Origin: Verrucomicrobiia bacterium | GTDB taxonomy: Bacteria; Verrucomicrobiota; Verrucomicrobiia; Limisphaerales; UBA1319 | Direction of reading: 5' to 3' | DNA length: 64,000 nucleotides | Assembly: GCA_963664225.1 (NCBI GenBank) | Contig: OY760937.1 | Span: 3,872,001 to 3,936,000, forward strand | Part shown: positions 1-64,000 of the stretch, one piece after another | Position numbering within the stretch: the first letter of the stretch is position 1 | Layout of the letters: the number at the start of each line of letters is the position of its first letter | Made by a program: the position numbers and the translations under genes | Notes under the pieces: generated by a model | Database searches by the model: none | What the model was told of the DNA's origin: nothing | What the model saw: the letters and a program-made list of their open reading frames with translations, nothing else

Positions 1-30
1 CCGTTAACACCAAAGGCGAATATGGCTTGT

Positions 31-59
31 TTGACACTACAATTGGCGGCCTCTAATCT
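31..59 (+). promoter_or_regulatory. sigma70-type promoter
   Basis: TTGACA (31-36), 17-nt spacer, TAATCT (54-59); ATG follows 6 nt later. Confidence 0.7.
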
Positions 60-65
60 GCGCGC

Positions 66-383
66 ATGGATTTGCGAGGGAAAAAGCTCGGTTTGCTGAT
101 CAGTGTTGCGCCTGATCATCCCAATTTCGGTCACGGTCTGGGACTGGCTGCGGCGGCGTTGGCGGCTGGCGTGGATGTGTATCTGTATTGCCTGGATGAG
201 GCAGTGCGCGGGGTGAGCGATCCCAGGTTGCAAACCTTGAAAGAGGCGGGGCTTAAATTGCACGCCTGCGCCTATGGGGCGCACCGGCGGCGGATTCCGC
301 TCTCGGGCGACGCGGTGTTCGCGGGCCTGACTGTGGTGAGTGACCTGGCGGCGGGGACGGATCGTTTTTGCGCCTTCAATTAA
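66..383 (+). CDS. DsrE/TusD-like sulfur relay protein
   Basis: 105 aa; 'GVDVYLYCLDEAV' and 'LHACAYGAHRR' resemble the DsrE fold with its active-site Cys. Confidence 0.75.
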   Translation: MDLRGKKLGLLISVAPDHPNFGHGLGLAAAALAAGVDVYLYCLDEAVRGVSDPRLQTLKEAGLKLHACAYGAHRRRIPLSGDAVFAGLTVVSDLAAGTDRFCAFN

Positions 384-384
384 C

Positions 385-735
385 ATGCCCCATAAATTGT
401 TATTCATCATTGCCGGGGATCCACGATCCAGCGCGCGTCCCGCAGAGGCCATCCGTGTGGCCGCCGGTGTCGGCACATGGAAAAAGGTGGGCGTGACCGT
501 GTATTTGCGAGGACCGGCGGTGCTGACGCTGGCCGAGTTTCCCGATGACTGGGTGGATGCGGATCATTACGAACATTATCTGCCCCTGCTGGGCGGGCTG
601 GATGCGCCGGTTTATGTGTCGCAAGCCGAGCCGCTACTCGCGGAGTTGGGCGAGGCGCGTCTGCCCTACAAGGAGATCGACGATGCGGCCCTGGCGCGGC
701 TTTGCGCAGAACACGACAGTGTCATGCGATTTTAA
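385..735 (+). CDS. DsrF/TusC-like (DsrE family) protein
   Basis: ATG 1 nt after the upstream stop; 'LLFIIAGDP..S.RPAEAIRVAAG'; DsrE/F size. Confidence 0.6.
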   Translation: MPHKLLFIIAGDPRSSARPAEAIRVAAGVGTWKKVGVTVYLRGPAVLTLAEFPDDWVDADHYEHYLPLLGGLDAPVYVSQAEPLLAELGEARLPYKEIDDAALARLCAEHDSVMRF

Positions 736-737
736 TC

Positions 738-929
738 ATGAAACAGGTTTTGCATATTCTAACGCGCAAGGAAAACGATCTGTCCCGCATGATCATTGAA
801 CGCCAACGCGCCATGGGTGAAAACGAAATGGCGATGGTGGTGGAAACGGCGGACCTGACCGTGTCGAAGCCGGATTATTCCGCGCTGCTGGAGAAAATCT
901 TCAAGGCCGATTCCGTGTGTGTCTGGTAA
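738..929 (+). CDS. DsrH/TusB-like small protein
   Basis: 'MKQVLHIL...DYSALLEKIFKADSVCVW' resembles the DsrH C-terminus; third gene of a tight trio. Confidence 0.55.
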   Translation: MKQVLHILTRKENDLSRMIIERQRAMGENEMAMVVETADLTVSKPDYSALLEKIFKADSVCVW

Positions 930-966
930 TGTGGCGAAAGGCCAGTCGGTAAAACTCAATCGGCCT

Positions 967-3900
967 TTACGAAATCAGGCGATATTGCCGGGTCCAGGGA
1001 TCGGTGCGGCAAATGTCTTTGGCATCGCAAAAATCACAGGCTGTTTTCGAGCCTTTTCGGTAAGGGGCCACAGTGGCATCCCCATTCAGAATACGCAGTC
1101 CAAAGTCCTTAATGAGCTGCGTGACCTGATCCAACTCCTGACGAAATTCTACTGAGCTCCGGCCATCGTTTTGGTTGCTCCAGGGTTTGCCTTCCTTCGT
1201 GAATTTAGCCTTGAACTGCCCGCTCGGGTTGGTGGATGCGTTCGCATCCAATTGTTCTAATGCGCCCAAATCAAACAGACCACGATGTTGCGCGGCTTCG
1301 CGGTGTTGCTCAAGCGGTGTCAGGTCGGCCTCCTCGCGGGTTTTGGCAGGTTCGTATTTACCACGAAGGTTGATGTAGAACGCCCCGGCGGGAATCAGTT
1401 CCGTGACACCCCATTTCGCGCAAGCGGGCTGGGCGGTGTTCTGTATCGCGGCCAGATAGGCGGGGAGTTGGATTTGGATTCCATTTCTTAGTAGAACGGC
1501 ATCGATCTTCTTATCGCTGGATTTGTAGTCCAATACCGTGAACTGGGCGCGGCCGTTGTCCGGGGACTTCCACAAATCCAACCGGTCGATTCTGCCGTTC
1601 AGTTCCACAGCGCGAGTCTCATCCAGGGGCAGCCGCCACGCAGGTAACCGCGGAGTCTTGCCGCCAAAGGAGAGTTCCACTTCGATCGGATCGAATTGGC
1701 AGGTGGTCATCCAATCGAGCGCGACTTCGATGAAATCCTGTAGCGCGGCCAGGAGTGTCTGCGCGCGAAATGCGGTTGCAGGACTGGATTGGAGCAGGCC
1801 GAACTGAAACCCGGCAATCACTTTGGCGCCGATTTCGCCAATCAACGCGCGGCCTTCCTGAGGCTGTAAATCGCGCCAACGCTTCTTGCGTTCCATCAGG
1901 GTATCGTGAAACTTCGCCAGAACATCGTGTTGGAAATTGCCCTGTTCGCGGGCGGCCAGTTCAAAACATTCGCGCTCGCGGCCGCGCATGCCCGCGCTGA
2001 CGAAAAAGCGGAAAGGACACATCGCAAAGGATTCGAGTTGCGAGATGGAGGTCCTGAGCGTGGCGCCATAAATCCGGGCAGCCTGTTCGGCGGAAAAGAC
2101 GGCGTCTTCCTTATATTCCGCCAAGGGGCGCAGGCGCTGTAGCAGCGGCTCGAGCATGGGAATAGGACTGGGGATGCGCGTGACTGCGGCATCAGCGGGG
2201 GCATCGGGTGCTGATTCCGCGCTGATGTCCGCGAGGAGTGGCGGGATTAATTCGCACGGATGTTCCGCATTGGAAATTACCGAGGCGGTGGAAAAGTCCT
2301 CGGATTTCAAATCCGGGAAGACCCGCCTTACCCGGCTCAGGAATGGCGAGGGATTGAGCGGTTTTTCCTGGGCGTCCCGCAATGAACTGGAGAGAACAAG
2401 GCGCGAGCGCGAGCGCGTGAGGGCGATGTAGCCCAGATAGCGTTCACGGGCCATGAGGGCGCGTTGATTCGATCCCAACGCGATGCCGTGGTCCGCGAGC
2501 AAACCACGATCGGTTTCGGAAAGCAGGCCGGAGGAGGTGGGGACCGCCGGAAAAACGGTTTCGTTGAGCCCCAGCACAATGGCGAGGTGGAGATCTGGAT
2601 TTCGCGAGCGATCCACAGTGCCGATGAGCACCTGGTCCAGCGCCGGAGGCACCACACCCACGGTGAGACCCGAAAGGCCCGCCTCGATGATGGGCAGCCA
2701 GTCGCGCAACGTGAGAGCGGTTTCGTCAAAGCCCTGCGTGAAATTCTCAAGCCAGGTGTGCATCTCGCGCCAGACCGTGGCGTGAACGGCACTGGACGTA
2801 CTGGAGGCATCGCGGCTCCAACGCTCGAGCGCCGCGCCCGCATCGATCTGCTGCCAGAATTCGCGCAGTGCTTCGGCAAGCTGGTTGCCGGTTGGTTTGT
2901 TGCCCAACGCCCGGGTCAACGTGGTGAACGGGGCCATCAGCCGCACACGCAAGTCCTCCAGCCGCTCGCTTTCGTCGGCATCTGTTGTTTCGATGCGCTG
3001 CTGCCATTGGTCCCCCTCCCAGCCCCGGGCGAGGGCCAGGTTTTCGAGCCAGTCGATCTCGTTTTCCGTGGCGCCGGCCAGTCCGGTTTTCAACGCGCCA
3101 AACCAGTCCTTGGGCGCCCAGTTAAAGGCCACTGTGCGCAGCGCGTTCCGCGTCAGTTCCGCGAGCGGGTGGTGCGCCACGGATTCGCGACGATCCAGGA
3201 AGCAGGGAATTTCATAGCGCTCAAATACCCGGCGCAACAGGTCCTTGTAACCATCGAAAGATCGCAGCAGCACCGCGCAATCGCGGTAACGATGACCCTT
3301 ACGCACGAAGCGCCGGATTTCACGGGCGGCCATGATGGTTTCCGCGGCGGGATTGGCACATTCGACCATGCGGATTGCGGAGGGATCGACGGGCGGCGGT
3401 GTGGCGGTGTTTGTCTGCGGCCTGGTCCACTCCTTTTCAAGCCGTGCCAGTGTGGACTGGTTGTCAAAGCGTCCCGGGTGTTGCCCGCGTACAAGAAGCT
3501 CGATCCGTGGCGACTCGCCCGCCGTGGCGCTCAGGTGCGCATGGCACTTTCGAAAGGCTTGTGCGGGGTGGGACCACGAGGAAAGCCAGGAGATTTCATC
3601 GTCGGTTTTATTCTCGATGCAGAAGGCCAGAGTCATGTCCCGGCAAGCGGGTGCGAGCGCGCTTAAAAGTTCCAGCTCCTGAGGGGTGAGTTCGGAAAAA
3701 CCATCCATCCAAAGCCCCTCAATGAGAAATGGAGTGCCTTTGGCATCCGAAGAAGTATTGCGCGACCATTGTTTCAAGGCGGCGGCGGCCAAACTTGGCA
3801 GTGCGTCGGAATCCTGCAGTTCCGTGGCCGTCATCCACTCGCGAAACGCAAGACCGATTTTTGAAATATCGCGCAACTTGCGGCCCAGGATGTGATTCGC

Positions 3901-4338
3901 GGGCCAGCGTTGCGCGGCCCCGGCAAGACCCTCGGGCGAATGGCCGTAGTGGTTGAATTCCTTCAGGATTTCGCTCAGTTCCAGCGCGAATCCAGGCTGG
4001 CGCGCGGTGCCGCCAAAAAGTTCCAGATTTCCCTGATGACGCATCAACAGCGCGCGCAGCACCATGACACGGCCTTCCTCGGAAAGGGGCGCGCGCACCG
4101 GCGCGTTGAGCGCGGCCAGCACCCAGTCGGCCAGGCGTTCAAAGGAGACAACGTGCAGTCGAACGTAACCGGCGACATTCGGGTCGCAGAGCAACTGGCG
4201 CTCGAGTTGAAACGTGGCCTGCTTGGGAGCCAGCAAAATCAGGGGAGGTCCGTCCGGCGAGGACGCCAGGCGCGCACGCACTTCGGCCAGACAATGAAAT
4301 GTCTTTCCGCTGCCTGCCGGTCCGAGGACAAACCGCAT
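967..4338 (-). CDS. addB: ATP-dependent helicase/nuclease subunit B (AddB/RexB), PD-(D/E)XK nuclease
   Basis: N-terminal GPAGSGKT; 'GRIDRLD...DYKS' nuclease motif; 'QLPAY'; Fe-S Cys pattern (CPFRFF...CDFC...C). Start placed at MRFVLG (GTG at 4344 possible). Confidence 0.9.
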   Translation of the reverse strand: MRFVLGPAGSGKTFHCLAEVRARLASSPDGPPLILLAPKQATFQLERQLLCDPNVAGYVRLHVVSFERLADWVLAALNAPVRAPLSEEGRVMVLRALLMRHQGNLELFGGTARQPGFALELSEILKEFNHYGHSPEGLAGAAQRWPANHILGRKLRDISKIGLAFREWMTATELQDSDALPSLAAAALKQWSRNTSSDAKGTPFLIEGLWMDGFSELTPQELELLSALAPACRDMTLAFCIENKTDDEISWLSSWSHPAQAFRKCHAHLSATAGESPRIELLVRGQHPGRFDNQSTLARLEKEWTRPQTNTATPPPVDPSAIRMVECANPAAETIMAAREIRRFVRKGHRYRDCAVLLRSFDGYKDLLRRVFERYEIPCFLDRRESVAHHPLAELTRNALRTVAFNWAPKDWFGALKTGLAGATENEIDWLENLALARGWEGDQWQQRIETTDADESERLEDLRVRLMAPFTTLTRALGNKPTGNQLAEALREFWQQIDAGAALERWSRDASSTSSAVHATVWREMHTWLENFTQGFDETALTLRDWLPIIEAGLSGLTVGVVPPALDQVLIGTVDRSRNPDLHLAIVLGLNETVFPAVPTSSGLLSETDRGLLADHGIALGSNQRALMARERYLGYIALTRSRSRLVLSSSLRDAQEKPLNPSPFLSRVRRVFPDLKSEDFSTASVISNAEHPCELIPPLLADISAESAPDAPADAAVTRIPSPIPMLEPLLQRLRPLAEYKEDAVFSAEQAARIYGATLRTSISQLESFAMCPFRFFVSAGMRGRERECFELAAREQGNFQHDVLAKFHDTLMERKKRWRDLQPQEGRALIGEIGAKVIAGFQFGLLQSSPATAFRAQTLLAALQDFIEVALDWMTTCQFDPIEVELSFGGKTPRLPAWRLPLDETRAVELNGRIDRLDLWKSPDNGRAQFTVLDYKSSDKKIDAVLLRNGIQIQLPAYLAAIQNTAQPACAKWGVTELIPAGAFYINLRGKYEPAKTREEADLTPLEQHREAAQHRGLFDLGALEQLDANASTNPSGQFKAKFTKEGKPWSNQNDGRSSVEFRQELDQVTQLIKDFGLRILNGDATVAPYRKGSKTACDFCDAKDICRTDPWTRQYRLIS

Positions 4339-4512
4339 ATTCACACCTTTCCCAATAGCATGTACAATGGGGATCAAGCGAGCTTAAAAGAATCTTGATT
4401 ATGCAAAATATTCATATGGATGGGCAGGACGAACAGGATCAGAAAAGCACTCTGTTTATCATGCATATCCTTGTGAGAATTCTTTCCCTAACTGGGCGTT
4501 CAGGGAGGATTA

Positions 4513-5067
4513 TTACACAGGGGTCACCGGACCGCGTTCGCCGGTCACCAGCATGAATTCGTGGAGGACATGTTCGGCGACTTGCTTGATCGCGCGAAAG
4601 TCGGTGTTCACCATGATGTCCGCCTGTTTGTAGAACGGCGCCCGGACTGCGAGCAGAGTCTGAATGCGCTGTCGGGGATCGGCGTCATGGAGCAGGGGAC
4701 GATGGGTATTGCGACTGGCCCTTCGCCAAATGGTTTCTTCACCCGCCCAAAGGCAGACGATCAGCGCGTGTTCCTTGAGTTGTGCCAGGCAGTCCGCATT
4801 CGCAGCCAGACCGCCGCCGGTCGAAATCACGGTGCGGGACAATCCAGCCAGTTCACGCACCACATCCCGCTCGTATTCACGGAACCTCGCTTCACCATCC
4901 TGCTCGAAAATTTCGCTGATTCGCCGGTTGCACCGGGCTTCGATAAGGGCGTCGGTATCCACGAATTCAAAATCCAGTCGGCGCGCAAGCCAGCGGCCCA
5001 CCGAGGATTTCCCGGTGGCCATGAAACCGATCAGCGCAAGATTGCGCATTTGCCGCGGTTGGCCCAT
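4513..5067 (-). CDS. aroK: shikimate kinase
   Basis: 'LIGFMATGKSSVG', 'DTD', 'GEARFR', 'STGGG', 'RPLL' motifs. Confidence 0.93.
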   Translation of the reverse strand: MGQPRQMRNLALIGFMATGKSSVGRWLARRLDFEFVDTDALIEARCNRRISEIFEQDGEARFREYERDVVRELAGLSRTVISTGGGLAANADCLAQLKEHALIVCLWAGEETIWRRASRNTHRPLLHDADPRQRIQTLLAVRAPFYKQADIMVNTDFRAIKQVAEHVLHEFMLVTGERGPVTPV

Positions 5068-5252
5068 CTCTAACCCATACTTTACACCCGCGCCGAAAGC
5101 ACGCCAAAACTTGCGACAGTCAAAACCTGCTGAACGGGTCGGCAATGATTCATTCGCAACGCAAACCAGGGGGACGACCCGGGGTGAATATGAAATTCAA
5201 AATCCGCAGAATGTAATTGACCACATCCATAAAAGTATGGTATTAAGACGTT

Positions 5253-7970
5253 ATGAAAGTGACTTCACTTTTACAAAGGCTGGCTTCCGTGTTCCTGCTG
5301 GGTGTTGGGTTGCAATCATTTCAAAGCTCCGCCCAGGTCGCCATTGGAATTCAAAGGGAAGGGGACCAGATCAACCTCATGGCGCCCGCCAGTCTGGATA
5401 TTCCGCTGCAAGGCCAGGTGTTTCCCGAATACACCGTCCAGCGCAGCCGGGATCTGATGAACTGGGAACCCGTCGGCGGCAAAGTCCGCGGGATCAGCGG
5501 GGTTTCTGGATCGCAGCTCACCATGTCGCTAATGCCGGACAACGATCCCGGTTTTTACCGGGTGATTGTTTCGACCAATTCGGTCACCTCCCAGCAAACC
5601 GGGGCGGGCGGCGCCGAGGTGTTTGGCTATGGCAGTCGTTTCTCGGAAGAATTGGCGAAACTGGGCCTTCTGTCCGTGGATGCCTTTGCCGCCAACTGGC
5701 CGCAACCGGCGTATTTACCTCAAATCACATGGGATCCCACCACGGCGGCTTACTGGACCAATTTCAACACGGATCCCGCCGTGTGGAACGCAACTTATTC
5801 CACCAACACGCAGAAACCCCGTCTGACAGATTTTAGATTGGATCCAGCCGAAATGGCGATTTTTAGGAAGCACGGTTTTGTGGTCAGCGAACGGCTGGGG
5901 TCCCCGAGTTTTGCGCACAGTTATTACCGTATTTTCACGGATGATTTGCCTGTTTTCATCACGTCAGATTCCGTGCTGCATGCCTGGCATCGAACCTACG
6001 CTGGGATGCTGGAGGAGATGGAAGAGTTGCAGATGGCCACCTTGCTGGAGGAAGTCCTCACCAACATGTCGGCGCAGTTGCCGACGGTCTGGGAGCAATA
6101 TGGCAAAGGGCCACTGCAGAACAGCATTCTCGATGCGGATTATTATCTATGTGTAGCGCGAAGCCTGCTGGACGGGAGCCAGGTTCCCAGTGCGTTGGGA
6201 ATTTCCTCTCAGGACCTGACTGTGGCGACAGCATTGAATGCCGTTAGGGGCCAAGTTTACTACCCGTCTTTTCCGTTATTAGGTTCAAGGCGCGCCGTGG
6301 ACTTTTCACAATTCAAAGTCCGCGGTCATTACACAAACTCGGAGCGTTTAAGCCGTTATTTTCAGGCGATGATGTGGTGCGGACGGATTGATTTCCGGTT
6401 GGCAGTTTTTCAGCCGAATATATATCCGATACGTTACGAGGATCCTATTCGCCAAATGGGAACGGTCGTGGTTCTGAATCATCTCATGAAGCAATCCAAT
6501 CAATTCGAGAATTGGGCCACAATGGAGGATATCATACGCCAATTCGTCGGCATTACCGATTCGATGACTTTTGCCCAACTGGATGGATTGCTGAGCGCGG
6601 CCAGCATTCAGTCACCTGCCGACGTTCCAAGTTTGACCACACTCACCAATTTGCAAACGCGCCTGTTGACCGGCGAATTGGGCCTGCAAAGTGTGCGTGG
6701 GGATGTCTTCTATTCCCCCCTGAGCCGTGAACAAATCAAATTGCCGAGATCGTTTACTTTCTGCGGACAGAAATTTGTCATGGATAGCTGGGCCTTCAGC
6801 CAGGTCACCTTTGATTCAATCCTCTGGTCGCCAGATCAGGCGGGCAAAGTCATGTATGGAAAAGTATGGCGGCGCAAACCCAGTTGTCTGGATGTCGCAT
6901 TTTCGATTCTCGGCAACGATCAGGTGGTGCCGGATTTGGTCGCACGAATTAAAAATGTCAACGGCGTGTCATTCCGGGATGGGTTGCCTTATCAGCACAA
7001 TCTGTCCGCCGTCAGGAATGTGATCGACAGCCAGGATGCGGGCATCTGGACCAACAACATTTACACCGCCTGGCTCGGAGCGCTTCGCGCTCTTTCAGCG
7101 CCCACGGTGGACTCCAAATATCCCGAAGCGATGCGGACGCGCGCTTGGGCCAATAAAACACTGAATACCCAGCTTGCCTCCTGGACCGAACTGCGTCATG
7201 ACACGTTGCTATATGTGAAACAATCCTACACAGGGGTGAGTTTATGCGGTTATCCTGCAGGATTTGTGGAGCCGCGTCCGGAATTCTGGCAGCGAATGGC
7301 CGACATGGCTGAATTGACAGCAGGAGCCATTTCCAATCTCTCGCTTTCGGGGTCGGTAACTCTGCCACGCGAGTCTTTTGGCTCCGTTAACATGCAACAG
7401 TATGACCTTGGTTCGGTTAAAGCGTCCCAAATCACCTTTCTGGCAAACTTTGCGGCGCAAATGCGGATTCTTAAAAGCATTTCTGAAAAGGAATTGGCCC
7501 AGCAGCCACTTAGCCAGGTGGAAACAGAATTCCTGCAGAACACCATGGAATTAACCTCATCTTACAGTTCCGATTCGCGCAAGTATAACGGTTGGTATCC
7601 AAACCTTTTCTACAGCAGATTATACGAGAACTTCGGTGTTCCCCATAGTGAGGGATCGGACAAATGGGACGCGATGGTGACCGATGTTCACACCGATGGG
7701 AGTGACATGCTGAGTGGCGATCCGGGCGCAGTCATTCATGAAGGGATCGGCCACGTCCATCTGATGATGATTGCAATCGATAATGGCCCGGATCGCATGG
7801 TCTATGCCGGTCCGGTGCTCAGTCATTATGAGTTCGAAATGCCTGGGATAACACGCATGACCGATGAGGAATGGAAAACCAACCTCAGAGGAGGAACGAA
7901 ACCCGCATCACCGGAGTGGACCCAATCCTATCTTGTTCCGGCGAATTACACGCTTCCGCAAGGCTATTAG
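5253..7970 (+). CDS. secreted DUF3160-domain protein
   Basis: signal peptide; 'DLPVFITSDSVLHAWH', 'RGHYT..E.L.RYF.AMMW.GR', 'LASWTELRHDTLLYVKQSY', 'GFVEP' motifs. Confidence 0.8.
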   Translation: MKVTSLLQRLASVFLLGVGLQSFQSSAQVAIGIQREGDQINLMAPASLDIPLQGQVFPEYTVQRSRDLMNWEPVGGKVRGISGVSGSQLTMSLMPDNDPGFYRVIVSTNSVTSQQTGAGGAEVFGYGSRFSEELAKLGLLSVDAFAANWPQPAYLPQITWDPTTAAYWTNFNTDPAVWNATYSTNTQKPRLTDFRLDPAEMAIFRKHGFVVSERLGSPSFAHSYYRIFTDDLPVFITSDSVLHAWHRTYAGMLEEMEELQMATLLEEVLTNMSAQLPTVWEQYGKGPLQNSILDADYYLCVARSLLDGSQVPSALGISSQDLTVATALNAVRGQVYYPSFPLLGSRRAVDFSQFKVRGHYTNSERLSRYFQAMMWCGRIDFRLAVFQPNIYPIRYEDPIRQMGTVVVLNHLMKQSNQFENWATMEDIIRQFVGITDSMTFAQLDGLLSAASIQSPADVPSLTTLTNLQTRLLTGELGLQSVRGDVFYSPLSREQIKLPRSFTFCGQKFVMDSWAFSQVTFDSILWSPDQAGKVMYGKVWRRKPSCLDVAFSILGNDQVVPDLVARIKNVNGVSFRDGLPYQHNLSAVRNVIDSQDAGIWTNNIYTAWLGALRALSAPTVDSKYPEAMRTRAWANKTLNTQLASWTELRHDTLLYVKQSYTGVSLCGYPAGFVEPRPEFWQRMADMAELTAGAISNLSLSGSVTLPRESFGSVNMQQYDLGSVKASQITFLANFAAQMRILKSISEKELAQQPLSQVETEFLQNTMELTSSYSSDSRKYNGWYPNLFYSRLYENFGVPHSEGSDKWDAMVTDVHTDGSDMLSGDPGAVIHEGIGHVHLMMIAIDNGPDRMVYAGPVLSHYEFEMPGITRMTDEEWKTNLRGGTKPASPEWTQSYLVPANYTLPQGY

Positions 7971-8012
7971 TTTGCTCTCGCTCAATGCACGAAATGCACG
8001 TAAACTCACTCA

Positions 8013-8234
8013 GTGATGCAGGATTCTGAACCATTGCCCATGAAAATGGTCGGCCGCAAACCTTCGACAGGAGGCTTGGAAGCGGCCAGCGGTTTTTTGG
8101 AGATGATCGTCGCCCTGCGCGGGGACAAACCCTTTCTCCCGAAAGGGGTTTACCGGTTCAAATCGTTTGAGGAGGCTGACCAATGGTCATTGGAGATGAT
8201 GACGCGTCAAAAAGCGCGCGCCCCCCAACAATAG
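8013..8234 (+). CDS. small hypothetical protein, putative partner of the nucleotidyltransferase
   Basis: 73 aa, 'PKGVYRFKSFEEADQW'; overlaps the downstream NTase gene; TAAACT -10-like box at 8001-8006. Confidence 0.6.
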   Translation: MMQDSEPLPMKMVGRKPSTGGLEAASGFLEMIVALRGDKPFLPKGVYRFKSFEEADQWSLEMMTRQKARAPQQ

Positions 8235-8671
8235 ACGATTTGCTACGCTTGTGCGGCGAGCTGAATGCTCGTAGCGCAAAGTATCTGGTTATTGGCGGGA
8301 TGGCGATCATCCAGCACGGCTTTGTTAGAGGCACTGAGGATATCGATCTTCTCATCGATTCTTCCCCAGAGAATTTCGAAAAGGTTCGTGCTGCCATGTT
8401 GACGCTGCCCGACGGGGCGGTTCGTGATGTGGAGCCGGGCGACTTGGACAAATATATCGTGGTCCGGGTTGGGGATGAGTTCGTTATCGACCTGATGAAG
8501 CTGGCATGTGGGATTGCTTACTCTGAAGCAAGCAAGGATGCCGTAATTGTCACGATAAGAGGCGTCGCAATCCCATTTGCTTCACCAAGGATGCTGCTGC
8601 GCTTGAAGCAGACTGATCGTGAGAAAGATGCCCTCGACCGTGCTTTTCTTACCAGGTTGCTACAAATCTGA
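8183..8671 (+). CDS. nucleotidyltransferase (pol-beta superfamily, DUF6036-like)
   Basis: 'YLVIGGMA...HG..R.TEDIDLL' motif and C-terminal 'K...REKDALD'. Confidence 0.8.
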   Translation: MVIGDDDASKSARPPTIDDLLRLCGELNARSAKYLVIGGMAIIQHGFVRGTEDIDLLIDSSPENFEKVRAAMLTLPDGAVRDVEPGDLDKYIVVRVGDEFVIDLMKLACGIAYSEASKDAVIVTIRGVAIPFASPRMLLRLKQTDREKDALDRAFLTRLLQI

Positions 8672-8673
8672 CC

Positions 8674-9780
8674 TCACGTATTCCTCACAAACAATTTTCC
8701 GGGCAATTGTTTGGCAAGACGCTTCATTTCCAGACTGAGCAGGGCGACCGAGGTTGGCGCAGCTCCTAGGCCGGTTTCGCGAATGATTTCGTCCATGTGC
8801 TTCTCGGATTCGCAGAGGGTGGCCAGGGCTTTTTGCTCATTTTCCGAAAGAGTCATCGTGGCGAGCCGTGACTGGGCTTCCTCGGGACCGGGGCGGTTGG
8901 CGGCAGGGAAGAGATATTCGAACTCGCTGAGGATGTCCCCGGCGCTTTCACAGAGTTTGGCCCCATTCTTGATGAGATCGTGACAACCCTTGCTGCGGGG
9001 AGAATCGATGCGCCCGGGGATGGCAAAAACCTGTCGGCCATAGTTGGCAGCCATGTTCGCCGTGATGAGCGCGCCGCTGGTAAGATTGGCCTCCACCACG
9101 AGCGTGCCCAGGGTCATGCCGGCAACAATGCGATTGCGGATGGGGAAGGTCTGCTTGTCAGCCTTTCGGTTGAAGGGGAACTGGGTGATCACGGCCCCGC
9201 TGGCGGCGCAACGTTCGAACAGTTCGATGTTCTCGGAAGGAAACACAATATTCAGACCGGTCCCAAGGACTACAACCGTGCGTCCTTTGGCGCTGAGCGC
9301 GCCCTGATGTGCGGCGGTGTCGATGCCTCGGGCCCCACCGCTGACTACGGTCACCCCGGCAAAGGATAACTGATAGGCCATCCTGCGCGCAGTCTCGATT
9401 CCGTAGGGCGTGGTCAGGCGGGAGCCGACCATGGCGATGGCGTTTTTATCCGAGGGTAACAGGCTGCCTTTGACGTAGAGCGCGATGGGCGGGTCGTAAA
9501 TCTCACGCAGCAGCTCCGGGTATTCAGGGTCGGACTGGATCACCACATGGCAGCCGTAATCTCCAATCCGTTTCAATTCCGCGTCCAGATCCACGGTGTC
9601 GCGCCAATGGGCAATGGCGTTGGCAGTCTCCTCGCCGATGCCGTTGACACAGGCGAGGCGGGATTGCGAGGCGGCGAGAATGGTCGGGGCGTCTCCAAAA
9701 GAATCGAGCAAATGGCGGAGGCGGATGGGGCCGACGCCTTCGACCATATTCAACGCGACAATAGCTTCCCGGGATTCCAT
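8674..9780 (-). CDS. dprA: DNA-processing protein DprA
   Basis: 'YPELLREIYDPP', 'VGSR', 'SGGARGID..AH', 'FPIRNRI', 'SGALITA'. Confidence 0.95.
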   Translation of the reverse strand: MESREAIVALNMVEGVGPIRLRHLLDSFGDAPTILAASQSRLACVNGIGEETANAIAHWRDTVDLDAELKRIGDYGCHVVIQSDPEYPELLREIYDPPIALYVKGSLLPSDKNAIAMVGSRLTTPYGIETARRMAYQLSFAGVTVVSGGARGIDTAAHQGALSAKGRTVVVLGTGLNIVFPSENIELFERCAASGAVITQFPFNRKADKQTFPIRNRIVAGMTLGTLVVEANLTSGALITANMAANYGRQVFAIPGRIDSPRSKGCHDLIKNGAKLCESAGDILSEFEYLFPAANRPGPEEAQSRLATMTLSENEQKALATLCESEKHMDEIIRETGLGAAPTSVALLSLEMKRLAKQLPGKLFVRNT

Positions 9781-9885
9781 GCACGTGTATTAGCTGGAGC
9801 ATGATAATTTCGCAAGGGAGAACAGACCGGTTCGCCTGCTCAATGGCTGCTTGCTTTTTGGGGCGGAACGGGTAGCCTCTGAATT

Positions 9886-10566
9886 GTGGTAAAACTGGTA
9901 CTATTTGATGTGGATGGCACCCTGATTCGCACTCAGGGGGCTGGTATCAAGGCTTTTGAACGGACTTTTGCCTCGGAATTCAAGCTTTCCGGGGCAACGG
10001 ACGGCGTTGAATTTGCGGGACGCACGGATCCGTCGATCGTCCGGGAAGTGTTTGCCCAATGCAAAATTGAACCTTCGCCGGAGAATTTTAAGCGTTTTTT
10101 TGGCACGTATGTATTCTGGTTGGACCATCTGTTGAGCAAAACCAACGGCGGCATTTGCGTGGGGGTATGGAATTTCATCAACGGCCTGATGTCGATGCCG
10201 GTTCCTCCCATGCTGGGTTTGTTGACCGGAAATATCCGGTTGGGCGCGGAAATCAAGCTGCGGTATTTTCATCTGTGGGAGCAGTTTCAAACTGGCGCGT
10301 TCGGGGACGATGACGAAAATCGGGATCACCTGGCCGGACTGGCGCAGAAGCGAGCCTCCAGCAAACTGGGCGTTCCCTTGTCAGGGTCGGAAATTCTGGT
10401 TGTAGGGGATACGCCGTTGGATATTCAATGTGCTCGGGCCATTCAAGCCAAAGTGATTGCGGTGGGCACCGGCGGCTATACGCTGGATGAACTCAAACCG
10501 TTCAAAGCAGACTGGTTGGTGGCCAATTTAAGCGAGGTCAACGCAACCGCGGTTTGCGGCGCGTAA
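9886..10566 (+). CDS. HAD-family hydrolase (phosphoglycolate phosphatase-like)
   Basis: 'LFDVDGTL', 'LTGN', 'VGDTPLD' HAD motifs. Confidence 0.9.
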   Translation: MVKLVLFDVDGTLIRTQGAGIKAFERTFASEFKLSGATDGVEFAGRTDPSIVREVFAQCKIEPSPENFKRFFGTYVFWLDHLLSKTNGGICVGVWNFINGLMSMPVPPMLGLLTGNIRLGAEIKLRYFHLWEQFQTGAFGDDDENRDHLAGLAQKRASSKLGVPLSGSEILVVGDTPLDIQCARAIQAKVIAVGTGGYTLDELKPFKADWLVANLSEVNATAVCGA

Positions 10567-10673
10567 TCCGCTGCCTGCCGGATTTGGCCGCGACGGGATT
10601 GACACGGAAACGCAAAGGCGGGTGTATTGCGATTCGTGTTGCAGAGGTCCATTATTTGCATGAGACTAACCCC

Positions 10674-11894
10674 ATGAGAGCGAAAGTATTCCTCTGCGTC
10701 TCGCTGCTCCTGAATTTGGGCCTGTTGGCCGCCGCCATCCATTTCGCCAATCGTGTCTCCCCGGCTCCCGCAGCGAAATCCGAAACCCTCGCGCGCGATT
10801 CAGGTTCAAACTCACCCAAGGATCGTGTCATCGTGCGGCGCCAGTTTTTTTCCTGGAGCGAACTCGAATCCACGGATTACAACGCCTACATTGCCAACCT
10901 TCGGGAGATTGGATGCCCAGAGACCACGATTCGAGACATCATCGTCGCGGATGTGAATCAGCTCTTTGCCCAACGCCGTGAAAAGGAAATCCCGATTCCT
11001 GAGCAGCCATGGTGGCGTTCCGAGCCGGAATGGGGCGCGATTCAGGCGTCCGCTGAAAAAAGCAAGGCCCTGGAAGAGGAGCGCAAGGCGTTGCTGGCCA
11101 AATTGCTGGGACCAAACTGGGACGTCACGGCTCTGGCGGCCAACCGATCCACAAATGGCGTCGCGTTTACCGGCGCTGTCTTGAGCCAGCTTTCACCGGA
11201 AACCAAGACCAGGGTTCTCGGGATCAATAGTCGCGCCCAAGCCCGCATGGAGGAATATCGTCTGGCTCAGGAGAAAGCGGGCAAGCCGCTCGATCCGGTC
11301 GAAATGGCCCGGCTCCGACAGGAGACTCGAGCGGAATTATCCCAAGTCTTGAATCCGGATCAAATGGAGGAATATCTCCTGCGTTATTCCGCCACTGCCA
11401 CCCAGATGCGCCAGGAACTGTCGGGTTTCAATACCACGCCAGACGAGTTTCGCCAGATATTCAAACTGCGCGATGCCTACGATCAGCAGCTCCAATTGAC
11501 ATACGCGGGCAGCGATCCGGCCATGATCAAAAAAAGGCGGGAGATCGAGGATCAACGGGATGCCTCCATCCGGCAGGCCATCGGCCAGGAACGTTTCCGT
11601 TTTTACCAATTATCCCAGGACCCTCTCTTCCAGCAAACCCGTTCCACGGCGGTGGCCTCTGGCGCCCCGGCAGACGCAGTGCTGCCCATGTATCAGGTCA
11701 ACCAACTGGCGATCAAGGAGCAGCAACGGATTAAAAACGACATCACCCTCTCGGCTCAGGAGCGTGATGAGGCGCTGAAGATCATCCAGAAGGATCAGGA
11801 ACAGTCCTTGCAAAAAATCATTGCCTTGCGATCACAAGCCGAAGGCAAAACCAACGCGCCCGTGATGGACATGCCGCCTCTTCCTGGCAATTGA
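10674..11894 (+). CDS. membrane-anchored helical hypothetical protein
   Basis: N-terminal TM 'VFLCVSLLLNLGLLAAAI', then a charged helical body; start chosen at ATG 10674. Confidence 0.75.
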   Translation: MRAKVFLCVSLLLNLGLLAAAIHFANRVSPAPAAKSETLARDSGSNSPKDRVIVRRQFFSWSELESTDYNAYIANLREIGCPETTIRDIIVADVNQLFAQRREKEIPIPEQPWWRSEPEWGAIQASAEKSKALEEERKALLAKLLGPNWDVTALAANRSTNGVAFTGAVLSQLSPETKTRVLGINSRAQARMEEYRLAQEKAGKPLDPVEMARLRQETRAELSQVLNPDQMEEYLLRYSATATQMRQELSGFNTTPDEFRQIFKLRDAYDQQLQLTYAGSDPAMIKKRREIEDQRDASIRQAIGQERFRFYQLSQDPLFQQTRSTAVASGAPADAVLPMYQVNQLAIKEQQRIKNDITLSAQERDEALKIIQKDQEQSLQKIIALRSQAEGKTNAPVMDMPPLPGN

Positions 11895-12010
11895 TTTTAC
11901 CCCCGTTTGGATCGCCTTCCGGGAAATCGATCAGGTCACTTTTGATTGCGCTGGCACGGCCTCAGCAAATTTCGCGTGCGCCTCAAAGTTGTTTTTGCTA
12001 GGAATGCGTC

Positions 12011-12490
12011 ATGGACGAGTTGCTGAAGTTATTGCGCGAGGACGCGGCCCTCAAGCCGGCCCAGATGGCTGCCATGTTAAATCTGACCGAAGCGGACGTG
12101 CTCAAGAAAATCAAGGAGTACGAGGCGCAGCGGTTGATTCTGGGCTATCAAGCCGTTCTCAACGAGGAAAAGTTGGGCTTGGGCATCGTGCGCGCCGTCA
12201 TCGAAGTGAAGATCACCCCCGAACGGGAGGGCGGCTTCAACCGCCTGGGCGAAAGGATCGCCAAATACCGCGAGGTGCGCTCCTGCTACCTCATGTCCGG
12301 GGCCTACGATCTGCTCGTGGTAATCGAGGGGAAAAGCCTTCAGGAGGTCGCCATGTTCGTTTCGGAGAGGCTGGCCACCATTCCCGGGGTTCTATCCACA
12401 GCCACGCATTTCATGCTCAAACCCTACAAGGACCACGGACTGTTGATGAGCGTTGAAAAGAACGAGGAACGCCTGTCGGTCTCGCCCTAA
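12011..12490 (+). CDS. Lrp/AsnC family transcriptional regulator
   Basis: N-terminal HTH plus RAM domain 'YLMSGAYDL'. Confidence 0.9.
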   Translation: MDELLKLLREDAALKPAQMAAMLNLTEADVLKKIKEYEAQRLILGYQAVLNEEKLGLGIVRAVIEVKITPEREGGFNRLGERIAKYREVRSCYLMSGAYDLLVVIEGKSLQEVAMFVSERLATIPGVLSTATHFMLKPYKDHGLLMSVEKNEERLSVSP

Positions 12491-12594
12491 AACCCTTGTT
12501 GGCCCCCGTTGAATAATTTCGAGGCGTCCCGCAAGTTTTTTGCGCGGACTCTTCGCTTTTCTCCGCCGCTGATTCTGTTTACATATTCGTCGCG

Positions 12595-14331
12595 ATGAAT
12601 TTGTTGCCATTTAGCACACTAAAACCATTTGCTCCGCGCCGGTTTGTGCCAGTCCAAATCAATTTGGGGAACTGGGAGGCGATTGCACCCCTGTTTGACA
12701 AGTTGGAGACAGAGTTGTTCGTCTGCAAAACTGCCGATGCCCTCGAGAATTGGTTGCTGGACTGGGGCGAATTGCGCGCGGTACTGGATGAGGAAAGTTC
12801 GCGCCGGTATATCGCCATGACCTGCCACACGGATGCCCCGGAGGCTGAGCGCGCCTATTTGGAATTCGTGGAGAAGATCGATCCCCAGCTCAAACCGCGT
12901 CAATTCAAGCTTGAACAAATCTTTCTCGCGCATCCGCTCCGGTCGTCGTTGCCCAGGGAACGCTATCTGGTATTTGAACGCAACACGCGCCAGCATGTGG
13001 AGCTTTACAAGACGGAGAATGTGGTTTTGGAAACGGATGAATCCCGTTTATCCCAGCAGTATCAAAAACTGTGCGGCACCCTGACGGTGGAATTTCAGGG
13101 GGAGGAAAAAACCCTGGTACAAATGGGGCGCTATCTGGAGGAGCCGGATCGGGCCTTGCGTCAGAAGGCATGGGAATCGGTGGCCGGACGACGATTGCAG
13201 GAGGCGGGTAAATTCGATGAACAGTTCGATGGCTTGATGGCGTTGCGGGGACGTATCGCTGCCAACGCGGGTTTCGCGAATTACATGGAATACGCCTTCC
13301 AGGCCCGGGGTCGTTTTGATTACAAACCCGGGGATTGTCTGGAGTTTCACACCGCCATCGAGCGGGAGGTGGTTCCCTTGCTCAGGAAACTGCAGGCGGA
13401 TCGGAAAAAGCGCATGGGATTGTCCGCGTTGCGTCCCTGGGATTTGGCAGTGGATCCGAAAAATCGCCCGGCGTTGCGTCCTTTCAAGGATGGCGAACAA
13501 CTCGCAGCCAGGACGCAGACCATTTTTGATCGACTCGATCCCAAACTGGGCCGTGAATTTGCCACCATGCGGAACCTCCACCTGCTGGATTTGGAGAACC
13601 GCAAAGGCAAGGCCCCAGGCGGTTATCAGTGTTCGCTGGCCGAAGCGCGGCTGCCGTTTATTTTCATGAACGCCGTGGGGATGCAGCGCGATGTGGAAAC
13701 CCTTCTGCACGAAGGAGGACATGCGTTTCACGCGATGGCCGCCCAAGGAGAGGATTTTTATCCCTATCGCGAGGCGCCCATCGAATTCTGCGAAGTCGCG
13801 TCAATGAGCATGGAGTTGTTGGGCAACGATTTCCTCGACGTCTTTCACGCACCAACGGAATGCGAACGCGCCCGACGCAACCACTTGGAGGGCATTGTGG
13901 ATGTCTTACCTTGGATTGCCACCGTGGATGCTTTCCAGCACTGGATTTACACTCATCCTGGTCATTCGCGCGCGGAACGCGGGGCGGCTTGGATGGAGTT
14001 GATGGACCGTTTTGGGGGCGATGTGGATTGGAGCGGTTTTGAAGAGGTTCGTAAAAACCTGTGGCACCGGCAATTACACATTTTTATCCATCCCTTTTAT
14101 TACGTGGAGTATGGAATTGCCCAATTGGGCGCGCTCCAAATCTGGGCGCACTCCCGTGAAAACCATGCCCAGGCGCTCGCGGATTACCATCGAGGACTGA
14201 GTTTGGGCGGGTCGCGGCCCTTACCGGAACTCTTTGAGGCAGCAGGGTGCCGGTTTGACTTCTCAGCCTCCACGGTGCGACCATTGATACAATTGGTGGA
14301 CAGCGAGTTGGAGAAATTGGATCGTCATTGA
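12595..14331 (+). CDS. M3 family oligoendopeptidase
   Basis: HEGGH zinc motif, 'RKGKAPGGY', 'EVASMSME', 'PFYYVEY'. Confidence 0.93.
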   Translation: MNLLPFSTLKPFAPRRFVPVQINLGNWEAIAPLFDKLETELFVCKTADALENWLLDWGELRAVLDEESSRRYIAMTCHTDAPEAERAYLEFVEKIDPQLKPRQFKLEQIFLAHPLRSSLPRERYLVFERNTRQHVELYKTENVVLETDESRLSQQYQKLCGTLTVEFQGEEKTLVQMGRYLEEPDRALRQKAWESVAGRRLQEAGKFDEQFDGLMALRGRIAANAGFANYMEYAFQARGRFDYKPGDCLEFHTAIEREVVPLLRKLQADRKKRMGLSALRPWDLAVDPKNRPALRPFKDGEQLAARTQTIFDRLDPKLGREFATMRNLHLLDLENRKGKAPGGYQCSLAEARLPFIFMNAVGMQRDVETLLHEGGHAFHAMAAQGEDFYPYREAPIEFCEVASMSMELLGNDFLDVFHAPTECERARRNHLEGIVDVLPWIATVDAFQHWIYTHPGHSRAERGAAWMELMDRFGGDVDWSGFEEVRKNLWHRQLHIFIHPFYYVEYGIAQLGALQIWAHSRENHAQALADYHRGLSLGGSRPLPELFEAAGCRFDFSASTVRPLIQLVDSELEKLDRH

Positions 14332-14365
14332 ATAATCAGGGTGTCGAGGCTATTGTAATACTGGA

Positions 14366-15253
14366 ATGTTGTATGATCGACCATATATGCGGGACAACGG
14401 GCCGTCGCAAACTTGGTGGCACTCGGCCGTCATTTGCCTGATTATTGCCAACACCGCGATCTATCTCCTTCAGCAAATCAATGGGTTTTATCTCCACTGG
14501 CCGTTGACCCAGTATCTTGCGTTGAGCGTTGATGGAATGCGGCATGGTTATGTCTGGCAATTGCTGACATTCCAGTTCCTCCATGCCGGTGGCTGGCATC
14601 TGGTGTTTAACATGTTGGCTCTTTATTGGTTTGGACGTCCGGTAGAGGATTCTCTTGGCAATGGGCGGTTCCTTGAAGCCTATTTTGCGAGCGGTGTTAC
14701 CGGTGGGCTGTTTCAAACGCTGTTGGGCTTTGCTTTTCCTGTCTATTTCGGGCAGGCGGTTGTGGGTGCTTCTGCCGGGGTCTTTGGGTTGATCACCTTG
14801 TTTGCGCTCATGGATCCCAGCCGTGTCATACTTTTGTGGTTCGTTCTGCCGGTGCGGGCGCTGTATTTTGTGTACGGCGCGTTATTCCTCACGCTGTTTT
14901 TCATTCTCGTGCCGTCGAGTTCGGGAGTGGCGCACGCGGCGCATTTGGGCGGAATCCTCGCAGCGATGGGTTATCTGAAATGGTTTGTTCAATCCGACCG
15001 CCGTCTGTTTAGCTGGAAAAGGTTTACGGTGGTCAGGCAGGAACCTGAATTGGTTGAGGCGGCCACAGCCAAACGCAGTTTCTGGCGGCGTTCCGAAAGC
15101 ATCGCCTTGGACGACATGCCTGCGGAGGAATTCATCAGCCGGGAGGTGGACCCGATTCTTGATAAGATTTCATCCCATGGCATTCATAGTTTGACGGCGC
15201 GGGAACGCAAGATATTGGAGGCGGCTCGTAAAAAAATGGCACGCCGCAAATAG
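14366..15253 (+). CDS. rhomboid family intramembrane serine protease with C-terminal DUF6576-like domain
   Basis: 'WQLLTFQFLH', 'HLVFNM', 'GASAG', 'AHLGG'; C-terminal 'VDPILDKIS..G..SLT.RE'. Confidence 0.92.
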   Translation: MLYDRPYMRDNGPSQTWWHSAVICLIIANTAIYLLQQINGFYLHWPLTQYLALSVDGMRHGYVWQLLTFQFLHAGGWHLVFNMLALYWFGRPVEDSLGNGRFLEAYFASGVTGGLFQTLLGFAFPVYFGQAVVGASAGVFGLITLFALMDPSRVILLWFVLPVRALYFVYGALFLTLFFILVPSSSGVAHAAHLGGILAAMGYLKWFVQSDRRLFSWKRFTVVRQEPELVEAATAKRSFWRRSESIALDDMPAEEFISREVDPILDKISSHGIHSLTARERKILEAARKKMARRK

Positions 15254-15611
15254 CCAGTACAGACTTCAACGATTTTCCATATTTATCGAATGGCCCGTTC
15301 ACGCATGGCGTCCAATAGCCATCGTATGAACGGTGGGTTGGTCAATCGGTCCCATGGACCTTCAGAAAACGGATGCACTGGTGTCGCGCGGATTCTTCTG
15401 CGAAAGCGCCAGGACGCTTCCGTGTGTTCCGTTCTGCCAGAACGCCATAGCACGCATCCTTACGGCTGGCACACCCGGTTGACAGGCCAGATTTCCCGTT
15501 TTGCTCCCGCCACTCTGTCGTCCGGTCCAATCAGTTAAAACAGGCCTCATGCTTCCCCGGGGATTGAGGTAGGAATTCAAATTTCCCACATTTGGGCTCA
15601 AGAATGTCCAT

Positions 15612-15778
15612 TTAACCCGAAATCCGAAATACGAATGGTCAAGATGATGCAATGCTTTGAGGCAGCCATGATTTGCAATCGGCGAGGGTGTATTAAATCA
15701 ATACTCCACAGCCGGTTTCAAACCATGGATGGCCAAATGATTGCGTCAGATGGGCCGTTCCTATTTCGGATTTCGGGT
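15612..15778. repeat. inverted repeat built of 7-nt units (CCGAAAT / ATTTCGG); right arm interrupted by the intron
   Basis: AACCCGAAATCCGAAATA (15614-15631) is the reverse complement of TATTTCGGATTTCGGGT (15762-15778) plus the first T after the intron (17754). Confidence 0.8.
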
Positions 15779-17753
15779 GTGCGCCAGTGAAATTGGTAGC
15801 CTCGTGGGTGAAAGTCCCGCCGGTCGAATTAGACGGTTCACGACCGAAATGCAGCGTCCGGGACGAGGCCGTGAGGCCGAACCACAAGCGGGACGCTGAA
15901 AGAACTGTCGGGTCGTAACGAAAGTAAACCTCATCAAATGAGCTCCGAAACCGAAATAACCGGTAAGCCGAGCCGCTACCCGAACGGCGAAGGCAGAAAC
16001 GCGGCGTCATCAAATCGTCAAATGGGCGCTGTTGATTCCGGCGGAGTCAGCGAGGGCGACACGACAGGAAGGGAAACCAAGGTAAGCTGGGAGATCTCTG
16101 GAGGCGGGGCGATAAAGCCTCAACCGCCGGTGCAAGGAGGAACACCCTCCGAGGCCGCACGGGCAGCCAGAGAAGTCGGAGTCTTCCATAGTAGCGAAGA
16201 AGCTGGGGCGACCAAAACCCCGGCGGAGCCAAGGGAAGGCACTTGGATCGAAGCGAATCAAAACAGCGAGGGACAGGGAGATGGCCTTGAGGGAGTGGAA
16301 ACACTTTTTCAACGGATAACAACCCCGATAAAAGTTCAAAAGCTGCAGCGAGCGCTATATTGCAAAGCCAAGGCTGAGCCGAAGTATCGGTTTTACAGCC
16401 TCTACGGAGAACTGCTGCGGAAGGACGTGCTGGAAACGGCAATGGCCTCCGTGGCGCACAACAATGGCGCGGCTGGGATCGACGGGCAGACATGCGACGT
16501 CTATCTTGCCAGCGACGAAGCCTGGGACCAATGGCGGAACCAACTGCTGGAGGAGTTACGCACGAAGAAGTATCGGCCAAGCCCGGTGAAGCGTGTGTAT
16601 ATACCAAAAGGAGACGGGAAGCTGCGACCCCTGGGCATCCCGACAGTGAAAGACCGGGTGGTGCAGACAGCGGTGGTGATTGTATTGCTGCCGATTCTGG
16701 AAGCCGATAGTCATCCGAACAGTTACGCCTATCATCCCAAACGCAATGCCCACCAAGCAATGGAGGCGATCAAGAAGGCTACGCTGACAGGACGCGTCGA
16801 AGTTATAGACGCGGACTTAAGCGGGTATTTTGACAGCATTCCCCACAGGCGTTTGTTGCGCATAGTGGCCAAGCGGGTCAGCGATGGAACAATTCTCAAG
16901 CTGATCGCAGGATGGCTGCGCGCGCCCGTGAATGAACCGCAAAGCGACACAGGGAAAGGCGGGACAAAGGGGGGGCAAGGTCAGAATCGACGGGGGACTC
17001 CGCAAGGCGGGGTTGTATCGCCGATTTTAGCCAATGCATACCTCAACCAGTTGGATTGGGAAGTCAACGAACGCTGCGAACTCAAACCCGTGATGGTGAG
17101 ATACGCGGATGATTTCGTGATACTCGGACAGCCGGGGCAGGGACGGGAACTGATGGAACGACTGGAACGATGGCTGAAGCAACGCGAGTTAGTGCTCAAC
17201 GAGAAGAAGACCCGCTTGGTGGACCTCCGCCAGGATGGCATCAAATTCTTGGGATTCGCGCTAACAATGCGACAGGGGAAGGGGAAATGGAAATATCCGC
17301 ATGTGGAACCCCATCCCAAGAGCCAGAAGAAGTTTCGAGACGGGATTCGGGAGAAACTCAACCGAAGCACGCTATGGCGTGATATCGGAGAGGTGATTCC
17401 CGAGCTCAACAAGAAACTCAAAGGTTGGAAGGGTTACTTTCACTACGGGAACAGCACCAAGGTGATGGGCCAGATGAACGAATACGTCAGCAGCAAGTTA
17501 CAACGATGGTTGTGGCGCAAACACGGATGTAGTCGGGCGCAATGGTCCACATACCCCAAGGAGGATCTCTATGAGCGTTATGGTTTATACCAAATGCCGG
17601 AATATGCGGCATGGAAACGATGACGTCGAAGCGATGCAACGTATGATCCCCGGAGAGCCGGATGCGGGAAAACCGCCTGTCCGGTTCGATGAGGGGCGAA
17701 ATGCGACGGTCATTGGCCACGGCCATTCAATCCGTCCATTTCGCCTACTCTAC
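15779..17753 (+). mobile_element. group II intron (ribozyme plus RT/maturase ORF)
   Basis: 5' GTGCG at 15779; domain V GAGCCGGATGCGGGAAAACCGCCTGTCCGGTTC at 17655-17687; domain VI hairpin ending ...CTACTCTAC at 17753; EBS1 loop ACCCGAA (15978-15984) pairs with the 5' exon end TTCGGGT. Confidence 0.93.
16295..17623 (+). CDS. ltrA: group II intron reverse transcriptase/maturase lacking an HNH endonuclease
   Basis: 'RPLGIPTVKDRVVQ', 'DADLSGYFDSIPH', 'GTPQGGVVSPILAN', YADD, 'FLGF', X domain 'GWKGYF'; ends without an En domain. Start uncertain (in-frame GTG 16295). Confidence 0.92.
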   Translation: METLFQRITTPIKVQKLQRALYCKAKAEPKYRFYSLYGELLRKDVLETAMASVAHNNGAAGIDGQTCDVYLASDEAWDQWRNQLLEELRTKKYRPSPVKRVYIPKGDGKLRPLGIPTVKDRVVQTAVVIVLLPILEADSHPNSYAYHPKRNAHQAMEAIKKATLTGRVEVIDADLSGYFDSIPHRRLLRIVAKRVSDGTILKLIAGWLRAPVNEPQSDTGKGGTKGGQGQNRRGTPQGGVVSPILANAYLNQLDWEVNERCELKPVMVRYADDFVILGQPGQGRELMERLERWLKQRELVLNEKKTRLVDLRQDGIKFLGFALTMRQGKGKWKYPHVEPHPKSQKKFRDGIREKLNRSTLWRDIGEVIPELNKKLKGWKGYFHYGNSTKVMGQMNEYVSSKLQRWLWRKHGCSRAQWSTYPKEDLYERYGLYQMPEYAAWKR

Positions 17754-17890
17754 TTAAGGCATTGGCAGGAAAGAAATTCATCGCCATGCTCATGATGAAG
17801 CCCGGAGATTCTTGAGAATGCATTTTTTGAATGCGGAAACGAATTTCCAGTTGCGCACCAGCGTCAATTCTGGTGGAAATGAGTAGAACA

Positions 17891-18598
17891 ATGAACAATC
17901 AGATAATTAAGAATATTATGGTGTGGAACAAAATCATTGCCCCTTTGGCGCTGTCGGCCGTTATTGGCATGGCCGGAACCGCTTTTGCAGCCGATAAAGA
18001 AATGGCGCCGATCGACATCAAGCCCCCAATTCCGGCTTTCATGGGCACGCCGACGGATATCGCTATTAATGAACACATTGAGAAGCCTTCGGACAAGCCC
18101 CGCGCGCCCTTTATGGCCCCCAAAGGAGTCACCAATCTTGCCTTGAACAAGAAAGTCACCAGCAGCGACGCTTCGCCCATTTCCGGCTCTTTGGAACTGG
18201 TCACCGATGGCAACAAGGAATCGGCCGACGACACCTTCGTTGAATTGCATCGCAAGGTGCAGTGGGTGCAGATTGACCTCGAGAATCCCGCTGAAATCTA
18301 CGCCATTGTGATCTGGCACGCGCACAACACCCCCCAGCTTTACAAGAGCGTTGTGGTCCAAGTCTCGGATGACAAAGAGTTTACGAAAGATGTCAAAACC
18401 CTCTTCAACAACGATTACGAAAACGAAGCCGGTTTGGGTATTGGCACGGACAAGCAGTATTTCGAAAATTACGAAGGCAAACTCATTGACACCAAAGGTG
18501 TTAAGGGTCGCTATGTCCGCCTTTACAGCAAAGGCAGCAGCTTCAGCGCCCTGAATCGCTACACGGAAGTCGAAGTGTACGGTTTGGCCGCCAAGTAA
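17891..18598 (+). CDS. secreted discoidin (F5/8 type C)-like domain protein
   Basis: signal peptide; 'NLALNKKVTSS', 'TDGNKE', 'WVQIDLE', 'GRYVRLYS', 'EVEVYG'; start may be 17918. Confidence 0.8.
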   Translation: MNNQIIKNIMVWNKIIAPLALSAVIGMAGTAFAADKEMAPIDIKPPIPAFMGTPTDIAINEHIEKPSDKPRAPFMAPKGVTNLALNKKVTSSDASPISGSLELVTDGNKESADDTFVELHRKVQWVQIDLENPAEIYAIVIWHAHNTPQLYKSVVVQVSDDKEFTKDVKTLFNNDYENEAGLGIGTDKQYFENYEGKLIDTKGVKGRYVRLYSKGSSFSALNRYTEVEVYGLAAK

Positions 18599-20211
18599 TG
18601 AACAATCGGCTCGTCTTGGGCCTCTTTGCGGTGGTTTGCCTGGCGTTCGCCTTGCGGACCACGCAATTGGACAATCGGCCCATGCATACCGACGAGTCGG
18701 TTCATGCCAGCAAGTTTCAAGGGCTGTGGGAACTCGGGACGTATCAATACGATCGCAACGAGTACCACGGCCCTTCTCTTTATTACGCAACGCTTCCTGT
18801 GGCGTGGATGAGTCACGCCAAGTCTTTCGCGCAACTTCCTGAGTCCGTTTTGCGCCTCGTTCCGGCCCTATTCGGTGTCGCTCTTATTTTATTGCTCGGA
18901 TTCATAGTGGACGGCCAGGGGCGCGCGGCTGTTTTCTGGTCGGCTCTTTTCACTGCGGTCTCTCCAGCCATGGTGTTTTACAGCCGTTATTACATCCATG
19001 AGATGCCCTTTCTCTTTTTCACTTTTCTTCTCATGGTGGCCGCGTGGCGGTATTCCCGTAATTCGCGGTTGAGCTGGATGATTCTGGCCGGCGTGGCGCT
19101 GGGATTGATGCAGGCGACCAAGGAGACCTTTGTCTTTAACATCGCCGCGATGGTTCCGGCGGCGGGCCTCGTGTGGTGGTTGGAACATCGCCGTGCAAAG
19201 ACGCAATCGAGCTCCCTTTCGGCGGCTGACCAGCCCGGTCAAACGTCGTCTTTTTCGTTCAAGCCCGGCCATTGGATTTTGGGCATTCTGGCCGCAGCGG
19301 TTGTTTCCGTGACCCTCTTTTCCTCATTTTTCACCAATGCGGCAGGTCCGCTGGATTCCATTCGAACCTACCTGCCATGGATGAGTCGCGCGGGGGGGCA
19401 GAGTCCGCACAATCACCCGTGGTATTATTATTTGGAACTCATCGGATGGACCCACCGCTCCAAAAATCTGGTCTGGTCCGAGGGATTGATCCTTGGCCTT
19501 GCGGTCCTTGGAATGATCGCCGGATTTCTGAGAAAGGGTCTGGAGGAAAAGCATGTCCCCTGGGTGCGCTTCGTGGCGGTTTACACGTTGCTGCTGACCG
19601 CGGTTTATTCAGTCATTTCCTACAAGACTCCGTGGTGTCTGCTCGGATTCTTGCACGGATTCATTCTGCTGGCGGGCATTGGGGCGGCTGTTCTTATCCG
19701 ATCCTTCCGGCCTGTGGCGGTGAAAGTCATTATCGGGCTTATGTTGGTTGGGGCCACAGTCCAATTGGGGGGGCAGGCCTGCCGGGCGGCGTTTGTTTAT
19801 TCGTCTGATCCGCGCAATCCCTATGTCTATGCCCACACCCTGCCGGACCTGGTGGAGATGACGGAAAAAATCAAAACCATCTCGCAGGCTGACTCCAGGG
19901 GCGCTGATTTGCCCATTAATATCATCGCAGCAGGGGGGGATTACTGGCCGCTGCCGTGGTATCTGCGCGAGCTCACCAATACGGGTTACTACGCGGATGT
20001 GCCGACCAATCGGAGTCCGGCCATCATCGTCAACTCGCCGAAATTCGCACCTGTTCTGGACGCTCGTCTGACCAATGGCTTTGCGGATGCCGGTCTGTTC
20101 GGTCATCGTCCGGCGGTATTTCTTCAGTTGCGGGTTGAAAAGGGCCTCTGGAAGAAATACCTGGAATCGAAGTCGGTCCCATCCAAATCCGGGTTCCAAC
20201 CCGGCGGCTGA
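18598..20211 (+). CDS. TIGR03663/Agl23-like GT-C membrane glycosyltransferase-like protein
   Basis: multi-TM; 'RPMHTDESVHA', 'YHGPSLYY', 'SPAMVFYSRY', 'ATKET', 'YKTPW'; TAATG overlap with the upstream gene. Confidence 0.75.
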   Translation: MNNRLVLGLFAVVCLAFALRTTQLDNRPMHTDESVHASKFQGLWELGTYQYDRNEYHGPSLYYATLPVAWMSHAKSFAQLPESVLRLVPALFGVALILLLGFIVDGQGRAAVFWSALFTAVSPAMVFYSRYYIHEMPFLFFTFLLMVAAWRYSRNSRLSWMILAGVALGLMQATKETFVFNIAAMVPAAGLVWWLEHRRAKTQSSSLSAADQPGQTSSFSFKPGHWILGILAAAVVSVTLFSSFFTNAAGPLDSIRTYLPWMSRAGGQSPHNHPWYYYLELIGWTHRSKNLVWSEGLILGLAVLGMIAGFLRKGLEEKHVPWVRFVAVYTLLLTAVYSVISYKTPWCLLGFLHGFILLAGIGAAVLIRSFRPVAVKVIIGLMLVGATVQLGGQACRAAFVYSSDPRNPYVYAHTLPDLVEMTEKIKTISQADSRGADLPINIIAAGGDYWPLPWYLRELTNTGYYADVPTNRSPAIIVNSPKFAPVLDARLTNGFADAGLFGHRPAVFLQLRVEKGLWKKYLESKSVPSKSGFQPGG

Positions 20212-20495
20212 ATTCTTGAGAGGGTGGGTCGTCTAAAAGGCGGTTCCAGAAATCGACCCAACTCAGCCTGCGGTCAACCCGGTTGACCAGCGTTCAACCG
20301 AAAGTCAACCGGTTGAACGCAAAAATCCACTCCTTGCGGGCGCATCGCGCGTCCGCTTCCATAAGTGCGTGAGAGTATCCCGGCTGGAGAGACCGTATTC
20401 AACGAAAAACGAAACTCGGACACATCGTTTTATGGTTCGTTTTGGTTGGATCCAGGGATGCTTCCGACGGACGCGACCCGGAATTTACAATCCAC

Positions 20496-20524
20496 TTGAA
20501 ATAAAGGGTTTTCCGAATTAGTTT
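20496..20524 (+). promoter_or_regulatory. putative sigma70 promoter of nuoB
   Basis: TTGAAA, 17-nt spacer, TAGTTT, 37 nt before the ATG. Confidence 0.5.
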
Positions 20525-20561
20525 GCCCGCTAACAAGGGCCGCCTACACCGGCCATTCCAA

Positions 20562-21071
20562 ATGCAAAGTTCAACTGAAATTGGCTACGATGCCAAAGGC
20601 GAAAGCGATGTGATCATTTCCCGCGTCGATGCGCTTTTAAATTGGTGCCGCAAGAACTCCTTGTGGCCCATGCCGATGGGACTGGCCTGCTGCGCCATCG
20701 AGTTGATGGGCACCGCCGCCAGCCGGTATGATATTTCCCGCTTTGGCGCTGAAGTGATGCGTTTTTCCCCAAGACAGTCCGATGTGATGATTGTCGCCGG
20801 CACGGTGACCTATAAAATGGCGCTGGCCGTCAAACGCATTTATTTGCAGATGGCGGCTCCCAAATATGTGATCGCGATGGGCGCCTGCGCCTCGACGGGC
20901 GGGATGTATCGCAGTTATTCGGTGCTCCAGGGGGTGGACAAAGTCATTCCAGTGGATGTGTATGTTGCGGGTTGCCCCCCGCGACCTGAGGCGTTGTTGG
21001 ACGCTCTTTTGAAATTGCAGGACAAAGTCTCACGGGAGCCGGTCATCCGCACACAGAAACAAGTGGCCTGA
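20562..21071 (+). CDS. nuoB: NADH-quinone oxidoreductase subunit B
   Basis: 'GLACCAIE', 'SPRQSD', 'GACASTGG', 'GCPPRPE'. Confidence 0.97.
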
Positions 21072-21084
21072 AAAATCACGCAAT

Positions 21085-21666
21085 ATGGCCGCCATCGATT
21101 TAGCAAACCAACTGCAAAAGCTTTTCCCGGGGATCATTGGCGCCCCTGGCGAATTTCGCGGGGAGGCCACGCTGGTGGTTTCCGATGCCCAAAAAATGGC
21201 GGATGTTTGCGCCCAGGCCCGCGATGCGCTGAAATTTGATTATCTGGTCGATATCTCCAGCGTGGACCGCTATGGGGACGATCCCCGGTTCTCGGTCGTT
21301 TACGAACTTTACAGCCACACTCACCACGAGTATTTGCGCCTCAAAACGGAGGTGTCCGAGGAAAAATCCGAGCTGCCCAGTGTGGCCGGACTCTGGAGTG
21401 GAGCGAATTGGCACGAGCGCGAGATTTTTGACATGATGGGCATTCGTTTTACCGGCCATCCGGATTTGCGGCGCATCATCATGTGGGAAGGCTATCCGCA
21501 TCATCCCTTGCTCAAGGATTTCCCGGTGGCGGGCAAGCCGACGGACCTGCCTGAGGTGGCCTTTTCCGAACCAGCCCCGATTGAAGGCGGCCCCTTCATT
21601 ACGGCGACGGGCACGGCCGACGCAGGCCAGCGTGAACCCCGGGCCCATGAAAGCGCGGCCGATTGA
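21085..21666 (+). CDS. nuoC: NADH-quinone oxidoreductase subunit C
   Basis: 'ANWHEREIFDMMGIRFTGHPDLRRI', 'HPLLKDFP'. Confidence 0.96.
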   Translation: MAAIDLANQLQKLFPGIIGAPGEFRGEATLVVSDAQKMADVCAQARDALKFDYLVDISSVDRYGDDPRFSVVYELYSHTHHEYLRLKTEVSEEKSELPSVAGLWSGANWHEREIFDMMGIRFTGHPDLRRIIMWEGYPHHPLLKDFPVAGKPTDLPEVAFSEPAPIEGGPFITATGTADAGQREPRAHESAAD

Positions 21667-21689
21667 CAGGCCCCAACAACAAAAGCGCG

Positions 21690-22940
21690 ATGCCAACCGT
21701 TCAAGAACACCAATTTGCAGACGCCGCAAGAGCCGAGTCGGCGCAGAATTTCGCTCTGCCCGAACCGCTCGGCGAGAAAATGGTCCTCAACATGGGGCCG
21801 TCTCATCCCGCCACGCACGGCGTGCTGCGGATCGTTCTCGAACTCGACGGCGAGGAGATTCTCAAGGCGACCCCGGATATTGGTTATTTGCACCGCGGTG
21901 ATGAAAAGATCGCGGAGAATATGACCTACACGCAGTTTATTCCCTACACCGACCGCCTGGACTACCTGGCGCCGCTGGCCAATAACGTGGCCTATGCGCT
22001 GGCGGTGGAGAAACTGCTGGGAATCGATAAAAAGCTGACCGAGCGCTGCCAATACATCCGGGTCATCTGCTGTGAAATGGCGCGCATTTCCTCGCATTTG
22101 CTGGGGTTGGGCTGTTACGCCATGGATTGCGGGGCCATGACCGTGTTTTTGCATACGTTTACGGAGAGGGAGAAGATTTATAATTTGTGTGAGTCGCTGA
22201 CGGGGGCGCGATTTACGACCAGTTACACACGGATTGGAGGGCTATCTCGCGATTTACCAACAGGTTGGACCGATCAACTGCGGCGATTTCTCGAAGAAGT
22301 GGTGGTTGTGGTGGAGGATGTGGATAAGATGCTCACGCGCAACAGGATATTCGTGGATCGCACCCGAAATGTGGGGGTGATCACGCGCGGTCAAGCGGTT
22401 GACTACGGGTTGACCGGGCCGAATCTTCGCGCCAGCGGCGTGGACCACGATTTGCGCAAGTCCAATCCCTATCTCTGTTACCCTGAGCTTTCGTTCGATG
22501 TGCCGACTGGCACGGCAGGTGATTGCTATGAGCGTTACCTGGTGCGCATGGAGGAACTCCGCCAGAGCGTGCGGATTCTGCACCAATGCCTGGATCAGCT
22601 CCCCGGAGGACCGATCAACGTGGCCGACAACAAGATTGTCCTGCCGCCCAAGGAAAAGGTGCTCACCCGGATGGAGGAATTGATCCACCAGTTCATGCTG
22701 GTGACCGAGGGGGTGAATGCGCCTCCCGGCGAGATTTATTTTGGCGCTGAGAATCCGAAGGGGGAACTGGGCTTTTATATTTGCAGCAAGGGCGGGGGAA
22801 CGCCTTTCCGCCTGAAGATCCGTTCGCCCTCATTTGTATCCATCAGCGTCTTGCAGCATCTGCTGCCGGGCCACATGATCAGCGACGTGACGGCCATTCT
22901 GGGATCGTTGGATTTTGTGATGGGAGAATGTGACCGTTAA
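21690..22940 (+). CDS. nuoD: NADH-quinone oxidoreductase subunit D
   Basis: 'NMGPSHPATHGVLR', 'GYLHRG', 'RLDY', C-terminal 'DFVMGECDR'. Confidence 0.97.
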   Translation: MPTVQEHQFADAARAESAQNFALPEPLGEKMVLNMGPSHPATHGVLRIVLELDGEEILKATPDIGYLHRGDEKIAENMTYTQFIPYTDRLDYLAPLANNVAYALAVEKLLGIDKKLTERCQYIRVICCEMARISSHLLGLGCYAMDCGAMTVFLHTFTEREKIYNLCESLTGARFTTSYTRIGGLSRDLPTGWTDQLRRFLEEVVVVVEDVDKMLTRNRIFVDRTRNVGVITRGQAVDYGLTGPNLRASGVDHDLRKSNPYLCYPELSFDVPTGTAGDCYERYLVRMEELRQSVRILHQCLDQLPGGPINVADNKIVLPPKEKVLTRMEELIHQFMLVTEGVNAPPGEIYFGAENPKGELGFYICSKGGGTPFRLKIRSPSFVSISVLQHLLPGHMISDVTAILGSLDFVMGECDR

Positions 22941-22964
22941 AGGGTTCAGGGAATATCGCACGAC

Positions 22965-23450
22965 ATGAGTTTCGAAATACCAGAAAAACTCGGAGCGGAG
23001 ATTGACGAACTGATCGGGCATTACCCGCAGAAACGCAGCGCGGCCCTGATGGTGCTGCACGCCTTGCAGGATCATTTTGGGTTCATATCCGATGAAGCGA
23101 TGGAATGGTCCGCCACCAAGCTGCAGGTGGAGCCGATCTCCATCTATGAAGTGGTCACTTTTTATCCGATGTTCCGCCGGGCGCCGGTTGGGCGGTATCA
23201 TTTAAAAGTCTGCCGGACGCTGAGTTGCGCGCTGGCCAATTCACACCAATTGCAGGCGCATTTGTGCGGCAAGCTCGGCCTGGATTCCCACGCGCACGGC
23301 CTCCAGACGACAGCCGACGGCAAGTTCACGGTCGAATTTGTCGAATGTCTCGCCGGTTGCGGCAGCGGGCCGATCATGATGTGCAATGATATTACGCATG
23401 AACGGGTTACACCTGAGAAAGCGGATGAGATTCTTGCGAAATGCCCATGA
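22965..23450 (+). CDS. nuoE: NADH-quinone oxidoreductase subunit E
   Basis: 'VVTFYPMF', 'VCRTLSC', 'ECLAGC' 2Fe-2S ligands. Confidence 0.96.
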   Translation: MSFEIPEKLGAEIDELIGHYPQKRSAALMVLHALQDHFGFISDEAMEWSATKLQVEPISIYEVVTFYPMFRRAPVGRYHLKVCRTLSCALANSHQLQAHLCGKLGLDSHAHGLQTTADGKFTVEFVECLAGCGSGPIMMCNDITHERVTPEKADEILAKCP

Positions 23451-23486
23451 AAATCCGCCTGAAAAAACAACAGTTTGAGGTTGAAG

Positions 23487-23560
23487 TGGCTGCCGAACAT
23501 GGATTTGAACCATGACAAACAGATCCAGAGTCTGTTGTGCTACCGTTACACCATTCGGCA
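23487..23560 (-). tRNA. tRNA-Gln (anticodon CTG)
   Basis: minus strand TGCCGAATGGTGTAACGGTAGCACAACAGACTCTGGATCTGTTTGTCATGGTTCAAATCCATGTTCGGCAGCCA: 7-bp acceptor stem, ACAGA-CTCTGGA-TCTGT anticodon arm, GGTTCAAATCC T-arm, encoded CCA. Confidence 0.95.
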
Positions 23561-23574
23561 AACAACCGAGGCAC

Positions 23575-23602
23575 AGCTTAGATTTTTTATCGACGGAGTC
23601 AA
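23575..23602 (-). promoter_or_regulatory. promoter of the antisense tRNA-Gln
   Basis: minus strand TTGACT, 16-nt spacer, TAAGCT, 14 nt upstream of the tRNA 5' end. Confidence 0.65.
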
Positions 23603-23634
23603 GCCCCTCGCTTGAGACCGACGCACAATAATTT

Positions 23635-25071
23635 ATGCCCGAGGAATATCGCCTGATTTTAAAGCACGTTGACGAGCCGGGCTACACGACGGACATCGAA
23701 TGCTATTTGCGGCATGGCGGCTACGCCACGCTGACGCGGGCGCTCACCGTCGAACCGGTGGCCACGGGCGCGGGAGAGCCGCTGTCGGCTCCGGCGCAGA
23801 TTCGTCAGGAAGTGAAGATTTCCGGTCTGCGGGGTCGTGGCGGCGCGGGATTTCCCTGCGGCACCAAGTGGTCGTTCATCGATCCCAAGACCACCAAACC
23901 CGTTTATCTGATCTGCAACGCGGATGAATCGGAGCCGGGCACATTCAAGGATCGCCAGATCATTTACAAGGATCCCCACCAGCTCATCGAGGGGATGATC
24001 CTGTCCTGCTACGCGAACAACGTTCACCTGGCCTATATCTACATTCGCGGCGAATTTGTGGAGGGGGCACGCATTCTCAATCGCGCGTTGAGCGAGGCGC
24101 GGTCGAAGAACTATCTCGGCAAAAACATTCTCGGCAAAGGCTACGATCTCGAGATTCACGTTCATCGGGGCGCGGGCGCGTATATTTGCGGCGAGGAAAC
24201 CGGCCTCATCGAGTCTCTGGAAGGCAAGCGTCCGTACCCACGGATCAAACCGCCTTATTTTCCGGCGGTGATGGGCCTCTACCTGTGCCCCACCATCGTC
24301 AACAACGTGGAAACGCTTTGCGCGGTCCGACATATCCTCGAAATGGGTGGTTCGGAGTATGCCAAACTGGGAACACGCACGGACCCGGGCACGCGCATCA
24401 TCAGCGTCAGCGGCCATGTCAAAAATCCCGGATACTTCGAGATTCAGATCGGGCAGTTCACGCTGGGACAGATCATCAACGATCTGGCGGGCGGATTGCG
24501 CGATGGGCATACCCTCAAGGCGGTCATTCCCGGTGGTTCCTCGGCCAAGATTCTGAAGGCCGGTGAAAAGTACAAGCTCAAAATCAAGAAGGCCGATGGC
24601 AAGGAAGACGAGCGCGAAGTCGGTCTGATGGATTTGCCCTACGATGCGGATTCCCTTCAGGCGGCTGGGTCGATGGGCGGTTCCGGCGCGATCATCGTGA
24701 TGGACGATTCCACCGACATGGTCGCCGCCCTGGCCAACATCAGCGCCTTTTACGCGCATGAAAGCTGCGGCCAATGCACGCCGTGCCGCGAGGGATCGCT
24801 GTGGATGAGCAAGGCACTGAACCGGTTGAGCAGTGGCGATGGGGGACGCAAACAGGATGCCGATTACCTGCTGCACATCGCCAATAACATTCCCGGCGGC
24901 CGCACCATTTGCGCCTTTGGCGAGGCGTGTTCCTGGCCGGTCCAAAGTTTCCTGGCCAAGTTCAAAGGCGAATTCGAAGCCAGAGGGGCTGCGGCTGAAG
25001 CCAGAGGGGCTGCGGCCGAAGTCAGCCGGGCTGCCGACGCCAAAACGGCGGAACCGACGCCTCACGCTTAA
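23635..25071 (+). CDS. nuoF: NADH-quinone oxidoreductase subunit F
   Basis: 'SGLRGRGGAGFP', 'NADESEPGTFKDR', 'GAGAYICGEET', 'HESCGQCTPCREG'. Confidence 0.97.
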   Translation: MPEEYRLILKHVDEPGYTTDIECYLRHGGYATLTRALTVEPVATGAGEPLSAPAQIRQEVKISGLRGRGGAGFPCGTKWSFIDPKTTKPVYLICNADESEPGTFKDRQIIYKDPHQLIEGMILSCYANNVHLAYIYIRGEFVEGARILNRALSEARSKNYLGKNILGKGYDLEIHVHRGAGAYICGEETGLIESLEGKRPYPRIKPPYFPAVMGLYLCPTIVNNVETLCAVRHILEMGGSEYAKLGTRTDPGTRIISVSGHVKNPGYFEIQIGQFTLGQIINDLAGGLRDGHTLKAVIPGGSSAKILKAGEKYKLKIKKADGKEDEREVGLMDLPYDADSLQAAGSMGGSGAIIVMDDSTDMVAALANISAFYAHESCGQCTPCREGSLWMSKALNRLSSGDGGRKQDADYLLHIANNIPGGRTICAFGEACSWPVQSFLAKFKGEFEARGAAAEARGAAAEVSRAADAKTAEPTPHA

Positions 25072-25088
25072 ACTGGAATAACAATCAC

Positions 25089-26771
25089 ATGTCCACCGCT
25101 CCAGCATCGAATCCAGCCCCGGCCGGCATCACCGTCAAAGTGAATGGCAAGCCGGTCGAGATGCCCCGCACCACGCCCCATCCGGTGACCGGTCAGCCCA
25201 CGCCCACCACGATGATCCAGGCCTGCGAGGTCGTGGGGGCGATGGTGCCGCATTATTGCTACCATCCCAAACTGCCAGTGGCGGGCAATTGCCGCATGTG
25301 CCTCGTGGAATACGGCACACCGGCGCTGGGCCCGGACCGCAAACCGGTCCTGAATCCCGATGGCACGCCCATGATCAACAAGGCGCGCAACCCGGCCATC
25401 GCCTGCGCCACGCCCATTTCACCGGGAATGGAGATTTACACGGACACCCCGAACGTCAAGGCGATGCGCGAGGGGGTGCTGGAGTTTCTGCTGATCAACC
25501 ATCCGCTGGATTGCCCGATTTGCGATCAGGCCGGGGAATGCAAGTTGCAGGAATACTCGGTGGATTACGGACAGGGCGCGAGCCAGTTCGCGGAGGAAAA
25601 GGTTCACAAGCCCAAGCAGTTTGACCTAGGGCCGCGGATCATGCTCGATGACGAGCGCTGCATCCTGTGCTCCCGGTGCATCCGGTTCACACGCGATATT
25701 GTAGGGGACGACGCGCTGGGATTCATCAATCGCGGCAGTTACAACACGCTCACGCGGTATCCCAACCGGACGTTCGATAATAATTACACGCTCAACACGG
25801 TGGACATCTGTCCCGTGGGGGCGCTGACCTCGAAGGATTTTCGTTTTCAGATGCGCGTCTGGTTCCTCAAGGAAACGCGCAGCATCTGCACGAGTTGCGG
25901 CACGGGTTGCAGTATCGTGATCGGATCGCGCGAGAATAAAATTCTGCGTTATGTGCCGCGCGACAACGACGCGGTCAATTCCTCCTGGATGTGCGACAGC
26001 GGACGCCTCAATTACAAATGGGTCGGCCGGGAGGATCGCCTGGTCAAGGTTCAGAAAAAATCGCCCAACGCGCTGGCCCAGCCGGTTTCGTGGCGCTCCG
26101 CCGTGGAGGAGATCGGCCAAATCATGCGTGTGGCGCTGCCGGGTACCGTGGCCATCATTGCGTCGGCGAGGCAATCCAACGAGGAGCTTTTCCTTTTGTC
26201 CAGGCTGGCTCAAAAATGGTCCGCGGTCACCGATTCGCTTCCCCGCCGGGGTGAGGCGGACAAATTATTGGTGAACGCGGATAAGAATCCCAACACGAAC
26301 GGCGCGCGAATCATGGGGCTCGCGCCGGAGGTGCCGGGTTCCAATATCGAGGTGATCAAAACGGGCATCACGGCCGGAACCATCAAGGTCATGATCGTCG
26401 CGGGCGACAACATTGCATCGGTTATTGAACCGGCGATTTTAGGAAAGCTGGAGGCGCTCATCGTGACGGACATCCTGCCCAATGCGACGACCGCGCTGGC
26501 CCATTACCTCCTGCCCGGTTGCGCGCACGCGGAGAAGCGGGGGACGTTCATCAATGTGAAAGGCCGGCTGCAGAAGTTTCTCAAGGCGGTGGAAGCGCCG
26601 GGAGAGGCGAGGCCGGAGATTGAGTTTTTACGGGAAATCATCGAGCGCGCCACGGGCGAGACCCTGCCTGCGGACATCGAGGGGCTATTCAACATGATGG
26701 CCCGCGAGGTGCCCGCGTTGAAGGGGATCACCTGGGCCTCTGTGGGCGAAACGGGAGTGAACGTGAGTTGA
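25089..26771 (+). CDS. nuoG: NADH-quinone oxidoreductase subunit G (short form)
   Basis: 'YCYHPKL..AGNCRMCLVE', 'NHPLDCPICDQAGECKLQ', 'CILCSRC', 'CTSCGTGC'. Confidence 0.95.
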   Translation: MSTAPASNPAPAGITVKVNGKPVEMPRTTPHPVTGQPTPTTMIQACEVVGAMVPHYCYHPKLPVAGNCRMCLVEYGTPALGPDRKPVLNPDGTPMINKARNPAIACATPISPGMEIYTDTPNVKAMREGVLEFLLINHPLDCPICDQAGECKLQEYSVDYGQGASQFAEEKVHKPKQFDLGPRIMLDDERCILCSRCIRFTRDIVGDDALGFINRGSYNTLTRYPNRTFDNNYTLNTVDICPVGALTSKDFRFQMRVWFLKETRSICTSCGTGCSIVIGSRENKILRYVPRDNDAVNSSWMCDSGRLNYKWVGREDRLVKVQKKSPNALAQPVSWRSAVEEIGQIMRVALPGTVAIIASARQSNEELFLLSRLAQKWSAVTDSLPRRGEADKLLVNADKNPNTNGARIMGLAPEVPGSNIEVIKTGITAGTIKVMIVAGDNIASVIEPAILGKLEALIVTDILPNATTALAHYLLPGCAHAEKRGTFINVKGRLQKFLKAVEAPGEARPEIEFLREIIERATGETLPADIEGLFNMMAREVPALKGITWASVGETGVNVS

Positions 26772-26775
26772 GTGT

Positions 26776-28896
26776 ATGACACGAAACTTACTTAATAATG
26801 CAGGGTTTTGGAATACGAAAAGGACACCCTCACCCCGTACCCTCTCCCTCTGGCGAGGGAGAGGGAGAAGAGTTGCGGGGACGGTGCGCTGGAGAAATGC
26901 AGATGCGCAGGGCGAACGAATGGTTGCTTTTGGGAAGCGAACGGGACAATTTGTGACGCCCCTACAGGGCTTTCTTTATTGGAGTGAACGTTACCTGGGC
27001 CTCCGCTCGCGGACTCGCTCCAGCCCAGGCTGTAATATTACGGCCCTTCGGGCCTGGGACTCGCATCCATCGTTGCTGGACAATACCATGTTCAGCCCGG
27101 ACCATAACATTAAGACCGTTCGGGCCAATACGGGTTTCGGGCGAGAGAGTGGGATCGCGGGGACGGCGTGCAGAGGACTGCCCGCCCTACCACGAACTCT
27201 CCCGGGTCATGCCCATTCAAGTTTGGAGCGAGAGAGTGGGATCGCGGGGACGGCGCGCGGGGGGGAATGTGGACGCGGGGCGCGGACGGATGATTTCATT
27301 TGCGAAGCGATAGGGAATACGAAAAGGTCACCCTCACCCCGTACCCTCTCCCTCTGGCGAGGGAGAGGGAGAAGAGTCGCGGGGACGGTGCATTCAACTG
27401 AGCGTGTCCGTATTGCCATTCCGCAAGCCGATGGCTGGAATATTAAAGGAAACCCCTCTCTCCGGCTCTCTCCCCGCTCGTGCCTCGCAGGGCGAGAGGG
27501 AAGAATTGCGGGGACGTTGCGCTTGGGAAATGCGGATGCGCAGGGCGGACGAATTGTTGCTTTTGGGAAGCGAACGGGACAATTTGTGACGCCCCTGCAG
27601 GGCTTTTTTTATTGGAGCGAACGTTACCTGGGCCTCCGCTCGCGGACTCGCTCCAGCCCAGGCTGTAATATTACGGCTCTTCGGGCCTGCGACTCGCATC
27701 CATCGTTGCTGGACAATACCATGTTCAGCCCGGACCATAACATTAAGACCGTTCGGGCCAATACGGGTTTGGGGCGAGAGAGTGGGATCGCGGGGACGGC
27801 GTGCAGAGGACTGCCCGCCCTACCACGAACTCTCCCGGGTCATGCCCATTCAAGTTTGGAGCGAGAGAGTGGGATCGCGGGGACGGCGTGCGGGGGGGAA
27901 TGTGGACGCGGGGCGCGGACGGATGATTTCATTTGGGAAGCGATAGGGAATACGAAAAGGACTCCCTCACCCCGTACCCTCTCCCTCTGGCGAGGGAGAG
28001 GGAGAAGAGTTGCGGGGACGGTGCATTCAACTGAGCGTGTCCGTATTGCCATTCCGCAAACCGATGGCTGGAATATTAAAGGAAACCCCTCTCTCCAGCT
28101 CGCTCCCCGCTCGTGCCTCGCAGGGCGAGAGGGAAGAATTGCGGGGGCGGCGCGTTTGGGAAATGCGGATGCGCAGGGCGGACGAATGGTTGCTTTTGGG
28201 AAGCGAACGGGACAATTTGTGACGCCCCTACAGGGCTTTTTTTATTGGAGCGAACGTTACCTGGGCCTCCGCTCGCGGACTCGCTCCAGCCCAGGCTGTA
28301 ATATTACGGCCCTTCGGGCCTGGGACTCGCATCCATCGTTGCTGGACAATACCATGTTCAGCCCGGACCATAACATTAAGACCGTTCGGGCCAATACGGG
28401 TTTCGGGCGAGAGAGTGGGATCGCGGGGGCGGCGTGCAGAGGACTGCCCGCCCTACCACGAACTCTCCCTGGTCATGCTCATTCAAGTTTGGAGCGAGAG
28501 AGTGGGATCGCGGGGGCGGCGTGCAGAGGACTGCCCGCCCTACCACGAACTCTTCCGGGTCATGCCCATTCAGGTTTGGGGCGAGAGAGTGGGATCGCGG
28601 GGACGGCGTGCAGAGGACTGCCCGCCCTACCACGAACTCTCCCTGGTCATGCCCATTCAAGTTTGGAGCAAGAGAGTGGGATTGCGGGGACGGCGTGCAG
28701 AGGACTGCCCGCCCTACCACGAACTCTCCCTGGTCATGCCCATTCAAGTTTGGAGCGAGAGAGAGAAGAGAAGGACGCCGCGATCATTCATTTGCTTGAG
28801 GCTATTTGTTCCTTATACTTACCATATTGTTGTAAAGGAATGAATCGATTGCCGATGATTTTTGTCATGCGTCTCAACCCGATAATTGGATTGTGA
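26776..28896 (+). CDS. repeat-derived 706-codon open frame spanning the REP-like array; translation unproven
   Basis: starts 4 nt after the nuoG stop and ends in a GTGA overlap with the nuoH start; content is the translated repeats, with no recognisable domain. Confidence 0.3.
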   Translation: MTRNLLNNAGFWNTKRTPSPRTLSLWRGRGRRVAGTVRWRNADAQGERMVAFGKRTGQFVTPLQGFLYWSERYLGLRSRTRSSPGCNITALRAWDSHPSLLDNTMFSPDHNIKTVRANTGFGRESGIAGTACRGLPALPRTLPGHAHSSLERESGIAGTARGGECGRGARTDDFICEAIGNTKRSPSPRTLSLWRGRGRRVAGTVHSTERVRIAIPQADGWNIKGNPSLRLSPRSCLAGREGRIAGTLRLGNADAQGGRIVAFGKRTGQFVTPLQGFFYWSERYLGLRSRTRSSPGCNITALRACDSHPSLLDNTMFSPDHNIKTVRANTGLGRESGIAGTACRGLPALPRTLPGHAHSSLERESGIAGTACGGECGRGARTDDFIWEAIGNTKRTPSPRTLSLWRGRGRRVAGTVHSTERVRIAIPQTDGWNIKGNPSLQLAPRSCLAGREGRIAGAARLGNADAQGGRMVAFGKRTGQFVTPLQGFFYWSERYLGLRSRTRSSPGCNITALRAWDSHPSLLDNTMFSPDHNIKTVRANTGFGRESGIAGAACRGLPALPRTLPGHAHSSLERESGIAGAACRGLPALPRTLPGHAHSGLGRESGIAGTACRGLPALPRTLPGHAHSSLEQESGIAGTACRGLPALPRTLPGHAHSSLEREREEKDAAIIHLLEAICSLYLPYCCKGMNRLPMIFVMRLNPIIGL
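26810..28765 (+). repeat. hierarchical tandem array of REP-like palindromic modules
   Basis: super-units start at 26810, 27314 and 27947 (504 and 633 bp apart); four 87-bp tandem units 28408-28755; palindromes CCCTCTCCC...GGGAGAGGG, CCTGGGC...GCCCAGG and GTAG-type (CGGCGTGCAGAGGACTGCCCGCCCTAC). Confidence 0.95.
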
Positions 28897-29912
28897 ACGA
28901 ATTTATCATTTTTAGCGCGGTCAAGGTCGTGGTCGTCATCTCGATGGTGCTCTTTATGGTGTCGTACACCGTGGTGGCGGAGCGGCGGGTGTCGGCCTGG
29001 ATTCAAGACCGGATGGGGCCCAACCGGGTGGGACCGTGGGGTCTGCTCCAACCCGCAGCCGACGCCGTCAAGGCCTTCCTCAAGGAAGACTATGTGCCGG
29101 GTCATGTGCGCAAAGTGTTTTTCTGGCTGGCGCCGGCCATTGTGATGTTGCCCGGGCTGATCACCGTGGCGGTCATTCCGTTTGGATCGAACCTGCGCGG
29201 TGAGCCGATGGTGATTGCGGATTTAAACATCGGCATTCTCTACACGTTCGGCATCGTCTCGCTGGGGGTATATGGGATTGTCCTCGCCGGATACGCCTCG
29301 AACTCGAAATACCCGTTTTTGGGCGGCATCCGGTCCACGGCCCAGCTCATCTCGTATGAAATTGCCATGGGATTGTCGGTCATTCCGCTTTTCATGATTG
29401 TGGGCAGTCTCAATCTGAGCCAGGTGGTGGGTTATCAGGCGGGCGGTTTCACCAATTGGCTGGTCTGCAAGGCCCCGTTGTCGTTCATCATCTTTCTGGT
29501 GGCGGCATTTGCGGAAACCAACCGTCTGCCCTTCGATTTTCCAGAGGCGGAGAACGAATTGGTGGCGGGCTACAACACCGAGTTTGGCTCGATGAAATTC
29601 GCGATGTTTTTCATGGGCGAATACGCGAACATGATCGCCGTCTCAGCCATGATGGTGACGCTGTTCTTTGGGGGATGGACGCTCCCGTTGTTCGGGCTGG
29701 ACCAGCCTGCAACCTCGCTGTTTGTGGGTTTGCTGCATATCGCGATCTTCCTCACCAAGCTGGGCGCGTTCCTGGTTCTGATCATCTGGGTGCGGTGGAT
29801 GTGGCCGCGGTTCCGGTTCGATCAACTCATGGACCTGGGCTGGCGGCGGTTTATACCACTGGCGCTGGCGAACCTTCTTATAACGGCGGTGGTTCTGTGG
29901 GCCATTCATTAA
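28893..29912 (+). CDS. nuoH: NADH-quinone oxidoreductase subunit H
   Basis: 'ERRVSAWIQDRMGPNRVGPWGLLQ', 'AETNRLPFD', 'PRFRFDQLM'; GTG start. Confidence 0.97.
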   Translation: MNEFIIFSAVKVVVVISMVLFMVSYTVVAERRVSAWIQDRMGPNRVGPWGLLQPAADAVKAFLKEDYVPGHVRKVFFWLAPAIVMLPGLITVAVIPFGSNLRGEPMVIADLNIGILYTFGIVSLGVYGIVLAGYASNSKYPFLGGIRSTAQLISYEIAMGLSVIPLFMIVGSLNLSQVVGYQAGGFTNWLVCKAPLSFIIFLVAAFAETNRLPFDFPEAENELVAGYNTEFGSMKFAMFFMGEYANMIAVSAMMVTLFFGGWTLPLFGLDQPATSLFVGLLHIAIFLTKLGAFLVLIIWVRWMWPRFRFDQLMDLGWRRFIPLALANLLITAVVLWAIH

Positions 29913-29954
29913 CAAAAGCGTGATGACTAACCATCCAATGATGCGAACGAGGAC

Positions 29955-30105
29955 CAGGAGAGGGAGAAGAATCGCGGGGACGGCGCGCGGTGGGCGGACG
30001 CATGATTTCATTTTGGAAGCGAGCGGGAATATGAAAAGGACTCCCTCACCCCGTACCCTCTCCCTCTGGCGAGGGAGAGGGAGAAGGGTCGCGCGGACGG
30101 CGTTC
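29955..30105 (+). repeat. second copy of the REP-like module, between nuoH and nuoI
   Basis: near-identical to ~27240-27390 (GAAAAGGACTCCCTCACCCCGTACCCTCTCCCTCTGGCGAGGGAGAGGGAGAAG); lies within ORF 29920-30213. Confidence 0.9.
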
Positions 30106-30209
30106 GTGGGGGAATGCCCGCGCTGCCACGCATTGCCGGGCGGTCGGCATTCTCTCATTCGATCGAGTACGTCTGCTATTCCTGCATTCTTTCGCAGCTC
30201 ATTCATGCC

Positions 30210-30710
<501 letters not shown>

Positions 30711-30716
30711 TCACCC

Positions 30717-31229
30717 ATGCAGGACTTATCCCCACTTCTATTTTATTTGTTCGCAGGACTGACGCTCCTGTGCGGCCTGCTGGTCGTGGCCAATCCCAGC
30801 CGCAATCCGGTCAACAGCGCCATGTTCCTGGTGCTGACCATTGTTTCGATGGCGGGTCTGTTTGTATTGCTGCACGCGTTCTTCCTGGCCGCGATCCAGG
30901 TTCTGGTTTATGCGGGCGCGGTGGTGGTGCTCTTTCTATTCGTGATCATGTTTTTAAACCTCAAGGAGGAGGAGCGCCGACCGATACGCTGGATGGCGAT
31001 CGGCACGGGCGTGCTGGTGGCCGGGTCGGTGGCCTGCCTGATCTTGTGCGTGGTGTCCGGTGTGACCGCGCATCCGCTGGCGGGAGCAGCGCCGGTGGAG
31101 GGTGAGACCATTCCGCTGGGCCGGGTGCTCTACACGCAATTTCTGCTGCCCTTTGAAATCACCTCGGTGCTGTTGCTCGTGGCGGTGATCGGCGTGGTGC
31201 TGTTGAGCAAAAAGGAGATAAAAGCATGA
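30717..31229 (+). CDS. nuoJ: NADH-quinone oxidoreductase subunit J
   Basis: '[18 protein letters not shown]', '[13 protein letters not shown]'. Confidence 0.96.
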
Positions 31230-31528
31230 TCGGTCTCAACCATTACCTGATTGTCAGCGCGCTGCTGTTTTGCCTGGGCCTCTTCGGGGTGCTGGTGCGC
31301 CGCAATCTGCTGACCATTTACATGTCGCTCGAATTGATGCTCAACGCCGCGAATCTGGCGGTGGTTGCCTTTTCCCACTTCAACCGGAACCTCGATTCGC
31401 AGGTGCTGGTGTTCTTCATCATCACGGTGGCGGCGGCGGAGGTGGCGGTGGGCCTGGCGCTGATCGTCGCGTTGTTCCGTCAGCGTCAAACCGCCGAAGT
31501 GGAGGATCTGACCTCAATGAGGCTCTAG
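31226..31528 (+). CDS. nuoK: NADH-quinone oxidoreductase subunit K
   Basis: 'RRN', 'ELMLNAANL', '[11 protein letters not shown]'. Confidence 0.97.
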
Positions 31529-31530
31529 CC

Positions 31531-33444
31531 ATGATTGAAAATTTTCCCTGGATCATATTATTTCTGCCACTGCTCGCCACGGGCATCATCACGCTGATGA
31601 CGCATCAGAGGCGGGAGTTGAGCGCGCGCATCTCCATTGCCGCCGTGGTGGTGGGATTCTGGTTGAGCTGCATCCAACTGCTCGATCCGCAGGCATTCTT
31701 GAAACCGCTCGAGCTGACCCAGACGTGGCTTTCCGTGGGGAACTTGAATGTCGATTTCGGCCTGCGGCTGGATCGTCTGAGCCTGCTGATGCTGGTGGTG
31801 GTCACCGGCGTGGGCGGGGCGATTCATATTTATTCCTACGAATACATGCGGGAGGATCGCTCGGTTTCGCGCTATTTCGCCTGCCTGAGCCTGTTCACGT
31901 TTTCGATGCTCGGCCTGGTGCTGGCGAACAATTTCCTGATGATGTTTATTTTTTGGGAACTGGTCGGCACCTCGAGCTACCTGCTGATCGGTTTCTGGTA
32001 TGAAAAACCGTCTGCCGCCGATGCCGGCAAAAAAGCGTTTCTGGTGAACCGGCTGGGGGACACGGGATTTCTGCTGGGCATCCTGCTGCTCTGGGGCACG
32101 CTGGGATCGCTGAATTTTGACGCGCTTGAGCAAACGCTGAAGGCGAATCCCGCCGCGCTGGGCATGATGGCTTCACTGGGGGGAGTGTTGATTTTCTGCG
32201 GCGCGGTGGGTAAATCCGCGCAGTTCCCGCTGCACGTCTGGCTGCCGGACGCGATGGAAGGCCCCACGCCGGTGAGCGCCTTGATCCATGCGGCAACGAT
32301 GGTGGCTGCGGGTGTTTACATGCTCTGCCGCGCGTTCTTTTTGTTCACGGCGACACCGCAATGGCCGGAGTGCCTGAGCATTCTCAACGGCATCACCGCG
32401 CTGGACATCATTGCCTGGACGGGCGGGATCACGGCGCTCATTGCGGCGCTCATGGCCGTGCAACAGGACGACATCAAACGCATCCTGGCCTATTCCACAC
32501 TTTCGCAGCTCGGTTACATGGTGATGGCTGTGGGCCTGAGCGGTCCGCAACCGGCCATGTTCCACCTGACCACGCACGCGGGTTTCAAGGCCCTGCTGTT
32601 CCTCGGCGCGGGTTCGGTGATTTACGCGCTGCATCACGAGCAGGACATCTGGAAAATGGGTGGCTTGAAAACCAAAATGGTCTGGACCTTCTGGATGTTT
32701 CTCTTTGCGACGCTGGCGCTGGCCGGGGTGCCGCCATTCAGCGGGTTCTACAGCAAAGACGCCATTCTCGCGCAGGCATGGTCCACGGATCATCGGCTGC
32801 TGTTTCTGGTGGCGGTGTTCGTGGCGGCGTTGACGGCGTTTTACATGTTCCGACTGGTCTATGTGGTGTTCCTGGGCGCGGCGCGCACACCTGCGGCCGG
32901 TCATGCCAAGGAATCGCCATCCATCATGACGCAACCGATGATGTTCCTGACGGTGCCGACACTGCTGGCGGGCCTGTGGGGATTGGACCAATTTCTGGGA
33001 ATGCAATTCGAGCCTGCGGCGGCTGGGCATCACCTGCCGTGGTATCAGTCGCTTTTCGCGCCTTTCGAACATGCGCCGGTGGCTGCCTTTGCCGGAGTGG
33101 CTGCGTGCGCCGTGGGATGGCTCGGGGCCTGGGGCCTGTATAGTGGTGCGAAGAAAGATCCGCTGCCCGCGATGCTGGGCGGATTCTCCAAGGCGATGCG
33201 CGACCGCTTTTATTTCGACGAGATTTACGAGAGGACTTTCATCCGCGCACAGGACAAAGTGGCGAAAATCGTGGCGGGGTTTGACCGCTACATCGTCTCC
33301 GGGCTGTGCATCAAAGGACTTCACGGCGGGCTCGAATTGAGCGGACGCTTCCTGAGGCTGTTCCAGACGGGGAATCTGCAGACCTACGCTTTTCTGATGG
33401 CGGTGGGGGTGGTTGTGTTGCTGTATTTCGCGGTGGTGAGGTAG
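31531..33444 (+). CDS. nuoL: NADH-quinone oxidoreductase subunit L
   Basis: 'WELVG..SYLLIGFW', 'GKSAQFPLHVWLPDAMEGPTPVSALIHAATMV', 'KRILAYSTLSQLG'. Confidence 0.97.
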   Translation: MIENFPWIILFLPLLATGIITLMTHQRRELSARISIAAVVVGFWLSCIQLLDPQAFLKPLELTQTWLSVGNLNVDFGLRLDRLSLLMLVVVTGVGGAIHIYSYEYMREDRSVSRYFACLSLFTFSMLGLVLANNFLMMFIFWELVGTSSYLLIGFWYEKPSAADAGKKAFLVNRLGDTGFLLGILLLWGTLGSLNFDALEQTLKANPAALGMMASLGGVLIFCGAVGKSAQFPLHVWLPDAMEGPTPVSALIHAATMVAAGVYMLCRAFFLFTATPQWPECLSILNGITALDIIAWTGGITALIAALMAVQQDDIKRILAYSTLSQLGYMVMAVGLSGPQPAMFHLTTHAGFKALLFLGAGSVIYALHHEQDIWKMGGLKTKMVWTFWMFLFATLALAGVPPFSGFYSKDAILAQAWSTDHRLLFLVAVFVAALTAFYMFRLVYVVFLGAARTPAAGHAKESPSIMTQPMMFLTVPTLLAGLWGLDQFLGMQFEPAAAGHHLPWYQSLFAPFEHAPVAAFAGVAACAVGWLGAWGLYSGAKKDPLPAMLGGFSKAMRDRFYFDEIYERTFIRAQDKVAKIVAGFDRYIVSGLCIKGLHGGLELSGRFLRLFQTGNLQTYAFLMAVGVVVLLYFAVVR

Positions 33445-33462
33445 GATCAAAAACCGGGGAAA

Positions 33463-33548
33463 TTGACCACAGAAGCACAGAGACACGGAGGGAAGACAAG
33501 AGGGCCGGAAGGGGGGTTGGACAGGATAAGAAGGATGGACAGGATGGG
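33463..33548 (+). repeat. short 9-nt-period repeats (CACAGA- and CAGGAT-type)
   Basis: ACCACAGAAGCACAGAGACACGGAG and GGACAGGATAAGAAGGATGGACAGGAT. Confidence 0.7.
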
Positions 33549-33722
33549 AAAGCCATAGGCCGTGGTGGAGATTTAGCGGCGAAATATGGGAGATAAAGGT
33601 CAAGCTTCGGCTCCAAATGGGGCACCCCAATACCGTTTGGAACTGGTCACAAATTGTGACTAGTGCGGCGTAACATCCTCTTTTTCTGGTGATTGCTGGA
33701 TTACTTTGGCGGTGGTTGAGGG

Positions 33723-34616
33723 ATGAATATGTTGGGGCTTTTATACGCATTGATCACGGTGCTGGCCTGGGGCATCTGGCTGGCGCCATCGCAAAATGTT
33801 CCGCTGCGCAATCAGCAGATCAAAATGTTTTACGTGGCGTCCACAAATCTGCTGATCGCGATGGTGATCAGCCTGGCGCAGGGGTGGGGGCAGTTGACCT
33901 TGAATGTGATGTGGCTGCCTTTTTTGGGCGGGTTGATCTGGTCGGCCAGCGGTTTGTGCGCGTTTACCGCGACGAGCAAATTGGGCATGGCCAGGGCGTT
34001 TGGCATCTGGGCTCCGTTGAACATCATTGTGAGCCTGATTTGCGGACGGCTGTTGTTTCAGGAATTCGCGCATGCGAGCGGGAAAGTCATTGCGGTATTA
34101 TTGACGGCGGTGAGGGTGATCATCGCCGGGGTGTTGTTGATTATTGCGGCACAAGGCAGCGGCGGCGCGGCGCGGGATCACCAGTCGATGTTGAAGGGCT
34201 ACGCCGGGGCCGTGGGGGCGGGTTTTCTGTGGGGCATCTATTTCATTCCCATCAAAATGTCCGGGCTGTCTCTGTGGCTTGTGGCGCTGCCAATGGCGAT
34301 GGGCATGTTTGCGGGCAGCGCGGCGCTGGTGCTGGCGGGCAGGCAATCGGCGCGTCTGGATAAAGCCGGTGATTACGGGCGGGTTTGCACCACGGGGGCG
34401 CTTTGGGCCACGGGCAATTATGGCATGTTGCTGCTGGTCGATGCGATGGGCGCAGGGAAGGGTTATACCATTTCCCAACTCTCCGTGGTGGTGAACGCGA
34501 TCATCGGAATCTATTTGCTGAAGGACCCGCGTCCGGGAACGAGGGCGGCGCGGATGACGCTGGCGGGATGCGTGCTCGCAACGGTCGGCGGGATACTCAT
34601 GGGACTGATCAAATAG
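33723..34616 (+). CDS. GRP/DMT family sugar transporter (GlcU/RbsU-like)
   Basis: about 10 TM segments; 'GLIWS', 'LGMARA', 'GYTISQLSVVV'. Confidence 0.75.
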   Translation: MNMLGLLYALITVLAWGIWLAPSQNVPLRNQQIKMFYVASTNLLIAMVISLAQGWGQLTLNVMWLPFLGGLIWSASGLCAFTATSKLGMARAFGIWAPLNIIVSLICGRLLFQEFAHASGKVIAVLLTAVRVIIAGVLLIIAAQGSGGAARDHQSMLKGYAGAVGAGFLWGIYFIPIKMSGLSLWLVALPMAMGMFAGSAALVLAGRQSARLDKAGDYGRVCTTGALWATGNYGMLLLVDAMGAGKGYTISQLSVVVNAIIGIYLLKDPRPGTRAARMTLAGCVLATVGGILMGLIK

Positions 34617-34648
34617 CCCGGATCGAGGTTTTTATCTATTACGAAACG

Positions 34649-35794
34649 CTATTTCTCTGGAACCAGGAACTTCAGGCAGACAGGGGCGCCGATGCCCACC
34701 TTATAGCCGGTGTCGGTGAGGTTGCCGGTGGCTTCGTCGATACGAAAGACGATGATGGTGTCGGTGGTCTGGTTGGCCACGAGCAGGAACTGACCGGAGG
34801 GGTCGATGGTGAAATTACGCGGATTTTTGCCCATGATGAATGGATAATCGACCGGCTTGAGCAGGCCTTTGCTTTCAACGGAATAAATGGCGATGCTGTC
34901 GTGCCCGCGATTGGAGCCATAGACGAATTTACCGCCGGGATGGACCTCGATTTCCGCCGGGAAATTCTGGTTGGTCCAACTGAAGGGCAGGGTGGAAATG
35001 GTCTGGAGGGCCTGCAGGGAGCCTTTCGAATTGTCATGGGCAAAGGCGGTGATCGTGGAATCCAACTCATTGATGACATAGGCGAAGTGGCCCTTGCGGT
35101 CGAAGGCCATGTGGCGGGGACCCGCGCCCGGGCGTTGGGTGGCGTTCAATAATGGATTGGCCTTGAGGATGCCGGTGGCGGGGTTGAAGTCGTACACCAG
35201 AATTTTATCCAATCCCAGGTCTGCGACATAAACGCGGCGATTCGAGGCGTCGAGAAGGATGCAGTGAGCGTGAGGGGCGTCCTGGCGTTCGGCGTTCACG
35301 CTCGCGCCCTTATGCTGGATGAAGGAGACGGCTGCGCCCAAGCGTCCATCGGCCTGAATCGGGAGCGAGGCGATGCTGCCGCCGCCGTAATTGGCGACCA
35401 ATACAAATTTGCCCGTGGCATCGACGACGAGGTGGCAGGGGCCCGTGCCGCCGGAGGATTGCTGGTTGAGCGGGGTCAAACGGCCGGAGGCGTCGATTGC
35501 AAAGGCGCTGACCGATCCAGCCTGTTTGCCCTCGAAGTCGGAAATCTCGTTTGCGGCGTAGAGAAAGCGTTTGTTGGGATGAATCGCCAGGAAGGTGGGA
35601 TTCGGAGTTTCCGCAGCAAGGCCGTCCACGGAAAGCTGGCCGGTGGTTGGATCAAACCGGCAGGTGTAAATACCCCGGCTTTTCGGGCCGGTATAGGTTC
35701 CCACGAAAAGCTGGAGATCCGCTTTGGGCGCGGCGCTGGCGGCCGTCAAGGCGGCCAGAAAGAGAACAAACAGGGAACCGACCGCAATTTTCAT
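34649..35794 (-). CDS. pgl: lactonase family beta-propeller (6-phosphogluconolactonase-like), secreted
   Basis: signal peptide; 'VGTYT', 'NPTFLA', 'ANYGGG', 'PHAH', 'DLGLD', 'GPRH', 'SNRGHDSI', 'PRNF'. Confidence 0.88.
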   Translation of the reverse strand: MKIAVGSLFVLFLAALTAASAAPKADLQLFVGTYTGPKSRGIYTCRFDPTTGQLSVDGLAAETPNPTFLAIHPNKRFLYAANEISDFEGKQAGSVSAFAIDASGRLTPLNQQSSGGTGPCHLVVDATGKFVLVANYGGGSIASLPIQADGRLGAAVSFIQHKGASVNAERQDAPHAHCILLDASNRRVYVADLGLDKILVYDFNPATGILKANPLLNATQRPGAGPRHMAFDRKGHFAYVINELDSTITAFAHDNSKGSLQALQTISTLPFSWTNQNFPAEIEVHPGGKFVYGSNRGHDSIAIYSVESKGLLKPVDYPFIMGKNPRNFTIDPSGQFLLVANQTTDTIIVFRIDEATGNLTDTGYKVGIGAPVCLKFLVPEK

Positions 35795-35974
35795 GGTTTT
35801 CCACAGGCGCATGGCGGCATCCAAGCACAAAGAGCCGTCCGGCATCAAGCGCAATGGTCTTGGAGCCTGTTTTAAAACCGCAGGTGGCGCTGCAGCGTCC
35901 TCCCCTCTTTAGGGGATGGTGCGGAGATTGGAACTCAAATAAGGTGGCTGTAATTAGCAAATTCCTGAAAATAT

Positions 35975-38900
35975 ATGCAAACAGCTAGAAATCAAACTCG
36001 AACGCCTGGATCAAAATTCCTGGCAACAGCAACAGCGGGATGGGCCGCTGCATGCCTGATGCTTGGCGGCAGCGCCGCACAAGCGCAAAGCACGATCGCC
36101 AACGTTTACCCGAATGGCACAGTGCAGTTTCAGTCAACAAACTCGCTCTCCTTCACCGCCAGCTCTCCTGCCGGGGTGACGGACGTCACCGTGGAGTTGA
36201 CGGGAACGAAAATGACCGGACAGACTTCACTCAAGGTCCTGAACCTGGCGGGCGGATTGACCGCCACCGGTGAAAGCACCAACAAAAGTGTGAGCGCGCC
36301 CCTGAGCGCCAACATGCGCTATTCGGCGAATATTCAAGTGACCGATGCGGCCGGCGCCAAAACCAATTCCATTGTAAAATTCGACACCATTGCGCCGTCG
36401 TACACATGGGAAGCCGAGGACTACAACTACGATTCCGGGAAATATTTCGATAACCCCCAGACCAACGCGTATCAGAATCTGGCGGCTGTCGGCGGAGTTG
36501 ACGCGTATAATACCGATGGCGGTAGTTCATACCGGCCGGTGGGCACGAGTGCCGCCCCGGGCGGATTGTCAACGGAAGGTTGCGGTGACATCCCTCGCGC
36601 TCAATACGTAAACGCAGGGCTGACTGACTACGATGTCGGTTACACCTCTTCCGGCGATTGGGCTTATTACACCAGGACCTTCCCCCGAGGAACGTATAAC
36701 ATCTATATCAGGGCCTCCAATCCCAACGGCAACAGCACGGACACCATTGAAATCGCAAGTCCGGTTGAAGGACGCTTCAATGTTCCCAGCACAGGCGGCT
36801 GGCAGACTTATACCTGGGTGCCCATGGTGGATTCCTACGGCAATTATGTGGAGTTTGTATCCGATGGCAGCGTGCAGACCATGCTGGTTTCGACCATGGC
36901 GGGAACTTATAATGCGAACTTCTTCATGCTCCTGCCGGCCATTACGCCGGTCACGACGGTGTCTGATGCAACCCTGTCCAACATGTATCCCGATGGTTTG
37001 TATCAGTTCCAGGCGACCAATAAATTCGTGTTCACGGTGGATTCCACGCTGGGTGTGAATGCCAGCGATATCGTCATTCAATTGTCGGCGACCAATTTGA
37101 CGGGACAGGGCACGTCAACGCTGTTGACCTCGGGTAGCGGCCTGACCGTTGCCGGTTCCGCCACCAGCCGGACGGTGAGCACCGCATTGACCAGCAACAC
37201 GGTTTATCATGCGTTCATTCAAATCACGGATGCGAATGGCAATCCCTTCACGACCAACGTGGTTTTCGACACGATTACGGCCGACTATACTTGGGAAGCC
37301 GAGGATTGGGATTATGACAGCGGCAAATTCATCGATAATCCCCAGGTCAATGGTTACACCCTGCTGGATGGCGTGGAGACCATCGATTTTGCGCGGCCCG
37401 TGACGGGCGGCGGCAACTCTTACTCGCGGCTTGGGCTGGCGACTGAAAACGCGAATGATGTGGCGCGGTTGAGCCATGAAGGTTTTCAGGATTACGACAT
37501 CGGCAACAACGGTGGCGGCAATTGGGTGAACTACACCCGGACCTGGCCGGCGGGCAACTATAACATCTTTATTCGCGTGGCCAACGGCAACAGCGGCATG
37601 ACCCTGGAGTCAGGCAGCCTGTCTTTGGTGACGAGCGGGGTTGGCACAGCCAATCAGGCCCTCACAAAATTGGGCACCTATAACAGTCCCGGCACGGGTG
37701 GCTGGCAGGCCTATCTCTGGCAGGCCGTCCGCGATTCCGGTGGCAATCTGGTGGTATTTAGCGGAGGCTCGGTCAAGACCTTGAGGCACACTGTCGTTAA
37801 CGGCAATGGCAATCAGGGCTTTTACATGCTCGTTAAGGCGGACGAACAGGTTCACACACTGCCCGTCGCCAATAACTTCGTGCCGGATGGGACAGCGATG
37901 TTCCAACCCACGAACAAGTTGAGCTTCACGGTGAATTCGGCGGCTGGCATTTCCACCAACGATGTCGTGCTGACATTGAATGGAGTCAAGGCGGTCGGCA
38001 TGGTTTTCACCGGTTCGGCCAATTCCTGGAACGTCACCTGTCCGGTGGGGATGAATGCGGCCTACCGCGTTTTGCTGACACTCAAGGACAACTATGGTTC
38101 CAGCACCAACAAGTATGAGTTTGCCACATTCGATCCTTCGAAGACCTATATTTTCGAGGCCGAGGATTATGACTATTACAGCGGCCAATTCATCGACAAT
38201 CCGCAGGTCAATGGATACGCCGGTCTGGATGCCACTCCGGAGATCGACACCCATACCGTCGCGGGCAACTTCGACGGCACGCATGTGCCTTATCGCTTCA
38301 CCGGCCTGAACCAGGAGAATGCGAGCGACATCTTCACCGCTCCAGGACACGCGGGTTTTCAAAACTACGATCTGGGCAATACGGCTGCCGGCAACTGGGG
38401 CAACTACACCAGGACGTATCCCGCCGGGACGTATAACATCTACATGCGTGCGGCCAACGGTAACACCGGAAATTCCACCGGTGGCAGCATGGAACTCGTG
38501 ACCAGCGGCCTCGGAACGGCCAATCAAACGACGACCGTGCTTGGCAACTTCGAAACCGTTCCCGCGACCGGCGGCTGGCAGGCTTACACCTGGGTGGCCT
38601 TGAGAGACAACGGCGGCAACCTGGTCAAGTTCACGGGCGGTTCGGTTAAAACCCTCCGTGCGATTTGCGGCGGCGGGCAGAACATGGACTACTATGCGTT
38701 GGTTCCGGAAGATCCCACCATGCCGGTTCTCAGCGGCCTCTATCCGGACGGCTCCGCCATGTTCCAACAGACGAACACCTTGAGCTTTGTCGCGGCGTCC
38801 CCAGCCGGCATCGATTCCAGCAGCATCGCCCTGACCTTGAACGGCGTCGTTGCGACCAACCTCGTGATCACGGGATCATCGACCAGCTGGAATGTCAGCT

Positions 38901-39781
38901 ATCCGAACCTGACGAGCAACTCGGTCTATAACGCCAACATTTACTTCTACACGAAGAATGGCGCCGTGGTCTCCAAGAGCTTCAGTTTCGACACGTTCTC
39001 GTCTGCCAACTACACCTGGGAAGCCGAGGATTTCAATTATGACAACGGCAAATTCATCGATAATCCGCAGACCAATGCGTATAGCGGTTTGATCGCTGTG
39101 GATCTGGTCGATGCGCACAATACCGGTGGCAATGCCACATACCGGCCGGTGGGCACGACCGCCGCCCCGGGCGGTCTGGGAACGGAGGCCACCGGTGATG
39201 TTCCTCGCGCTGCATACATCGGCACCGGTAAGACGGACTACAATGTCGGTTGGAATGCTTCCAATAACTGGGCGAATTACACCCGGACGTTCCCCAAAGG
39301 AACGTTTAACATCTATATGCGGGCCGCCAATCCCAACGCTTCCAGCACGGATACTGCGGAAATCTCAGGTCCTGTCAGCGGACGCTTCAACGTTCCCGCC
39401 ACTGGCGGCTGGCAGACTTATACCATGGTGCCCCTGGTGGACGCCGACGGCAAGGCGGTTGTGTTCACAGCCGATGGCAGCGCGCAGACCCTCAAGATCG
39501 CGACCATGGTTGGCACCTATAACGCGAACTTCTACATGCTGGTGCCAGCCACAGCGACAGTCATCACCGCACCGGTGCTGACGGTGTCGCGCAGCAGCGG
39601 CAACATCGCCATTGCCTTCCCCACGAAGGCAGGCGCCAACTACCAGTTGGAATACAAGAATCAACTCAACGATGACAGTTGGACCTCGGTTGGCAATGTG
39701 GTGGCCGGCAATGATGCCGTCCAGTCCGTCACCGACCCGATTGGCACCGCGAATCGCTTTTACCGCGTGCGTATTCAGTAG
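35975..39781 (+). CDS. large secreted protein with four Ig-like plus CBM6-like modules and a C-terminal FYRV-type domain
   Basis: signal peptide; 4x '(W/F)EAED...DNPQ.N...W..YTR..P.G.YNI..R...TGGWQ.Y'; ends 'NRFYRVRIQ'. Confidence 0.8.
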   Translation: MQTARNQTRTPGSKFLATATAGWAAACLMLGGSAAQAQSTIANVYPNGTVQFQSTNSLSFTASSPAGVTDVTVELTGTKMTGQTSLKVLNLAGGLTATGESTNKSVSAPLSANMRYSANIQVTDAAGAKTNSIVKFDTIAPSYTWEAEDYNYDSGKYFDNPQTNAYQNLAAVGGVDAYNTDGGSSYRPVGTSAAPGGLSTEGCGDIPRAQYVNAGLTDYDVGYTSSGDWAYYTRTFPRGTYNIYIRASNPNGNSTDTIEIASPVEGRFNVPSTGGWQTYTWVPMVDSYGNYVEFVSDGSVQTMLVSTMAGTYNANFFMLLPAITPVTTVSDATLSNMYPDGLYQFQATNKFVFTVDSTLGVNASDIVIQLSATNLTGQGTSTLLTSGSGLTVAGSATSRTVSTALTSNTVYHAFIQITDANGNPFTTNVVFDTITADYTWEAEDWDYDSGKFIDNPQVNGYTLLDGVETIDFARPVTGGGNSYSRLGLATENANDVARLSHEGFQDYDIGNNGGGNWVNYTRTWPAGNYNIFIRVANGNSGMTLESGSLSLVTSGVGTANQALTKLGTYNSPGTGGWQAYLWQAVRDSGGNLVVFSGGSVKTLRHTVVNGNGNQGFYMLVKADEQVHTLPVANNFVPDGTAMFQPTNKLSFTVNSAAGISTNDVVLTLNGVKAVGMVFTGSANSWNVTCPVGMNAAYRVLLTLKDNYGSSTNKYEFATFDPSKTYIFEAEDYDYYSGQFIDNPQVNGYAGLDATPEIDTHTVAGNFDGTHVPYRFTGLNQENASDIFTAPGHAGFQNYDLGNTAAGNWGNYTRTYPAGTYNIYMRAANGNTGNSTGGSMELVTSGLGTANQTTTVLGNFETVPATGGWQAYTWVALRDNGGNLVKFTGGSVKTLRAICGGGQNMDYYALVPEDPTMPVLSGLYPDGSAMFQQTNTLSFVAASPAGIDSSSIALTLNGVVATNLVITGSSTSWNVSYPNLTSNSVYNANIYFYTKNGAVVSKSFSFDTFSSANYTWEAEDFNYDNGKFIDNPQTNAYSGLIAVDLVDAHNTGGNATYRPVGTTAAPGGLGTEATGDVPRAAYIGTGKTDYNVGWNASNNWANYTRTFPKGTFNIYMRAANPNASSTDTAEISGPVSGRFNVPATGGWQTYTMVPLVDADGKAVVFTADGSAQTLKIATMVGTYNANFYMLVPATATVITAPVLTVSRSSGNIAIAFPTKAGANYQLEYKNQLNDDSWTSVGNVVAGNDAVQSVTDPIGTANRFYRVRIQ

Positions 39782-39811
39782 AGCATAAGGTAAGAACAGG
39801 AACCATCGATT

Positions 39812-39852
39812 TCCAGCAGTCGGCGCGTGTCGGCTGCTGGATTTCGTTTTTT
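39812..39852 (+). terminator. rho-independent terminator
   Basis: TCCAGCAGTCG...CGGCTGCTGGA hairpin followed by a T-rich tract. Confidence 0.75.
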
Positions 39853-39869
39853 ATGGGCAGAGAAATCAG

Positions 39870-39998
39870 CATGGATGGACAGGATGAACAGGATTTTTAA
39901 CCACGGATAAGACGGATGGCGCGGATGAGGGAGGACATGGATAATGGACAATTGAAAATGGAAAATTAACATGGACGGACAGGATGGACAGGATGGGG
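39870..39998 (+). repeat. concatenated 9-nt and 7-nt short-repeat blocks
   Basis: CATGGATGGACAGGATGAACAGGAT; CACGGATAAGACGGATGGCGCGGAT; ATGGATAATGGACAATTGAAAATGGAAAAT; CATGGACGGACAGGATGGACAGGAT. Confidence 0.8.
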
Positions 39999-40149
39999 AG
40001 TGGATAAGAAGGGGGAACAGCCAACAGCGAGGGCGGGAGGAAAAGCGCGATCGATTTTTTGGGCCGACTGGGTTCATAATTTAATTGTTTCGCTGGTCGA
40101 AGCAGGTTCTAATCGGTCGCAATTCCACAAGACAAAAAGAGAGCACCAT

Positions 40150-40950
40150 ATGAAAAGAAGAGATTTTCTAAAAACATCGGTTGCCGTTTCGGCCCTGGCC
40201 GGGATCAGTCCGTTCAGTTTGACTGGCAAGGCTGCTGAATCAGGCAAGCCAGCCCAGGAGTATTATGAGATGCGGTTGTATCATCTCAAGAGCGCCACGG
40301 ATCGCGGGCTGCTCGATGGATACCTGGAGAAGGCGGCGATTCCGGCCTTGAATCGACTCGGCATCAAGCCGGTGGGCGTATTCTCCGAGATCGAACCCAA
40401 AGAAGGATTTGGCATCTATGTGGTGATTCCCCATGCCACGCTGGAGAGTTACGCCACCGCGACCGCGCGGTTGAACGCCGACGCCGAGTATCTCAAGGCC
40501 GGGGCGGAGTATCTTCAAACGCCGAAATCCAATCCGGGTTTTGCACGCATCGACAGTTGGTTGATGCTGGCCTTTGCGGGGCTTCCCAAAATCGAGCTTC
40601 CGTCTTATTGCCAGGAAAAGAAGGCGCGGATTTTCGAGTTGCGCACGTATGAGAGTCACAGCGAGGTGAAGGCGCAGAACAAGGTGGATATGTTCAACGC
40701 CGGTGAAATCGATGTGATGCGCGAGGTGGGTTTGGGGCCGATATTTTATGGACAAGCCCTCATCGGCCGGGATTTGCCGCATCTGACCTATATGACCTCG
40801 GGTGAAAATCTGGAGGCTCATAAGAAGCATTGGGGCGCCTTTGGCGGTCATGCCGTGTGGAAAAAGCTCAGTGGCGACAAGCAATACGCCGACAATGTGT
40901 CCAAGATCACGAGCCGCATGATGGAGCCCGCTCCGTATTCGCAGATTTGA
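40150..40950 (+). CDS. NIPSNAP family protein with Tat signal
   Basis: 'MKRRDFLK'; 'YYEMRLY' and 'IFELRTYES' NIPSNAP repeats; ends 'PYSQI'. Confidence 0.88.
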   Translation: MKRRDFLKTSVAVSALAGISPFSLTGKAAESGKPAQEYYEMRLYHLKSATDRGLLDGYLEKAAIPALNRLGIKPVGVFSEIEPKEGFGIYVVIPHATLESYATATARLNADAEYLKAGAEYLQTPKSNPGFARIDSWLMLAFAGLPKIELPSYCQEKKARIFELRTYESHSEVKAQNKVDMFNAGEIDVMREVGLGPIFYGQALIGRDLPHLTYMTSGENLEAHKKHWGAFGGHAVWKKLSGDKQYADNVSKITSRMMEPAPYSQI

Positions 40951-41011
40951 TCTGAGGAGCTTTGAAGGCTCGGGTGTCCACGCTCTTAAGAGCGGAGGAT
41001 GAGTTTTTATT

Positions 41012-41053
41012 AACCCAGCGTTGCCGCGGTGAGAGCGGTTGGCGCTGGGTTTA
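41012..41053. terminator. long hairpin between convergent genes
   Basis: AACCCAGCG...CGCTGGGTT stem. Confidence 0.55.
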
Positions 41054-41252
41054 ATTCGTGAAGGAAAGGGGACAGGATAAAGGAAAGAGAAAGAGTTCAA
41101 CCACGAAACACGCGAAATACGCGAAAAGGGGAGAACTGAAGGAAATTAGACAGGATGTCAGGATCGACAGGATTGGGAAGGACGCCAAGGAGGAACCATG
41201 AAACATGCCTCGTGGCCCATGGTGAATCGCGAAGGAAAACGGGCCTTTTGAG

Positions 41253-42791
41253 TCAGCGTTTGGTTAAGTCCCGCACGGCGCGGCCAGCGGCGCTGAGATT
41301 TGCCAGTTTCATTTCGGAATACTTTCGCGAGAGGATGATCCCCTGCGCGCCCGCCTTCAATGCAGCCAGGGTGGCGGCGTAACTGTCGTCGGGGGACGCC
41401 TGGCGCGAGTTTTTGCCGGTGGGGATGCCGATGTCGATGCCGGGCAGGATGCGGCATTTGCCCTGAACACCCGCCAGGGCGCGCTGGGTTTCGCGGGCCA
41501 CGTAATCCGGCGACAGACCGGCCGCAGCCAGGTTGTCGAGATTCGCTTCGTCACCGTAATTGAGCAGGTGGTTGTTGAAGCGAAGCAATTCATCGCGCGG
41601 GACATCCCGAAAGACAGTGGAGCCGACGTTGCGAATGAAGTTGGCGTAGCGTTCGCCGCCGCAGTTGTTATAGACGACCACCTTCAGAAAGTCCGCCTGG
41701 GCGGCGAGGTCCTCGTAGCGGCGTGTGGCGCGGAATATGGGGTTGAACGAGTTGACGTGCTCGATGTGAAAGCCGACCTGCAAATCCTTGCGAACGGCTT
41801 TGACCGCGGCCCGGACCTCCGCAAGGACCTGGTGCTTGCCGATGTCGAACAAGCGATCCCAGGCGATGATTTCGGGCCAGTCCACAAGCAAGCGCCAGAA
41901 TTCCACAAAATAGCCATCGCTGGGTCGGCGGCCTTTGAGTGAGGCCTGCACGAATTCATCCAGTTTTTGATAACCCTGGCGGGCCCGGGCAAAATCAATT
42001 CCGTGCTCGCGCGCGGCCCGTTGGTGGTGCTCGCAAAAGCAGGTGACGCGTGAAGAAGCGATGCTCTGGGCGTGACTGGCTCCGAGCGCATTGAGCAAAG
42101 GGCCGTTTCGTTCGTTAAAGAACAAAATTCCGTCGATGTCGTAGGACTTGGTAAGATCGGTGGCCAGGCCGGACCAAAACGCACGAACGTCCGGGTGAAA
42201 GAGACACAGCGAACCCGCCTTGCGGCCCAGCAAATCGACTTCGACGACTTCCTGAACACCGGGGACATCCGTGCGGAAGACGTCTTCAATGGAACAAAAG
42301 AGCTTCATACCGCGTTTCCGGGCCTCGGGCAGGACAGCGGCGACGATGTCGAGATCGCCATGGTCGGGCGCGCGGGTCTGTTTGAGCACGGTATTGCGAT
42401 AGAACTCCGGGTGCGGTGTGGCATAGTTGCCCCCGTGAAAGGTTTTCTCGTCAGACTCCTGTGAGCCGTGGTCGGGAAAAGGCTGGCCTGGAATCTGGCG
42501 ACCGGCCAGGCCGCGGCCGTAGGTGAACGTGGTCAGGAAGATCGTGTTCACGGCGGCGCGCTCCTGGAGAATATCGAGAACGGGGCCCACGCCTTCGTCC
42601 ACGAACGAGACGGCTCCCACTTGCATCCCGATCATTTTATCAGGCTCCGGGGATTCGCTGGCGCGAAGCGGACCGAGGCCGGTTACGGCCAGAGTGGTGA
42701 GGGCGGCGGTGTTCTTCACAAAGTCCCGGCGCGAGATGACGCTGTTGCCGATGTTGGATGGGGTTGCGTTCACAAACAAGAGCTTAGCCAT
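41253..42791 (-). CDS. Tat-exported hypothetical protein, possibly a glycoside-hydrolase-like TIM barrel
   Basis: 'SRRDFVK' Tat motif; 'CLFHPDVRAF...YDIDGILF', 'CFCEHH' as seen in GHL10/GH42-like barrels; start may be GTG 42773. Confidence 0.65.
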   Translation of the reverse strand: MAKLLFVNATPSNIGNSVISRRDFVKNTAALTTLAVTGLGPLRASESPEPDKMIGMQVGAVSFVDEGVGPVLDILQERAAVNTIFLTTFTYGRGLAGRQIPGQPFPDHGSQESDEKTFHGGNYATPHPEFYRNTVLKQTRAPDHGDLDIVAAVLPEARKRGMKLFCSIEDVFRTDVPGVQEVVEVDLLGRKAGSLCLFHPDVRAFWSGLATDLTKSYDIDGILFFNERNGPLLNALGASHAQSIASSRVTCFCEHHQRAAREHGIDFARARQGYQKLDEFVQASLKGRRPSDGYFVEFWRLLVDWPEIIAWDRLFDIGKHQVLAEVRAAVKAVRKDLQVGFHIEHVNSFNPIFRATRRYEDLAAQADFLKVVVYNNCGGERYANFIRNVGSTVFRDVPRDELLRFNNHLLNYGDEANLDNLAAAGLSPDYVARETQRALAGVQGKCRILPGIDIGIPTGKNSRQASPDDSYAATLAALKAGAQGIILSRKYSEMKLANLSAAGRAVRDLTKR

Positions 42792-42979
42792 GTGATCGCA
42801 GCCCGTCAAATACGGGCGCAGCCCGGCGTTGGGGAAATATTGGCCGGAAGTGGGGGGGGTGAGGATTGGTGATTGGGGATTGCGTCGTTCGGACACCGCT
42901 GCCAAGGCTGGCTCCCGGCCTGTTCCATTTGCAACCGCCTGACCCTGTCATGCACCCGGATGCGCAATTCGTCGATTTG

Positions 42980-43217
42980 ATTCAACGCTTACAGCGTAGA
43001 AGATTTCTGGGGCGGCGATGACCCCGGGTAGCCCTCGGCGGGCAACCCGGGGCTGAGTGATTTTCATTCCTTCGGAATGAACCGGAAAGAAGGTGTCTCC
43101 GTGCTCATGGGACGTTGCGTGAGGGCGAGCAGCCTGCAACACGAAAAGCACGCGACGGACCCCATCCGCGCCCGCCTATTATCGGCGAAGATGGCTCGGC
43201 AGGAGCCTCGCCCTACC
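42980..43217. repeat. REP-like palindromes
   Basis: ACGCT-TAC-AGCGT, CCCCGGGT...ACCCGGGG, CATTCC-TTC-GGAATG (same architecture as the 282-bp array module) and GTAG-type GGCTCGGCAGGAGCCTCGCCCTACC (43193-43217). Confidence 0.7.
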
Positions 43218-43398
43218 AGGAGGCCGCTTCCGGCGTCTTCAGCGCATTCGTCCAGTTTCGGCTTTTACCAACTTCCTGAATTTTGTCCCGCACCCTGGGC
43301 TTTTCGGGGCGTGGAAATATTGCTGGCCAGCGACGGTTGGCCGGGTATGATCGGCGCTGTTCACACACTTGCAGCGACGACAAACACGGAAAAAATTT

Positions 43399-44034
43399 AT
43401 GCAAGACTGGAAGCAGCTATACGATGCGGTGCTTGATGGCAATGCAACCGCCGCGAAAACCGTAACCGAGCAGGCACTGGCCGACGGAATTGACCCGCAA
43501 ACGCTGGTCGCTCAATACATGATCCCGGCGATGGACGAGGCCGGCCGGAGGTTTGAATGTAACGATTATTTTGTGCCCGAGCTGCTCATCGCGGCGCGCG
43601 CCATGAAGGCCTCGCTCGAATTGATCCGTCCGCTGTTGTCCGCCCGTGGGGACAAACCGACAGGCAAGGTGGTCATTGGAACCGTCAAAGGGGATTTGCA
43701 CGACATTGGCAAGAACCTGGTGGCGGCGATGCTGGAGGGGGGCGGTTTCGAAGTCACGGACCTGGGCGTGGATGTGTCGCCGGAGAAATTTGTGGCGATG
43801 GCACGCGAGAAAAAGGCCGATATCATTGCGCTTTCGGCGTTGCTGACCACGACGATGCCGTCCATGCGGGCGACGATCGAGGCGGTGAAAGACGCGGGCT
43901 TGCGGGAGAATATCAAGATCATGATCGGCGGCGCGCCTGTGACGCAGAAATATGCGGAGGAAATCGGCGCCGACGGATTCAGTGAAAACGCGGCTGGCGC
44001 GGTTCACATGGCGCGCAAGCTGGTGGCCGTGTAA
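43399..44034 (+). CDS. corrinoid (B12-binding) protein, MetH cap plus cobalamin-binding domain
   Basis: 'F.PELLIAARAM', DLHDIGKN (DxHxxG), 'SALLTTT', 'IGGAP'. Confidence 0.93.
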   Translation: MQDWKQLYDAVLDGNATAAKTVTEQALADGIDPQTLVAQYMIPAMDEAGRRFECNDYFVPELLIAARAMKASLELIRPLLSARGDKPTGKVVIGTVKGDLHDIGKNLVAAMLEGGGFEVTDLGVDVSPEKFVAMAREKKADIIALSALLTTTMPSMRATIEAVKDAGLRENIKIMIGGAPVTQKYAEEIGADGFSENAAGAVHMARKLVAV

Positions 44035-44058
44035 CGAAAAAAGTTGAATTGGTCGCAG

Positions 44059-44925
44059 ATGAAACCTTTGATTCAAACCTTGATGGAGGGCGGTCCGGTG
44101 TTGACCGATGGGGCTTGGGGAACCCAGTTGCAGGCGAAGGGTCTGCAAGGCGGGGAGTGCCCGGACCTATGGAATCTGAGCCATCCGGAGCATGTCACGG
44201 CGGTGGCACGGGCGTATGTGTTGTCCGGGAGCCGCATTATTTTAACCAACACATTTGGCGCGAACAAGTTGCGCCTGGCGGGGTATGGACTTTCCGACCG
44301 GGCTGTGGACATCAACAAGGCGGGAGTGGCGATTTCGAAGGCGGCGGCGGGGAATCAGGCGCTTGTGTTCGCCTCGCTGGGGCCCAGCGGCAAGATGTTG
44401 ATGATGGGGGATACCACGGAAGAAGAGTTGCTGGCGGTATTCACGGAACAGGCGCGGGCGATGGCGGAGGGGGGCGCGGATGCGATCGTGGTCGAAACGA
44501 TGGCGGATTTGACTGAGACGAAGCTGGCGGTAACGGCGGCCAAGGCGACCGGTTTGCCGGTGGTGGCCTGCCTGGTGTTCGATTCCGGCAAGAACAAGGA
44601 TCGGACGATGATGGGGAACACGCCTGAGCAGGTGGCGGAGGCATTGACCGAGGCGGGAGTGGATGTGATCGGGGCCAATTGCGGGCAGGGGATCAGCGGT
44701 TACGTGGGGGTCTGTAAACGGATGCGCGCGGTGACCTCGCTGCCGTTATGGATCAAGGCCAATGCGGGTCTGCCGGAGATGGTGGCGGGTGTGCCGGTGT
44801 ATCGGACCACGGCTGGGGAGTTTGCGGATCACATGCCGGCGTTAATACATGCCGGAGCGAATTTTATTGGCGGTTGTTGCGGCACGAGTCCGGACTTCAT
44901 TGCCGCGTGCAAGACAAAGTTATGA
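44059..44925 (+). CDS. homocysteine S-methyltransferase family protein
   Basis: 'DGAWGT', 'TNTFGAN', 'VETM', GANC, 'ANAGLP', GGCCG zinc ligands. Confidence 0.92.
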   Translation: MKPLIQTLMEGGPVLTDGAWGTQLQAKGLQGGECPDLWNLSHPEHVTAVARAYVLSGSRIILTNTFGANKLRLAGYGLSDRAVDINKAGVAISKAAAGNQALVFASLGPSGKMLMMGDTTEEELLAVFTEQARAMAEGGADAIVVETMADLTETKLAVTAAKATGLPVVACLVFDSGKNKDRTMMGNTPEQVAEALTEAGVDVIGANCGQGISGYVGVCKRMRAVTSLPLWIKANAGLPEMVAGVPVYRTTAGEFADHMPALIHAGANFIGGCCGTSPDFIAACKTKL

Positions 44926-45953
44926 ATGGACGCGAACGAGTTCTGGCGATGATCGAGGGTCGGCCTTTGGACCGGCTGCCGTTGATGCCCATCACGATGA
45001 TGTATGCGGCCGACCAGATCGGCGTGAAATACGGAGCTTACGCGGCGGATCATCGGGTCATGGCGGACGCGCAGATCGCCGTTGCAGAAAAATTTGATTT
45101 GGACTTCGTGTCCACGATTTCCGATCCGGCGCGCGAAGCGGCGGATTGCGGGGCCACGGTTCAATACTTTCCCGATCAGCCCCCCGGTTTCGATGAGCAG
45201 AATTCACTGCTGGCCGATAAAAAGAAGCTGGTCTGGCTGAAAGCGCCGGATCCGTTGAGTGGAGGCCGGATGTTCGACCGGGTGCAGGGCGTCGAACTTT
45301 TAAAGAAGCGGGTGGGTCAGGACAAGCTGGTGGAGGGATGGATCGAAGGTCCCTGCGCACAAGGGGCGGACTTGCGCGGCATCAACACGCTGATGACCGA
45401 TTTCGGGGACGATCCCATTTTCGTGAACGACCTCATGGAGTTCGTGGTGGACATGGAGTTGAAGTTCGCGCGGGTGCAGGTGGAGGCGGGGGCGGATATC
45501 ATCGGAATGGGAGATGCCGCGGCGTCGCTGGTGGGGCCGCGTATTTACGAGAATGTGGTCTGGCCTTTCGAGAAGCGGATGGTGGACGCGCTGCACGCCA
45601 TGGGAACGAAAGTGCGGCTCCATATTTGCGGGAACACAAGGCGGCTGCTGGCGGCCATGGGTCGGCTGGAGTGCGATATCGTTGACCTGGACCTTGCGTC
45701 GCTGGCGGAGGGTCGCGCGCAAATGGGCGGGAAACAGATTCTGCTGGGAAACATTCATCCGGTGCATGTATTGCGAAATGGAACCGAAGCCGGGGTGACT
45801 GAGGCCATCGGGGTTTGCCACCGGGAAGCCGGGGAGAAATTTATCGTGGGCGCGGGGTGTGAAGTGCCGCGCGGCACGCCTGTGGAAAACATGATGGCGA
45901 TGACCCGCTACGCGCGGGATCATGCGCCGGGTGGTTTCGCAGGCGGAAAATGA
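44922..45953 (+). CDS. UroD-family (MtaA/CmuA-like) methyltransferase
   Basis: ATGA overlap; 'MNGRERV', 'EAGADII', LHICG, 'GNIHP', 'GAGCEVP'. Confidence 0.85.
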   Translation: MNGRERVLAMIEGRPLDRLPLMPITMMYAADQIGVKYGAYAADHRVMADAQIAVAEKFDLDFVSTISDPAREAADCGATVQYFPDQPPGFDEQNSLLADKKKLVWLKAPDPLSGGRMFDRVQGVELLKKRVGQDKLVEGWIEGPCAQGADLRGINTLMTDFGDDPIFVNDLMEFVVDMELKFARVQVEAGADIIGMGDAAASLVGPRIYENVVWPFEKRMVDALHAMGTKVRLHICGNTRRLLAAMGRLECDIVDLDLASLAEGRAQMGGKQILLGNIHPVHVLRNGTEAGVTEAIGVCHREAGEKFIVGAGCEVPRGTPVENMMAMTRYARDHAPGGFAGGK

Positions 45954-46018
45954 TGTGCGGGAAAGATTTGAGGGGTGCAACTTGCGCCTTTTGACGGCTG
46001 AGTTAATTTGATCCACTT

Positions 46019-46303
46019 ATGAGTCAGGTCGTGCTCTGGATATACATTGTGTTGTTGGTGGTGGGCGGAGTGCTGGGCTACATGCTGGCCCGCAGCAAAG
46101 TGTCGATCATCATGGCCAGTGCGTTCGCGCTGGCTCTCGTGTTATGCGCGGAGCGTGTCATTCCGTTCGGCGTGAGCACCTGGCTGATGGTGGCGTTGCT
46201 GGTGGTGTTCGGGATTCGCCTGGCGAGCACGCGGCGGTTTATGCCCTCGGGTTTGATGCTGGTCATCACGGTGGTGGCGCTGGGACTGATTAGTTTTTTG
46301 TGA
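46019..46303 (+). CDS. TMEM14 family membrane protein
   Basis: 'Y..LL.VGG..GY..A.S.VS', 'R...T..FMPSG'. Confidence 0.8.
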   Translation: MSQVVLWIYIVLLVVGGVLGYMLARSKVSIIMASAFALALVLCAERVIPFGVSTWLMVALLVVFGIRLASTRRFMPSGLMLVITVVALGLISFL

Positions 46304-46340
46304 ACGGCACCCGTTCCGGGCGGATGCCAACCCTTGCAAT

Positions 46341-47387
46341 ATGAAGGAGCGCATTCGTCAATTGGCCCTCGAATTGGGCTTCGATGCATGCCGGTTCACA
46401 ACGGCTTTACCCCCTTCTTCCGCGCCGGCTTTCCAGAACTGGCTCGATGCCGGTTATCATGGATCCATGGAGTATCTGGCCCGCAATGCCCCCAAAAGGA
46501 AGAATCCGGCGCTGGTCTTGGCTGAGGCCAGGAGCGTGATTGTTCTGGCGGCCAGTTATTATTTGGAGGAGGCAGCGGCTAACGATACGCAGATCGATGC
46601 CAGGAATAATGCGAGCAAGGGAGTGGTCGCGCGGTATGCGCGTTTCAACGATTATCACGAGGTGTTGGGGGCGAAGTTGAAGAGGCTGTGCGAGTGGATT
46701 GATGGGAACGGGTCGGCGGGTGGGCGATCGCTTTGGTACGTGGATACGGGACCGGTGCTGGAGCGGGATCTTGCGCAGCGGGCGGGGTTGGGATTCATCG
46801 GCAAGCACAGCAATCTGATCAGCCGACAGTGGGGGAATTGGATTTTTCTGGCAGAGATACTGACGCCGCTGGAATTGGAACCGGACGCGCCGGAGAAGAA
46901 CCATTGCGGCCAATGCACGCGGTGCATCACGGCCTGCCCCACGCAGGCGATTCGGGCGCCGTTCACGCTGGACGCCCGGCGGTGCATTGCTTATCTGACG
47001 ATTGAACACAAGGGGAACATTCCACTGGAATGGCGGACGGCGATTGGAAACCGGATATTCGGTTGCGACGATTGTCTGGAGGCGTGTCCATGGAACCGAT
47101 TCGCGCAGGCGGGTCGGACGATGAAGGGGCAGGAGCGCGGCGGTTTGGCGGAGCCGGATTTGCTCGAGTTACTGGGACTGGACGAGGCGGGTTTTCGGGA
47201 GCGATTTGAGGGAACGCCGGTGCTGAGGCTGAAACGGGCGCGGCTGCGTCGCAACGTCTGTGTGGCGTTGGGGAACACGGGCGGTCGGGAGGCGATTCCT
47301 GACTTGGAAAGGGCGGCGGGGGATGCGGATGCCATGGTGGCGGAACACGCGGCCTGGGCGGTGGAACAGGTCCGAAAACGAGGGTGA
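46341..47387 (+). CDS. queG: tRNA epoxyqueuosine(34) reductase
   Basis: 'VARYA..DYH', 'VDTGPVLER', 'CGQCTRCITACPT', 'CIAYLTIE', 'GCDDCLEACPWN'. Confidence 0.95.
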   Translation: MKERIRQLALELGFDACRFTTALPPSSAPAFQNWLDAGYHGSMEYLARNAPKRKNPALVLAEARSVIVLAASYYLEEAAANDTQIDARNNASKGVVARYARFNDYHEVLGAKLKRLCEWIDGNGSAGGRSLWYVDTGPVLERDLAQRAGLGFIGKHSNLISRQWGNWIFLAEILTPLELEPDAPEKNHCGQCTRCITACPTQAIRAPFTLDARRCIAYLTIEHKGNIPLEWRTAIGNRIFGCDDCLEACPWNRFAQAGRTMKGQERGGLAEPDLLELLGLDEAGFRERFEGTPVLRLKRARLRRNVCVALGNTGGREAIPDLERAAGDADAMVAEHAAWAVEQVRKRG

Positions 47388-47443
47388 GAGCGGTGGGCAA
47401 ATGAGTCTATCGTTAATGCAATAATTGTCGTCAAATCTCCGTA

Positions 47444-48694
47444 ATGAGTGCCACGATCAACACTACATCCGTTCCGCAGGCGGTGCTGGTGATTTTCGCG
47501 CTTACCTACCTTGGCATCGCGGCGGGACGCGTGCCGGGTTTGAAACTCGATCGCACGGGCATTGCCATGTTGGGTGCGATTGCGATGATGATTTTCGGCG
47601 GCCTGCAGACGACCGAGGTCATCAACAGCATCAACTGGCCCACCATCCTGCTGTTGTTCGGTTTCTTTGTGCTGTCGGCCCAACTGCGGTTGTCCGGATT
47701 TTTCGACGCGGTGGCGAACCAGATTGCCCGCCAACTTGGAAATCCGGCCCGGTTTTTGTTGCTCCTGATGCTGGCCACGGCGGGACTTTCCGCATTTCTG
47801 AACCACGATATTGTGTGCTTCGTCTTCGCGCCCATTGTCGGGGCGGCGCTGTTGAGGCGACAGCTTAATCCCGTTCCCTTCCTGATCGCGCTGGCCATCG
47901 CCAGCAACATCGGCGCGGCCGGCACCCTTGTGGGGAATCCGCAGGATATGATGATCGCACAGATTGCCGGGCTGGAGTTCGGGCTTTACGCGCTCTGGTG
48001 CATCGTGCCGGTGCTGTTCGCGCTCGGTTGCGCCTACGGGATCATCTGGCGGCTGTCGCGAAGTTGCCTTGTTGCCAATGTGCAATTGGCGTCCGCCCCA
48101 ACTGTAAGCCAGCCTGCGTTTGACCGGACGCATACCATCAAGGGGTTGGTCATCCTCGTCGTCGTCATCGGACTGTTTTTCACGCCGCTGCCCAAGGAGC
48201 TTGTCGCGTTGACGGCAGCAGCCATACACCTGGCCAGCCCCAAGTTTCACACCTCCGACCTGCTCAGGCTTGTGGACTGGCCGATACTGGTGCTGTTCAT
48301 GGCCCTATTCGTGGTGACGGGCGCGTTTCAATCCACTGGTTACGGCGGACAGGCCGTGGAATGGCTGGCGCGCGGCGGGTTGCATCTGCAATCGCTGCCA
48401 ACCCTGACGGCGGTCACGGCCGTGATGTCCAATTTGATTGGCAACTCCGCCACTGTGTTGCTGCTCATGAAGGTGGCGAATGTCGCGCAACCTCCGGCGG
48501 CGTACGTGCTGGCCCTTGCCAACAGTTTCGGCGGAAGCCTCATCATCATTGGAAGCGTCTCCAACATCATCGTGGTTCAGCAGGCGCGCGAATTGGGCAT
48601 CCACATCTCGTTTCGCGATTTCGCCCGTCTCGGTGTTCCCGTGACGCTGGCGGCGCTGGCGGGACTGGTCGGTTGGGTGATGCTGATGACTTGA
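47444..48694 (+). CDS. ArsB/NhaD/CitMHS-type anion permease (YbiR-like)
   Basis: 'LDRTGIAMLGA', 'ASNIGAAGTLVGNPQ', 'IGSVSNIIV'; multi-TM. Confidence 0.85.
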   Translation: MSATINTTSVPQAVLVIFALTYLGIAAGRVPGLKLDRTGIAMLGAIAMMIFGGLQTTEVINSINWPTILLLFGFFVLSAQLRLSGFFDAVANQIARQLGNPARFLLLLMLATAGLSAFLNHDIVCFVFAPIVGAALLRRQLNPVPFLIALAIASNIGAAGTLVGNPQDMMIAQIAGLEFGLYALWCIVPVLFALGCAYGIIWRLSRSCLVANVQLASAPTVSQPAFDRTHTIKGLVILVVVIGLFFTPLPKELVALTAAAIHLASPKFHTSDLLRLVDWPILVLFMALFVVTGAFQSTGYGGQAVEWLARGGLHLQSLPTLTAVTAVMSNLIGNSATVLLLMKVANVAQPPAAYVLALANSFGGSLIIIGSVSNIIVVQQARELGIHISFRDFARLGVPVTLAALAGLVGWVMLMT

Positions 48695-49002
48695 GTGGAA
48701 TTACAAATGACGACGGCCAGCCTCATTTCCAGAAACCCAACTGAAATCATACGGCCAACCGCACCGTGAGAAACGATGCCATCCCATGCAAAAGCGTCAG
48801 CCGTGGTATGGAACGGTGGCTTTTTTTGGTTTTGACTTTGGAGGGGTGGGGCATTGAAATGGTTGGGTTCACAGTTGTTTGAATTGAACGACCTGGTTTA
48901 TAGTCTATGAACATATGCCGGGAATAAGACGGTGCAAAGGCCGGGGGTATTGTCACCCGCCGATCCGCGTTCACGGCAAGCAAAACTCAGAAGGAGAATA
49001 CC

Positions 49003-50073
49003 ATGACGTATTTGAAAAAGTATATTCGTTGCGGCCTGGGCATCGCCGCCCTGTCGCTCCTGGTCAACGCCAATTCGTTTGGCGCCGAACGCATTCCCGC
49101 GGAATATCGCACGGGCGGTTTCGCGATTGGCTGCCAGGCCTATTCGTTCAACCGCTTCACCGTTTTCGAAGCCATCGAAAAAACGGCTGAAACGGGCGGC
49201 AAAGTAATCGAGTTCTTTCCGGGCCAGAAATTGAGCAAGGAAGAGGCGACGGTGGTTTTCGATCACAACGCCTCGGATGCGACGCTGCAGAAGGTCAAAG
49301 ACAAGCTCAAGAAACACGGCATCATGGCGGTCAATTACGGCGTCGTGGGCATGCCCAATAACGAGGCCGAGTGCCGCAAGGTGTTCGAGTTTGCGAAGAA
49401 GATGGGGCTTCAGGCTGTGACGACGGAGCCGGACATGGAGACGATGGACCTGTTGGAAAAACTGGTGAAGGAATACGACATCAAGGTCGGCATTCATAAT
49501 CATCCGAAGCAGGACAATAATCCCAATTGCAAGGTATGGGACCCGAACTATGTGCTGTCGATGGTCAAGGGTCGCGATGCGCGCCTGGGATCCGCGGCGG
49601 ACACCGGTCACTGGACCCGTTCCGGCATCAAGCCGGTGGATGCGTTGCGGATTCTCCAGGGCCACATCATCAGCAGCCATTTGAAGGACCTCAATAAATT
49701 CGGCGGTGACGCACACGATGTGCCCTATGGCACGGGAGTGTCGGACATTCGCGGCGTTTTGACTGAGCTGCATCGACAGGGTTTCGAAGGCAACGTCTCG
49801 CTCGAATACGAGTATAACTGGGATAATTCGGTGCCTGAGATCGCGCAATGCATTGGGTATGTGCGCGGATTTTCCGATGGCAGCCCGTTCATGCGCCAAC
49901 GCAGTCCCGGTCCGCGGCCCGCCGGGATGAGTCCTGAGATGATGAAGCGCTACGGTATGACACCGGGGACAAACAATATGAGTCCCGAGATGATGAAGCG
50001 CTATGGTTTGACGCCGGCGGCAACCAATGCCGTCAAGCCTGCGGTGACCACCAAACCGGCTGAGACGAAGTAA
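49003..50073 (+). CDS. secreted sugar phosphate isomerase/epimerase (xylose isomerase-like TIM barrel)
   Basis: AGGAG SD; signal peptide; 'QAYSF', 'GIHNH', 'DTGHW', 'HLKD', 'SLEYE'. Confidence 0.85.
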   Translation: MTYLKKYIRCGLGIAALSLLVNANSFGAERIPAEYRTGGFAIGCQAYSFNRFTVFEAIEKTAETGGKVIEFFPGQKLSKEEATVVFDHNASDATLQKVKDKLKKHGIMAVNYGVVGMPNNEAECRKVFEFAKKMGLQAVTTEPDMETMDLLEKLVKEYDIKVGIHNHPKQDNNPNCKVWDPNYVLSMVKGRDARLGSAADTGHWTRSGIKPVDALRILQGHIISSHLKDLNKFGGDAHDVPYGTGVSDIRGVLTELHRQGFEGNVSLEYEYNWDNSVPEIAQCIGYVRGFSDGSPFMRQRSPGPRPAGMSPEMMKRYGMTPGTNNMSPEMMKRYGLTPAATNAVKPAVTTKPAETK

Positions 50074-50104
50074 CGGGATCGCCAGAGCGATAATGTTTTT
50101 AACG

Positions 50105-50131
50105 AGGGACGGTTCACGCCGTCCCTTTTTT
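50105..50131 (+). terminator. rho-independent terminator
   Basis: AGGGACGG-TTCACG-CCGTCCCT followed by TTTTT. Confidence 0.8.
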
Positions 50132-50279
50132 GTTGTACGGAGGGGAGGCGGAAGTTCACTCGAGATGCGCGGGGATTGAGAGACGAGGATTTTAACATGG
50201 ATAAGCAGGATTGAGAAGGTGCTGGAGTCTGAGGAGCATTTGCTTGCGAACGGGAGGTTTGAGGGGTAAAAGTTGAGTC

Positions 50280-50807
50280 ATGCAAATCCCATTGGTTATG
50301 ACGGTTATCGGGCAGGACCGGCCCGGTTTGGTGGACGCGGTGGCCCGCCTGGTGGTGGAGCATGGCGGCAACTGGCTGGAGAGCCGGATGTGCCAGTTGG
50401 GCGGGGAATTTGCGGGGATTTTGCGTGTAAGCGTTCCCGCGGATCAGGAGGCGGCGTTGGGCCGCGCGTTGGAACTGCTCAAGGCGCAGGGGTTGACTGT
50501 GGTGGCGCGCGCAAGCCGGGAGCCACAAGCGCCGGAGGCCCGTCGGCTGGCGCGGTTTGAGATTGTGGGTCAGGACCGCCCCGGCATCGTTCACAATATT
50601 TCCAGCGCGCTGGCCAGCCAGGGCGTGAATGTGGAGGAATTGAACACGGAATGTGTGAGCGCGCCGATGTCCGGCGAGACGCTATTCAAGGCCGAGGCCA
50701 AGGTTCATGTGCCGGCCTCGTGCGACATGGCGCGGCTGCGGGCGGATCTGGAAAAGATCGCCAGCGATCTGCTGGTGGATTTCACGTTCGAGGAAATTCC
50801 TTCTTAA
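50280..50807 (+). CDS. GcvR-like tandem ACT domain protein
   Basis: two 'G.DRPG(L/I)V' ACT repeats; 'GGNWLESRM', 'SAPMSGE'. Confidence 0.88.
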   Translation: MQIPLVMTVIGQDRPGLVDAVARLVVEHGGNWLESRMCQLGGEFAGILRVSVPADQEAALGRALELLKAQGLTVVARASREPQAPEARRLARFEIVGQDRPGIVHNISSALASQGVNVEELNTECVSAPMSGETLFKAEAKVHVPASCDMARLRADLEKIASDLLVDFTFEEIPS

Positions 50808-50810
50808 GAC

Positions 50811-51368
50811 TTGGACTTTCTGCGCATAGATTTGCCGCCGTGGTTGCTGGATTTCGCGCCTGAGACGGCGGAGTTCCCGGATGAAAACGCGAAGATGCGG
50901 CTGGCCATCGAGCTGTCGGCGGAAAATGTGCGGCGCAAAACGGGGGGGCCTTTTGGCGCGGCGATTTTTGAGAAGGAAACCGGGCTGCTGGCGGCGGTGG
51001 GCGTGAACAGTGTGGAGCGGTTGAATAATTCGGTGCTGCACGCGGAGGTCATGGCGATCATGCAGGCCCAGTCGCGGGCGCAGTCCTACAACCTGAACGC
51101 GCCGCAATTGCACACGCACGAATTATTCACGTCCTGCGAGCCGTGCGCGATGTGCCTGGGGGCGATTTTGTGGAGCGGAGTGCGACGGGTGGTGTGCGGT
51201 GCGGCCAAGGCGGATGCGGAGGCCATAGGATTTCACGAAGGCCCGGTGTTTCCGGAGTCGTATGCGTATCTGGAGGCTCGTGGCATCGAGATCGTTCGCA
51301 ACGTTCAGCGAGCCCGCGCGGTCAGCGTGTTCACGCAGTATCGAACTTCGGGCGGCGTGATTTATTGA
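50811..51368 (+). CDS. nucleoside/guanine deaminase (CDA superfamily)
   Basis: 'GGPFGAAI', HAE, 'CEPCAMC'; TTG start uncertain. Confidence 0.88.
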   Translation: MDFLRIDLPPWLLDFAPETAEFPDENAKMRLAIELSAENVRRKTGGPFGAAIFEKETGLLAAVGVNSVERLNNSVLHAEVMAIMQAQSRAQSYNLNAPQLHTHELFTSCEPCAMCLGAILWSGVRRVVCGAAKADAEAIGFHEGPVFPESYAYLEARGIEIVRNVQRARAVSVFTQYRTSGGVIY

Positions 51369-51487
51369 GGGTGGCAAGAAGGGGACATTCAAGAGGCGAG
51401 ACGCCTGGGTACGATTTTCAACACCGCTTTTCCGATTGAAAAAATATGGGGGCCAGCCATCATGCGGGCATAGCCTTTATTGAACTT

Positions 51488-52615
51488 ATGAATAATAACG
51501 AATCAACAGACCGCGGGATTTTCGGTCGCCGTGCGTTTATTAAAACCGCGGCTTTGGCCGGTGCCGCAGCGGCCATTCTGCCCGCTGGAATCCTGAATGC
51601 CCAGGAGACGAAGAAGACGATCACCATTGCGCTGGTTGGATGCGCGCACATTCACACGCCGAGCTTTGTGGGGTTGATCAAATCGCGCAAAGACATCCGA
51701 GTAAAAGCGGTTTGGGATCATGACGAGGCCCGGGCCGCCAAGCGCGCCGGTGAACTCAATGCCCCGGTGGTTAAAAACGTGGCGGACATCTGGAGCGATC
51801 CCGAAATTCAGGCGGTGGTGATTTGTTCGGAAACCAACCTGCACAAGGATTTGGTGACGGCGGCCGCGAAGGCGGGCAAGCACATGTTTGCGGAAAAGCC
51901 GATGGGCGTTAATGCCAGGGACAGTTGGGCGATGGCCAAGGCGATCGAACAGGCCAATGTGCTTTTCACCACGGGCTATTTCATGCGCACGGATACGAAG
52001 CACCTTTTCCTCAAGGACGAGATTGCGAAGGGGAACTTCGGCAAGATCACGCGCATTCAAGGCTCGAATTGTCACAGTGGTTCGTTAGGCGGATGGTTCG
52101 ACACGGAATGGCGCTGGATGGCGGATCCCAAAATCGCGGGTGTGGGCGGTTTCGGCGATTTGGGCACTCATTCCCTGGACATCATGATGTGGATGATGGG
52201 GGATGTGGAACGGGCGACGGCGGACATCAAGGTGGTGACGGGGCGTTATGGCGAATGCGATGAAACGGGCTGCGGATTGATCAAGTTCAAGAATGGCGTG
52301 ACTGGAACACTGGTTGCGGGCTGGGTGGATATCGCCGATCCGGTGACGTTGATGATCAGCGGGACCGAAGGTCATGCGGCGATCATCAAGGGGGAACTTT
52401 ATTATCAATCCAAGAAGGTCAAGGGCGCGGATGGCAAGGAGCCCTGGGATGATCTTCCGAAGGCACCCCGGGCGCCGATGCATCAGTTCTTCGATGCCAT
52501 TGGCGGCCAGAAGGGTCTGCCGCTGGTGACCCCGCATGAAGCCGCGGCGCGCGTGAGCGTGATGGAGTCCATGTACAAGGGAAATCGCAAGCACACCTGG
52601 TGCGTTCCCGCGTAA
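51488..52615 (+). CDS. Gfo/Idh/MocA oxidoreductase with Tat signal
   Basis: 'GRRAFIK'; 'AGKHMFAEKP'; 'GGFGDLGTH'. Confidence 0.9.
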   Translation: MNNNESTDRGIFGRRAFIKTAALAGAAAAILPAGILNAQETKKTITIALVGCAHIHTPSFVGLIKSRKDIRVKAVWDHDEARAAKRAGELNAPVVKNVADIWSDPEIQAVVICSETNLHKDLVTAAAKAGKHMFAEKPMGVNARDSWAMAKAIEQANVLFTTGYFMRTDTKHLFLKDEIAKGNFGKITRIQGSNCHSGSLGGWFDTEWRWMADPKIAGVGGFGDLGTHSLDIMMWMMGDVERATADIKVVTGRYGECDETGCGLIKFKNGVTGTLVAGWVDIADPVTLMISGTEGHAAIIKGELYYQSKKVKGADGKEPWDDLPKAPRAPMHQFFDAIGGQKGLPLVTPHEAAARVSVMESMYKGNRKHTWCVPA

Positions 52616-52645
52616 GAATCGGCTTAATTAGTTTTGCAGTGCACA

Positions 52646-52673
52646 GACGCGTCTTGGGGCGCGTCTTTTTATT
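52646..52673 (+). terminator. rho-independent terminator
   Basis: AGACGCG...CGCGTCT followed by TTTTATT. Confidence 0.7.
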
Positions 52674-52846
52674 GTATCTGAGGTGGAAAGAGAGGGCGGA
52701 TTGGAAGCATTGCAACCAGTTGGGGTTAAGCTGAATAAGTTCAATCAATGGGCCTCTGGAGGTGGTCTGAATTCAAAATAAACTGGTGTTGAATCGGGGC
52801 TTCCCTCAAAATCCCCGCCTGTGAACCTGGGCAAAGCCCACATGCA

Positions 52847-53083
52847 ATGAAAGCAAAGATAATCATTACACCGAAGAAGGCCGTGGTGGACCCGCAGGGC
52901 AAGGCCGTTCAAAACGCCTTGTTGAACATGGGTTGTCAGGGTATCGGGGCGGTACATGTCGGCAAGTATCTGGAGATCGAAGTGAGCGGGGCACCCGAGG
53001 CGGCGCGACGCACGATCGACGAGGCTTGTCATAAAATTTTGAGCAATCCGGTGATCGAAGATTACCATTTCACGCTGGAATAA
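52847..53083 (+). CDS. purS: FGAM synthase subunit PurS
   Basis: 'VVDPQGKAV', 'VGKYLE', 'LSNPVIEDY'. Confidence 0.95.
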   Translation: MKAKIIITPKKAVVDPQGKAVQNALLNMGCQGIGAVHVGKYLEIEVSGAPEAARRTIDEACHKILSNPVIEDYHFTLE

Positions 53084-53797
53084 ATGAATTTCGCGGTCCT
53101 TCAATTTCCGGGGAGCAATTGCGACCAGGATTGTGTGCATGTGCTTCATAATGTGATGGGTTACAGCGCGCGGTTGCTGTGGCACAAAGAGACTTCCCTG
53201 GGGGATGTGGATGCGGTGCTGGTGCCCGGAGGATTCAGCTACGGGGATTATTTGCGCACGGGGGCCATTGCGCGGTTCAGCCCGGTGATGAAGGCGGTGC
53301 AGGGGTTTGCGGCGCAAGGCGGACTGATTCTGGGGATTTGCAATGGGTTTCAGATCCTTTGCGAGGCGGGGTTGTTGCCCGGGGCATTGGTCCGGAACCG
53401 TTCGCTGCAATTTCGCTGCGAGCATGTGTTTTTGAAGACGGCGACGCGGCATTCTCCCTTTACGAGCCACGTTCCAGAGGGCCAATTGCTGCGGATACCG
53501 GTGGCGCATGGGGATGGCGGATTCTTTGCGGACGCGGCCACGCTTCAAACGATGAAGCAGAAGGATCAGGTGCTCTGGTATTATGCGGATGCGCAGGGCC
53601 AGACCACGACGGAAGCCAATCCGAACGGATCGTTGGAGAATATCGCAGGGGTGTGCAACGAGGCGCGGAATGTGGCGGGTTTGATGCCGCATCCCGAGCG
53701 GGCCAGTGAAAGCATTCTGGGCTGCACGGATGGCCTGCGGATATTCGAGAGCATGGTCGATTTTCTCCAAAAAAAGCCCCGGGCCAAAGCGGCTTGA
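53084..53797 (+). CDS. purQ: FGAM synthase glutaminase subunit PurQ
   Basis: 'FPGSNCD', 'PGGFSYGDYLR', 'GICNGFQ', 'MPHPER'. Confidence 0.97.
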   Translation: MNFAVLQFPGSNCDQDCVHVLHNVMGYSARLLWHKETSLGDVDAVLVPGGFSYGDYLRTGAIARFSPVMKAVQGFAAQGGLILGICNGFQILCEAGLLPGALVRNRSLQFRCEHVFLKTATRHSPFTSHVPEGQLLRIPVAHGDGGFFADAATLQTMKQKDQVLWYYADAQGQTTTEANPNGSLENIAGVCNEARNVAGLMPHPERASESILGCTDGLRIFESMVDFLQKKPRAKAA

Positions 53798-53902
53798 GTT
53801 GGGTTTCGATGGTGGGAAACCACCAGACCGGTCACGGTTTGCCCGTTAATTTAAAGAAATCAGGCGCGGCAGCAGCCAATTTAACTTAATAATTTCGATA
53901 CG

Positions 53903-56212
53903 ATGAACGATCCCGAGATCACGCCGGAGTTAGTCAAAAAGCACGGGCTTACGCCCGATGAATTTGAGCGCATCAAGGCCATTCTGGGCCGGACTCCGAA
54001 TTATACCGAGCTGGGTATTTTTTCGGTGATGTGGAGCGAGCACTGCTCTTACAAGAGCACACGGCCGTTGCTGAAGGGATTTCCGACCAAATCGCCACGG
54101 ATTCTGGTCGCGGCAGGGGAAGAGAACGCTGGGATTATCGATATCGGTGGCGGATTGGCGATCGCATTCAAGATCGAGTCTCATAACCATCCCAGCGCAG
54201 TGGAACCATTTCAGGGGGCGGCGACGGGGGTGGGGGGGATCATACGGGATATTTTTACGATGGGGGCACGGCCGATTTGTGCGATTAACTCGTTGCGGTT
54301 CGGGGAGTTAAGTTCGCCGGACGTGCGAAGACTGTTTAGCGGGGTGGTGGCGGGCATCGCGCATTACGGAAATTGTTTTGGAATTCCGACGATTGCGGGC
54401 GAGGTTTATTTCGACGCGTCCTACGAGGGAAATCCTCTCGTTAACGCATTCTGCCTTGGAGTGTTACGTCACGATCAGATCGCAAGGGGGGCGGCCAAGG
54501 GGGTGGGCAATCCGGTGTTCTATGTGGGGCCGGCGACGGGGCGGGATGGGTTGGCCGGGGCGGCATTTGCTTCACAGGATTTAACGGAGGAATCTGCTGA
54601 ACATCAGCGCGGTGCGGTGCAAGTGGGCGATCCTTTCATGGAGAAGTTGGTGATGGAGGCGTGCATTGAATTGCTGGCGACGGATGCGGTGGCCGGGATT
54701 CAGGACATGGGGGCGGCGGGTTTGACCTGTTCGACGTGCGAGACGGCGGCGCGGGCGGGCACGGGCATCGAGATCGATTTAAGCAAGGTGCCGCAGCGTG
54801 GCGCGAACATGTCCACTTACGAGATCATGCTCAGCGAGTCGCAGGAGCGGATGTTGATCATCGTCAAAAAAGGGCGCGAAGCGGAGGTTCAGCGGATATT
54901 CGACAAATGGGATTTGCCCTGGGCGGAGATCGGCCATGTGACGGATACGGGGCGGATGGTGGTGCGCAATCACGGGGCGATGGTGGCGGACATTCCGGCA
55001 CGACAAATTGCGGATGAATCGCCGATTTACCAGCGGGCTTACAAGGAACCGGCTTATTTGAGCGAGGTGGCCAAATTCACGCTGGACCAGGTGGCGGATA
55101 CGAAGACGCCGGTGGCCGTGCTGGAGAGTTTGATGGCCTGGCCATCGATTGCCTCGAAGAATTGGGTGTATCGCCAGTATGACCACATGGTGCGGGACGG
55201 TTCGGTGGTGTGCCCGGGTTCCGATGCGGCCGTGGTGCGAATCAAGGGGGATTCCCTGCCGCTGGCGGCCGGGGAGACGGTGCCGCCGCAGATTCCGGAC
55301 CGTTACATTGCCATGAGCGTGGATTGTAACGCGTTCTACGTGTATCTGGATCCGAAGGAAGGCAGCAAAATAGCGGTGGCGGAGTGTGCGCGCAATCTGG
55401 CGTGTTCCGGTGCCGTGCCGTTGGGGGTGACGGACAATTTGAATTTCGGCAGTCCGATGAATCCGGAGATTTTCTGGCAGTTGCGCAAGTCGGTCGAAGG
55501 ACTGGCGGAGGCCTGCCGGTTTTTCGATACGCCGGTCACGGGCGGGAATGTGAGCCTTTACAATCAGAATCCGAGTGGGGCGATCGATCCGACGCCGACG
55601 GTGGCGATGGTGGGTTTGATCGAGGATCGGGCGCACATCACGACGCAGTGGTTCAAGGAGGAGGGCGATGTGGTGATCCTGTTGAACGACGCGGTGGATG
55701 CGCAGGATGCGCTGGGCGGGTTGGGAGGTTCGGCCTATTTGTTCACGGCGCATGGATTGAAGACGGGCAAGCCGCCGCGTTGCGACATGCCCAGGGAGAA
55801 GGCGGTGCATGACACGGTGCGGGCGTTGATCCGGGCTGGCTGGGTGCGCAGCGCGCATGATTGCAGCGAGGGCGGGCTGGCAGTGGCGCTGGCGGAGTCG
55901 TGTCTGTCCCATCAAACGGCGCGCAACACACCGTTGTTGGTGGGCGCGAAGGTGGATTTGAGCGGGTGGGATGCGAGCCGTCTGGACGCCTTGTTGTTCG
56001 GCGAGGCGCAAGGGCGTATTGTGATTTCAGTGGCAAAGAAAAATGTCGATCAGGTGCTGGCCAAGGCGCGCGAGATGGGAGTGCCGGCAACGCGGCTGGG
56101 CGAAACGGGCGGGACGGCGCTGGAAATAAAGGCCAAAGGCCAAACGTATTCATGGAGCCTTGGCCGGTTGCATGGGTTATGGTGGAATGCGATCGCGAAC
56201 GCGATGAAATAA
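53903..56212 (+). CDS. purL: FGAM synthase subunit PurL
   Basis: '[10 protein letters not shown]', 'ESHNHPS', 'QDMGAAG', 'SESQERM', 'GGNVSLYN', 'HDCSEGG'. Confidence 0.97.
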
Positions 56213-56241
56213 CCCGGCTCGAAAAGTTTTTCCTCATACAC

Positions 56242-57702
56242 ATGCAAAATTATCCCAAGCATTATTGCGGTTTAATGGGTATTTACGGCCATCCCAATGC
56301 GGCTGAGCTGACCTATTACGGGCTCTACGCGCTGCAGCATCGGGGGCAGGAGAGCGCGGGCATTGTGACGTCGGACGGCAAGCAATTCCGGGTACACCGG
56401 GGCATGGGATTGGTGCCGCAGGTGTTCACGGGGGACGTGTTGCATAACCTGGTGGGATCGATGGCGGTGGGGCACACGCGGTATTCGACGACGGGGTCGT
56501 CCCACATCCGCAACGCGCAGCCGCTGACGGTGGATTGCGGGCGGGGGCAGATTGCGATCGCGCATAACGGGAATTTGACGAATGCGGCGCAGTTGCGGGA
56601 CGAGCTGGAGTCCCAGGGATCGATTTTTCAGACGACGGTGGACAGCGAGATCATTCTGCACCTGATGGCGCAACCGACGATAGGGGGGAATGAGAATAAT
56701 TTGATCCAGACGATGCACCGGATCGAGGGGGCGTATTCGCTGGTCATCATGACGGAGCAGGAATTGATCGGGGTGCGGGATCCTTTTGGGTTTCGCCCGC
56801 TGGTGCTGGGCAAGGTGGACGATGCGTGGGTGCTGGCGAGTGAGACCTGCGCGCTGGATTTGATTCATGCGCGGTTTGTCCGGGACATCGAACCGGGGGA
56901 GATTGTCATCATCGACAAGAGCGGGGTGCGGTCGATTCAGGCGTTTCCGGACCAAAAACGGCGTTCGTTCTGCATTTTCGAGTTTGTGTATTTTGCGCGG
57001 CCGGACAGCACGATGCAGGGGCGCAGTGTTTACAAGGCGCGGGTGGAGATGGGGCGGCAACTGGCGCGGGAGAATCCGGTGGAGGCGGATCTGGTGATTC
57101 CGGTGCCGGACAGCGGGAATTGCGCGGCGCTGGGGTTCTCGATGGAATCGAAGATTCCCTACGAGATGGCGTTTGTGCGCAACCACTATGTGGGGCGGAG
57201 CTTTTTGCAGCCATCGCAGTTGATTCGGGATTTCAACGTGCGGGTGAAATTGAATTTGATTGAGGAATTGGTGTGCGGGAAGCGGGTGGTGATCGTGGAC
57301 GATTCGATTGTGCGCGGAACGACGTTCAAGACGCGGGTGGCCAATCTCAAGGAGGCGGGGGCGACGGAGGTGCATGTGCGGGTGAGTTGTCCGCCACATC
57401 GCAATCCTTGCGTGTATGGGATCGATTTTCCGGATCGGAGCAAGCTGATGGCGGCGAATTACTCGATTGAGGAGATCCGGCAGTACATGGGGGCGGACTC
57501 GCTGGCGTATTTGTCGCAGGAGGGGATGGTGCGGGCGACGGGATTGCCGGAGGCGGGTTTTTGCATGGCCTGCTATGACGGGAATTATCCGGTGCCTTAC
57601 GATCCGGTGCTCAGCAAGAACATCATGGAGCGGCGGCGCGGACGGGTAATGGGGCTGGGCGAGGCGCTTACCAAGGACGAGATGCAGATCAAACTGCTGT
57701 AA
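56242..57702 (+). CDS. purF: amidophosphoribosyltransferase
   Basis: propeptide then 'CGLMG', 'LQHRGQESAG', 'GHTRYST', 'HNGNL', 'VDDSIVRGTT'. Confidence 0.97.
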   Translation: MQNYPKHYCGLMGIYGHPNAAELTYYGLYALQHRGQESAGIVTSDGKQFRVHRGMGLVPQVFTGDVLHNLVGSMAVGHTRYSTTGSSHIRNAQPLTVDCGRGQIAIAHNGNLTNAAQLRDELESQGSIFQTTVDSEIILHLMAQPTIGGNENNLIQTMHRIEGAYSLVIMTEQELIGVRDPFGFRPLVLGKVDDAWVLASETCALDLIHARFVRDIEPGEIVIIDKSGVRSIQAFPDQKRRSFCIFEFVYFARPDSTMQGRSVYKARVEMGRQLARENPVEADLVIPVPDSGNCAALGFSMESKIPYEMAFVRNHYVGRSFLQPSQLIRDFNVRVKLNLIEELVCGKRVVIVDDSIVRGTTFKTRVANLKEAGATEVHVRVSCPPHRNPCVYGIDFPDRSKLMAANYSIEEIRQYMGADSLAYLSQEGMVRATGLPEAGFCMACYDGNYPVPYDPVLSKNIMERRRGRVMGLGEALTKDEMQIKLL

Positions 57703-57842
57703 AAGAGAGGCGTGGGGCGCTGGTTTTGGATTCATGGGCCAGGCGGCAGGGGTAGTAAATTCGATTTAAGTTGTTTGTAGCGAGCAAGATGTAAGATTGA
57801 TTTTCGGGTGGCAAAGATCGGTCAAAATAATTTAGAAAAACT

Positions 57843-57871
57843 TTGACATGAAAATTGCGGCCCCCTAGATT
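57843..57871 (+). promoter_or_regulatory. sigma70 promoter of the tRNA-Thr-tuf operon
   Basis: TTGACA, 17-nt spacer, TAGATT, GC-rich discriminator. Confidence 0.75.
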
Positions 57872-57990
57872 GGTGGCGGTTTAAGACCGAAAGAAATTGA
57901 AGCATTAAATCCTGACCTTTTTGTAAAAAGGAAGGATTAATGGGTATTTGTCGCTTTGTTCAAGAGTTGAACTTTGCACAAGAGATCCAT

Positions 57991-58066
<76 letters not shown>

Positions 58067-58136
58067 TAATTTGGCTTGGGCTGGAAACGGCCAGTTTGAA
58101 AGAACAAACAGAAAAAACTAAAACACAGGAATAGCA

Positions 58137-59327
58137 ATGGCTAAGGAAGCATTTCAAAGAACGAAACCGCACGTAAATATTGGAACGATTGGACACATCG
58201 ATCATGGCAAGTCCACTCTGACGGCGGCGATTGTCGAAGTGCAGGCAAAGAGGGGTTTGGCGACACCGATTTCCTATGCGGATATCACCAAAGGCGGCAC
58301 GGTTCGCGACGAAACCAAGACGGTGACAATTGCCGTTTCCCATGTGGAATATCAGAGCGAGAAGCGCCATTACGCCCACGTTGACTGTCCAGGACATGCG
58401 GATTTCGTGAAGAACATGATCACCGGCGCGGCGCAGATGGACGGCGCGATTCTGGTGGTGGATGCCTCGGAAGGCCCGATGCCTCAGACCCGCGAGCATG
58501 TGCTGCTGGCCCGCCAGGTGGGCGTGCCCACGATGGTGATTTTCCTCAACAAGGTGGATTTGGTTGACGATCCCGAGTTGCTGGAGCTGGTGGAGATGGA
58601 ATTGCGCGATCTGTTGACCAAGTATGGTTTTCCTGGTGACAAGACTCCGATCATTCGCGGCAGCGCGAAGGCGGCTTTGGCGCACACACCCGAGGGCGAG
58701 AAGGCGATCGCGGATTTGCTGGCGGCGGTGGACGAATACATTCCGTTGCCGCAGCGCGAGATCGACAAGCCGTTCTTGATGAGCATCGAGGATGTGTTCA
58801 ACATTGAAGGTCGCGGAACGGTGGTGACCGGACGTGTGGAACGCGGTGAGTTGAACCGCATGCAGGAAGTCGAGATCGTCGGCTTGAAGGACACGCGCAA
58901 GACGACGGCGACGGACATTGAAATGTTCCGCAAGTTGCTGGACAAGGCGTCGGCCGGTGATAACGTCGGCGTTCTTCTGCGCGGCACGAAGAAAGAGGAT
59001 GTGGAACGCGGAATGGTTTTGGCCAAGCCGGGTTCGATCACGCCTCACACGAAGTTCAAGGCGGAAGTGTATGTGTTGTCGAAAGACGAGGGTGGCCGTC
59101 ACACGCCGTTCTTCAACAAGTATCGTCCGCAGTTCTATTTCCGCACGACGGACGTGACGGGTAATGTGACTTTGCCTGAGGGCGTCGAGATGGTCATGCC
59201 TGGGGACAATGTTTCGGTGGAAATCGAATTGATTGCTCCTGTCGCCATGGAGAAGACACTGCGCTTCGCCATTCGCGAAGGCGGACGCACGATTGGCGCG
59301 GGTCGTATCAGCGAGATTATCGCCTGA
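58137..59327 (+). CDS. tuf: elongation factor Tu
   Basis: 'GHIDHGKST', 'DCPGHADF', 'NKVD', 'GGRHTPFF', '[10 protein letters not shown]'. Confidence 0.98.
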
Positions 59328-59435
59328 TCCGGCGGGATGAGATTTGCCTGGGCGGGGCTGAGAGTTGAAACTCAGCCCTGCCGGGCAAGCGAGGTGGTGG
59401 TCTGTCAGCGCGGGGAATCAGGACAGGCAGGGCTT

Positions 59436-59511
59436 AGGGCGGTAGCTCAATTGGTAGAGTAGCGGTCTCCAAAACCGTTGGTTGGGGGTTCAAGTCCCTC
59501 CCGCCCTGCCA
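59436..59511 (+). tRNA. tRNA-Trp (CCA)
   Basis: AGGGCGG...CCGCCCT-G-CCA, anticodon loop CTCCAAA. Confidence 0.96.
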
Positions 59512-59525
59512 AAACTGGCGATGCC

Positions 59526-59614
59526 GGAGGGGTGGCAGAGCGGTTGATTGCGGCGGTCTTGAAAACCGCTAAGGCCTAAAACCTTCGGGGGTTCGAATCC
59601 CTCCCCCTCCGCCA
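59526..59614 (+). tRNA. tRNA-Ser (TGA)
   Basis: GGAGGGG...CCCCTCC-G-CCA, anticodon loop CTTGAAA, long variable arm, 89 nt. Confidence 0.95.
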
Positions 59615-59628
59615 AGATTCGAGGATTT

Positions 59629-59886
59629 GTGAAAGATTATTATTCGTTAATCATTTGGGTGTTGGTGATCGGGGCTGGATTTGCCTATGCGTGGCGCAAA
59701 GGTCTCCTGCTTCGGTTGTCCAATTATATTCAGGGCACGCAAGAGGAACTGCGCAAATGCACCTGGCCGTCGAAAGAGGAGTTGAAGGGATCGACGGCGG
59801 TGGTGATGGTGTCGATTCTTTTATTGGGCGTGTTCACGGTGGGCGTCGATTTATTCATCACCCTGGTCGTGCGTTTGATAACTTAA
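59629..59886 (+). CDS. secE: preprotein translocase subunit SecE
   Basis: 'ELRKCTWPSKEEL..ST..V' plus TM; position before nusG. Confidence 0.93.
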   Translation: MKDYYSLIIWVLVIGAGFAYAWRKGLLLRLSNYIQGTQEELRKCTWPSKEELKGSTAVVMVSILLLGVFTVGVDLFITLVVRLIT

Positions 59887-59907
59887 GCCCGTTGGTGTAA
59901 TTATAAA

Positions 59908-60459
59908 ATGATGAAAAGCCAATGGTTTGTGCTTCACACTCTGGCCGGACAGGAGCAGCGGGTCAAGGAGAGCATCGAGAAGCGGCTTAAGGCCGAGGAA
60001 ATGGGTGAGTATATCCATGAGGTGCTGGTGCCCATGGAGAAGGTGGCCGAGGTGCGCAATGGGAAGAAGTCGGTGACGACGCGCAAGCTTTATCCCGGGT
60101 ATGTGTTTGTGGACATGCTTTTGTTGGACGATACTGCACGGATCATCGAGAAGCCGTGGTATTTTATCCGGGACACGCAGGGGATCATTGGATTTGTGGG
60201 AGGCGAGAGGCCGACTCCGGCGTCGCCCGAGGAGATTGCGTCGATCAAGGCGCAGATAACGGAGTCCGAGGATCAGGAGAAGCCGAAGGTGAATTTTGAG
60301 ATCGGCGAGACGGTGAAGATCAACGACGGACCGTTTTTGAATTTCAGCGGCGTGATTGAGGAAGTGGATCCGACACGCGGCAAGTTAAAGGTGACTGTGA
60401 ATATATTTGGCCGCAACACGCCGGTCGAATTGGAATATTGGCAAGTGGAGAAAGCATAG
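59908..60459 (+). CDS. nusG: transcription factor NusG
   Basis: 'WFVLHT..GQE', 'YPGYVFV', KOW 'DGPF..F.G', 'IFGRNTPVEL'. Confidence 0.97.
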   Translation: MMKSQWFVLHTLAGQEQRVKESIEKRLKAEEMGEYIHEVLVPMEKVAEVRNGKKSVTTRKLYPGYVFVDMLLLDDTARIIEKPWYFIRDTQGIIGFVGGERPTPASPEEIASIKAQITESEDQEKPKVNFEIGETVKINDGPFLNFSGVIEEVDPTRGKLKVTVNIFGRNTPVELEYWQVEKA

Positions 60460-60465
60460 TTTTTT

Positions 60466-60891
60466 ATGGCAAAAAAGGTAGTAGGCAAGATCAAGTTGCA
60501 GATTCCCGCCGGGCAGGCGAATCCGGCGCCGCCGGTGGGGCCGGCTTTGGGTCAGCAGGGGGTGAACATCATGGCCTTCTGCAAGGAATTTAACGCGGCC
60601 ACGAAGGATCAACCTGGAATGATTATTCCGGTGATCATCACGGTGTTTCAGGATAAATCGTTTACGTTTATCACGAAGAGTCCGCCGGCTTCGATTCTGT
60701 TGAAGAAAGCGGCTGGAGTGGCGACGGCGTCCAAGATGCCCAATAAAGAAAAGGTGGGCAAGGTGACGCGCAAGCAGGTGATGGACATCGTCAAACTGAA
60801 AGCCAAGGATTTAAACGCCAAGGACGACGAGGCGGCATTCCGCATGATTGCCGGGACGGCCCGGAACATGGGAATCGAAATTGTCGGTTAA
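60466..60891 (+). CDS. rplK: 50S ribosomal protein L11
   Basis: '[13 protein letters not shown]', 'FCKEFNA', 'GTARNMG'. Confidence 0.98.
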
Positions 60892-60901
60892 ACATTAAAC
60901 C

Positions 60902-60930
60902 GCGGGAGAGCGCACGCTCGTTTGAACCGC
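60902..60930 (+). promoter_or_regulatory. putative L1-binding autoregulatory RNA element
   Basis: GCGG-GAG-AGCG-CA-CGCT-CGTTTGAA-CCGC stem with an asymmetric purine-rich internal loop directly before rplA, resembling L1 leaders. Confidence 0.6.
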
Positions 60931-60937
60931 TATAATC

Positions 60938-61636
60938 ATGCCCAGCAAACGTTATAAAAAGGCCTTGGAATTGGTGGATTCCAAGAAGTCTTATCCCTTG
61001 AAGTCCGCCGTCGAGATTCTGACCAAGTTCCCCAAGGCCAAATTCAATGAGACCGTGGATCTGGCGTTCAAGCTTGGGGTGGATCCCAAGCAGAGCGATC
61101 AGATGGTTCGCGGCACGGTGCCATTGCCTCACGGCAGCGGCAAGGTGGTCCGGGTGCTGGTGTTCGCGAAGAGCGGACCGGCGGCGGATGCGGCGACGGC
61201 CGCAGGGGCGGAATTTGTCGGCTTCGATGACATGATCAAGAAATGCACCGAGGGCTGGACGGATTTCGATGTGGCGATTGCCACGCCGGAGGCGATGGGC
61301 GAGGTGCGCAAGCTGGGCAAGGTGCTTGGGCCGCGCGGTTTGATGCCCAATCCCAAGACGGGCACGGTGACGGAAGACACTGCGAAGGCGGTGAAGGAAG
61401 TCAAGGCGGGCCGCGTCGAGTTCAAGGTGGACAAGGCGGGCAACGTGCATGTGCCGGTGGGCAAGGTGACTTTTGCGCCGGAGCAGATTCAGGAGAATGC
61501 GGCGGCGGTGATTCGCGCCGTGGCCAAGGCGCGGCCTTCGAGTGTGAAGGGCGCCTATATCAATAGTTGCACGGTTTCGGCGACGATGAGTCCGCCGGTG
61601 CGGGTGGATGTGCGGGAATTCATCTCGGCTGTTTAA
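60938..61636 (+). CDS. rplA: 50S ribosomal protein L1
   Basis: 'KFNETVD', 'RGTVPLPHG', 'LGPRGLMPNPKTGTV'. Confidence 0.98.
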   Translation: MPSKRYKKALELVDSKKSYPLKSAVEILTKFPKAKFNETVDLAFKLGVDPKQSDQMVRGTVPLPHGSGKVVRVLVFAKSGPAADAATAAGAEFVGFDDMIKKCTEGWTDFDVAIATPEAMGEVRKLGKVLGPRGLMPNPKTGTVTEDTAKAVKEVKAGRVEFKVDKAGNVHVPVGKVTFAPEQIQENAAAVIRAVAKARPSSVKGAYINSCTVSATMSPPVRVDVREFISAV

Positions 61637-61663
61637 TAAGAATTTTCAAGGATTGGATGTATC

Positions 61664-62200
61664 ATGCGTGCTGAAAAGAAATACATTGGCAGCGAATATG
61701 TTGCGCGGCTGAACGCCTCGCCATTTTTCATTATCGTGGATTATCGGGGCCTGGCGGTGCCGCATTTCACTGAATTGCGCAAGCGCCTGACGAAGGCGGG
61801 GGCCGAGATTCATGTCGTTAAGAATTCGATTTTCCGGATCGCGGCGAAGGAAGCCGGCGGCACGGAGTTATCCGGGGAGTTGGCGGGACAACTGGCGATG
61901 GTGACGGGGGCGCAGGATATTTCTGCGACGGCCAAGGTGTTGAAGACCTTCAAGGCGGAGTTTGAGAAGCCGAAGATCCAGTTCGGGTTTTTGGGCAAAC
62001 AACGCCTGGAAGCGGCGGATCTGGTGATTCTGGCGGATCTTCCTTCGATGGATGTGCTGCGTGGAAAGCTGGTGGGTCTGCTGCAAACGCCTGCGACGCG
62101 GGTGGTTCAAGTTTTGTCCACGCCGGCGCAGATGCTGGCGCGTGTGATCAAGGCGCACGCCGAGAAGGCCGAACCGACGGGCGAACCGAAGGCGGAGTAA
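61664..62200 (+). CDS. rplJ: 50S ribosomal protein L10
   Basis: 'DYRGL', 'VVKNS', 'LADLPS'. Confidence 0.96.
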   Translation: MRAEKKYIGSEYVARLNASPFFIIVDYRGLAVPHFTELRKRLTKAGAEIHVVKNSIFRIAAKEAGGTELSGELAGQLAMVTGAQDISATAKVLKTFKAEFEKPKIQFGFLGKQRLEAADLVILADLPSMDVLRGKLVGLLQTPATRVVQVLSTPAQMLARVIKAHAEKAEPTGEPKAE

Positions 62201-62324
62201 GTTATAATTTTGCGGTTGCCCGGAAAGGGGACTGCGGAAACACAAACAAAGTAAATCGTCGGCGGGCATTTTGCCGGCTTAAATTCCCCGCATATCGCGG
62301 GGGGCGACGAGACGGAAAGGTAAC

Positions 62325-62705
62325 ATGGCGGAATTAGATTCTATTATTGAACAGTTGAGCAAATTGACCGTGATGGAAGCGGCCGATCTGGCGAAGAAGC
62401 TTGAAGAGAAGTGGGGCGTGACGGCGGCGGCTCCTGTGGCTGTGGCGGCGGCGGGTGGCGCGGCAGGCGCTCCGGCAGCGGAAGCCAAGACCGCGTTTGA
62501 CGTGATTCTCGTGTCGGTTCCCGCAGACAAGAAGATTGCGGCGATCAAGGTTGTGCGCGAGCTTAAGGCGGGTCTGGGTCTGGCCGAGGCCAAGAAATTG
62601 GTTGAGGAAGCCCCGAAGCCCATCCTTGAAGGCGCGAATAAGGCTGATGCCGATGCCGCCAAGAAAAAACTGGAGGAAGCTGGCGCCAAGGTTGAAGTGA
62701 AGTAA
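62325..62705 (+). CDS. rplL: 50S ribosomal protein L7/L12
   Basis: '[14 protein letters not shown]', '[10 protein letters not shown]', '[10 protein letters not shown]', 'AGAKVEVK'. Confidence 0.98.
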
Positions 62706-62909
62706 TTTAGTTGGTCCGGTGATTTTGTTTTTAACCGGACCTCACCCATTTGGGTCGTTCGCGCGCGATGGGCGCGCGAACGGCCAAAAGGGCGTATAAT
62801 ATAGTTCTTTGCAAGCGAGTCCCTGGCTGAACGCGGGGGGCTGGCTTACTGTCATTTAGAGAGTTTAAGTGTAGTGGTATTGGTCAACTGAGATTTTCGA
62901 GGAAAGAAA

Positions 62910-64000
62910 ATGGCTTTGCGAGCACCAGAGAGAATCAATTTCGGCAAAATCAAAGAGATTATTGCCCCCCCGAACATGATTGAGTTGCAGGTTAACTCTT
63001 ACAAGGAGTTCCTGCAGTTGGATACGCCGCCGTCGCGACGTAAGAACATGGGGTTACAAGCCGTTTTCACGGAGGTTTTTCCGATCGAGAGTTACGATGG
63101 GAAGGTGGTATTGGATTACCGGAGTTACGAGATCGGGGATCCAAAGCTGGATTGGCTGGAGTGCCTGCGCGAGGGAGTGACTTTTGGGGCCCCGCTGCAT
63201 GTGACCTTTATTTTGAAGGATGATGCGGGCGGCAAGGAGGAGAAGGTGTTCATGGGGGAACTGCCTCTGATGACTCCTCAGGGCACGTTTGTGATCAACG
63301 GCGCGGAGCGGGTGATTGTGAGCCAGTTGCATCGTTCGCCGGGTCTGGCCTTTGAGGCGACGCAGCATCCGAACGGGAAGATGCTGCATTCGTTCCGGAT
63401 CATACCGGACCGCGGTTCGTGGTATGAGGCGCAGTTCGACACGAGCGATTTGCTTTATGTTTATCTGGATCGCAAGAAACGGCGCCGGAAGTTTTTGACG
63501 ACGACTTTTTTCCGCGCGCTGGGCTATAATTCGGACGCGGATATTTTGAAGTTGTTCTACGATATCGAGGAGATTTCGATCAAGGATGCGGAGGGTCTGG
63601 AGGATTTGCAGAACAAGGTTCTTGTGGCGGACGCGGTGGATCCGGACAAGGCGATTGTGGTGGCGCGGGCGTTCGAGCCGTTGTCCAAGGCGGTGTTGCG
63701 GCAGATTGCCGAGTTGGGCGTGAACAAGGTCCGCGTGGTCGATACGACGGTGGACGATGGCATTGTCATCAAGTGTCTCAAGAAGGATCCGACGAAGAAT
63801 GAGGAGGAGGCTCTCAAGGATATTTACCGGCGGCTGCGTCCTGGCGATCCGCCGACGGCGGCGAATGCGCGGGCGTTGATCAAGCGGTTGTTTTTCGATC
63901 CCAAGCGGTATGATCTGGGCCGGGTGGGCCGTTACAAGATCAATCAGAAGCTGGGACTCCAGGGCAGCGATGATATTCGCATTCTGACGAAGGAGGATCT
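62910..64000 (+). CDS. rpoB: RNA polymerase beta subunit (5' part, runs off the window)
   Basis: GAGG SD, ATG 62910; translates MALRAPERINFGKI...GTFVINGAERVIVSQLHRSPG...RLRPGDPP...YDLGRVGRYKINQKL. Confidence 0.97.
   Translation, partial: MALRAPERINFGKIKEIIAPPNMIELQVNSYKEFLQLDTPPSRRKNMGLQAVFTEVFPIESYDGKVVLDYRSYEIGDPKLDWLECLREGVTFGAPLHVTFILKDDAGGKEEKVFMGELPLMTPQGTFVINGAERVIVSQLHRSPGLAFEATQHPNGKMLHSFRIIPDRGSWYEAQFDTSDLLYVYLDRKKRRRKFLTTTFFRALGYNSDADILKLFYDIEEISIKDAEGLEDLQNKVLVADAVDPDKAIVVARAFEPLSKAVLRQIAELGVNKVRVVDTTVDDGIVIKCLKKDPTKNEEEALKDIYRRLRPGDPPTAANARALIKRLFFDPKRYDLGRVGRYKINQKLGLQGSDDIRILTKED

Follow-up and report, generated by a model that had tools for sequence, protein, structure and literature searches.

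The window, the whole 64,000-nucleotide stretch of DNA analysed here, contains a complete group II intron that encodes a reverse transcriptase/maturase and lies at one end of a short transposable element. The features of the locus are as follows.

15611..15615, plus strand: left target-site duplication TTTAA (5 bp) of the MITE
15616..15777, no strand assigned: MITE of 162 bp (CCCGAAATCCGAAATA...TATTTCGGATTTCGGG), an imperfectly palindromic element that lacks an ORF
15762..15769, plus strand: predicted IBS2, TATTTCGG, exon positions -17 to -10, with eight Watson-Crick pairs to 15951-15958
15772..15778, plus strand: IBS1, TTCGGGT, exon positions -7 to -1, the same in 19/19 copies
15779..17753, plus strand: complete group II intron of 1975 nt, with Rfam RF02005 and RF00029 matches and 19 exact genomic copies
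15951..15958, plus strand: predicted EBS2, CCGAAAUA, within a 12-nt internal loop (15948-15959)
15978..15984, plus strand: EBS1, ACCCGAA, in the terminal loop CUACCCGAA, from both structure calls and covariation
16049, plus strand: candidate EBS3 (tentative), a bulged A with the T at +1 as its would-be partner
16295..17623, plus strand: intron-encoded reverse transcriptase/maturase with a putative GTG start, the frame being open from the ATG at 15938
17754..17757, plus strand: remainder (TTAA) of the right-hand target-site duplication, with 17754 as IBS3

The first bases of the intron are GTGCG, from 15779, and the last are CTAC (17750-17753). The 5' exon closes with ...TATTTCGGATTTCGGGT at 15778 and the 3' exon opens with TTAAGGC at 17754, and splicing would yield a ligated junction of ...TTTCGGGT and TTAAGGC. 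Domains I to IV are matched by Rfam RF02005 at 15811-16056 (54.9 bits, threshold 49), and domains V and VI by RF00029 at 17653-17753 (49.3 bits, threshold 40). The features of mobile ORF-containing group II introns are present, namely 5' GUGYG, domains I-IV, a catalytic domain V/VI, 3' AY, and a domain IV protein with reverse-transcriptase and maturase (X) domains. RF02005 matches none of 14 control genomes, which therefore do not help to tie the Rfam model to an intron class. The coordinates given earlier for the intron, the EBS candidates, and the inverted repeat are all correct on re-examination. When contigs of four public runs are compared with window positions 15000-18500, none joins across the intron, which is uninformative either way on splicing or empty sites. 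Depth spikes occur over the first 260 nt of the intron and over domains V-VI in two runs, which are of undefined kind and not readable as RNA levels.

The intron protein has Pfam matches to RVT_1 (1.8e-34) and GIIM (1e-13) and no others, and it reaches 357 bits against TIGR04416 (cut-off 300). The open frame has 561 residues, and GIIM stops at residue 536. As in the endonuclease-less lineages (classes A, C, D, E, and F), no DNA-binding/endonuclease domain follows the maturase domain, which bears out the original prediction of an intron lacking this domain. The start codon, GTG at 16295 or one upstream of it, is uncertain. Class was compared by pairwise scores against fetched reference proteins labelled according to Tables S1 and S2 of PMC3552965, among which classes C and E are unrepresented. 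In these pairwise scores, which are not a tree, the protein shows 40.2% identity to Ni.ha.I1 of class F/g3, the g3 group being that of Toro and Martinez-Abarca 2013 (283 bits, 430 residues), 29.8% to the class D protein of pBpOF4-01 (152 bits), and 28.8% to E.c.I9 of class D (130 bits). Proteins of class D combine an RT domain, an X domain, and a C-terminal extension specific to the class. Class D membership, raised by the analogy with RmInt2, is rejected on pairwise identities of 29-30% to class D versus 40% to class F/g3. The protein thus appears nearer to class F than to class D, and its membership of class F/g3, judged by pairwise scores, is putative.

The genome contains 19 copies of the intron, each 1975 nt long and 100% identical. 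These identical copies argue for recent mobility, and the intron is presumably active at present. All 19 are preceded by ...TCGGA(T/G)TTCGGGT and followed by T(T/A)A, with T at +1 in every case, while the 3' flanks beyond T(T/A)A differ in every copy. The motif TCGGA[T/G]TTCGGGT occurs 51 times genome-wide, and the chance expectation for the 13-mer TCGGATTTCGGGT is 0.2 occurrences in the genome. The occupied sites comprise 13 MITE ends, 4 IS ends, and 2 other contexts with the same terminal bases. A dispersed, multicopy target outside genes had been proposed originally, and it is recovered here as 51 sites at intergenic transposon ends, with the other 18 intron copies at the same sequence as the one in the window. 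The target had also been described as a 7-nt tandem repeat family. This description does not hold, as (TTTCGGA)n arrays are absent and TTTCGGATTTCGGA has 0 occurrences in the genome. Instead, an IS1380-family IS and its MITE carry the target at the tip of their terminal inverted repeat, a tip that happens to consist of two 7-8-nt units.

Members of the IS1380 family have terminal inverted repeats beginning with CC and generate a 4-5-bp duplication. The IS in this genome, present as five 1534-bp copies with ends CCCGAACTCCGA... and matching 5-bp duplications in 5/5, fits both features. Its transposase scores 227 bits against NF033539 (IS1380 family; cut-off 180) and 2.3e-27 against Pfam DDE_Tnp_1_4. 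The smaller element has the characters of a MITE. It is 162 bp long and non-coding, has at least 19 full-length copies in the genome (94-100% identity), and shows matching duplications in 14/15 paired copies. Its ends agree with those of the IS at the first 6 bases and again at the next 5. Each MITE copy matches its own reverse complement at 69-75%. The inverted repeat noted earlier, with its left arm at 15614-15631, is real; 17 of its bases pair with 15762-15778 as the DNA stands, the 18th pair requires the first 3'-exon base, and an imperfect extension brings the repeat to 45 nt with 80% complementarity. A search of 40 relatives did not find the MITE.

Occupancy of the sites follows the predicted replication strand. 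In a census of the 51 sites, 18/23 are occupied on the permissive strand, the predicted lagging-strand template, versus 0/20 on the other (Fisher p = 9.9e-8), even though 19/20 of the opposite-strand sites have T at +1. Among clear-polarity elements with both ends intact and a single intron, the occupied end is the permissive one in 15/15, as counted by eye. Replication polarity was deduced from GC skew, the skew of the KOPS-like octamer GGGCAGGG (259:35), long-ORF orientation, and the position of dnaA at 2.99 Mb. Plain GC skew was rejected as a polarity map because it has no V shape, so the octamer skew, trained outside 1.2-3.8 Mb, was used in its place. Skew is near zero or patchy over 1.4-3.6 Mb, which implies very unequal replichores. 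The densest DnaA-box cluster, with 4 boxes in 600 bp at 2,892,524, was likewise rejected as an origin marker, since it is about 100 kb from dnaA and conflicts with the octamer skew. One intron copy, at 2,986,270 on the plus strand, is within a region of unoriented polarity some 2-4 kb from dnaA, and may be an exception to the strand rule.

The one-strand occupancy fits priming at replication forks. It could also stem from the way local transcription runs, from selection that disfavours one orientation, or from a single-source burst followed by inversions. Such origins would gain from the derivation of polarity from skews only, with a skew map that is patchy over 2.5-3.65 Mb, and from the mild co-orientation of long ORFs with the same regions. 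However, the long-ORF bias is weak, at about 55:45 per 200-kb bin compared with the intron's 18:0, the sites are ends of transposons in intergenic DNA, and a lagging-template bias has been shown experimentally for class D endonuclease-less introns (PMC4615759). They are considered unlikely, and replication-fork priming is the preferred reading.

The exon sequence at these sites pairs with the intron RNA. EBS1, ACCCGAA, lies within GCCG-CUACCCGAA-CGGC and complements exon positions 15772-15778 exactly. The 9-nt terminal loop that holds it is unpaired in two independent structure calls, the Rfam RF02005 alignment and RNAalifold on six related introns. Between EBS1 and IBS1, 35/35 cells are Watson-Crick across five introns (the window and four relatives), with 5/7 positions varying. 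The original proposal that this hairpin loop pairs with the last seven exon bases is therefore supported by both covariation and the unpaired loop.

Two EBS2 candidates had been named, TCCGAAA at 15944-15950 and CCGAAATA at 15951-15958, and both are found at those positions. The first is mostly in a stem, as RNAalifold pairs its TCCG (alignment columns 166-170) with columns 265-269, and this stem shows a compensatory change of U-A in the window versus C-G in 4/5 relatives. The second lies in the internal loop and is unpaired in both the Rfam alignment and RNAalifold, and is thus the likelier EBS2. Its 8-bp match to IBS2 is equalled by 0.45% of shuffled exons, and the segment is hypervariable between introns that are 82-87% identical. 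The match is significant in this genome only, since EBS2/IBS2 pairing in four relatives with known exons does not exceed chance. A 6-bp match with two G-U pairs in the relative L030 was rejected as EBS2 covariation, with 27% of shuffles equalling it. Position 16049 is tentatively regarded as EBS3. It is unpaired in the Rfam alignment, and it changes together with the first 3'-exon base, being A in the five introns that have T there and U in L032, where that base is A; this amounts to a single covariation event. Against this role, RNAalifold pairs it with column 162. Both EBS2 and EBS3 are thus presumed, rather than established, working contacts. Of the original prediction as a whole, EBS1, the multicopy target, and the lack of an endonuclease stand, while the tandem-repeat identity and the first EBS2 candidate do not; none of the three outcomes named beforehand as refuting it occurs, since the other copies share the target sequence, the target is multicopy, and EBS1 is in a loop.

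Class C (IIC) introns have a short IBS1 and no EBS2, recognise stem-loops, and are located behind terminators or attC sites. By comparison, the intron could recognise the shape of the DNA, with the MITE forming a hairpin in single-stranded DNA and the intron inserting behind it. The palindromic character of the MITE, with its 45-nt arms in the window, and the location of the intron exactly at the 3' foot of the element agree with this, and insertion at the 3' foot of an intergenic inverted repeat is a likeness to class C. In contrast, four copies are at ends of the 1.53-kb IS, where the arms are 1.5 kb apart, and two are in contexts without a MITE body, so that the opposite arm is not nearby. 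The 7-nt EBS1 covaries with the exon in related introns that have exons with no relation to the MITE, and the RNA matches RF02005 and has a 12-nt internal loop at the EBS2 position. Class C membership was rejected on account of this loop and the use of IS ends 1.5 kb apart. Recognition of DNA shape is very improbable, and base pairing with the exon is preferred.

The insertion point is one base into the 5-bp target-site duplication, and base 15778, the last of IBS1, is the first base of the right-hand duplication. This position and the use of a single replication strand were absent from the original prediction. When the intron is taken out, identical 5-bp flanks are found in 19/20 paired elements, and the duplication is perfect in 15/16 paired elements that bear an intron. 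This indicates that the intron came after the transposon and outside its repeat. The odd duplications TTTAT and TTGAG covary on both sides, which shows that the A/T beside CCC/GGG is part of the duplication; a 3-bp duplication with A...T in the repeat is rejected, because TTTAT and TTGAG covary at the fifth base. Passive spread of the 19 copies without 19 retrohomings, by composite transposition of MITE plus intron or by segmental duplication, would suit identical copies always found beside the same mobile element, but is scarcely credible with an intron outside the inverted repeat and inside a duplication that is perfect without it in 15/16, an intron 3' end unlike the repeat, a different 3' flank in each copy, and insertions at MITE ends of both kinds, at the two IS ends, and in two further contexts.

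It is highly probable that this endonuclease-less intron spreads by retrohoming, with the terminal inverted repeat of the IS1380-family element and its non-autonomous 162-bp MITE providing the site at its outward-facing tip. The excised intron RNA would read 16 target bases, with the EBS2 loop CCGAAAUA pairing with -17 to -10, the EBS1 loop ACCCGAA with -7 to -1, and the probable EBS3, A16049, with the T at +1. The transposon makes a 5-bp duplication (TTWAA) on landing, and positions -1 and +1 are its first two bases, so a complete homing site would exist only after transposition. The site is present at both ends of each element on opposite strands. Reverse splicing would target the strand exposed for a time in single-stranded form as lagging-strand template, and a nascent lagging strand would serve as primer. 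Without an endonuclease, entry and priming of this kind at forks would allow only one of the two ends to be used. A promoter scan found no sigma-70-like promoter in 15200-15900, and an outward promoter at the transposon end that drives the intron is thus unsupported.

RmInt2 of Sinorhizobium meliloti GR4, a class D intron that sits in the inverted repeats of ISRm17, is the closest known precedent, in strategy as well as in lagging-strand bias (PMC4615759). RmInt2 has an experimentally shown lagging-strand-template bias and tolerates a weak EBS2/IBS2 match (PMC4615759). The two introns are alike in lacking an endonuclease, in having identical copies all at IS inverted repeats, and in having two opposite-strand sites per element. 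They differ in that the present intron is of another lineage (29-30% protein identity with two references of class D), the IS family is IS1380, most targets are MITEs, and insertion is at the boundary of repeat and duplication, outside the element, rather than within the repeat. The copy number is 19, versus 7 for RmInt2. RmInt1 of S. meliloti, in ISRm2011-2, likewise lacks an endonuclease and multiplies by homing into a multicopy insertion sequence; it makes contacts through EBS1, EBS2, and EBS3 and is primed by the nascent lagging strand (PMC4615759). Its site is listed as 'ORF B, ISRm2011-2' (Table S1, PMC3552965). Unlike the intron studied here, RmInt1, of class D, is within the transposase gene, with one site and one orientation per IS. 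Ni.ha.I1 from Nitrobacter hamburgensis plasmid 1 (class F/g3; intron 1911 nt, protein 440 aa, RT-X) has an IS4 transposase as its host locus (Table S2, PMC3552965). At 40% by pairwise score and not by tree, it is the nearest class-labelled protein fetched, with intron and protein sizes similar to those here, but its target is inside a transposase gene and not at a repeat tip. Among the papers listed in a literature search of journals open without subscription, none appears to report IS1380 ends or MITEs as the homing target of a group II intron.

One mobile element living inside another in this way is already known, and the present intron is a clean case of it that leaves the current understanding of group II introns unchanged. 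With it, inverted-repeat targeting of the RmInt2 type takes in a further intron lineage as well as MITEs and IS1380-family elements. A broader and rather doubtful reading is that the intron is a second-order parasite, in which transposition creates the homing sites, the fork licenses one of them, copy orientation records fork direction, and the strategy is the first of its kind outside class D. If this were true, each new IS1380 or MITE insertion would create two fresh sites, and inverted-repeat targeting would have evolved independently in two intron lineages. With one strand near-saturated and none of the other occupied, copy orientation would record fork direction, and the 5.78-Mb chromosome would have very unequal replichores, with a terminus near 1.45 Mb and an origin within 2.2-3.0 Mb.

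The case also illustrates the retargeting of closely related introns through small EBS changes, and the intron could yield a compact, retargetable gene-targeting vector. Each transposon presents the same 16-base site on either strand, a few hundred bases apart, and the genome is thus an unusually clean natural experiment, with 18 occupied versus 0, on strand choice by endonuclease-less group II introns. The intron copies mark replication polarity where the skew of the genome is hard to read.

Positions 15779-17753 of the window (1975 nt) form a complete group II intron, which begins with GTGCG and ends with CTAC. Its ribozyme is recognized by two Rfam models:

15811-16056, domains I-IV (RF02005, 54.9 bits against a threshold of 49)
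17653-17753, domains V-VI (RF00029, 49.3 bits against a threshold of 40)

The open frame of the intron encodes only two domains, RVT_1 and GIIM (maturase); the domain search of this frame found no endonuclease domain. Against the NCBI model for group II RT/maturase proteins, the protein scores 357 bits (cut-off 300).

The genome is a single contig of 5.78 Mb and carries 19 copies of the intron, identical across the whole 1975 nt. None of them is inserted at an unrelated sequence: in all 19 the 5′ flank ends in ...TCGGA(T/G)TTCGGGT, and the 3′ flank starts with T(T/A)A, beyond which the flanks are mutually unrelated. The common 5′ exon reaches far past 15 bases and falls into few types. Mapping of every occurrence of the end motif defined two elements behind these sites. 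The smaller comprises 162 bp from CCC to GGG, with inverted ends CCCGAAATCCGAAATA... and at least 19 full copies of 94-100% identity. It is an imperfect palindrome without an ORF and is therefore a MITE. The larger has 1534 bp, five copies and related ends CCCGAACTCCGA..., and its sole long ORF is an IS1380-family transposase (NF033539, 227 bits, cut-off 180; Pfam DDE_Tnp_1_4). The occupied sites are 13 MITE ends and 4 IS ends, both kinds of end in each case, and 2 other contexts with the same final bases.

After in silico removal of the intron, identical 5-bp flanking duplications were seen in 19 of 20 paired elements, mostly TTTAA or TTAAA. The odd duplications TTTAT and TTGAG covary on both flanks, so the A/T beside CCC/GGG is part of the duplication and not of the repeat. 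The insertion point is one base inside the duplication (GGG T|TTAA). Of the 16 paired elements that bear an intron, 15 have a perfect duplication only once the intron is left out. This shows that the intron is later than the transposon, lies outside it, and could not have been carried by transposition. The original prediction named a 7-nt tandem repeat family as the target. Its core inference is right. The repeat is the inner build of the transposon repeat tip; the genome has no longer tandem arrays, with 0 occurrences of TTTCGGATTTCGGA, and "transposon end" is the more fitting name for the target.

Elements also land in the MITE itself, at its central TTTAA. Two MITE copies contain the IS1380-family element there (at 828,086-829,619 and 2,984,736-2,986,269 of the contig), in opposite orientations and each with its own intron. 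At 264,6xx-266,5xx a different element of ~1.9 kb, with ends CGCACTTTACCCC.../...GGGGTAAAGTGCG, occupies the central TTTAA of a third MITE copy.

The coordinates first given for the exon-binding segments all proved correct, and ACCCGAA (15978-15984) is, as was claimed, exactly complementary to the final seven bases of the 5′ exon. This EBS1 segment occupies a 9-nt terminal loop, closed by a GCCG/CGGC stem, that stays unpaired both in the Rfam consensus alignment and when six related introns are folded independently with RNAalifold. A scan with one genome per species gave five related loci with proteins 75-77% identical and a sixth at 67%. The five introns, from metagenome bins labelled as different phyla, are 82-87% identical across the 5′ part. 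The seven EBS1 loop bases vary in the four relatives whose 5′ exon is on the contig, and each fits its own exon perfectly; including the window, the EBS1/IBS1 pairs of five introns are Watson-Crick in 35 of 35 cells, with 5 of the 7 positions variable.

Two EBS2 candidates had been proposed, of which one is the likelier. TCCGAAA has its TCCG in a stem kept by a double change (U-A in the window, C-G in 4 of 5 relatives). CCGAAATA (15951-15958) is entirely inside a 12-nt internal loop, unpaired in the Rfam alignment and by RNAalifold, and all 8 of its bases can form Watson-Crick pairs with -17 to -10 of the exon, a match that 0.45% of shuffled exons reach. The EBS2 loop is as variable among the related introns as EBS1, and in none of the four relatives with a known 5′ exon is the EBS2/IBS2 match above chance. 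Position, variability and the match in its own genome point to CCGAAATA as the probable EBS2. The bulged A 16049 is U only in the single relative whose 3′ exon starts with A; this one covariation event makes it an EBS3 candidate, for which RNAalifold gives another pairing.

At the start of the intron protein, the site of the homologues' first Met reads CTT in the window, and this usual start is CTT, CTG or TTG in six related introns. ATG 16281 is out of frame, and a GTG is found at 16295, three codons 5′ of the CTT. In 6 of 6 related introns the open frame reaches back to a conserved ATG within domain I (15938 in the window), which adjoins the EBS2 loop (frame open over 15938-16297). Ribozyme domains I-III may encode an N-terminal extension, and GTG 16295 is a putative start. 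Contigs (not reads) of four public runs contain no joint spanning the intron. In two runs, X4 and X5, contig depth at 17574-17690 (domains V-VI) and 15766-16037 (the first 260 nt) exceeds that of the remaining intron 10-100-fold; stable RNA fragments could explain these peaks, contig depth being no proof of RNA.

The motif TCGGANTTCGGGT occurs 51 times in the genome. Each element presents it on both strands, and the site census found no element with two introns. Intron copies at 0.05-0.95 Mb and 2.99-5.61 Mb are in + orientation, and those at 1.66-2.19 Mb in - orientation. Replication polarity was judged from GC skew, independent of the coding strand; from a KOPS-like octamer skew trained outside 1.2-3.8 Mb (e.g. 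GGGCAGGG, 259:35); from long-ORF orientation; and from dnaA (2,990,068-2,991,396). These lines indicate + as the probable leading-strand sequence from ~3.6 Mb round to ~1.4 Mb, and - from ~1.5 to 2.6 Mb, with patchy signals between 2.6 and 3.6 Mb.

Occupancy of motif sites by inferred fork polarity
Intron sense with the fork (predicted lagging-strand template): 23 sites, 18 occupied
Opposite strand (19 with T at +1): 20 sites, 0 occupied
Patchy zone, 2.6-3.6 Mb: 8 sites, 1 occupied

The difference between 18/23 and 0/20 is significant (Fisher p = 9.9e-8). The one occupied site of the patchy zone is ~2-4 kb from dnaA; the octamer skew of its 25-kb bin is + (122:71). The intron would reverse-splice into the lagging-strand template, and the nascent lagging strand would prime its reverse transcription; given the inferred polarity, one-strand occupancy is the pattern expected from these two steps.

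The cumulative GC skew does not turn back (+ strand G 29.0%, C 27.0% over the whole genome). Positive skew runs from 3.6 Mb round to 1.4 Mb; between 1.4 and 3.6 Mb the skew is patchy or close to zero. The octamer skew has its peak at 1.48 Mb, with dnaA located at 2.99 Mb. This map points either to replichores of very unequal length or to numerous rearrangements within 2.5-3.65 Mb.

A second group II intron family is present as four near-identical copies (RF02005, 70.4 bits), in mixed orientations:

1,676,5xx, + strand
2,331,4xx, - strand
5,161,4xx, + strand
5,606,0xx, - strand

Its protein is 41.7% identical to that of the window's intron. The common sequence begins near ...TGGA|AAGCGCC, the 5′ end has no GUGYG, and the 5′ exons are T/C-rich and not transposon ends. 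The window also has two identical 60-nt contexts 1266 bp apart (~27,141 and 28,407; genome 3,899,141 and 3,900,407), an arrangement suggestive of a gene segment duplicated in tandem.

PMC4615759 reports experimental proof of lagging-template insertion with nascent-strand priming in RmInt1 and RmInt2, two class D introns without an endonuclease. According to the same source, all 7 RmInt2 copies of S. meliloti GR4 are in ISRm17 inverted repeats, which offer two sites per IS on opposite strands, so that one is surely on the lagging strand. The window's intron resembles RmInt2 in using transposon inverted-repeat ends, a strategy thus already published (PMC4615759). Unlike RmInt2 it is not class D, as its protein is 29-30% identical to the class D references E.c.I9 and pBpOF4-01. 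Identity is 31% to a g1 reference and 40% to Ni.ha.I1 (class F/g3; labels from Tables S1 and S2 of PMC3552965). Class F membership is a possible lead from pairwise identities. Among the papers listed in the literature search, none reports a group II intron inserted in MITEs or at the ends of IS1380 elements. A search of 40 relatives, among them a same-genus genome 93% complete, turned up no copy of the intron or of the MITE.

On a contig labelled as an Akkermansia bin (L031, a relative's locus, 1911-1980), a related intron follows ...ATCCGTGCAATCCGTGCAATCCGTGG, a tandem 9-nt repeat opposite inverted CACGGAT units ~25 nt upstream. Palindromic ends built of short repeats may be a habitual target of this intron group. 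The observation behind the original prediction is real, and the window's intron is a clear further example of the published strategy.

Follow-up and report, generated by a model that had tools for sequence, protein, structure and literature searches.

Short palindromic repeats are found in bacterial genomes in several arrangements. REP sequences, organised in clusters or BIMEs and linked to RAYT transposases (REPtrons, REPINs), are presented as dispersed short palindromes (Nunvar 2010, PMC2817692; Bertels and Rainey 2011, PMC3116915). In the REP clusters treated by Di Nocera 2013 (PMC3733652), units are reiterated in tandem together with flanking DNA and lie between genes of an operon. Bacterial MITEs such as Correia, ERIC and Chunjie, as surveyed in PMC10969869, are elements of ~200 nt with terminal inverted repeats and 9-bp target duplications, present in tens of copies, devoid of an internal transposase and inserted between operon genes. 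The Rickettsia palindromic elements of the same survey are palindromic mobile repeats readable as an open frame; they are located within genes, to which they contribute a conserved peptide, and the family as a whole keeps its frame. A further motif, Acido-Lenti-1 (RF01687; Weinberg 2010, PMC2864571), has a two-hairpin layout, and a 2026 preprint still lists the family as of unknown function.

The array considered here lies between nuoG and nuoH of a Verrucomicrobiia bacterium (assembly GCA_963664225.1); the window analysed is the 64,000-nt stretch from 3,872,001 to 3,936,000 of contig OY760937.1. Like REP systems, the array is built of dispersed short palindromes, one of them GTAG-headed, and one palindrome type flanks a Y1 transposase gene in inverted orientation; like REP clusters, it reiterates units with their flanking DNA between genes of an operon. 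Unlike BIMEs, which alternate in orientation and have conserved linkers, its modules all point the same way, and unlike REP clusters it mixes at least three unrelated palindrome families and has an end of a DDE-type MITE on either side. Its family resembles bacterial MITEs in the features listed above, but the nuo copy has grown to ten times the family size by tandem amplification and foreign REPs, and no target duplication is recognisable around it (2 of 9 positions match). It shares with the Rickettsia elements a palindromic mobile repeat that reads as an open frame; unlike those, it is intergenic, its family lengths are not multiples of 3, and neither a conserved phase nor a peptide-level constraint is found. 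Taken together, the nuoG-nuoH spacer is probably selfish non-coding DNA, namely a MITE relic enlarged internally by duplication and by other palindromic repeats.

The spacer was first singled out in a sequence-only reading for its modular array of palindromes and its 706-codon sense frame (P0001). A check of the ORF confirms that this plus-strand frame starts at an ATG 4 nt past the nuoG stop (26769-26771), has no stop before its end, and terminates in a TGA overlapping the nuoH GTG at 28893 (GTGA). Across the same span the other two sense frames contain 9 (+1) and 20 (+2) stops, against 0 internal stops in +0, and the minus-strand frames contain 23, 14 and 18. The stop-to-stop version of the frame already opens within the end of nuoG. 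That gene ends in NVS here and in NVAF in a same-genus relative, so that the last residue and the stop codon differ, and its TGA falls within the terminal inverted repeat of the insert. The features of the locus are collected in Table 1.

Table 1. Features of the nuoG-nuoH spacer and its flanking genes (positions in the window).
Feature	Position	Strand	Remarks
nuoG	25089..26771	+	560 aa; Pfam NuoG-type domains
Whole composite insert, apparently an expanded MITE	26767..28878	+	ends form an inverted repeat
MITE 5′ part	26772..26892	+	model positions 3-122; nhmmer 17.2 bits, local search
706-codon open frame P0001	26776..28896	+	no Pfam match, no homologue; judged non-coding/incidental
Super-unit copy 1 (633 nt)	26875..27507	+	modules A 26875-27156, B 27157-27243, C 27244-27378, D 27379-27507
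Module-A palindrome (CCTGGGC..GCCCAGG plus small second hairpin)	27000..27055	+	also 27627-27688, 28266-28321
Module-B GTAG-type REP	27160..27194	-	GGTAG followed by 9-bp stem (one mismatch) and 4-nt loop; in every B module
Module-D hairpin, partial MITE core	27441..27526	+	model 38-123; second copy 28075-28159; nhmmer E 2e-21, 2e-20
Super-unit copy 2 (633 nt)	27508..28140	+	modules A 27508-27789, B 27790-27876, C 27877-28011, D 28012-28140
Super-unit copy 3, partial	28141..28509	+	modules A 28141-28422, B 28423-28509
Three extra 87-nt B modules (28510, 28597, 28684)	28510..28770	+	last one merges into MITE 3′ part
MITE 3′ part	28722..28873	+	model 61-204; 29.4 bits local, E 7e-7 genome-wide
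nuoH	28893..29912	+	Pfam NADHdh E 2e-117; GTG start aligns with GTG of same-genus relative

The MITE family that frames the insert was defined from 16 aligned copies with unrelated flanks. It is ~205 nt long and has a central GC-rich hairpin and 23-nt terminal inverted repeats (GGGTGCATGACAAAATTCTTC, compared with the reverse-complemented 3′ end). A genome-wide nhmmer search with the family model gave 107 matches, 26 of them near full length (178-246 nt). Of 17 full copies, four carry perfect 9-bp target duplications, and in two more the duplications agree at 8 of 9 positions. At nuoG-nuoH, the corresponding ends are GTTGAGTGTATGACA at 26767-26781, compared with the reverse complement of 28863-28878 (GTTGAGACGCATGACA). 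The 5′ part holds the 5′ terminal inverted repeat, in which the long frame has its ATG, together with a CCCTCTCCC/GGGAGAGGG hairpin of the C type and the first of the junctions; its match to the model is weak and was missed by the genome-wide search at E<=1e-3. The 3′ part includes the 3′ terminal inverted repeat. Judged from these ends, the whole 2.1-kb insert appears to be one element between the two ends of a MITE. No transposase for the family was found around a match to the repeat ends only. This match had been considered as an autonomous transposon and was rejected as such; it represents a second MITE family of ~320 nt with the same ends and at least 11 copies.

Inside the insert, the modular structure is as the sequence-only reading described it: GCGGGG cores are found at all 13 positions it had listed, the spacings between them are 282, 87, 135, 129, 282, 87, 135, 129, 282, 87, 87 and 87 nt, and all four palindrome types assigned to the modules are present. 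The underlying period is a 633-nt super-unit (TRF period 633 x2.6), whose first 300 nt occur in three copies with 95-96% identity and 0 indels; copy 2 differs from copy 1 by 20 substitutions and again 0 indels. The 87-nt tandem is similar in this respect (TRF period 87 x4.2, 94% matches, 0 indels). Pairwise module alignments support an array of unlike REP-like palindromes linked by a common segment of about 30-38 nt, the junction, which is the sole common part apart from a 73-nt leader in A and C. This leader differs by a 1-nt indel between the two modules, so that the same ancestral sequence is read in two frames. The junction motif itself is real, but the dedicated recombination site that had been seen in it resolves into the right arm of the MITE central hairpin plus the next ~15 nt. 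All repeats in the array are direct, and 12 of 12 junction-motif matches of the array cluster lie on the plus strand. A genome search with each module, which had been proposed as a check, shows that the pieces are dispersed repeats, with 11, 31, 15 and 34 BLAST matches beyond the array for modules A, B, C and D; the module-D hairpin has 37 related copies elsewhere. The C-type hairpin folds more stably than its shuffles (z = -3.3, 0 of 200 shuffles), while the other three segments tested against shuffles have no excess stability (z = -0.03, 0.14 and -0.47). Two other architectures were considered and dropped: a CRISPR array, as the ‘spacers’ are identical and the spacing is 87-282 nt, and an integron cassette array, as the modules contain no genes and lie between nuoG and nuoH. 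The case also illustrates how a REP array can be misread as modular ‘cassettes’.

The palindromes of modules A and B come from other sources. Search for RAYT/Y1 transposases beside matching REPs, likewise suggested beforehand, succeeded for module A and failed for the rest. A RAYT-like Y1_Tnp gene (86.8 bits) at genome positions 3599192-3599530 is flanked by palindromes in inverted orientation at 3598984-3599023 (-) and 3599598-3599661 (+), which match the module-A palindrome with 85% identity over 40 nt and 89% over 64 nt. By this similarity, the module-A palindrome is a REP of a RAYT-like Y1 transposase. None of the B, C and D palindromes lies within 1.5 kb of any of the nine Y1 genes. The module-B core has 34 BLAST matches genome-wide, six in the array and 28 elsewhere, and further genomes of the order contain it too. 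The two-hairpin layout of Acido-Lenti-1 recurs in the module-A palindrome, but the three copies of this palindrome score 29.7, 29.7 and 29.0 bits against the cut-off of 37, and its first loop is much longer. The two Acido-Lenti-1 copies of this genome that do exceed the threshold flank a Y1 transposase, and the motif therefore behaves here as a REP rather than a stand-alone RNA gene. Its behaviour as a RAYT-associated REP gives this motif family a likely identity.

These observations suggest the following course. A ~205-nt non-autonomous MITE would have landed at the nuoG/nuoH boundary in this lineage, and its interior would then have become a mosaic of partial MITE cores (C and D) among segments carrying two foreign palindromes, the RAYT-like Y1 REP of module A and the GTAG-type REP of module B. 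Every module ends in ~30-38 nt equivalent to the hairpin's right arm in the MITE, and replication slippage or unequal recombination at these shared stretches may have produced the 633-nt (x2.6) and 87-nt (x4) duplications; both the order of events and the mechanism of amplification are inferred. Transcription presumably carries the array along as part of the nuo mRNA. The long frame would result from low stop density, an ATG in the MITE terminal repeat and duplicated units that happen to be multiples of 3. The locus is then a worked example of how a transposon relic can swell tenfold in an operon by duplication and trapped palindromic repeats, and of how such swelling can yield a 706-codon frame that gene callers mistake for a protein.

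Relatives indicate that the insertion is confined to this lineage. In the same-genus genome G001, the TAA of nuoG is followed by 12 nt and the GTG of nuoH; in three other family members the two genes are adjacent or overlapping. The insert is missing at the same site in G001, G002, G005 and G009, and on this comparison it is lineage-specific. A 719-aa ‘open frame’ near nuoH in G009 was set aside: in this GC-rich genome, where the two genes are adjacent, it is just an alternative frame across the end of nuoG. Among 107 loci from public contigs, 100 have nuoG and nuoH separated by no more than 67 nt. In relatives, spacers of 132, 195 and 214 nt contain stops in all three sense frames, and one of 1703 nt contains 19-28 per frame; spacers with stops are tolerated there.

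A repeat array of this kind could also be misassembled, and a wrong copy number or order of modules could by itself create the long frame. Short-read contigs from four runs indeed fragment inside the array, and none crosses it. But both outer joints, nuoG into the array (26300-26854) and the array into nuoH (28734-29400), are matched by contigs of X1 and X2 that show 0 differences; X5 also covers the left one, and X4 covers nuoH from 28843, with the reservation that the four runs may be the genome's own assembly data. Furthermore, copy-specific pieces at 26858-26945, 27469-27578 and 28103-28211, with 0-1 differences, represent three distinct junction-to-A joints; no contig links nuoG straight to nuoH; and the genome is a single 5.78-Mb contig. 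An assembly artefact is therefore very unlikely. Two apparent ‘joints’, 27388>27907 and 28144>28563, were discarded, as one flank of each is just 24-27 letters long and additional letters intervene; they probably stem from other repeat copies.

Does the frame encode a protein? It is among the proteins that gene callers predicted for the protein collection, and it is long and has an ATG start, as expected for a real gene or proto-gene making a 706-residue repeat protein with its own function. No Pfam family matches the frame, however, and a homologue search over 8000 scored candidates returned no protein apart from the frame itself. On codon usage it scores -0.147, where 1229 long ORFs reach 0.27 +/- 0.11 and nuoF/G/H/I lie at 0.17-0.34, and its GC1/2/3 of 0.59/0.605/0.566 lacks the GC3 bias of the nuo genes (0.71-0.78). 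Between super-unit copies 1 and 2, the long frame has 5 synonymous and 15 non-synonymous changes; the same comparison in the other five frames gives 6:14, 3:17, 4:16, 10:10 and 3:17, and the substitutions between copies look neutral. Homologous A and C leaders are moreover read in different frames, and the sequence is built wholly of dispersed non-coding repeats. The earlier idea of a ‘proto-gene born from repeats’ thus finds no coding signal in codon usage, GC3 or substitutions, and we regard a functional product as extremely improbable; in all likelihood the frame encodes no evolved protein and is a by-product, not a gene.

Openness might still be selected for its own sake. The sequence-only reading proposed that the array is kept translatable to avoid polarity, and the frame could act as a ribosome relay: ribosomes would re-initiate at the ATG 4 nt after nuoG, shield the array from Rho and be coupled to nuoH by the GTGA overlap, so that only amplification steps in multiples of 3 survive. 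In favour of this, the frame fits the spacer exactly from ATG to overlap, each of the four module lengths is a multiple of 3, as is either duplication unit, and there are 0 indels among copies. Rho is encoded in the genome and C>G windows make up 30% of the 78-nt windows in the array, so an untranslated 2.1 kb could be polar; such windows are as many in the neighbours, though, and their composition fails to set the array apart from neighbouring genes. nuoH is intact and gene-like (score 0.34). The native spacer of G001 has AAGGAA ahead of the nuoH GTG, which is absent in the present genome (G000). Here nuoH shows no clear Shine-Dalgarno sequence and might rely on ribosomes arriving from upstream.

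How unexpected the open frame is can be judged from its parts. As module copies are duplicates, it contains only ~290 independent codons, and with the real piece sequences and random piece lengths mod 3, a complete open frame arises in 6 of 243 combinations (2.5%), which is unusual, yet within reach of a post-hoc pick from many windows; the case was indeed chosen post hoc out of a very large scan. The MITE family elsewhere keeps no frame. Of its 26 near-full copies, 8/9/9 have lengths of 0/1/2 mod 3; five of 15 copies contain no stop in the ATG frame; and in 4/6/2 copies the 3′ end stands in phase 0/1/2 to the ATG. Among tight co-directional gaps with MITE copies, counted on a crude home-made gene map, one of eight has a stop-free sense frame. 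A genome-wide count of gap-spanning open frames was abandoned, being confounded by genes absent from this map. Nor do other arrays keep a frame: of the ten low-coding-score tandem arrays of at least 1 kb in the genome, eight lack an open frame, among them one whose period of 615 nt is itself 3n, and the nuo array is one of only two that are fully open.

These data do not support the claim that the array is kept translatable: the copies outside the array show random frames and contain stops, an outcome which the sequence-only reading had itself named as refuting. For the nuo locus itself, the relatives with stop-containing 132-214-nt spacers and a 1.7-kb insertion at the same junction also speak against selection, and a second NuoH paralogue (genome 5576825-5577718, 41% identity) means that pressure on this operon may be relaxed. 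The copies are young (~3% divergence), so that the lack of stops and indels among ~20-44 substitutions says little, and an arginine-rich 706-residue junk protein made at NuoG/H levels would cost much. Selection on openness, including the re-initiation and coupling just described, is accordingly unlikely, though it is the least unlikely of the alternatives; the stricter form, in which the array is tolerated only as a relay whose ATG was supplied by the MITE and whose every later amplification step was filtered for 3n, is slightly less probable again. If true, selection would act here on frame openness alone, keeping an operon working.

The frame would be irrelevant altogether if nuoH-N were transcribed from a promoter in the AT-rich MITE 3′ part (28770-28890), and transcription or translation coming from upstream would then end blindly in the array. 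The tail has GC1 of 39% and GC2 of 34%, and the candidate TTGCTT-16-TATACT named in the sequence-only reading is present at 28792-28819, within the MITE 3′ part; a TATA(T)ACT box is conserved across the MITE family alignment, and effects of MITE-borne regulatory sequences on neighbouring genes are described in PMC10969869. As a promoter the candidate fares less well: TTGCTT agrees with TTGACA at 3 of 6 positions, and a scan of 26500-29200 gave 0 sites against 0.9 in shuffles, the scan covering sigma-70-type consensus sites only rather than the promoter rules of this phylum. Terminator-like sites in the array numbered 0, against 2.9 in shuffles. Independent transcription of nuoH-N is rather improbable, a shade more so than a selected frame, and the preferred reading is still that of an amplified MITE relic with an incidental open frame.

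A smaller element of related composition is found downstream. Between nuoH and nuoI, a single junction with a C module lies at 29957..30100 (+), and a stop-to-stop frame at 29884..30213 bridges the nuoH-nuoI gap.

The nuoG–nuoH spacer of the host genome (one contig, 5.78 Mb, 56% GC) is an array of modules A (282 nt), B (87 nt), C (135 nt) and D (129 nt), and Pfam confirms nuoF, nuoG, nuoH and nuoI. As the sequence-only reading had described, a frame of 706 codons runs from an ATG to a TGA overlapping the GTG of nuoH, and the 13 GCGGGG cores of the junction motif are found exactly at the positions and spacings that it listed. The array is made of a 633-nt unit (282 + 87 + 135 + 129) repeated 2.6 times with 95–97% identity and no indels, followed by four 87-nt units. 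In contigs from four runs of two studies, which may be the assembly's own data, both outer joints are covered without differences, and copy-specific pieces are found for three distinct junction-to-A joints. A direct nuoG–nuoH join is seen in no contig of the four runs, nor does any contig span the whole array.

Coordinates of the features (in the window unless marked as genome, i.e., host genome, or by a locus name)
Feature	Position	Strand
nuoG stop codon	26769-26771	+
706-codon frame (long ORF)	26776..28896	+
nuoH start codon GTG	28893	+
Spacer, first 120 nt	26772-26892	
Spacer, final 150 nt	28722-28873	
nuoH–nuoI spacer	29913-30113	
Stop-to-stop frame across nuoH–nuoI spacer	29884..30213	
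Y1 gene with flanks like module A	genome 3599192-3599530	
Y1 gene with Acido-Lenti-1 flanks (outside window)	G000:C1:191999-194426	
Loci cited for Acido-Lenti-1/Y1 link	L197, L207, L219, L220	
~320-nt MITE, examples	genome 3870556-3870619 (~1.4 kb before window), 3288160-3288479, 4479330-4479652	
Separated MITE parts, first case	genome 5568799-5569985	
Separated MITE parts, second case	genome 2379446-2381416	
Second complex-I-like locus	genome 5576094-5577718	
85-nt-period arrays, among others	genome 3271747-3273279, 1989448-1990469, 3292301-3293059, 2584338-2585016, 505635-506256	
Independent nuoG–nuoH insertion	L115:2280-3961	

By sequence comparison, the insertion is lineage-specific. In a same-genus relative (G001), nuoG ends with TAA and the GTG of nuoH, aligning with that of the host, is located 12 nt downstream, and the two genes are adjacent or overlapping in three further genomes of the family. 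Of 160 loci on metagenome and genome contigs, 107 allowed both genes to be placed; the gap between them is 67 nt or less in 100 loci, 77–214 nt in six and 1703 nt in one, which contains two ORFs of ordinary appearance and lacks tandem repeats. This last case, on a Limisphaerales MAG contig (L115), is an independent 1.7-kb insertion, with its ORFs of 121 and 224 aa overlapping.

Relatives of the module D hairpin number 37 in the rest of the genome. Alignment of 16 of them with their flanks delimits a sharply bounded element of ~205 nt within unrelated flanks, having terminal inverted repeats (GGGTGCATGACAAAATTCTTC...) and a central GC-rich hairpin. Its profile finds 107 places in the genome, 26 of them near full length, and 9-bp target duplications are perfect in four and matched at 8/9 in two of 17 full copies checked. 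The element is a DDE-type MITE. In the nuo spacer, the final 150 nt align to the 3′ two-thirds of the MITE including the terminal repeat, its 5′ part is matched weakly (17.2 bits) by the first 120 nt, and both spacer ends are inverted repeats of each other. This copy shows no recognisable target duplication. The terminal repeat includes the nuoG stop codon (NuoG ends ..NVS* vs. ..NVAF* in G001), and the ATG of the long ORF is the one within this repeat (GCATGAC).

Modules C and D each represent part of the MITE core (model positions 14–137 and 38–123, respectively), and the junction motif corresponds approximately to positions 88–115, namely the right arm of the central hairpin and the next ~15 nt. 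This junction stretch of 30–38 nt is all that the modules have in common, except that A and C additionally share a 73-nt leader differing by one inserted base, so that the long ORF reads this homologous DNA in two frames. A lone junction and C module is also found in the ~200-nt spacer between nuoH and nuoI, genes overlapping in G001, and a stop-to-stop frame spans this spacer and keeps the C module in the relative frame that it has in the long ORF.

There is also a second MITE family of ~320 nt, with at least 11 copies of 88–99% identity and terminal repeats common with the 205-nt family; no autonomous transposon was found around the repeat-end match that revealed it. At two other places, 5′ and 3′ MITE parts lie 1–1.8 kb apart, possibly as additional copies that were expanded or interrupted; the first pair sits in a gap with at least six stops in each frame.

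The other two modules are of different kinds. Module A harbors a two-hairpin palindrome with a sub-threshold match to Rfam Acido-Lenti-1 (RF01687), and a gene for a 150-aa Y1 (IS200-like) transposase is flanked on both sides, in inverted orientation, by matches to this palindrome (89% over 64 nt and 85% over 40 nt), which is the classical REP–RAYT layout. Module B contains a minus-strand stem-loop with a GTAG head, which has 28 copies elsewhere in the genome and recurs in further genomes of the order. The Y1 genes next to matching REPs that the sequence-only reading proposed to look for are found for module A; types B, C and D flank no Y1 gene in this genome. Mixed clusters in which units and flanking DNA are tandemly repeated, and GTAG repeats in Verrucomicrobia, are described in PMC3733652.

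Acido-Lenti-1 itself appears to behave as a REP/REPIN of RAYT-like Y1 transposases. In the host genome, a Y1 gene lies between the two over-threshold matches, which are inverted relative to each other, and a DDE insertion sequence separates one of them from the gene. Among 61 genomes sampled from the order, 35 have such matches (maximum 83 scored per genome), many as inverted pairs 140–180 nt apart, and a Y1 relative lies within 1.5 kb of 4 of the 30 best loci. Table 1 of the original description (PMC2864571) gives the motif only as a probable RNA, the family is still “abundant ... of unknown function” in a 2026 preprint, and among five listed titles of the six papers under the motif name, none contains REP or RAYT.

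The proposal of a proto-gene is not borne out. The codon score of the long ORF is −0.147, compared with 0.27 ± 0.11 for 1229 long ORFs and 0.17–0.34 for four nuo genes; its GC1/2/3 is flat (0.59/0.605/0.566), whereas GC3 of the nuo genes is 0.71–0.78. Unit copies 1 and 2 differ at 20 positions, with 5 synonymous and 15 non-synonymous changes, a split like that in the other five frames. No Pfam domain was found, and the only homologue among 8000 scored candidates from the near-length proteins of a 5.8-billion-protein collection is the ORF itself.

Alternatively, openness of the frame may be selected irrespective of its product. The ORF matches the extent of the spacer exactly, and a frame stays open in only 6 of 243 combinations (2.5%) when piece sequences are fixed and lengths varied mod 3. 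Rho is encoded in the genome, the C/G profile of the array resembles that of its neighbours, and no Shine-Dalgarno-like sequence was seen by eye upstream of the nuoH GTG. However, copies elsewhere do not keep 3n lengths or open frames as a general rule, which the sequence-only reading had named as speaking against its proposal: the 26 near-full MITE copies have lengths of 0/1/2 mod 3 in 8/9/9 cases, and a stop-free sense frame is found in one of eight tight co-directional gaps with copies, on a crude home-made gene map. The terminal-ATG frame is stop-free in 5 of 15 copies, and counted from this ATG the 3′ end is in phase 0/1/2 in 4/6/2 copies. Among the genome's ten tandem arrays of ≥1 kb with a low coding score, eight contain stops, including one with a 615-nt period, and so do all three sense frames of nuoG–nuoH spacers of 132, 195 and 214 nt in other genomes. 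Weighing both sides, the long ORF is therefore probably a by-product, and selection for openness is unlikely.

A second NuoH paralogue (41% identity) with a NuoI-like partner is encoded in the genome, forming a second complex-I-like locus. Also present are several 85-nt-period tandem arrays, with as many as 18 copies at 90–97% identity; they are neither 3n nor open.
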